Of a stretch of DNA of 26,957 bases, positions 1-26,957 are shown one piece after another. A program made the position numbers and the translations under genes. The stretch comes from a virus (taxonomy: Duplodnaviria; Caudoviricetes). The DNA is taken from positions 1-26,957 of the IMG/VR virus record IMGVR_UViG_3300033559_000291; one strand, written 5' to 3'. The notes beneath the pieces were generated by a model. The model had not been told where the DNA came from, made no database searches, and saw only the letters and a list, made by a program, of their open reading frames with translations. Numbering within the stretch: the first letter of the stretch is position 1; every line of letters begins with the position of its first letter.

Positions 1-318
1 AAAACAACCGATTCCGCCTACAGGTGGTATCACGATCATTTTGAGGACTTCACAAAGCCAATTCTTGATAAGATAGAAAGCGATTGGAATTATCGGTATG
101 CCTCATTTAAGCAGTTTTGCGACTATGTTCACGGGGAAGATTGCAATGATATTTTGCCAAGGCTAATACGGTTTTATGATGATATTTTACTCAAAAGAGG
201 ACAGATACTCTTTTCAATCGGTCATAATGACGCAAACTTTGAACCTGCCCTTGTCATCCTGTCTATGGAAGGACTATACACTGATTTGGGAATTATGCAA
301 CTCCTGAACGATTTTTGA
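1..318 (+). CDS. Hypothetical protein, 5'-truncated
   Basis: Frame 1 is open from base 1 to TGA at 316-318 (KTTDSAYRWYHDHFEDFTKPILDK...MQLLNDF); not in the ORF track; the other two + frames close early. Confidence 0.6.
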   Translation, partial: KTTDSAYRWYHDHFEDFTKPILDKIESDWNYRYASFKQFCDYVHGEDCNDILPRLIRFYDDILLKRGQILFSIGHNDANFEPALVILSMEGLYTDLGIMQLLNDF

Positions 319-332
319 ATTATATTACTCCT

Positions 333-365
333 GTCATCTTTCTTTTGTTGGATGTGGATTGAAAC
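333..365 (+). repeat. Solitary degenerate type I-C CRISPR-repeat-like sequence (not an array)
   Basis: GTCATCTTTCTTTTGTTGGATGTGGATTGAAAC: 33 nt, starts GTC, ends with the I-C 3' signature GTGGATTGAAAC, keeps the stem base CATCT/GGATG; intergenic. Confidence 0.6.
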
Positions 366-394
366 GGCTACTGCGTGGTTTTCTCCTTGAAGTG

Positions 395-424
395 AAAAGC
401 CTCCTTTTTTAGGGGGCTTTTTTT
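395..424. terminator. Bidirectional intrinsic terminator
   Basis: AAAAGCCTCC-TTTTTTA-GGGGGCTTTTTTT; lies between convergent units and contains the stop codon of the minus-strand gene. Confidence 0.8.
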
Positions 425-957
425 GTTGGGATAAATCCAATATGACAAAAACGGTATTTTTCAGAGTCCCTTTCCTCTCTTTTTTGGTAAATGTACCACC
501 CTGTATCGCTCGAAACACACTGATAAACCATTTCGGTTTTGAGCGGATGAACACCAAAGAACCTCATCAATTCTTTCATCACAAGATTTGCCCGATTAAA
601 GCCCTCTCTGCCTATTCCCAAAGCCTTACTCTGAAAAAGAACATCATGAATGACAAAGGCTATCATACTCTTTTCGTCATCTTTGGAAATAATTATCTCT
701 CCAATATCAGGGATAGAACCCAAGTCAGTAATTGTACCAGACTGTATCCGTATGTCGAGATGCCCGATAGAGCACCAAAACTGAAAGCGGATATGGTCAT
801 CAAAGATGTACCAAGTAGTTTTAGGGCTGTCGATCACATCGAGCGTCGGGATCTCTTTCCCAAGAACAAAAAAGTGGGATATGATGTCGTTTTCAAAAAA
901 TCTGGTATATGGCGTTATTGGCAGTCGCCAGTTGTCCTTCGTAAAGTTTTGTATCAT
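409..957 (-). CDS. DUF1353-like protein
   Basis: Motifs GTITDLGSIP, AFVIHDVLF, RANLVMKELM..GV..MVY fit DUF1353; start moved to ATG at 957 after an AAGGAG RBS. Confidence 0.75.
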   Translation of the reverse strand: MIQNFTKDNWRLPITPYTRFFENDIISHFFVLGKEIPTLDVIDSPKTTWYIFDDHIRFQFWCSIGHLDIRIQSGTITDLGSIPDIGEIIISKDDEKSMIAFVIHDVLFQSKALGIGREGFNRANLVMKELMRFFGVHPLKTEMVYQCVSSDTGWYIYQKREERDSEKYRFCHIGFIPTKKAP

Positions 958-1012
958 GGGGGGTATCTCCTTGTTTATTTTATAGTGTAAAATATAGAAA
1001 GGATGTGCTGAT

Positions 1013-1735
1013 ATGGCAAAGAAAAAGGTTGCACTCATAGTGGGGCACTGCTATTCAGGCGATAAAGGAGCTTGTTCAAGTGTTACCCCTGAACTGTCCG
1101 AATACTCATATAATTCACGGATCACCGCACGGATAAAAGAGCTTCTTGATGCAAAAGGCAAGGTTGAATCGGTTATTATCAGGAGAAAGTCAAAGAGTGA
1201 TGTCAAAGGTGTAAGCTCAAATATGGCTTCATCGGCAATCGAGAGAGCTTCTCTTTTTTCAGAGCAAGATTTGTGCAATGCAGAGAACCCCGATTTCGCT
1301 ATTGCTTTTCATGCGAACGCTGCCGAAAATTCCCTCAATGCCGAAAAGCTCGATGATACCATTCGTTTGGAAAACGGGAACAAAGTCGGAGTTTTTGAAA
1401 AAGTGAAAAGACTCTTTGACACTCCTGATGGGGCTGAAATTCTGATCTATGCTTTCCCCAATGGCAATGACAGCCCAAAAAGCAGAAAGATGGCTGAAAT
1501 ATTGCTGCCTGCTATCTGTAAAACTTTGGGCGTTAAAAAGAGATCAATCGTTTCAATCTCAAAAGTTGGGCAAAGAGGGTATTGGACTTTGAAAAGAATC
1601 ATTGCTCCAGTGGTGCTCCTCGAACCTTTTTTCATATCTGATGTAGAGGACTGCCTTAAAGCTCAAGTCCGTTTTGATGATCTTGCTTTTTGCATTGCAG
1701 AAAATATTGAGAAAATTGCTGAAGAGGTTATATGA
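1013..1735 (+). CDS. N-acetylmuramoyl-L-alanine amidase (Amidase_3), endolysin
   Basis: Zn/catalytic motifs LIVGH..GA, SEYSYN, AIAFHANA, GAEI, VLLEPFFISD; RBS AAGGA. Confidence 0.9.
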   Translation: MAKKKVALIVGHCYSGDKGACSSVTPELSEYSYNSRITARIKELLDAKGKVESVIIRRKSKSDVKGVSSNMASSAIERASLFSEQDLCNAENPDFAIAFHANAAENSLNAEKLDDTIRLENGNKVGVFEKVKRLFDTPDGAEILIYAFPNGNDSPKSRKMAEILLPAICKTLGVKKRSIVSISKVGQRGYWTLKRIIAPVVLLEPFFISDVEDCLKAQVRFDDLAFCIAENIEKIAEEVI

Positions 1736-1938
1736 AAAGATTTCTCGAAGAGTGGAAGTATGTTATCGGGACCAGTTCGGTCTTTCTTGTCTTGGGCTTT
1801 ATGATCGGGAGCTCTTGGCATGAGCAGTATGTCACAAAGATTCTTTTTGACGATGGTTTGGCAACCCGTGACAGTATAACCATGAAATATATTCCGTATT
1901 ACGAAAAACGAATGTCTACCTACAAAGAAAAGGACTAA
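1732..1938 (+). CDS. Small membrane protein (one predicted TM helix), possibly lysis-related
   Basis: ATGA overlap with the amidase, GAGG RBS, hydrophobic stretch VIGTSSVFLVLGFMIG. Confidence 0.65.
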   Translation: MKRFLEEWKYVIGTSSVFLVLGFMIGSSWHEQYVTKILFDDGLATRDSITMKYIPYYEKRMSTYKEKD

Positions 1939-1940
1939 TT

Positions 1941-2129
1941 ATGAAGATCAAGGCGTTTGGCGTAGAGCTGGTGCTCAGTGGCGAAGAGGCTCAGGCTTTT
2001 TTGAAAAGAGAACAATTGGTTGAACAGCTTCTCCTTGCAAATCCCGAAGCTGATGCAAAGCTCGAAGAAAAAAGCAAAATGGTCGCTCGGCAGATGGTTG
2101 ATGGTATTTCAAAACTTTTGGGCAACTAA
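1941..2129 (+). CDS. Hypothetical protein, 62 aa
   Basis: AAGGA RBS, tightly packed, followed by a hairpin. Confidence 0.7.
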   Translation: MKIKAFGVELVLSGEEAQAFLKREQLVEQLLLANPEADAKLEEKSKMVARQMVDGISKLLGN

Positions 2130-2164
2130 AAGAAAAAGCCCCTTTCGGGACTTCTTTATTTTTT
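2128..2164. terminator. Probable bidirectional terminator between convergent genes
   Basis: AAGCCCC-TTTC-GGGACTT (one mismatch) flanked by A and T tracts. Confidence 0.55.
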
Positions 2165-2497
2165 CAATAAAACCGTCTTACTCTGAGGCGGTTTTTGTTT
2201 TTCAGGGGAGATTTTCTTTTTACTGATAGTCTCCTGTAGGGTGTTATCATGTTTTGTCGATGTGTCTTTTGGAGAAAAACCACTATCCTTTTTAGGGATA
2301 ATATCTTCCTGCAGAGATTTTTGGTCAAGGTATCTCTTCATGTTTTGCTGAGAGATACTATCAATTTTTGGTGATATATCCTGTGATTGTGGCACTGGTG
2401 TATATCGGGGGCTTCTCGATGACACCTTTTCATCTTTGGCACAAGCCAGTATCAGCACAAACATTGTCATTAGCATAATAAGTACAAGATTTTTCAT
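2156..2497 (-). CDS. Predicted lipoprotein
   Basis: MKNLVLIMLMTMFVLILA-C: basic N-terminus, hydrophobic core, lipobox ILAC, then a low-complexity S/K/P/Q-rich body. Confidence 0.75.
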   Translation of the reverse strand: MKNLVLIMLMTMFVLILACAKDEKVSSRSPRYTPVPQSQDISPKIDSISQQNMKRYLDQKSLQEDIIPKKDSGFSPKDTSTKHDNTLQETISKKKISPEKQKPPQSKTVLLKK

Positions 2498-2970
2498 TAC
2501 ACAATATCCTTGAGATTTGAAACAGCATCGAGCATGGTGTGAATTGCGTCACGAGTTTTGACACAATCGACGTAGGAAAGAACGAGATCGACCGATTTTA
2601 CATAGGCTTCAAACTTTTCCTTTTTGTAGATGTCTTCAAACTTTTTGTTTTTGGCTTTGGACGATTCAAGCTCTTCTTTCAGCCTTTTGTTTTCAGTCTC
2701 CAAAAGCTCAACACGCTTTTGCACTTCGTCTTCTTCACCATCTGGCAAATGAAGATCAGGAGCACTACTGCCAATCAGGGGGAATTTTACAAGCTCACCA
2801 ATGATTTCTTTTTTCTGATCTTCGGAAAGAGCGTCGAGATTATCGCCAATTGCAGAGATAGCACCAATTACGGTTGGAGCATCTTCTCTGAGTTCGGCTC
2901 TTGTCGCCTCTCTTACTAAAATCCCTGCAACATTTTGCAGTTCTCCAGTTTTGTCAATTTCTGCACCCAT
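2497..2970 (-). CDS. Hypothetical protein with coiled-coil segment
   Basis: AAGGAAG RBS before ATG at 2970; heptad-like VQKRVELLETENKRLKEELE; TAATG coupling to the lipoprotein gene. Confidence 0.75.
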   Translation of the reverse strand: MGAEIDKTGELQNVAGILVREATRAELREDAPTVIGAISAIGDNLDALSEDQKKEIIGELVKFPLIGSSAPDLHLPDGEEDEVQKRVELLETENKRLKEELESSKAKNKKFEDIYKKEKFEAYVKSVDLVLSYVDCVKTRDAIHTMLDAVSNLKDIV

Positions 2971-3007
2971 AGTCACTTCCTTTTATAATAGGGTAATAAG
3001 TACAGGT

Positions 3008-3036
3008 AATATACATATAGTGGTGCAAAATTGCAA
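3008..3036 (-). promoter_or_regulatory. Sigma70-type leftward promoter
   Basis: Minus strand reads TTGCAA-17 bp-TATATT, upstream of the gene starting at 2970. Confidence 0.6.
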
Positions 3037-3059
3037 ATTGGTCAAATATCAATATTCAC

Positions 3060-3107
3060 TAACTATAAAATAACTATTGATTAACTATAAAATAGAATGT
3101 ATATTAT
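3060..3107 (+). promoter_or_regulatory. 48-bp duplicated promoter/operator, copy 1
   Basis: TAACTATAAAATAACTATTGATTAACTATAAAATAGAATGTATATTAT contains TTGATT-17-TATATT; identical to 3406-3453. Confidence 0.8.
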
Positions 3108-3135
3108 CTTAGAACGCAAAACAAGTGAGGGAATT

Positions 3136-3378
3136 ATGAAACAGCCAACGGCTCAGAGCTTTAAAAAATCATGCCTTGAATGGATTCAAACAGTTGACGA
3201 ATCAGCAACAATTGAAGACCTTGATTTCCATGTAGCAACACATTCATATTGGGACACTATTGTCACTGTGTGCTATACTTTGGCGAATGTTAATACCATG
3301 CACGAAACGTACATTCTTCTTGAAGAGTCTTTCAAAAATCAGGTAATATCAGCATACAAAGAAAGCAAATGTATCTGA
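3136..3378 (+). CDS. Hypothetical early protein, 80 aa
   Basis: GAGGG RBS before ATG at 3136; downstream of promoter copy 1. Confidence 0.75.
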   Translation: MKQPTAQSFKKSCLEWIQTVDESATIEDLDFHVATHSYWDTIVTVCYTLANVNTMHETYILLEESFKNQVISAYKESKCI

Positions 3379-3405
3379 TATTTTTGTGATTAAAAAATAG
3401 TTGAT

Positions 3406-3453
3406 TAACTATAAAATAACTATTGATTAACTATAAAATAGAATGTATATTAT
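3406..3453 (+). promoter_or_regulatory. 48-bp duplicated promoter/operator, copy 2
   Basis: Exact copy of 3060-3107; with upstream TTGAT it forms two 22-bp tandem units (3401-3444). Confidence 0.8.
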
Positions 3454-3489
3454 TAGCAAGTTAGAAAACAATAAGCAAAGGAGCTTAGA

Positions 3490-3810
3490 ATGACAGTAGA
3501 AAAAGTAACAGTAGCAAACCTTGATGAGCTTACAAGACTCATCGACGATCAGAATGTATCAATCGTAGCAGTGGACACAAGTTGTGCCTACTCATACGGT
3601 TCCGACAATTCTTCTTTCGGTGGCATTGAGTGTGAAGCAAGATATGAAGAGCTTGCAATTGAGATTGGCTTTGAGGTTGATGAAGACGAACTTGCGGATA
3701 CTCTTTGTGAGTGTGCAAGAGAAGATGTTGAAGATTCAGGCTTTGACATCTACCCAGTTCTCACAAAAAATGATGATGGGAGCTACTCTCTCGATTGGCA
3801 AACAGAATAA
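3490..3810 (+). CDS. Highly acidic small protein (candidate DNA mimic / anti-defence)
   Basis: AAGGAG RBS; 28 D/E versus 5 K/R in 106 aa; the function is inference. Confidence 0.75.
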   Translation: MTVEKVTVANLDELTRLIDDQNVSIVAVDTSCAYSYGSDNSSFGGIECEARYEELAIEIGFEVDEDELADTLCECAREDVEDSGFDIYPVLTKNDDGSYSLDWQTE

Positions 3811-3811
3811 A

Positions 3812-3831
3812 AGGTGGTCGAAAGACCGCCT
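3812..3831 (+). other. GNRA-tetraloop RNA hairpin without a U-tail
   Basis: AGGTGGTC-GAAA-GACCGCCT immediately after the stop codon. Confidence 0.6.
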
Positions 3832-3866
3832 CTCTCCTCCAAAAACTGCAACAAAAGGAAAAGCAA

Positions 3867-4838
3867 ATGAAATATGAAATTGAAGATGTGCAAGCCCTGT
3901 TCTCAGATGAGAATATCATCATCGTGTCACCCATAAAAGTTAAAAGAGTCTCTGTTCAGGGATTCCGATATTACTGCTCAAATGGTGAAATCTATCCATC
4001 AGTAACAACCATTCTTTCAAAAGGTTTACCAACATCAAACTTCCTCATTGACTGGATTGCCAATATGGGAAAAGAAAAAGCTGAAAGCATCAAAGAAGAG
4101 CGGTCTTGCTATGGCACACTCATGCACCAAGTTTATTCAGATTTTCTCATTCTTAGAGAAGCAAACCTTGAAGAAGTGGAATACTTTTGTGAGGACTACG
4201 CAAAAGCGAACGGATACGCTCACCTTGCCAAAAAATGGTCAAACGAAATCAAAAAAGACCTCCTTGCATTTGCTCAATTCTGTTTTGAGTATAATGTCAC
4301 TCCTATTTCGATTGAGTATCCTGTGGTATACAATGACTCTGAAAGTGGTGTTTCGTATGCAGGTATGGTTGATCTCCTTTGTGAGCTTGACTACAGAGAA
4401 AAAGGTTTCTTTGGGGATGTCTATCTTTCAGGTGCTAAAAAAGGCGAACCAAAAGAAACAGCGGTAACGAAAAGAGTGATTGCTCTCATAGACTATAAAA
4501 GCAATCGAACGGGCACTTTCTACGACTCAGCTATTTTCCAGTTGCCGATGTATCAGCTTGCAACAGAGCAAACGCTCAATATCTCCCCTGAAAAGCTGTT
4601 CAACTTCTCCCCAAAAGAGTGGCGAACTGTCCCAGATTACCATTTGAGAGAGCAATCAGAAAAGGTGTCTCTCAAAGAGATTGAGGCAGTCTACACAATT
4701 TTCAGAAGAAATGAACCCGATGACATGAAAATTGTTGATATGGATGGGGTTGTTATATTTGGCTCAGAACCAACAGAGCTTATTGCCGTTTCAAGACTCA
4801 AAGATTCACTTTCAAAAATGATGAATGGGAGGGCATAA
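3867..4838 (+). CDS. PD-(D/E)XK superfamily phage exonuclease
   Basis: YPSVTTILS, GTLMH, IEYPV, YAGMVDLL, IDYKS, QLPMY motifs; start moved to ATG at 3867 after AAGGA. Confidence 0.85.
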   Translation: MKYEIEDVQALFSDENIIIVSPIKVKRVSVQGFRYYCSNGEIYPSVTTILSKGLPTSNFLIDWIANMGKEKAESIKEERSCYGTLMHQVYSDFLILREANLEEVEYFCEDYAKANGYAHLAKKWSNEIKKDLLAFAQFCFEYNVTPISIEYPVVYNDSESGVSYAGMVDLLCELDYREKGFFGDVYLSGAKKGEPKETAVTKRVIALIDYKSNRTGTFYDSAIFQLPMYQLATEQTLNISPEKLFNFSPKEWRTVPDYHLREQSEKVSLKEIEAVYTIFRRNEPDDMKIVDMDGVVIFGSEPTELIAVSRLKDSLSKMMNGRA

Positions 4839-5593
4839 TGTCACGAATTGCAAGAGACTCAAAACAGACCAATCTTCCTATTGTTGGCAAGATCAAAATT
4901 GGAGAAAAGAGAAAAAGCTCATCGGGAAAGATGATACCTGCAAGTCTCGATTACTTTGTAGCAACGGGAAACTATGCAGACCTTTTTGCAAAAGTTTTCG
5001 ATAAACCAAGCTCTATCACCATCATTTTCACCAATGACGACGACTCTTTTTCGTGTGATGAGTATTATGAGTGCAGAGGCAAGAAAGACGGCTCTTTGTA
5101 CGGCAAAGGCGACGGCAAGAGCTATAGCTTCTTTGATGCCCAAAGAAATATCTATCTTCAAAAAACACAGGAAGAAGTCAGATATGAAATGGCATCTCTC
5201 AAGAGCAGAGGCATTGAGCTTGTATGGAAAGCAAGTGTCACCATACGGTTTCTTTTGCCTGACATCAAAGGCTTGCTTGGAGTTTGGGAACTTACCACTC
5301 ACGGTGAGAAGTCAAGCATTAGAGAGCTTGTATCGTCATTTGATAAGGTTAAGGAAATGGCAGGAACTGTTTTAGGAGTGCCGTTTACCCTATCGGTAAA
5401 AAAGGTTAAGTCTCAAAAGCCGGGTTCGTCCTCTTCGTTTCCAGTGGTGTCTCTTGTACCCAATATTTCACGGGAAAATGTAGAGAAGATTCACGGGTTA
5501 ATAGAGGCAGGTGTTTCAGTCGGTCGTCTCGGAATTTTGACTGATGACAAAATAAGTGACATAAAAACCATTGAATATGAGGAGGTGAAATAG
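4838..5593 (+). CDS. Gp3-like (recombination directionality factor-like) protein; probable recombination partner
   Basis: LPIVGKIKIGEK..G..P.SLDYFV N-terminus, LLGVWELTTHG..S, GVPFTLSV; coupled to the nuclease by TAATG. Confidence 0.65.
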   Translation: MSRIARDSKQTNLPIVGKIKIGEKRKSSSGKMIPASLDYFVATGNYADLFAKVFDKPSSITIIFTNDDDSFSCDEYYECRGKKDGSLYGKGDGKSYSFFDAQRNIYLQKTQEEVRYEMASLKSRGIELVWKASVTIRFLLPDIKGLLGVWELTTHGEKSSIRELVSSFDKVKEMAGTVLGVPFTLSVKKVKSQKPGSSSSFPVVSLVPNISRENVEKIHGLIEAGVSVGRLGILTDDKISDIKTIEYEEVK

Positions 5594-5880
5594 TGCCTGC
5601 AAAACAGCAAAACGGTGCTAATCGGATAGCATTCACGGTTACTCTTGAAGATAGAAACTTTCTTATGGGGCTTGGTCTCCATAAGAAAAAAAAGGTTATC
5701 TCAGAGGCTATCAAAATAGCCTCAAGCCTTTCATCATCGGAAAAAAGACGAACAGAACCAACAGGAATGTTCAATACATCGGTTGACGATGAGACTTTTA
5801 TTGCGTTCGGAAATATTCCAAAAGGTAGCCGTAGTGTGCTTATCGGCATGGCTATTAAACAGATCACAGAAAGGATCTAA
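5593..5880 (+). CDS. Small DNA-binding protein, probable tandem ribbon-helix-helix
   Basis: GGAGG RBS and GTG start; two similar units RIAFTVTLED..VISEAIK and MFNTSVDDET..SVLIGMAIK. Confidence 0.55.
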   Translation: MPAKQQNGANRIAFTVTLEDRNFLMGLGLHKKKKVISEAIKIASSLSSSEKRRTEPTGMFNTSVDDETFIAFGNIPKGSRSVLIGMAIKQITERI

Positions 5881-5883
5881 AGA

Positions 5884-6267
5884 ATGATTGAAGAAATCAG
5901 AAACGACCAGAAACAGCAGGGATATGAACCTTGCTTTGCAACAACAAGAATGTTTCAAGAAGAATGGGTTGTCAAAAACTGTATTGAGTGCATCTATAGA
6001 CCTCATTGCTTGAGAGCACTTCATTCAATAATCGTCTCAATCCATGCGGGAACATCGGAGCTTCCTTTTTCAGAAAAAAAGAGAATTATGGATGAGGCAA
6101 GAAATAGCCCTGTTGTTCGTAAAATTACTGCACTTGCAGAATCAGGCGTTCCTATGGCAATTGAAAATATTTCAGTGTATGGTGTTTCAGGTGCAAGAGA
6201 TGGTGAGCAACTCAATAGAAATCTCAAAAAGAAAGGAAAGAAAAATGTCCCCAAAAAAGACCATTGA
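5884..6267 (+). CDS. Hypothetical protein with N-terminal Cys-rich motif
   Basis: AAGGA RBS; IEEIRNDQKQQGYEPCF..CIECIYRPHC. Confidence 0.7.
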   Translation: MIEEIRNDQKQQGYEPCFATTRMFQEEWVVKNCIECIYRPHCLRALHSIIVSIHAGTSELPFSEKKRIMDEARNSPVVRKITALAESGVPMAIENISVYGVSGARDGEQLNRNLKKKGKKNVPKKDH

Positions 6268-6403
6268 CGAAATAAGAGATGAGCAAAAAAAGCAATGTTT
6301 TGAGCCTTGCTTCAATACTGCAAAAGTCTGTACAGACTATGAGAAATGTGGCTATCGGGGGAGTTGTATTTTTCAGGTGACACCAAATAAGTATTTATTC
6401 TAA
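6245..6403 (+). CDS. 52-aa Cys-rich protein, paralogous to the N-terminus of the upstream gene
   Basis: AAGGA RBS before ATG at 6245; IDEIRDEQKKQCFEPCF..C....C.YR..C. Confidence 0.7.
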   Translation: MSPKKTIDEIRDEQKKQCFEPCFNTAKVCTDYEKCGYRGSCIFQVTPNKYLF

Positions 6404-6436
6404 AAAAGAAGCCCCAGTGTACAAGACTGAGGCTTC
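6402..6436 (-). terminator. Intrinsic terminator, minus orientation
   Basis: Minus strand GAAGCCTCAGT-7 nt-ACTGGGGCTTC-TTTTTT. Confidence 0.7.
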
Positions 6437-6475
6437 ACAAGCAACAAATCCAAAAAGCAAAGGAAAGCTTTTGTT

Positions 6476-6607
6476 ATGAGAAAGATAATTAAAAAACTGT
6501 TCGGCAAGGAGAAGAAATTCTACAGCATCGGAAGATATACCACCAGTTGCCCTATTTTGCTTGAGATGTACAGAGATCGAGCAATGAAAGAGTTGAGACA
6601 GTCATAA
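6476..6607 (+). CDS. Hypothetical basic peptide, 43 aa
   Basis: MRKIIKKLFGKEKKFYSIG...; AAGGA upstream; below the ORF-track cutoff. Confidence 0.45.
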   Translation: MRKIIKKLFGKEKKFYSIGRYTTSCPILLEMYRDRAMKELRQS

Positions 6608-6613
6608 AAAGTA

Positions 6614-6637
6614 AGGGGGGCTTAAAGCCTCCCTTTT
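6614..6637. terminator. Hairpin at a convergence point
   Basis: AAGGGGGGCT-TAA-AGCCTCCCTT followed by T's; overlaps the stop of the minus-strand gene. Confidence 0.55.
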
Positions 6638-7026
6638 AATTCCATATGATATTTTTGGCAATCTTCACAAATATAGAAACTCCCCATATCATCAACATCA
6701 AGAGGCTTTCGACATACCTCGCACGGCTTTTTCCCAGAAAGAACATTGACACTTTCATTGCCGTTCACTATCCCGCCTTGACTAAAAAGATTTTCTTCCA
6801 GGACCGAAACCATGTGCTCTTTTCGGAAGTGCACCAGATTTCCGCTATCATTTTCGTAGTAGTGCCAGTGATCAGTTTCAAGGTCTCTTCTATACCAGCC
6901 ATAAAACTCAAACTCTCCATGCGTTGTAGTAATGGTGTAGAATTTAGCTGGCGTGCCATTTTTTGGCAATGGTACTGTTCTATTAGTCTCATTATGAGAT
7001 TGTTTTTTGACATGCTTTTTATTCAT
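6622..7026 (-). CDS. Hypothetical protein with C-terminal zinc ribbon
   Basis: CEVC..CEDC; GGAGG RBS; ATGA overlap with the upstream gene. Confidence 0.75.
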   Translation of the reverse strand: MNKKHVKKQSHNETNRTVPLPKNGTPAKFYTITTTHGEFEFYGWYRRDLETDHWHYYENDSGNLVHFRKEHMVSVLEENLFSQGGIVNGNESVNVLSGKKPCEVCRKPLDVDDMGSFYICEDCQKYHMELKGRL

Positions 7027-7175
7027 TCAAAATCCTCCCTGCAGAGGCAAATATTATCTTTCCCATCCCAATGCACATATTCGCATTGTGCGAATAACTC
7101 TCGACCATCGTCACGATGTGCCGAGCACTCTCTCCAATCATCCGCTGTACAGATGCACTTTCTAAAATCTGTCAT
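7023..7175 (-). CDS. 50-aa Cys-rich hypothetical protein
   Basis: MTDFRKCICTADDWRECSAH...ICLCREDFE; AAGGA RBS; TGA overlaps the next ATG. Confidence 0.65.
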   Translation of the reverse strand: MTDFRKCICTADDWRECSAHRDDGRELFAQCEYVHWDGKDNICLCREDFE

Positions 7176-7189
7176 TTCATTTCCTTGAT

Positions 7190-7219
7190 AAAGAAAAGCT
7201 ATGAGGAGTTCCTCATAGC
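7190..7219 (-). terminator. Intrinsic terminator
   Basis: GCTATGAGG-AACT-CCTCATAGC-TTTTCTTT on the minus strand. Confidence 0.75.
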
Positions 7220-7227
7220 CGTATTGG

Positions 7228-7383
7228 TTATTTTGTATTCATTTTGCCATGCTTATCATAGAATCTTTCTTTGGGAATCATCTTCCCAGTTCCATCTTCA
7301 TACAGGACAAAAACATAGTTCTCATTATTTTTCTTGCAGAATATAACAGAATGGACTACTTTTCGGTCTTTGTACGAATCCAT
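7228..7383 (-). CDS. Hypothetical protein, 51 aa
   Basis: MDSYKDRKVVHSVIFCKKNNENYVFVLYEDGTG...; AGGA upstream; ends just before the terminator. Confidence 0.55.
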   Translation of the reverse strand: MDSYKDRKVVHSVIFCKKNNENYVFVLYEDGTGKMIPKERFYDKHGKMNTK

Positions 7384-7465
7384 TCAAGCATTCCTACTCG
7401 TAAATCAATGCCTTTAATCATCTTCAACCTCCAAAACCTTTGACATCAAAGGTTATCAAATGTTT

Positions 7466-8032
7466 TTATATGTCCAAACAGTAATTGTAGTCAACTTTCT
7501 TTTTTATGCGAATGTTCTCGATGTCGTGCTGATAGGCAAATTCACCATGCAGTTCTATAGCCTTTTGATTGTAGGCTTTGCACGCTTCCTTTAGCGTTCG
7601 ATAATTCCCCATAAAATGCTTCTTGCCGTCTTTTGTGACCTCGACACGATAGCTTTTGCCAGTGTCAGCAATCCCTTTGAGACCAAGACTGCTCCTTGAA
7701 GAAACTCCTCTATTCCATGTATTCTGCTGCTGTGTCACTAATCTGAGATTACTGAGATCATTATTGAGGCTATTTCTGTCTATATGGTCAATAACTCCGT
7801 TCAGATCACCAATGAATGTTTCATATAAAACACGATGCAAAAGAGCGAGGTGGTATTTATTGCCCATCTTGATACTGATGGACTTATAAGACCTGTTTTT
7901 ACCAGTGAGTTGCACGGGCATCGGCTCAATAACTCCTTTTTTAAGATAGAAACAATCTCCAGCTCTTGTGACAAATAGGTTATCATAGACAACCCCTTTA
8001 TATCTCATGTTGCACTTTTGGTCAGTCATCAT
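7466..8032 (-). CDS. HNH endonuclease with C-terminal AP2 DNA-binding domain
   Basis: LHRVL..IDHIDRNSLNNDLSNLRLVT.QQN (HNH_3); GLKGI..YRVEV..HFMGNY.T..EA..AYN..A..LHGEFA (AP2). Confidence 0.92.
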   Translation of the reverse strand: MMTDQKCNMRYKGVVYDNLFVTRAGDCFYLKKGVIEPMPVQLTGKNRSYKSISIKMGNKYHLALLHRVLYETFIGDLNGVIDHIDRNSLNNDLSNLRLVTQQQNTWNRGVSSRSSLGLKGIADTGKSYRVEVTKDGKKHFMGNYRTLKEACKAYNQKAIELHGEFAYQHDIENIRIKKKVDYNYCLDI

Positions 8033-8193
8033 TTTTTACCGATTCCAAAACATTCAAGGAGGAGAGCTGCTATACTTTCCTCTGCCTCTCTCGATATGCA
8101 CTCGCATTCCAAAATGCTACTCAAAGTATTGATAAAATGCTCTGCTTTGTCAGTTTTGATGGTTACCTGTAATTCTGCTACTATTTTTGACAT
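8029..8193 (-). CDS. Hypothetical protein, 54 aa
   Basis: MSKIVAELQVTIKTDKAEHFINTL...; AAGGAG RBS; TGA overlaps the HNH start. Confidence 0.65.
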   Translation of the reverse strand: MSKIVAELQVTIKTDKAEHFINTLSSILECECISREAEESIAALLLECFGIGKK

Positions 8194-8195
8194 CA

Positions 8196-8447
8196 CTACT
8201 CCTTGCTTAATTTCTGTTGAGCTTCCAGTATCTCGGCTATCCTTTTTGACATCCGTAAAAAGTATTCAAAACCAATACCACTTTTTGCAATATCTTCAAT
8301 GCGACCATCGTGATCGCTCCAGTTGTAAGTATGAGAGGCAACAGTCTCAATAATCAATGCAAAATCAGAGGCAGTTGCATAGCACAGATGCCTGATAACA
8401 TCTTCATTGTCAATTTCTACGGTTATTTTTATTTCTTTCTTGGTCAT
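8196..8447 (-). CDS. Hypothetical protein, 83 aa
   Basis: GGAGG RBS; first gene of the leftward unit. Confidence 0.7.
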   Translation of the reverse strand: MTKKEIKITVEIDNEDVIRHLCYATASDFALIIETVASHTYNWSDHDGRIEDIAKSGIGFEYFLRMSKRIAEILEAQQKLSKE

Positions 8448-8585
8448 ACTTCCTCCACCTTTCTTTCCAATAAAATACTATTTGCGTGGGGAAAATGAAT
8501 AAAAAAATTAAAAAACATTAAAAAAACTACCAACAACATAAAACATATTGTATATTGAAGCTGAACATAACAACGGAGGTTCAAA
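8448..8585. promoter_or_regulatory. AT-rich divergent promoter region
   Basis: Intergenic between divergent units; TGTATATT at 8549-8556; A-tracts and three AACATA copies. Confidence 0.55.
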
Positions 8586-8756
8586 ATGAGCTTAATGACT
8601 GGAAGAGCACTTGCTAAAGAGTTAGGTGTAACTCCTGCAACAATCATCAACTATGCCAAAAGAGGCATGCCTTTTGTAAGAATAGGAGCACATAGAAAGT
8701 ATGTTGCTGAACATGTTCAGGAGTGGCTTAAAAACGGAGGGGAGGCTTCAAAATGA
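8586..8756 (+). CDS. Excisionase/MerR-like helix-turn-helix protein, 56 aa
   Basis: MSLMTGRALAKELGVTPATIINYAKRGMPFVRIGAHRKY....VQEWL (HTH_17-like); GGAGGT RBS; missed by the ORF track. Confidence 0.85.
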   Translation: MSLMTGRALAKELGVTPATIINYAKRGMPFVRIGAHRKYVAEHVQEWLKNGGEASK

Positions 8757-9028
8757 ACATAAATCAAATTATGATGCACTCTGATGATATTTGGGTTTTA
8801 GAGTGGAGTAATCAGCAGAGATGCTTTCACAGAAGCTCTTTGAGCGAGTCTCTTGGTAACAACATCGAAAATATGATTGAGAATCGTGGGGTTGATTATC
8901 AGGTTGTTGCTATTGGTACTTATGAGCAAATCAGTGATGCAAGCGAAAAGTTTAGACAGATAGTATACAAGGAAACTGGTGGAGTTAAGATTTTCAAGAC
9001 CATTGATGGAATGGAGTATTATCTATGA
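8753..9028 (+). CDS. Hypothetical protein, 91 aa
   Basis: GGAGG RBS; ATGA overlap. Confidence 0.75.
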   Translation: MNINQIMMHSDDIWVLEWSNQQRCFHRSSLSESLGNNIENMIENRGVDYQVVAIGTYEQISDASEKFRQIVYKETGGVKIFKTIDGMEYYL

Positions 9029-9055
9029 GCAACAATAAGGATAGGGAGGCAAAAC

Positions 9056-9949
9056 ATGGCAAGACCAACAAAGCAAGGAATTGACTATTTCCCACTCGAT
9101 TGCTACGATGACGATAAAATAAAGTTTATAAGAATCAAGTATAAGCTTGCTGGTGTTGGTGTTGTTTTTGAGCTTTTCAGACATATCTATTCTCAGGGGT
9201 ATTGGTGCAAATGGTCAGACGACGAGGCAATAATATTCTCTGATGAAATTAAGGCAGACTATGAGCTTGTTGTAAATGTTGTCGAAGAGTGCCTAAAGAG
9301 GGATGTTTTTAACCATTCTATATTCAAGAGTTTTGGTGCTCTCACTTCTAAGGGGATTCAGTCAAGGTACAAAGAGGCTTGCAGAAGAAGAAAGGATATT
9401 GAGATAGTAAAAGATTATTTGCTTTTTGACGGTCTAAATTCAAATTGCCAACACAACGACGGAAATAATGGAGTTAATGACGGCAATAATGGAGTTAATG
9501 ACGGCATAGTGACGGCAGAAGTACAGCAAAACGGAGTTAATGACGGCAAAAGTACACAAAGTAAAGTAAAAGAAATAAAAGAATATAAAGAGGCAAAAAA
9601 TCCATCCAAGAATTCGGATAATTTTTATAACAGTGTTCCTAAATATTCCGAATTTACTTTTCAGACCATCGAGTATTGGAATAAGAGGCTCGACACAAAC
9701 TATAAGCCTCTGCCAATGTTTGCTGAAAAGGTTGAGTCAAGAAAAGATAGCGTTGATATTGGCTCAATGATGAACGCAATAGATGCAGTAAGAAAAGAGA
9801 AACGCAAAGACGATACGATTTATAGGGATATTGACCTTGTAAAGTTTTTTAGCTCTGATAAAATTTTTGAATACTTTGTATCTCTCGGTGTTGAGCTGGA
9901 GGCAGAGAGAGTCAGAGAAGAAAAAAGAAAGGAAGTAGGTTTCAGATGA
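9056..9949 (+). CDS. Phage replication initiator (DUF4373/Lin1244-like N-terminus)
   Basis: MARPTKQGIDYFPLD..DDKI..I..KY...G..IY..GY...W..LTSKGIQ.RY; central iteron-encoded linker; next to the helicase. Confidence 0.85.
   Translation: MARPTKQGIDYFPLDCYDDDKIKFIRIKYKLAGVGVVFELFRHIYSQGYWCKWSDDEAIIFSDEIKADYELVVNVVEECLKRDVFNHSIFKSFGALTSKGIQSRYKEACRRRKDIEIVKDYLLFDGLNSNCQHNDGNNGVNDGNNGVNDGIVTAEVQQNGVNDGKSTQSKVKEIKEYKEAKNPSKNSDNFYNSVPKYSEFTFQTIEYWNKRLDTNYKPLPMFAEKVESRKDSVDIGSMMNAIDAVRKEKRKDDTIYRDIDLVKFFSSDKIFEYFVSLGVELEAERVREEKRKEVGFR
9458..9600 (+). repeat. Iteron-like direct repeats plus A-rich tract: probable replication origin
   Basis: 21-bp tandem GACGG(A/C)AATAATGGAGTTAAT x2; core GGAGTTAATGACGGCA at 9470, 9491 and 9533; A-rich 9557-9600. 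Confidence 0.75.
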
Positions 9950-11343
9950 TACTATACGACCACGATAAAGAGAGGCTTATATTGGCTTCTGTTATTTCAG
10001 ATGCTTCTGATTACGGTAGCAACAGCGTTATGGCTGATGAAATGCTTTCAGTTCTTGAGCATGATGATTTTCATAGCCCACTGCATAGCACTGTTTTTGA
10101 TGCAATTTTGAAATGTAGGAATAAAAATGTTCCATCTGATTTGGGTCAAATGTCTACAATGATCCCAGACGAAGCAGTTTTCATATCTTCTTGTTGCAGT
10201 GTCTATTCTACGACAACAAAAATAGATAATCTCTGCCAAGACATTAAGATTCTTACAAGGGGTAGAAAAGTTAGGCAGTCAGCAGAGGCAACAATTCACG
10301 CATTAGACACTGGTAATGATGTCTCTCTTGCAATATCTAACGCAGAAAAGATGATGTTTTCTGCAACTGAGGAGAAAACAATATCAGACGAATCAGGAAC
10401 AATTAGAGATAAAAGACAATCTTACATGAAAGAGATAGAAGAAGAAATGGTTATGGATGATGCCATAATAGGCGTACCATCTGGTTTAACAGCACTTGAT
10501 AATCTTGTTATGGGATTCCGAAAAACAGAGCACATAATACTATCAGCAAGACCATCAATGGGAAAGTCGGCATTTGCGGTATCTATGATGGTTAGGCAGG
10601 CAAAAATGGGCTTTAAGCCTGTTATGTTTTCGCTCGAAATGGGAATGAGAGAGCTTCAAAACAGATACTATTCGGCATACTCTGCCATAGATGGTGGGTT
10701 TTCAGTAGCTTTTCAAGACCTAAGAACTCCAAAAGTCAGAAATGCAGTTGATAAAAATGGCAACATAGTCAAAGACCATAATGGCGACATGATTATAAAA
10801 GGGCTCACAGTTGAAAAACTGAATAGGCTTGGTGGGATTATGCAAGACAAATCAAATGCTAATATCTACTTGGATTGCTCGCCTTATAACACTGTTTCAA
10901 GAATATGCTCTATCATTCGCAGGATGGTTGCTTCTGGAAATTGTGACATTGCATATATTGACCATTATCTATTGCTTGTAAAAGACGAATCACGAGAGCG
11001 TGAAGAGCTTAACGGTATAGCAAAAGCGTTCAAAAGGCTTGCAATAGAGTGCAAAATACCTATCGTTGGTATACACCAACTTGGAAGAGAAGTTGAGAAG
11101 CAGAATAGGAAGCCAAGAATGAGTGATCTTTCTGGAAGTGGTGCAATAGAACAATCTGCCGACATTATACTTTTTCCATACAGAGAAAGCGTTATTGGTG
11201 GAGACAAAAAACCATCAGAAGCAGAGTTGATAATTGGAAAAGGAAGGAGCGTTGAGGGAGGTTGCTTAGACCTGCATTTTGATACCGTAACGGCTTCTTT
11301 TATGGACAAAAAAGGTGAGGATTACGATGGAAAAAGATTCTAA
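9946..11343 (+). CDS. dnaB: Replicative DNA helicase, DnaB family
   Basis: GVPSGL..LD...G, ARPSMGKS Walker A, FSLEM, IDHY, QL.R, P.MSDL..SGAIEQ.AD. Confidence 0.95.
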   Translation: MILYDHDKERLILASVISDASDYGSNSVMADEMLSVLEHDDFHSPLHSTVFDAILKCRNKNVPSDLGQMSTMIPDEAVFISSCCSVYSTTTKIDNLCQDIKILTRGRKVRQSAEATIHALDTGNDVSLAISNAEKMMFSATEEKTISDESGTIRDKRQSYMKEIEEEMVMDDAIIGVPSGLTALDNLVMGFRKTEHIILSARPSMGKSAFAVSMMVRQAKMGFKPVMFSLEMGMRELQNRYYSAYSAIDGGFSVAFQDLRTPKVRNAVDKNGNIVKDHNGDMIIKGLTVEKLNRLGGIMQDKSNANIYLDCSPYNTVSRICSIIRRMVASGNCDIAYIDHYLLLVKDESREREELNGIAKAFKRLAIECKIPIVGIHQLGREVEKQNRKPRMSDLSGSGAIEQSADIILFPYRESVIGGDKKPSEAELIIGKGRSVEGGCLDLHFDTVTASFMDKKGEDYDGKRF

Positions 11344-11345
11344 AT

Positions 11346-11375
11346 AAAAAGACCATCGTTTGAGCAATGGTCTTT
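11346..11375. terminator. Terminator-like hairpin after dnaB (better on the minus strand)
   Basis: AAAGACCAT-10 nt-ATGGTCTTT with the longer A tract upstream. Confidence 0.55.
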
Positions 11376-11444
11376 AGCAAAAAACAGTTTTAAAAGAAGA
11401 TTGGCAGATCTTATCAACCCAAAAATAGTATTGGAGCAGTAAAA

Positions 11445-11936
11445 ATGCAAGGAAGAACAAAGTCGGATTATCTTGAAATATTAAATAAGCTGTGTAATGC
11501 TTATGATTGCCCTTTGACAGTTGCTATGGAGCACGCTGGACTTGACAAAAAGAAAAATAGATATATGTTCTACGGCAGTATTGTTAAGAGACAAATTCCG
11601 AGAAGAGGGAGTAACTGGTTTACTAAGTTTTTTCGGATACTCAAAGCTCTGAAAGATGCAAGACGACAAAAGAGCATTAAAACGGCATCTTTAATGGTCA
11701 GATATGACTTTGTATCAACTAATGCTTTTCTTGAAGAAATTGGCATTCCTTTGTTCGTCTGGAAGAATTTTAAATCATCTCCAATGTATAACAATGCAAG
11801 CGTTATTGTTGAAAGGCAAATTTCTGGGTATACTTTTAGTGCAGATTTAGAGCAACTCCCGATTGAAATTGTTGGCGGGGAGCTTGACTATTTGCCGTAT
11901 GACATGAATATTCGGGAATATGAAGCGGAATGGTGA
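11445..11936 (+). CDS. Hypothetical protein, possibly two HTH-like segments (late regulator position)
   Basis: GGAG RBS; LTVAMEHAGLDK and TNAFLEEIGIP resemble HTH turns; function weakly supported. Confidence 0.55.
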   Translation: MQGRTKSDYLEILNKLCNAYDCPLTVAMEHAGLDKKKNRYMFYGSIVKRQIPRRGSNWFTKFFRILKALKDARRQKSIKTASLMVRYDFVSTNAFLEEIGIPLFVWKNFKSSPMYNNASVIVERQISGYTFSADLEQLPIEIVGGELDYLPYDMNIREYEAEW

Positions 11937-12124
11937 AAACTGTCTTAATCAACGCACACTTTCTATTTGCTATGTTGATAAGTATTTTGAAGTACGATGA
12001 AAGAGAGAATAACTTGATAGGGTTTATTATGGCTATTGTGATTATGGCAGTCGCCTTTTCGGTTGCAGTGGTATCACTTGGTGTATATGAAATTTTGAGA
12101 CAAATAAATTGGATGGTAAAATAA
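11930..12124 (+). CDS. Small membrane protein
   Basis: Hydrophobic LIGFIMAIVIMAVAFSVAVVSLGVY; overlaps its neighbours. Confidence 0.55.
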   Translation: MVKTVLINAHFLFAMLISILKYDERENNLIGFIMAIVIMAVAFSVAVVSLGVYEILRQINWMVK

Positions 12125-12327
12125 TGGGTAAAGAATCCGACAATCATATGGTATTTTCAGATAAGTTTGGCAAAAATACAACAGCAGGTCAAAAGGTTGC
12201 ATTTTTGGGAGATAATGGCATGTATCTCGCTGGTGTCGTTTTGCAAAAAGATGGTAGGATAGCCATTGTCTCGGAACTGGGTCGGGTAGAGCGGTTTAGA
12301 CTTTCAGAGATTTGGAGGAAGCACTAA
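12124..12327 (+). CDS. Hypothetical protein, 67 aa
   Basis: TAATG coupling; ends directly before terS. Confidence 0.6.
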   Translation: MGKESDNHMVFSDKFGKNTTAGQKVAFLGDNGMYLAGVVLQKDGRIAIVSELGRVERFRLSEIWRKH

Positions 12328-12798
12328 ATGGCTAATGATCTTTCTGAATATACCTTGATATGCCTTGAAAATGCTGTTGCCAATGGTGCAAAGACCAATG
12401 CAGAGATGGCACAGGCTTTGGGGTGGAGCGAGAGCAAGTTCAGGAATGTCAAAGACGGAGATAGGAAGAATGGCGTAGAAGAATCAGCCAGAATAAGCCA
12501 AGCTATAAAAAAGGGCGAGGAAAGGCAATCGGATGTCTTCCTTGCTCTTGCCGAAAACTCACTCAAAAAACTTGTTGCAGGTTTTGAATATACTGAAGTA
12601 ACTGTTGAAGTTTCTGAGTCAGAAAAGGGAACTTTTAACAAGACAAAAACAGTCAAAAAGTATATAAAACCTGATACTGCAGCAGTGATTTTCACTCTTG
12701 TGAATAGCGGAAAATGGAAGAACACTGGCTATACTGTGGAATCAAAAGAGCAACCAACCGAACTAAGAATTGGCTTTTCTGACGAGGAGGAGTCTTGA
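12328..12798 (+). CDS. terS: Terminase small subunit
   Basis: N-terminal HTH (NAEMAQALGWS), ENSL.K...G.EY.E..K...PDTAAVIF.L.N; upstream of TerL. Confidence 0.8.
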   Translation: MANDLSEYTLICLENAVANGAKTNAEMAQALGWSESKFRNVKDGDRKNGVEESARISQAIKKGEERQSDVFLALAENSLKKLVAGFEYTEVTVEVSESEKGTFNKTKTVKKYIKPDTAAVIFTLVNSGKWKNTGYTVESKEQPTELRIGFSDEEES

Positions 12799-14078
12799 GT
12801 CTACCGCCAAAAAATGTTGTGATAAGCAAAAGGGCAATCAACGAAATATATCTTGATGCCCTTTCCTGCAATAAGAGATACCAAATCTACTATGGCGGCT
12901 CATCGTCTGGCAAGAGTTATCAGATGATGCTCTATGCTCTCCTTTGGGCTATGGAGGGTAGAAATATCCTTTGGTGTCGTCAAACACTTACATCAATAAC
13001 CGATTCATCATGGGCAGAGGCAGAGGCTATAATTTCAGCTTATGACCTCGACGACTTCTTTAAGCTCAATAAGACCACAAAAAAGATTACCTGCATCAAT
13101 GGTAATGGTGGTATCATTATTTTCAAAGGGCTTGAAAAGGTAGAGCGAATCAAGTCTATCCGTGGTAAAAGAGCAATTGATACGGTTATTGTCGATGAGG
13201 CAACGGAGATTCTTGAGGCGACATATAATCAGCTTCTACTTCGTCAAAGAGGGCTTACAAAGTTCAAGAAGAGAATTATTCTCCTTTTTAACCCTGTCAA
13301 TATTGATCATTGGATATATGAGCGGTTTTTTGCAAAGATGATTGATGGTGGCTTGTGGGATGGTCGGAGCTATACAGGTGCCGATATTCACATTCTCAAA
13401 ACGACATATCGGGATAATAAGTTTTTGGCAGAAGATGATCTAAAAGTCTTTGAGGATTTGGAAGAGCAGTCGCCCTATCATTTTCAAGTCTACGCCAATG
13501 GTGAATTTGGTACTCTCGGTGATAAGATTTTTACCAATTTTGAGATTAAAGAGTTTGAGCCAAATAGGAGTATTCAGTTTCATTGTGGTTCTGACCTTGG
13601 GTACTCTGACCCGTGCACCTTTGCTGTTACCCAAATTGACGAACGGCAAAAGACCATTTTTGTGGTTGACGAAACAGGGGGAGTTGGTTTGTTGCCAAAT
13701 AGTTTTTCTGAAAAAATCAAAGGGACATTGGCAAACAACAATCTTCCTGCCAATCAGCTTATTCGGATGGATGACAATGAGCCTCGCTTTATGGAACAGC
13801 TCAAAGCGTTGGGGATAAATGCAGTCAAGGCGAAAAAGCAGGGTGTTCTTGCTTCGTATTTGTGGTTGATGCAGTATAAAATTGTGATTCATCCACGGTG
13901 CAAAAATACCATTCAAGCGTTCAAAAATAGCGAGTGGCAAAAGGATAAGGCGACAGGAAGAAATAGTGATGAACCAGTGCACCAGTACACTCATTACATT
14001 GATGATATTCGGTATGCTCTACAACCTTTTTGGTCGGCAAGCGGTAAGATTGTTGGTTCAAAATCAAGCCTATACTAA
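12795..14078 (+). CDS. terL: Terminase large subunit, PBSX/SPP1-like
   Basis: YGGSSSGKS Walker A, VIVDEATE Walker B, LFNP, DLGYSDP, HYIDDIRYA; TTG start with GAGGAGG RBS. Confidence 0.95.
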   Translation: MSLPPKNVVISKRAINEIYLDALSCNKRYQIYYGGSSSGKSYQMMLYALLWAMEGRNILWCRQTLTSITDSSWAEAEAIISAYDLDDFFKLNKTTKKITCINGNGGIIIFKGLEKVERIKSIRGKRAIDTVIVDEATEILEATYNQLLLRQRGLTKFKKRIILLFNPVNIDHWIYERFFAKMIDGGLWDGRSYTGADIHILKTTYRDNKFLAEDDLKVFEDLEEQSPYHFQVYANGEFGTLGDKIFTNFEIKEFEPNRSIQFHCGSDLGYSDPCTFAVTQIDERQKTIFVVDETGGVGLLPNSFSEKIKGTLANNNLPANQLIRMDDNEPRFMEQLKALGINAVKAKKQGVLASYLWLMQYKIVIHPRCKNTIQAFKNSEWQKDKATGRNSDEPVHQYTHYIDDIRYALQPFWSASGKIVGSKSSLY

Positions 14079-14122
14079 TGCTTTTGTTATATATTATCAG
14101 CGAATACTAACAAGGAGTAATA

Positions 14123-14383
14123 ATGCTTACAAATGTAACATTCAAATTGCAGAGCGAAACAGTACGGAGAGTGAGAGCAATTCGGGAAGAATCATATCGT
14201 AAAAATGGCTCTCGTATATCTGACGACCAGTTCATTAACGACCTTTTAGAGCTTTCCGAAAAAGCAACTGTTGTGACAAAAAAAGGTGAAGAGCCTGTTT
14301 CTCAGTCAGCTACTATTCTTAACAGCTTGCTAAATTCTGCATCATCAGGAATCCCTAACAGCTTGCCTAATACTGATGCCTGA
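14123..14383 (+). CDS. Small protein with RHH-like N-terminus
   Basis: AAGGAG RBS; TNVTFKLQSETVRRV..ISDDQFINDLLE. Confidence 0.6.
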   Translation: MLTNVTFKLQSETVRRVRAIREESYRKNGSRISDDQFINDLLELSEKATVVTKKGEEPVSQSATILNSLLNSASSGIPNSLPNTDA

Positions 14384-15773
14384 AAAGAACTTTAGCAACC
14401 TCGAAAACGCAGGATACGCAGGAGATAGCATTGATATTTCGGCTCTCTGCCCCTATCAATTTGTTTCTGATGCTTATCACGGTACAAACGGATTTCGTGA
14501 TGGTCGCTATATCTCAAAATATCAGCGTGAAATGAGTTATGATAATAGACGCAAACAATCCTACTACAAGAATTTTGTCAAAGGTATTGTTGATGCGGTG
14601 ATTATCCCGGTGTTTTCTGATGAAGTTTTGCGGGTATGTGATAGTGATTTGTTCAATGCGTTTATCCAAAATTGTGATAATGCAGGAACCAAGCTCCAAA
14701 ATATGACCAAGTCAGCAACAAAATATGCTCGGCTTCACGGTGTCTCTTTTTTGGTGATGGATAACTTTCCTGCCGATCAGCTTGTCGGAAGTCAGGCAGA
14801 GATTATTGCTTCACGCAAATTTCCCTACATCTATCTGCAAAAAGCATCAACGGTAAAAAGCTACAAAACAGATACCTTTGGCAATTTGGAAGAGATTGTT
14901 TTTTATGACCGCACCCAAAAGGATGACAAAAAACAGACCTCTGAAAAGCTCTATCGTAAGTGGACCAAAGAGTATAGTGTCACCGTAAAAATTGACGACA
15001 AAGGAAAAGAGCAAGAAGTTGGTGCACAGTCAGTGCACGGGTTGGGTGTTGTTCCTGTCATAGAAGTTCGTTCGGCAGATGCAGAGGGCTTTTTGCCGTC
15101 TCCTCCCTATTACGATATTTGTCGGCTCAATTGGGCAATTTACAACCAAGATTCAGAGCAACGGAATATCGAACGGCAACAGGCTTTTTCTCTTTTGGTT
15201 ATGCCCGGAAATGAAGCAAACAGTAATGCAGAAGTTGGAGCCAATTCGGTTTTGTGGGTTGACCCTGATTCTTCTCAATCGCCCTCTTTTATCTCACCTG
15301 ATGCAGGAATACTTACAACTCTCAGAGATAGTAGTGCTGAAAATGTGAACAATCTTTTGGCTCAAGCGAATGTGCTTGGTGCAACAGCTGTCGTAAAAGG
15401 TGGTGGTTCTGATAAATCGGGTGTTGCTCACTCCTATACTTTTCAAGGGCAGAATTTTGCCCTCAAAGAGACCTCTCAAATCGCCACTGATACCGAAAAG
15501 AAAGTTGCAGAACTATTCAAAAAGTATGTACCCAGTGAGGATTTTGAGTATACCGTTGAATATCCCGATGATTTTGCACCGACCTACGAAAATGTCAAAA
15601 CCAATATGGACTTTTGTGAGAGAATTGCAGATAGAAACATCTCTCCAGCGGTGACAACAAAAGTAAATATCCTGATGGTAAAACAACTGTACGAACTCTT
15701 TCAGCTTCCCAATGATGATTATGCTGATGTTGAAAAAGACATTGTTGAAAATGGCAGTGGGGTAGTGGAATGA
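14376..15773 (+). CDS. Portal protein
   Basis: 465 aa after TerL; YYKNFVKGIVD, HGLGVVPV, SGVA motifs typical of SPP1-like portals. Confidence 0.88.
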   Translation: MPEKNFSNLENAGYAGDSIDISALCPYQFVSDAYHGTNGFRDGRYISKYQREMSYDNRRKQSYYKNFVKGIVDAVIIPVFSDEVLRVCDSDLFNAFIQNCDNAGTKLQNMTKSATKYARLHGVSFLVMDNFPADQLVGSQAEIIASRKFPYIYLQKASTVKSYKTDTFGNLEEIVFYDRTQKDDKKQTSEKLYRKWTKEYSVTVKIDDKGKEQEVGAQSVHGLGVVPVIEVRSADAEGFLPSPPYYDICRLNWAIYNQDSEQRNIERQQAFSLLVMPGNEANSNAEVGANSVLWVDPDSSQSPSFISPDAGILTTLRDSSAENVNNLLAQANVLGATAVVKGGGSDKSGVAHSYTFQGQNFALKETSQIATDTEKKVAELFKKYVPSEDFEYTVEYPDDFAPTYENVKTNMDFCERIADRNISPAVTTKVNILMVKQLYELFQLPNDDYADVEKDIVENGSGVVE

Positions 15774-16789
15774 ATATCGGAGCTCAATTTTCCGCAGTAG
15801 CAAATAGATGGGATTCGTACATCAATGGCGGTCTATTGGGCAATGGCTTGAGCGGAAAAGTTCAGAAGAAGCTCGGCAATTTGATAGAGAAACCTCTTTC
15901 AAAAATTGATTTGCAAACCAAACTCAATACCGTTTTGGCTGATACTGATTTCTATGGGAAATCGGTTGACCATATCCACGCTTCTATGGTGCTTGCCAAT
16001 CCAAAGCTCGACAAAAAGAAGATGATTTATGGACTCAATAAGACCAAGCACGGTGATTTGCTCGATGGTCTGAGAAACGGCAATATGGCTGACACTTTGG
16101 CTGATAGAATATCTACCGAAGTAGATCTTTTGCAGGGGAGAGTTTCACGGCTTGATGGGTATCTCAAAGAGAAAAACTTTGGTGCTCTTGGTGATATAGA
16201 AACCATCATTGGCACGAATAATACTCGTTTTAAAAACTTTGATGAGCGGAGCAAATACCTTTCTGCAAAGCTCAAAAACAGAGGTCTTTCGGGGGAGCAG
16301 AGAAAGCAGATTACTGCCGAACTAAAGCGAGCTCAGAAACAGACCAAGCAAGCTCAAAAAGAGTTTCAGAAGCAACAAAAAGAGCTTGCACAATTCAAGA
16401 AAAAGTTTGAACGGCTTTCAGATTCTCAAAAACAAAAAGAGTTTGAAAAGCTCGTTCGTTCGGTTCGGGGTGGCGTTATCGCTTCTCAATCGGCAATTAT
16501 TGATAGTGTGGTGAATAGTACCGCTTCCTATCAGGTTCGCCGATTGGCACAAGACCAGGCGTTTAATCTGCAACAAGAAGCAAATCTCAAAGAGAGAGAT
16601 GAGCTTGAAAAAAGTGGGAAATCTGTTTTTGGGAAATGGTCACTTTCACCGTCTCATACTTTTCATATGGCAGGTGACCCGTGCGAGAAGTTTGCAAAGA
16701 TAGAAGTTTTCCCTGCGAAATCGTGCCCAGAACCGATAAAAGACACTCATTTTGGGTGTAAATGTACCGTAGAATTTTTTGTGAAATAA
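15770..16789 (+). CDS. Minor head / head morphogenesis protein (SPP1 gp7/MuF-like)
   Basis: Position after the portal; RRLA, W.LS..H....D.C, HFGCKC at the C-terminus. Confidence 0.7.
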   Translation: MNIGAQFSAVANRWDSYINGGLLGNGLSGKVQKKLGNLIEKPLSKIDLQTKLNTVLADTDFYGKSVDHIHASMVLANPKLDKKKMIYGLNKTKHGDLLDGLRNGNMADTLADRISTEVDLLQGRVSRLDGYLKEKNFGALGDIETIIGTNNTRFKNFDERSKYLSAKLKNRGLSGEQRKQITAELKRAQKQTKQAQKEFQKQQKELAQFKKKFERLSDSQKQKEFEKLVRSVRGGVIASQSAIIDSVVNSTASYQVRRLAQDQAFNLQQEANLKERDELEKSGKSVFGKWSLSPSHTFHMAGDPCEKFAKIEVFPAKSCPEPIKDTHFGCKCTVEFFVK

Positions 16790-16831
16790 TAGCCCCGATG
16801 AGGGCAGAACCTTTTTCCCGATGAGGAACAA

Positions 16832-17515
16832 ATGAAAACACTTGAAGAACTTACTTCCGTACTCAATGCCACAACGCTTGATAACAAAACTGCAATTATT
16901 GAGGCGGTGACCTCTCTTATTGGAGCAGAAAAGCAAAGAGGCATTGAGAGCTACCGTAAAAAGGATGCTGATGTTTTGAAGCTGAAAAATGTCATTAAAT
17001 CACTTGGGTATGACAGAGAAGATTTTGAAGGCATTGAGCAATTTGCAGAATCTTTGAAAGCAACCAAGCAGAAATCAACAGAGAATCAGACCGAAATGGA
17101 AAAGCTCCTTGCTCTTGTTGAGGCTCTTCAAAACGAAAATTCGGCAACAAAGGCAGAACGTGAAGCAGAGCGGAAAAAAAGTGAGCGATCTGCACTGAGT
17201 CAGAAGCTCACAGAAGCTATTGGAAGTAAGCTCTATGCGTCAAGTGCAATCATCGAATCTCTTCTCAACAATGGCGTTGTAAAAATGGTTGATGGGAAGA
17301 TGGTCTTTTCGACTGATACAGGAGATGTCTCAGATTTTGAAACAGGAATTAAACACATTCTTGATAAAAATAAAGACGCTCTCAAAACAGAACAGCGTGG
17401 GGGAGCTGGTAATCCAAAAGGTGACGACCCCTACAAACAAAAAACTGATATTTCAAATATGTCACCTGCGGAAATCGCAAACAATCCAGAGATTTTGAAA
17501 GAGTGGGGATTGTAA
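16832..17515 (+). CDS. Capsid scaffolding protein
   Basis: Charged coiled coil, GGAGNP linker, short C-terminal helix; directly upstream of the capsid gene. Confidence 0.8.
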   Translation: MKTLEELTSVLNATTLDNKTAIIEAVTSLIGAEKQRGIESYRKKDADVLKLKNVIKSLGYDREDFEGIEQFAESLKATKQKSTENQTEMEKLLALVEALQNENSATKAEREAERKKSERSALSQKLTEAIGSKLYASSAIIESLLNNGVVKMVDGKMVFSTDTGDVSDFETGIKHILDKNKDALKTEQRGGAGNPKGDDPYKQKTDISNMSPAEIANNPEILKEWGL

Positions 17516-17542
17516 AACTATCTATCATAAAGGATGTGAAAA

Positions 17543-18382
17543 ATGAGTTTTCATTTAGACAAATTTATCCCAAAAAATGTAATTACTGCAAAAGTAATCC
17601 TTGAGCTTCGTAAGGCTCAGACTTTCCGCCAGTTGGTCAATGTGCATACTCCTACACAACTTGGTCGTGGAGATTCATATCGTGTTCCGGGCGTTGGAGA
17701 TATTACTGTTGGGACATATGCGGGAACAGACATTTCAATTCAGGATTTAGCTGATATTAACAGCGATATTGCAATCAATCAGGCGAAATATTATGCGTTT
17801 TACCTTGATATGGTTGATAACGCACAAGCAGCTCAAACAATTCTGCCTCTCTATTCTTCTCGTGCGGCGTATAAATTGGCTGATGCTGCGGATGCTTTTA
17901 TTGCTACAACAATGACAAGTGGTGCAACTGTTGTAAATGCTACTCCTCAAGATGTTGACGACACCAATGTGGCTGATGTTATTCTTGCTATCAAGACAAA
18001 AATGGATGAGGCAAATGTACCTCTTGCAGGTCGTTATTTGGTTGTTCCTCCTTTTATGGATGCGGCAATTGCTAAAGCTAACATTATGGCCATTCAGGCT
18101 TCTGAGCAGGCTCGTGGGAATGGTTTTATTACTCGTTTTCTTGGCTTTGATATTTACACCTCAAATAACCTTGTGAATGGAGCCAATGTGGCTCCAAAAC
18201 CACAGGCTCGTTTTGTTGTTGCGGGAATTATGGATGCTTTTGATTTTGTGGATTGCCTCAATGAAGTAATCTTTATGGATTCAGAAAAGCGTTTTGCTTC
18301 TCTGTCAAAAGGGCTTCATGTCTATGGCGGAAAAGTGACGCAAGCTGCTGCTATCTACAAACAAGATGTTCAGCCTGCATAA
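17543..18382 (+). CDS. Major capsid protein (HK97 fold)
   Basis: GDSYRVPGVG, GRYLVVPP, FLGFDIYTSNNL, GLHVYGGKV; follows the scaffold. Confidence 0.9.
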   Translation: MSFHLDKFIPKNVITAKVILELRKAQTFRQLVNVHTPTQLGRGDSYRVPGVGDITVGTYAGTDISIQDLADINSDIAINQAKYYAFYLDMVDNAQAAQTILPLYSSRAAYKLADAADAFIATTMTSGATVVNATPQDVDDTNVADVILAIKTKMDEANVPLAGRYLVVPPFMDAAIAKANIMAIQASEQARGNGFITRFLGFDIYTSNNLVNGANVAPKPQARFVVAGIMDAFDFVDCLNEVIFMDSEKRFASLSKGLHVYGGKVTQAAAIYKQDVQPA

Positions 18383-18819
18383 TGGCAGAATCTTTTCGCA
18401 TTGAGCTTGCAATAGAGCCTTCTCGTGGTGGGACGGTTGGGCAGTTCTTTACCAGAATACAGAGGACATTTGATAGTAACTTCTTTGAGGCTACTGAAAA
18501 TATTGCTCAAAAACTGCGTAAGGATGCCCAACAAAACCACAAATATCATACTCGAACGGGTAATTTGGAACGGTCTACGATTGTAGAAAACAAGACTCGT
18601 TTGGGTAAGATGGATATTGCTCTATTGGTTGATAAAAAGAAAGCTCCCTATGCAGGTTGGATTATCAATGGGAAAATGGTTCGTTTTGGTAAAACTATCA
18701 GAACAAAAAAAGGTCCCGACCCTTTTCTTGATAAAGCGGTTGATGATAATCAGGCGTGGATTGAAGAAGAGCTTCGGCAGGTTGGCGTGAAAACGGCTCA
18801 TACCGTAGAAAGGCTATAA
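18382..18819 (+). CDS. HK97 gp10-like neck/tail completion protein
   Basis: RTGNLERS, APYA..I..G, PDPFL..A motifs. Confidence 0.75.
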   Translation: MAESFRIELAIEPSRGGTVGQFFTRIQRTFDSNFFEATENIAQKLRKDAQQNHKYHTRTGNLERSTIVENKTRLGKMDIALLVDKKKAPYAGWIINGKMVRFGKTIRTKKGPDPFLDKAVDDNQAWIEEELRQVGVKTAHTVERL

Positions 18820-18820
18820 T

Positions 18821-19213
18821 ATGGCTGATTATATTGTCCTTGAAGATGTCAAGCATACTCATTTCAACCAGTTTCCCGAAGAGACTCGGCAACCATACAT
18901 TGACGAAGCAAATGCGTGGTATGAAGATTTTGCGGACACTTTGGGACTTTTCCCCGAACAGCTTACTACCCCGATTCCTCTTTTGGCAAAACGGCTTTTG
19001 GCAAACTATGCTCTAATGCGTTTTTCTGAGGATAATATTGGCTCAACTGATATTTCAACTGAAGATGGTGAGGATGTCTACCAAAAGTATTACAACCACT
19101 ATCAGAAATCGGTGCAAGATGTCAAAGTCCAAATTACTCCAGAGATGCTTCAAGGCTTAAAAACAGGAAGAGTTGGGCGGTCGGTCTCTTTCGGAAAGCT
19201 GTTTAGAACATAA
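18821..19213 (+). CDS. Putative head-tail adaptor
   Basis: 130 aa; Y....DV N-terminus, YIDEAN helix, basic/Gly C-terminal strand; synteny. Confidence 0.55.
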   Translation: MADYIVLEDVKHTHFNQFPEETRQPYIDEANAWYEDFADTLGLFPEQLTTPIPLLAKRLLANYALMRFSEDNIGSTDISTEDGEDVYQKYYNHYQKSVQDVKVQITPEMLQGLKTGRVGRSVSFGKLFRT

Positions 19214-19728
19214 TGGATAGAATAACGGCAATTGAGGAAAAGCTAAAAGAACTTCTTGAAACCATAGATGGGACTGTTCAACCAAGTGGTTACCAATATC
19301 ACACGACTACTGGAACGGTGAATATTGAGGACGAAGCTCTTTCTTTGGCTCAAAATACGGATAATAAAGCGGTCAATTACTGCATTTATGTATCAGAAGA
19401 GCGGGCTTTGGATTGGTCAATCGGGCAGAATGCCTATATGAACGAACTTGTGTTTATGATTTCGGCACGGGTTCATAATATCGGCACAGAAGATAATCCA
19501 AAGTTTGCAATCACCGAACGGATGAATGAAGTTTTATCAGATATTAAGCATCTGATTTACAAAAATAGCACCATTGGACGATTGGTAGAACTTGCTTCGT
19601 ATGTGGGTTCACGCCGTCAACCAAGTGCCACAAATAACAGAATTATGACAGGTGATATTGAGATATTTGTGCAAGTGCAATACTCTCAACAGGGTGAAAA
19701 TCCCGATATACAAGCCTGTAATTTTTAA
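19213..19728 (+). CDS. Putative tail terminator
   Basis: 171 aa immediately upstream of the tail tube; size and synteny. Confidence 0.55.
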   Translation: MDRITAIEEKLKELLETIDGTVQPSGYQYHTTTGTVNIEDEALSLAQNTDNKAVNYCIYVSEERALDWSIGQNAYMNELVFMISARVHNIGTEDNPKFAITERMNEVLSDIKHLIYKNSTIGRLVELASYVGSRRQPSATNNRIMTGDIEIFVQVQYSQQGENPDIQACNF

Positions 19729-19737
19729 GGAGAATCT

Positions 19738-20835
19738 ATGGCTTTTGGAATGAAAACACAGCTCATTGGATTTGTAGAAGAAACTACTTCGGGAACCTAT
19801 AATTCAGCAGTAGAAACAGCACGCCCCAATGTTCGCATTGAAACGGGTGCCACTGTTGATACTGCGGTTGAACTTGATGGGGAAACAGATTTCCTTTCGG
19901 GCGATTGGGGTGGGAATGATATTTCTGTTCCGGGAGCACGAACGGCAAAAGTAACCCCACCCACAAAGATGTCAGCAGGTGAGTTTGTTGCAGGAACTCC
20001 TGCAAAACATAAACTTACCTATGCTCCATTGCTCAAGGCTTCGGGGCTTGCTTCTGTTGGAAAAAGTGTTGAGACAACTGATAATGTGGCAGGAACTCGC
20101 TTCTTTTTCCCCTCAAGACTCTACGCAGGGAAAACGCTCTCCTTTGCTCGTTGGCTTGCAAATAACAGTGGAACATCGACAAAAGTACATAGAGATTGTA
20201 TTTCGGGTGCGGTTGCCAATTTTTCTATTGATGTGGCAGGCAGAGGCAAACCGTTTATGCTCAATACAGAGTTTAGCGGTGTTGTTGAAAGTGTAGGTGA
20301 TATTGACCTTTCTGAAATGCCTCTTTTTGATGATGCAAACGCACTGGCAATTATCCCTGATGCTTTTTTGGAAACAACTATTACCCTCAAAAACATTGTA
20401 GATAGTGAAACAACAAGCCATTGTGTAGCAAAGCTCAATTTTAACAATAATGCCGTTGTTTCGGAAATAGAGTGCCAATCTCACCCCAGTGGTATTCAGA
20501 GCTATTACGTTTCCGATATTGCTCCATCGTTGTCGATTGACCCTCTTTTGAGAACCAAAGACCAATTCGACACTTGGACAAGTCTTATTGAAAGCACTCT
20601 TTATGAGGTAACAATTGCTTCTCCTCATATCGAATTATACATTCCCCGTGCTCAGATTCTTGAGGCTCCAATTGTTGATTCAAATGGTATTGCTCGGACT
20701 GCTATCAAGTTTAAGCCATTGCGGAATATTTACAAGGATTTGCCTGTCGGACTTCTTGAAGCAAATATGACTGGGTACACCATTGAAGAGGCAATGTACT
20801 TTATTGCGATTAAGGAGAAAGCAAGTGACTACTAA
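19738..20835 (+). CDS. Major tail tube protein
   Basis: Strong AAGGAG RBS; GFVEETTSGTY N-terminus, LLKASGL, NNNAV; precedes chaperones and tape measure. Confidence 0.75.
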   Translation: MAFGMKTQLIGFVEETTSGTYNSAVETARPNVRIETGATVDTAVELDGETDFLSGDWGGNDISVPGARTAKVTPPTKMSAGEFVAGTPAKHKLTYAPLLKASGLASVGKSVETTDNVAGTRFFFPSRLYAGKTLSFARWLANNSGTSTKVHRDCISGAVANFSIDVAGRGKPFMLNTEFSGVVESVGDIDLSEMPLFDDANALAIIPDAFLETTITLKNIVDSETTSHCVAKLNFNNNAVVSEIECQSHPSGIQSYYVSDIAPSLSIDPLLRTKDQFDTWTSLIESTLYEVTIASPHIELYIPRAQILEAPIVDSNGIARTAIKFKPLRNIYKDLPVGLLEANMTGYTIEEAMYFIAIKEKASDY

Positions 20836-21199
20836 AAAGAAACTTCCCGATGAAGTGAAAGATATGCTCCGTGGATATTCGGCTACTTTTGGGACTTATA
20901 CAGTAAAAATTGGAGAGGAAGAATTAGGGGAATATGCTCCTGAATTTACCTTGAAAAACCTCAATGTTGGGGATTTAAAATCAATTCAAAATGACCCGGG
21001 TAATGATGCTCTTGGGCTTGAAATTATCCGAAAAAATATGGTTGGAGCGACCAATATTTTCGATTATGATTCGGGGGAGATGATTGAGTTTATTGCCGAT
21101 AAAAACGGGAGCTGTAGCGAAGAGTTCTTTGATAAGATTCCTGCTCAAATTGCGGTGACCATATTGCACAAAATGGTCGATCTCAATAGCCGTGGATGA
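20825..21199 (+). CDS. Putative tail assembly chaperone
   Basis: GTG at 20825 after AAGGAG; synteny between tube and tape measure. Confidence 0.65.
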   Translation: MTTKKKLPDEVKDMLRGYSATFGTYTVKIGEEELGEYAPEFTLKNLNVGDLKSIQNDPGNDALGLEIIRKNMVGATNIFDYDSGEMIEFIADKNGSCSEEFFDKIPAQIAVTILHKMVDLNSRG

Positions 21200-21572
21200 G
21201 ACTTTCGACATTATTGAAGAGAGGGTGATTCTGCTCTCTCTATTACATCATAGACTTTTGTCAATGCACTGTAGCGATTGTTCGGCAGAGCAACAGGAAG
21301 AACTTAATTGTGGGTGCAAATATAGGGAAGAGCCTGTTTTATATGAACCAACTATCCAAAAAGAGGTTTTTGCCTGCCCAATCAGGATGATTCCCAAAGA
21401 GATTTTTGAGCTATATGATAAGTTTGCTTTTGTACAAGAGTTTGGGGGAGTAGGGGCGTATCAGGATTGTGACGCTCTCTATTGGTGGTTTCACAAAACA
21501 TATCTGCATTACTCAAATAAACATAGTATCCAAAAAATGGAATTAGATAGCAAATCCAGAGGCTTAAAATGA
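21192..21572 (+). CDS. Putative second tail assembly chaperone, Cys-rich
   Basis: CSDC..NCGC..CP; overlaps both neighbours. Confidence 0.55.
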   Translation: MDETFDIIEERVILLSLLHHRLLSMHCSDCSAEQQEELNCGCKYREEPVLYEPTIQKEVFACPIRMIPKEIFELYDKFAFVQEFGGVGAYQDCDALYWWFHKTYLHYSNKHSIQKMELDSKSRGLK

Positions 21573-24100
21573 TACATATACCAATTATAGCCAATAGTAA
21601 TATCCAACAAATAATGCAAAATGCCACCCAGTCTGTTCAGCAGGCAGGACAAAAGATGTCTCAGTCTATGCAGAGTGCGAGTAGTAAAATTAGCCAGTCA
21701 ATGAATCAGGCAGGACAGAAGATTCAAGGAGCTTTTCAAGGTGCAAGTGGTCAAGTTGGCAATTTCTCAAGCCAAATAACCAGTCAACTAAAAGCCATTC
21801 CACCTCAAGCAATGGTTGCTGTTGCAGGTATTACGGCGGTCGGTGTAGCAGTTACCAAACTTGGTACCGACTATGTTCAGACTGCAAAAAACATCAAAGA
21901 GTTTTCCTCTGCCACATCAACAACTGCCGAAGAATACCAAAAGTTCAAATCTCTTTTTGGGGGAGATGAGGGGGCAGTGGTTGGAGTTATTTCAAATATC
22001 TCTACCACAATGAAAGATGCTATCGACCCCGCAACCGATATGGCAAAAGCATATAAAACTTTGGGTGTTGCTATTACCAATTCAGATGGCTCTTTTCGGA
22101 CAAATTCCCAAATACTTGGAGATACCTTAAAAGGATTATCAAAGGTCACTGATGCCTCTGAACGGGCACGATTGGGCTATTTACTGATGAGTACCGACTA
22201 CTCAAAAGTGGCTATGGTTCTTGAAGATGGTGCAGATGCTTACGAGAAATATAATGCTCAAGCCGAAAAATCTATTGTAATGAATGAGCGTCAGGTGAAA
22301 TTAGGCACTGAAATTGCAAAACAGTTCAGTGTGTTATCCACTGCGGTAAAAAGCGTTACCTTTGAAGCTCTCGACCCACTAATGACAACTCTCAATTCCG
22401 TTTTTTCTCTTTTCCAAAGTGGTAATTCTGTTTTCTCACAACAATTTGAAATGATAAAAGGCTCTCTTACTTCTTTGGGAAAAACTTTTGCAGAAACTTT
22501 TGACACTCTTGCAAACTCAACGCTCTTTTCTGCAATGGTCGCCAATATAAACATTGTCATTATTGCCGTTGATAAATTGATGTGGGTATTCAATAAACTC
22601 TTTGAAACTGCCGAACTCTCACTCACAGGAATCACGCTGATTCTCAATGGGACCATCAAGAAAATTGGTGATTTCTTGGTGATGATGGAGAGCTTGCAGG
22701 CAAAAGCAACCAAGATTTTGGGAACAGGTGAAAATAATCCTGTGTTCAAAGCCTTTTTTGAGGGATTGAGAGATAGTGGTGCAAAGGATTTTGAAAGAGA
22801 TTTAGAGCGGATTGCTATTCTCAAGGAAAAATTATCGGGCAAATGGAAAGCTCCTGAACTGCCCAGTGTTGTTACTCAAAAAGGTGGAACAACTCCTACA
22901 AAAACAGGTGGAACGACTCCAACAACTGACAAAACAGCTATTGCCGAAAATATCATTCCTGTAAATGAGATTAAAACCGCTTCGGTAATGGCAGAGGCTA
23001 CTATCAGCGAGTTTGCAAAGTTCATTGAATACAAATTTGCTCCTCAAAACTTTTCTATTTGGCAGGCTTTTCAAAATGTCCAACCAATGAAAACAGGTCT
23101 TGCACTGGTAACAAAAGAGATTTCTGCAACGCAAGAAAAGAACCTTGCCATTTCTCAGGCAAATTATGAGGCTCAACAGAAAGCCCTTGATGATAACTAT
23201 GTCAATATGTTTATCTCTGATGAGCAATATCTTAAAAGTACGCAAGACCTCAGAGCATCATACGAAATCGAAAAGAAAGATATTATTCTTGCCGGGACAG
23301 AAGTAGAAAAGCAAGCCTATCAATCAGCATCAGAGGCATTTTCTCAGAGCATAGAGAACCGAAAGCAGGCACTTACAGGGCTACTTTCTGCAACGCAAAC
23401 CGTTTGGGGAGCCATTACAACAACCGCTTCGGCGTTTGGGGGCTACCAAGATACGCTTCACCAAAACGAAATGACCCGTTTGCAAGCCGAATCTGATAAG
23501 AGAATGGAGATTATGCAGGAGCAAATGGGGCTTACGGTTATGTCATCTCGTGCTCGTGTTTTGGCAGAGAAACGGATTGCAGATGCTCAAAAGAAGAATG
23601 AAGCTGATGCAGAAACACGAGCCAAAGCCTATAACGAGAAGAAAAAGGGTTGGGCGATTACTCAAGCCACTATTGATGGTGCTCTTTCTATTGCTAATAT
23701 CTGGAAAGATTGGGCAAGTAATCCCATAATGGCAGGGATTTTGACAGCTCTTGCTACTGCTACAACTGCCACACAAATTGCTACTATTTCAGCTCAACAG
23801 TATGCCAATGGTGGCGTAATCGGTGGAATGACTGGTGCGAGTTACGGAAAAGATAATACGGTGATTTCTGCCCGAAAAGGTGAGATGGTTATCAATGCTC
23901 CACAGCAACGGGAGCTTTGGGCAGTGGTCAATGGTCGCTCTTCAAGAGGTTCAAGCGTAACTTTATCACCAGTAATCACTTATAATGTATCAGGTGATGT
24001 TTCAAAAGATACTATGAAGCGACTCAAACAGAATGAAAATGAGTCACTTGCAAACCTTGAAGCATCAATTAAGACTCTCAAAAGATACGGGAGAATCTGA
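21569..24100 (+). CDS. Tape measure protein
   Basis: 843 aa, A/S/T/Q-rich and helical; 11-residue repeats at the N-terminus; C-terminal YANGGVI..GEMVIN..QQ motif. Confidence 0.9.
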   Translation: MIHIPIIANSNIQQIMQNATQSVQQAGQKMSQSMQSASSKISQSMNQAGQKIQGAFQGASGQVGNFSSQITSQLKAIPPQAMVAVAGITAVGVAVTKLGTDYVQTAKNIKEFSSATSTTAEEYQKFKSLFGGDEGAVVGVISNISTTMKDAIDPATDMAKAYKTLGVAITNSDGSFRTNSQILGDTLKGLSKVTDASERARLGYLLMSTDYSKVAMVLEDGADAYEKYNAQAEKSIVMNERQVKLGTEIAKQFSVLSTAVKSVTFEALDPLMTTLNSVFSLFQSGNSVFSQQFEMIKGSLTSLGKTFAETFDTLANSTLFSAMVANINIVIIAVDKLMWVFNKLFETAELSLTGITLILNGTIKKIGDFLVMMESLQAKATKILGTGENNPVFKAFFEGLRDSGAKDFERDLERIAILKEKLSGKWKAPELPSVVTQKGGTTPTKTGGTTPTTDKTAIAENIIPVNEIKTASVMAEATISEFAKFIEYKFAPQNFSIWQAFQNVQPMKTGLALVTKEISATQEKNLAISQANYEAQQKALDDNYVNMFISDEQYLKSTQDLRASYEIEKKDIILAGTEVEKQAYQSASEAFSQSIENRKQALTGLLSATQTVWGAITTTASAFGGYQDTLHQNEMTRLQAESDKRMEIMQEQMGLTVMSSRARVLAEKRIADAQKKNEADAETRAKAYNEKKKGWAITQATIDGALSIANIWKDWASNPIMAGILTALATATTATQIATISAQQYANGGVIGGMTGASYGKDNTVISARKGEMVINAPQQRELWAVVNGRSSRGSSVTLSPVITYNVSGDVSKDTMKRLKQNENESLANLEASIKTLKRYGRI

Positions 24101-24873
24101 TGCAAATTTGGGATAAAGTAATCACTGTACAAAAAGTTGCTGTTGATACCCAGTTGCAATACAAAATAGTGCAAAAGGATGATGGAACGGCGGTTATTAT
24201 TGATAGGGGGAGCCGTTCGGACATCTATAGTGGCTCCTTTACTTGCATTGCAAAAACTGCCGAAATCTATGACATTATGCAACAGATTCGCCGTGATAGC
24301 CATATTGGAATAAGCAATTGCAATCCCGATGAAGCTCTTTTTGGTGAAAATGTGGACTATACCAATTCTATTGGGTGTGCGGTTTTGGAGATTGGGGATA
24401 TTCGGCACCGCTCCTATACTACCTCAGAAATTACCCTCAAAGTACAAGCCGAACAGGGAGATACTCCGCTCTCTTTTGTGGGAAATTCGGCATTGCCCCA
24501 AATGAAATGTATTTCAAATGGATGGTCTATAAAGAGCCGATTGGGGCAGACTTTTTACGATTCATATTTTGGAAATCAGTTTGTCAGTGACTCTTTGAGA
24601 GATATTTTTCAGTGCGAACTTTCGGCAACGATAACCCTTGCAGATGCAATCAGTTTGCTCAATTGGTTTCGACTGCAAAGAGGAGCTACTTTCACGATGA
24701 ATCAAGCTGATTGGGGTATTGCATATCCTTTTGGAAAAGGGATTGATAATGGAGGACTGGTAACCGAAAGTTTTTCCTATCCTTTTACAGCTCGGATGCT
24801 CTCTCTTACTGTTGACAGAATTGCTCCAACGCATAGAAGAGTTACCATGATACTTGAAAAGGAATCGCAATGA
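24100..24873 (+). CDS. Putative distal tail / tail-tip protein
   Basis: 257 aa directly after the tape measure; TGATG coupling. Confidence 0.55.
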   Translation: MQIWDKVITVQKVAVDTQLQYKIVQKDDGTAVIIDRGSRSDIYSGSFTCIAKTAEIYDIMQQIRRDSHIGISNCNPDEALFGENVDYTNSIGCAVLEIGDIRHRSYTTSEITLKVQAEQGDTPLSFVGNSALPQMKCISNGWSIKSRLGQTFYDSYFGNQFVSDSLRDIFQCELSATITLADAISLLNWFRLQRGATFTMNQADWGIAYPFGKGIDNGGLVTESFSYPFTARMLSLTVDRIAPTHRRVTMILEKESQ

Positions 24874-26957
24874 ACTATAATATTATCCATTACGCTTGTG
24901 TCATTGACACAGGAACCACAGAAACGATGGAGTCTATTGGGTTGCACAATGGCAAAATCAAGATTATCAGCGATGGGTGTCAACTCGCACCATCAGCATG
25001 TTTTGAGGATGATACACTCGTTGGTGATAATTGGGTGAATCTCTTCAAGCTCGAAGGACTTGCCCAAACTGGCACCCGTATAGATATTGTCACTGGTGGA
25101 GATTATGCCTATCTCACTGGTATGAATGTTATTCTTGCCAACCAAACGCTTGATGGTACGATGCCCTATCATGAGGCACTGCAACAGTTACAACAGTCAT
25201 GGCTCATTGGTGCAGGTATTCAGTTCTTTGTTGTGTGTGATAGAGAACGCTTCATACAGCGGTGGGAAGGTGTTATTGATAACATTGCATTCACTGATGA
25301 GGACTTTACATTTAGTGCTGTAGATAAGCTTGTAAAGAAGTTTAAACAGCTACCTCAAGTAGCAGGTGACCAAATAGCTATTGGAAATATCAAGTATGCA
25401 CCAATGAAATTGGTATCCAAAGAGGAAGAAACAGTATTGCTTGAGTCTCATACCATTGCAAGAATCCTCCCTTATGGTGAACAGTATTGTGATGGTACTT
25501 ATGCACAAAATGCGGAGGGTTGGAGTGCATCAATGTGGGGAAGTGATATGGATATTGTGGGCTTTGGCGTACAGAAACAGTACCCCAGCCAACTTGCTCA
25601 AAGTGCAGTAGCTTACTTCGGACAAAGAATCCTTACTCCAATGAACAACAGGGACTATTGGATTATCCTTGAGCTATCACAAGAGCAACCCGACTGGATA
25701 GGCAAGACTATTACCATTCAGGATAATGACTATCTTATCATTGATACCAAACTGGATATTATACCTGACAGTATAACCCTAACAAATCCAGTACCTGAAC
25801 CTGCATTGTGGGTATTGGCTAAAGACTTTGATGCTGATTTGACAACAGAAGCTCTGTTTGGTGTACCTAAGAGTATTCGGTATGCAGCCAATTGTGTTAA
25901 TGTAGCCGATGCCACAGCAGTCCTTGACTCACTTAAACAGTTCAGCACTGAAAAGGTATTGTGCACAATCAGTAATAAACTCAAGGTATTACAGTTCAGT
26001 AAGGATGTATCGCTTGTTGACCTTGTTACTGATGCTGATGGTAACATAATCTTTTATACAAAAAGTGCTGATGGCACAATGGTTGAGGTGAAGATAGATG
26101 GTAAAATTGATGCTGAGAATAACATCGTTATCATCAATGAGACCCGCAGAAGAGAGATTGTTACACCTGATAGAGTGACTGTTTCAAGCTCAAAGGGTAT
26201 GGGTTGGCAAGCACAATTTACTCCTGATGAGTATGAACCTATCTATAACGACCCTCTTGGATTCCAATACAGTGATACTACCAAGTGGAGTGGTAGCGAC
26301 TACAACCTTAGAGAAGTGTATAATGGTAAGAATCTTTCAAGACAGATTAACCCTGATATTAAGTGCATCTATGCATCATCATCAACTGACCTTGAGACTG
26401 GTAAACTGAATCCAATCAAGCTGTATATGGAGTTTGATGACCTTGATATTGAACAGGACTACAAGCCATACATCTTTATGCAGTCTGATTACTACGAGGG
26501 GCAACAGTGGGCAGCAACTTATGATAGTGCAGAAAACCATCATCCCCCTGTAGTATTGCCATATAACAGTACACTTGATGTGCCTGATACAGATCCAAAT
26601 CATCAAGAGTCTAATAACAGCGACAGTAACTTATGGTTTGGTAACCGCTCACCAACTCATGATGTTAACAGCAGGTCGATTTGGGCTGATGTATGGGTAT
26701 GCAACATTTATCCTGTTATCATTCATGGGCAACACGGGCTTATTACTGCATCGAGTTTGGATAGCAATTTCTTGCCAGTAGTGCCATATACATTTGATAT
26801 GCCTAAGCGTGTTGGTCGGTCTGATGCTTTGAGGCTTACTGTAGAGAATCCTGACTTTCCTGATGATGGTAGATACACTAAGATGTATGCATATCAAGCT
26901 GTACTACCTTATGCTGTAACAACAGCCCCTATTGAATTGCTACCTGATAATGATTCT
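24870..26957 (+). CDS. Large tail-tip/baseplate hub-like protein, 3'-truncated (696 codons visible)
   Basis: ATG at 24870 (ATGA overlap, AAGGA RBS); frame open to the window end (MNYNIIHYACVIDTG...IELLPDNDS); absent from the ORF track because no stop is reached. Confidence 0.75.
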   Translation, partial: MNYNIIHYACVIDTGTTETMESIGLHNGKIKIISDGCQLAPSACFEDDTLVGDNWVNLFKLEGLAQTGTRIDIVTGGDYAYLTGMNVILANQTLDGTMPYHEALQQLQQSWLIGAGIQFFVVCDRERFIQRWEGVIDNIAFTDEDFTFSAVDKLVKKFKQLPQVAGDQIAIGNIKYAPMKLVSKEEETVLLESHTIARILPYGEQYCDGTYAQNAEGWSASMWGSDMDIVGFGVQKQYPSQLAQSAVAYFGQRILTPMNNRDYWIILELSQEQPDWIGKTITIQDNDYLIIDTKLDIIPDSITLTNPVPEPALWVLAKDFDADLTTEALFGVPKSIRYAANCVNVADATAVLDSLKQFSTEKVLCTISNKLKVLQFSKDVSLVDLVTDADGNIIFYTKSADGTMVEVKIDGKIDAENNIVIINETRRREIVTPDRVTVSSSKGMGWQAQFTPDEYEPIYNDPLGFQYSDTTKWSGSDYNLREVYNGKNLSRQINPDIKCIYASSSTDLETGKLNPIKLYMEFDDLDIEQDYKPYIFMQSDYYEGQQWAATYDSAENHHPPVVLPYNSTLDVPDTDPNHQESNNSDSNLWFGNRSPTHDVNSRSIWADVWVCNIYPVIIHGQHGLITASSLDSNFLPVVPYTFDMPKRVGRSDALRLTVENPDFPDDGRYTKMYAYQAVLPYAVTTAPIELLPDNDS

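Follow-up and report, generated by a model that had tools for sequence, protein, structure and literature searches.

Solitary repeat units of viruses have been described by Camara-Wilpert et al. (2023; PMC10651486), and among them RacrIC1, which lies 11 nt after acrIC5, is reported to inhibit the type I-C system. Racrs commonly, though not obligatorily, have an acr gene as neighbour. The SRUFinder rule given in the same paper sets a floor of 90% for both identity and coverage against known array repeats. Here we describe a single phage repeat of type I-C character at positions 333 to 365 of a 26,957-nt fragment of a tailed phage, which comprises the whole virus record and is referred to below as the window. 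Like the units of that paper, it is intergenic, without a further repeat, full or partial, within 100 bp and without a cas gene nearby, and like RacrIC1 it lies just after an upstream open reading frame (ORF), the stop of which is 14 nt ahead of the repeat start, compared with the 11 nt after acrIC5. It differs from them in that its identity to the closest array repeat found is 82%, which is outside the paper's 90% search rule, and in that no Acr homologue was found beside it. The element is also absent from the 2,193-row table of solitary repeat units of that paper, where its tail motif occurs once, in another sequence.

The Cracr RNAs of phages (Liu et al., bioRxiv 10.1101/2024.10.29.618823) are described as copies of host creR or creA, in which a repeat-like and a spacer-like unit are followed by a rho-independent terminator, and type I-C cases are listed among them. 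The element in the window has this same layout, a repeat-like unit, a spacer-like unit and a terminator on a mobile element. Cracrs are defined there by at least 9 PAM-proximal bases shared with the spacer or the target of a host CreR/CreA, whereas the best agreement of the window guide is 7 nt in 70 loci, and the guide is longer than the 17 to 21 nt given for I-F Cracrs. A crRNA-like regulator has also been described for type I-C loci (Shu et al., bioRxiv 10.1101/2024.12.27.630466). The crlRNA of these Nezha/CRISIS loci is reported to have a degenerate repeat that is cut to an 11-nt handle, as is predicted for the window, together with a 3' hairpin and the TTC PAM logic. As described, crlRNAs are located within cas loci beside their target promoter, whereas the window unit is on a phage, possesses a longer, GC-rich guide and has no target found. 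Viral mini-arrays (bioRxiv 10.1101/2023.03.03.530964) share with the window element the phage-borne repeat with a spacer-length unit and the dependence on host Cas proteins; they are defined by two or more repeats, whereas the window has one, with a terminator in the position of the second repeat and no protospacer found.

Anatomy of the element and its phage

On the plus strand, the element consists of a -10-like hexamer (TATATT, 321 to 326), a gap of 6 nt, a 33-nt repeat (333 to 365), a spacer-like segment (366 to 398) and an intrinsic terminator (395 to 424) that contains a GCCTCC/GGGGGC hairpin (399 to 417) and a tract of seven U (418 to 424); all of these positions agree with those given in a preliminary description of the locus. 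The hexamer is called -10-like by comparison with the sigma-70 -10 consensus. Upstream of the repeat a -35 box is absent, and the promoter listing gives no plus-strand promoter here. This weakness had been conceded before, as had the degenerate upper stem of the repeat.

The repeat has a 2-nt 5' overhang, a 5-bp stem (335 to 339 paired with 350 to 354) of -3.8 kcal/mol, a degenerate upper stem and an 11-nt 3' tail (355 to 365) starting with UGG, and the base pair 335-354 has a probability of 0.96 in the folded full RNA. By sequence and predicted fold, the overhang, stem and tail are those of a Cas5c substrate (PMC8524198), while the 5-bp stem falls short of the 7-bp stem with a 5-nt loop of a type I-C repeat. 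Part of the handle is predicted to pair with the guide (mean unpaired 0.30), although not beyond shuffled guides, of which 32 of 300 are as low, and no more than in the host unit L154. The spacer-like segment had been taken to be 33 nt long, which is correct as the length to the hairpin and too long for the free part: its last four bases (AAAA, 395 to 398) pair with the U tract, and because they belong to the terminator stem the guide is 29 to 33 nt long, with 29 nt free.

The terminator fold has a z value of -3.2, and owing to a G-U pair its core is more stable on the plus strand (-12.1 kcal/mol) than on the opposite strand (-6.8 kcal/mol). Convergent with the element is a minus-strand gene of 182 aa (409 to 957) with a DUF1353 Pfam profile; its last codons form the 3' arm of the terminator, and its stop codon is in the hairpin loop. 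Since the terminator is stronger on the plus strand and the DUF1353 stop codon is in its loop, it ends a plus-strand transcript. Such an end would suit the ORF upstream just as well as a small RNA. The 3' hairpin had been counted as evidence of crRNA mimicry; it is a normal intrinsic terminator and gives no independent support, because any gene here would need one. The DUF1353 gene, which is antisense and directly before the amidase, encodes at 409 to 435 the C-terminus PTKKAP and its stop, and an identical C-terminus is found in the 90%-identical protein P0004, hinting that the terminator may be conserved in that relative.

The upstream ORF (1 to 318, plus strand) is the 3' part of a phage gene that is open at its 5' end and encodes at least 105 aa of an acidic protein (pI 4.7), and its transcript is a possible read-through source of the element RNA. 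It has no family in Pfam, PHROG or NCBIfam, and its best ESM Atlas score of 0.78 is at chance level; no Acr family adjoining the element was found with the same resources.

The preliminary description held that the repeat is alone and that the window has no cas genes, and both statements stand. The 12-nt repeat tail has a single exact copy in the window, with three look-alikes of two mismatches, all within ORFs, and within about 130 nt on either side the best candidate for a second repeat agrees at 15 to 16 of 33 positions. No Pfam cas family is present among the 42 window ORFs. The tail with up to two mismatches was not found in L101, a further 10 kb of this phage, either. The pattern of GTC, 15 to 19 nt and the tail occurred in 1 of 100 shuffles of the window, and its Markov expectation is 9e-4 per window, or 5e-5 with three more stem pairs; these figures exclude the intergenic position, the -10 box and the terminator, and counting the intergenic position and the -10 spacing lowers them.

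Several other candidates were rejected. A degenerate upstream repeat at 253 is inside ORF 1-318 and has no tail, and a reading of the guide as a gene end is contradicted by an in-frame stop inside the repeat tail. Rfam leader and sRNA matches were all below the gathering score and were caused by the terminator. An integration scar was also rejected, as the alignment between guide and upstream flank is equalled by 756 of 2000 random 40-mers.

The window carries genes for an amidase, an exonuclease, a replication initiator, DnaB, a terminase, a portal and a capsid protein, and the sequencing runs that contain the phage are labelled as microbial mat metagenome. In one run (X1), a contig that may be the record's own source is identical to the window over 1 to 1689 with zero differences. 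A search of IMG/VR with the terminase found G001, which is the same phage (99.995% over 21,281 nt); it starts at window position 1756, is without the solitary repeat element and contributes tail genes beyond the window. Because the window and G001 leave the genome incomplete, cas or acr genes may exist elsewhere in it. At the end of G001, L101 contains an ORF (9557 to 10009) that is open at its 3' end and has a hydrophobic stretch at the N-terminus, and the window starts with a 5'-open ORF; if the genome is circular, the L101 ORF and ORF 1-318 might be the opposite ends of a single late gene, and no overlap between the end of G001 and the start of the window was found. Elsewhere in the window, a 58-bp promoter-like block is duplicated at 3051 to 3107 and 3396 to 3453 (95%), each copy ahead of a small acidic ORF. 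The ORF at 3490 to 3810 (pI 4.05, 28 D/E versus 5 K/R) has a DNA-mimic or Acr-like profile, with neither a family nor a usable ESM Atlas match.

Comparison with type I-C arrays and host crRNA-like genes

The two ends of the window repeat were combined into a search pattern, which matched 88 stretches in GTDB genomes, including 32 arrays with 19 distinct repeats and 56 single matches. Among the array spacers, 337 of 387 are 33 to 35 nt long. Eighteen of 27 genomes chosen from the pattern matches have cas5c over the cut-off, and in G022, G026, G027 and G028 the array is located 3 to 5.5 kb from cas5c. Because identical ends occur in cas5c-linked arrays, the ends of the window repeat can be assigned on their sequence to type I-C, as had been proposed before. 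The likeness to array repeats that was then to be looked for is found in these ends and is incomplete over the whole repeat, as the closest of the 19 distinct repeats is identical at 27 of 33 positions and the 90% rule of SRUFinder is not reached against these 19. Relative to the comparators, the repeat differs only in the upper stem and the loop, whereas the 21 end positions and the stem base are all unchanged, a conservation that is partly circular because the comparators were selected by those ends. The array repeat stems range from -9.3 to -16.1 kcal/mol over the 19 distinct repeats, and the window repeat, at -3.8 kcal/mol, is outside this range.

Dispersed single type I-C-like repeats were observed in the MAGs G013 (12 copies), G014 (12), G015 (8), G016 (3) and G019 (3). 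In these (e.g., L021, L024, L051, L060 and L074; L006, L028, L029, L057 and L080), a conserved block of about 100 to 150 nt precedes each repeat and unrelated DNA follows it, which looks like mobile units of leader plus repeat or an orphan-guide family. A brief literature search found no published description of such units.

The nearest likeness was found among host genes. Ten genomes with a single-copy unit were examined with its surroundings, and in six of them, which belong to four different lineages (L154 to L159 in G003, G004, G009, G007, G008 and G010), the unit is just upstream of cas5c or the cas operon, with a guide that matches a TTC-flanked site 30 to 250 nt away. The matches are contiguous over 15, 13, 17 and 14 positions in L154, L157, L158 and L159, respectively, and include 14 and 13 of 15 counted positions in L155 and L156. 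In guides of this kind, positions 6, 12 and 18 need not pair with the target. For the other four units (L160 to L163), no TTC-flanked guide match was found nearby. The arrays of G003, G004, G007, G008 and G010 carry other, GC-rich repeats than the single unit does.

The six host crRNA-like genes have the same repeat ends as the window and mostly the same -10 spacing: a -10-like hexamer is located 6 nt before the repeat in four of the six and in the viral units L178 and L276, compared with a background of 386 in 53,902 positions. Their repeat stems range from -3.1 to -8.6 kcal/mol, and the window stem is within this range. Judged by its weak stem and the -10 spacing, the window unit is closer to these host regulatory genes than to arrays, and the crRNA-like anatomy claimed for the element is borne out in that the layout of promoter, repeat, guide and terminator is common to them. 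The guide itself appears unlike one that targets a promoter, with a GC content over 20 nt of 55% versus 5 to 35% in the six promoter-targeting host guides, and a length of 29 to 33 nt versus about 19 to 27 nt in five host units that end in a terminator, as read from their folds. A GTCATC start is not supported as a general hallmark of host regulators by a sample of 60 cas5c loci (within 1.5 kb on either side), in which only one clear unit was found, that of the seed genome.

Searches for guide targets and relatives

A match of segment 366 to 398 beside a TTC PAM had been suggested as a check, and none beyond chance was found in the phage, IMG/VR, the metagenomes or the sampled genomes. The best PAM-anchored seed was 7 nt in the window and L101, leaving no target in the phage itself, and TTC/TTA-anchored seeds were likewise 7 nt at best in the 60 cas5c loci and 10 host loci. 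In IMG/VR (6 pattern matches) and metagenomes (52), the best guide match had 23 of 33 identities; these pattern searches required exact seeds, such that mutated targets would be missed. Only matches with E of at least 1 were obtained in GenBank phages. A 14-base pattern of PAM and seed was found in 4 of 401 sampled genomes, all four times within ORFs, versus 11 control matches. The true host is probably absent from the loci and genomes screened for seeds, such that the missing target is weak evidence and the models in which the guide is used stay alive.

Relatives with the element were also sought in IMG/VR and none was retrieved: the amidase led to 8 stretches, none of which was confirmed, and DUF1353 to none; amidase alignment gave 4 distant relatives (23 to 46% identity). 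Contigs of 1,410 nt encode homologues of the DUF1353 protein (90%) and of the amidase (78%). Two scans of IMG/VR with the tail (at least 120 loci from 37 of 64 parts and at least 120 from 26 of 64 parts) gave, among the matches listed, none that resembled the window near the match. For the host, no CRISPR-flanked partial match to window 1 to 23,500 was among the matches listed for 4 runs, the best capsid match in 401 genomes was 36%, and other look-ups gave only distant or mixed hints.

Other viral units were observed on the way. The unrelated viral contigs L178, L197, L207, L210, L276 and L285 have the same tail in either a type I-C repeat with guide and hairpin or a two-repeat mini-array. 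L002 (identical with L246) contains at 169 to 201 a viral solitary type I-C repeat with a direct repeat of about 12 nt on both sides, like an integration scar.

Proposed function and alternative explanations

From the sequence, the layout, the I-C-type ends and the likeness to arrays and host regulators, we tentatively infer that the element is a Racr-type RNA anti-CRISPR, a decoy processed by Cas5c that would act against the type I-C Cascade of the host. The RNA would be transcribed from near 333 or by read-through from ORF 1-318, and host Cas5c would cut it between 354 and 355 to leave an 11-nt 5' handle on a product of about 52 to 70 nt. Cas5c, Cas7 and Cas8c would then assemble on this RNA, with fewer complexes carrying anti-phage guides as a result. 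The element probably derives from a creR-like regulatory gene of a host, the guide of which later ceased to point at a promoter.

The decoy is ranked first because an RNA of this form, once loaded, would in any case draw on the subunits and because nothing points to a target, and it is favoured over a working guide because the guide is 55% GC and has no target found. It is consistent with repeat ends shared with arrays (32 of the 88 genome loci, found with a pattern drawn from the window) and with changes found only in the upper stem and loop, as Cas5c of B. halodurans is reported to recognise the stem base and the 3' overhang and not the loop (PMC8524198). A stem as weak as those of the host crRNA-like genes, 6 of 10 such units being beside cas genes, may also speak for it, and a spacer-mutated Cracr has been proposed to work by sequestration (bioRxiv 2024.10.29.618823). 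Counting against the decoy are the lack of a -35 box, the best repeat identity of 82%, the partly paired handle and the lack of an adjoining Acr family, and neither a host with a type I-C system nor a relative with the locus was found in the searches above.

A Cracr in the strict sense, in which the first 9 to 17 bases of the loaded RNA would steer Cascade to a TTC-flanked site in the promoter of a host cas or defence gene and silence it, is unlikely. The layout of the element is that of the host creR-like genes that target cas promoters and of the published Cracrs, those of type I-C included (bioRxiv 2024.10.29.618823), whereas the GC-rich guide exceeds the length found in the terminator-ended host units, the best seed is 7 nt in 70 loci, and the seed pattern is rarer in the 401 genomes, among which the host probably is not, than the control matches.

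Ranked behind it, and also unlikely, is a relic, that is, a once-captured repeat or host regulatory gene that is decaying in a 3' untranslated region, with a terminator that serves ORF 1-318. The lack of a -35 box, a target and a conserved relative would all be expected of a relic, and a terminator is expected anyway between convergent genes. Decay is harder to reconcile with differences that spare all the end positions and the stem base, even though the comparators were found with those ends, with a -10 box spaced as in functional units and with the lack of a scar-type flanking duplication.

We consider it more doubtful still that the element is a one-repeat mini-array, the full 33-nt guide and terminator of which would use the host Cascade-Cas3 against a rival phage or plasmid. 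The 33 nt to the GC stem is the usual length of an array spacer, the viral unit L178 is similar in length, and the spacers of viral mini-arrays are reported to target mostly other viruses (bioRxiv 2023.03.03.530964). Against this, no protospacer was found with the exact-seed patterns, and without a second repeat there would be no canonical 3' handle. Just as doubtful is a captured host creR-type gene that would serve, at full spacer length and capped by the terminator, as one complete crRNA. It would turn the I-C Cascade-Cas3 of the host against a defence locus of that host or a rival phage, and ORF 1-318, in the same transcript, might then encode a new Acr.

A chance likeness in an AT-rich intergenic stretch is most improbable. 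In its favour, very many windows were scanned, no CRISPR-repeat family was found in window 1 to 3000 with Rfam at E values up to 10, and the viral matches to the 15-nt tail alone (at least 120) are mostly without the repeat head (GTC and CATC both in 4 of 120, among the matches listed). Against it, the expectation for head, tail and stem together is the 5e-5 per window given above, and a reversed control pattern had 0 matches in 27 genomes.

Phage RNAs of the Racr and Cracr kind, type I-C included, are already published, and the principle is unchanged by the element described here. What it contributes is a further case, from a mat phage that is uncultured and has few known relatives; its weak-stem form is probably missed by repeat searches at 90% identity. 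This suggests that current counts of phage crRNA-like RNAs may be too low and that some of these RNAs may derive from host regulatory genes rather than from arrays. If the decoy reading holds, the element would be a compact candidate inhibitor of type I-C systems.
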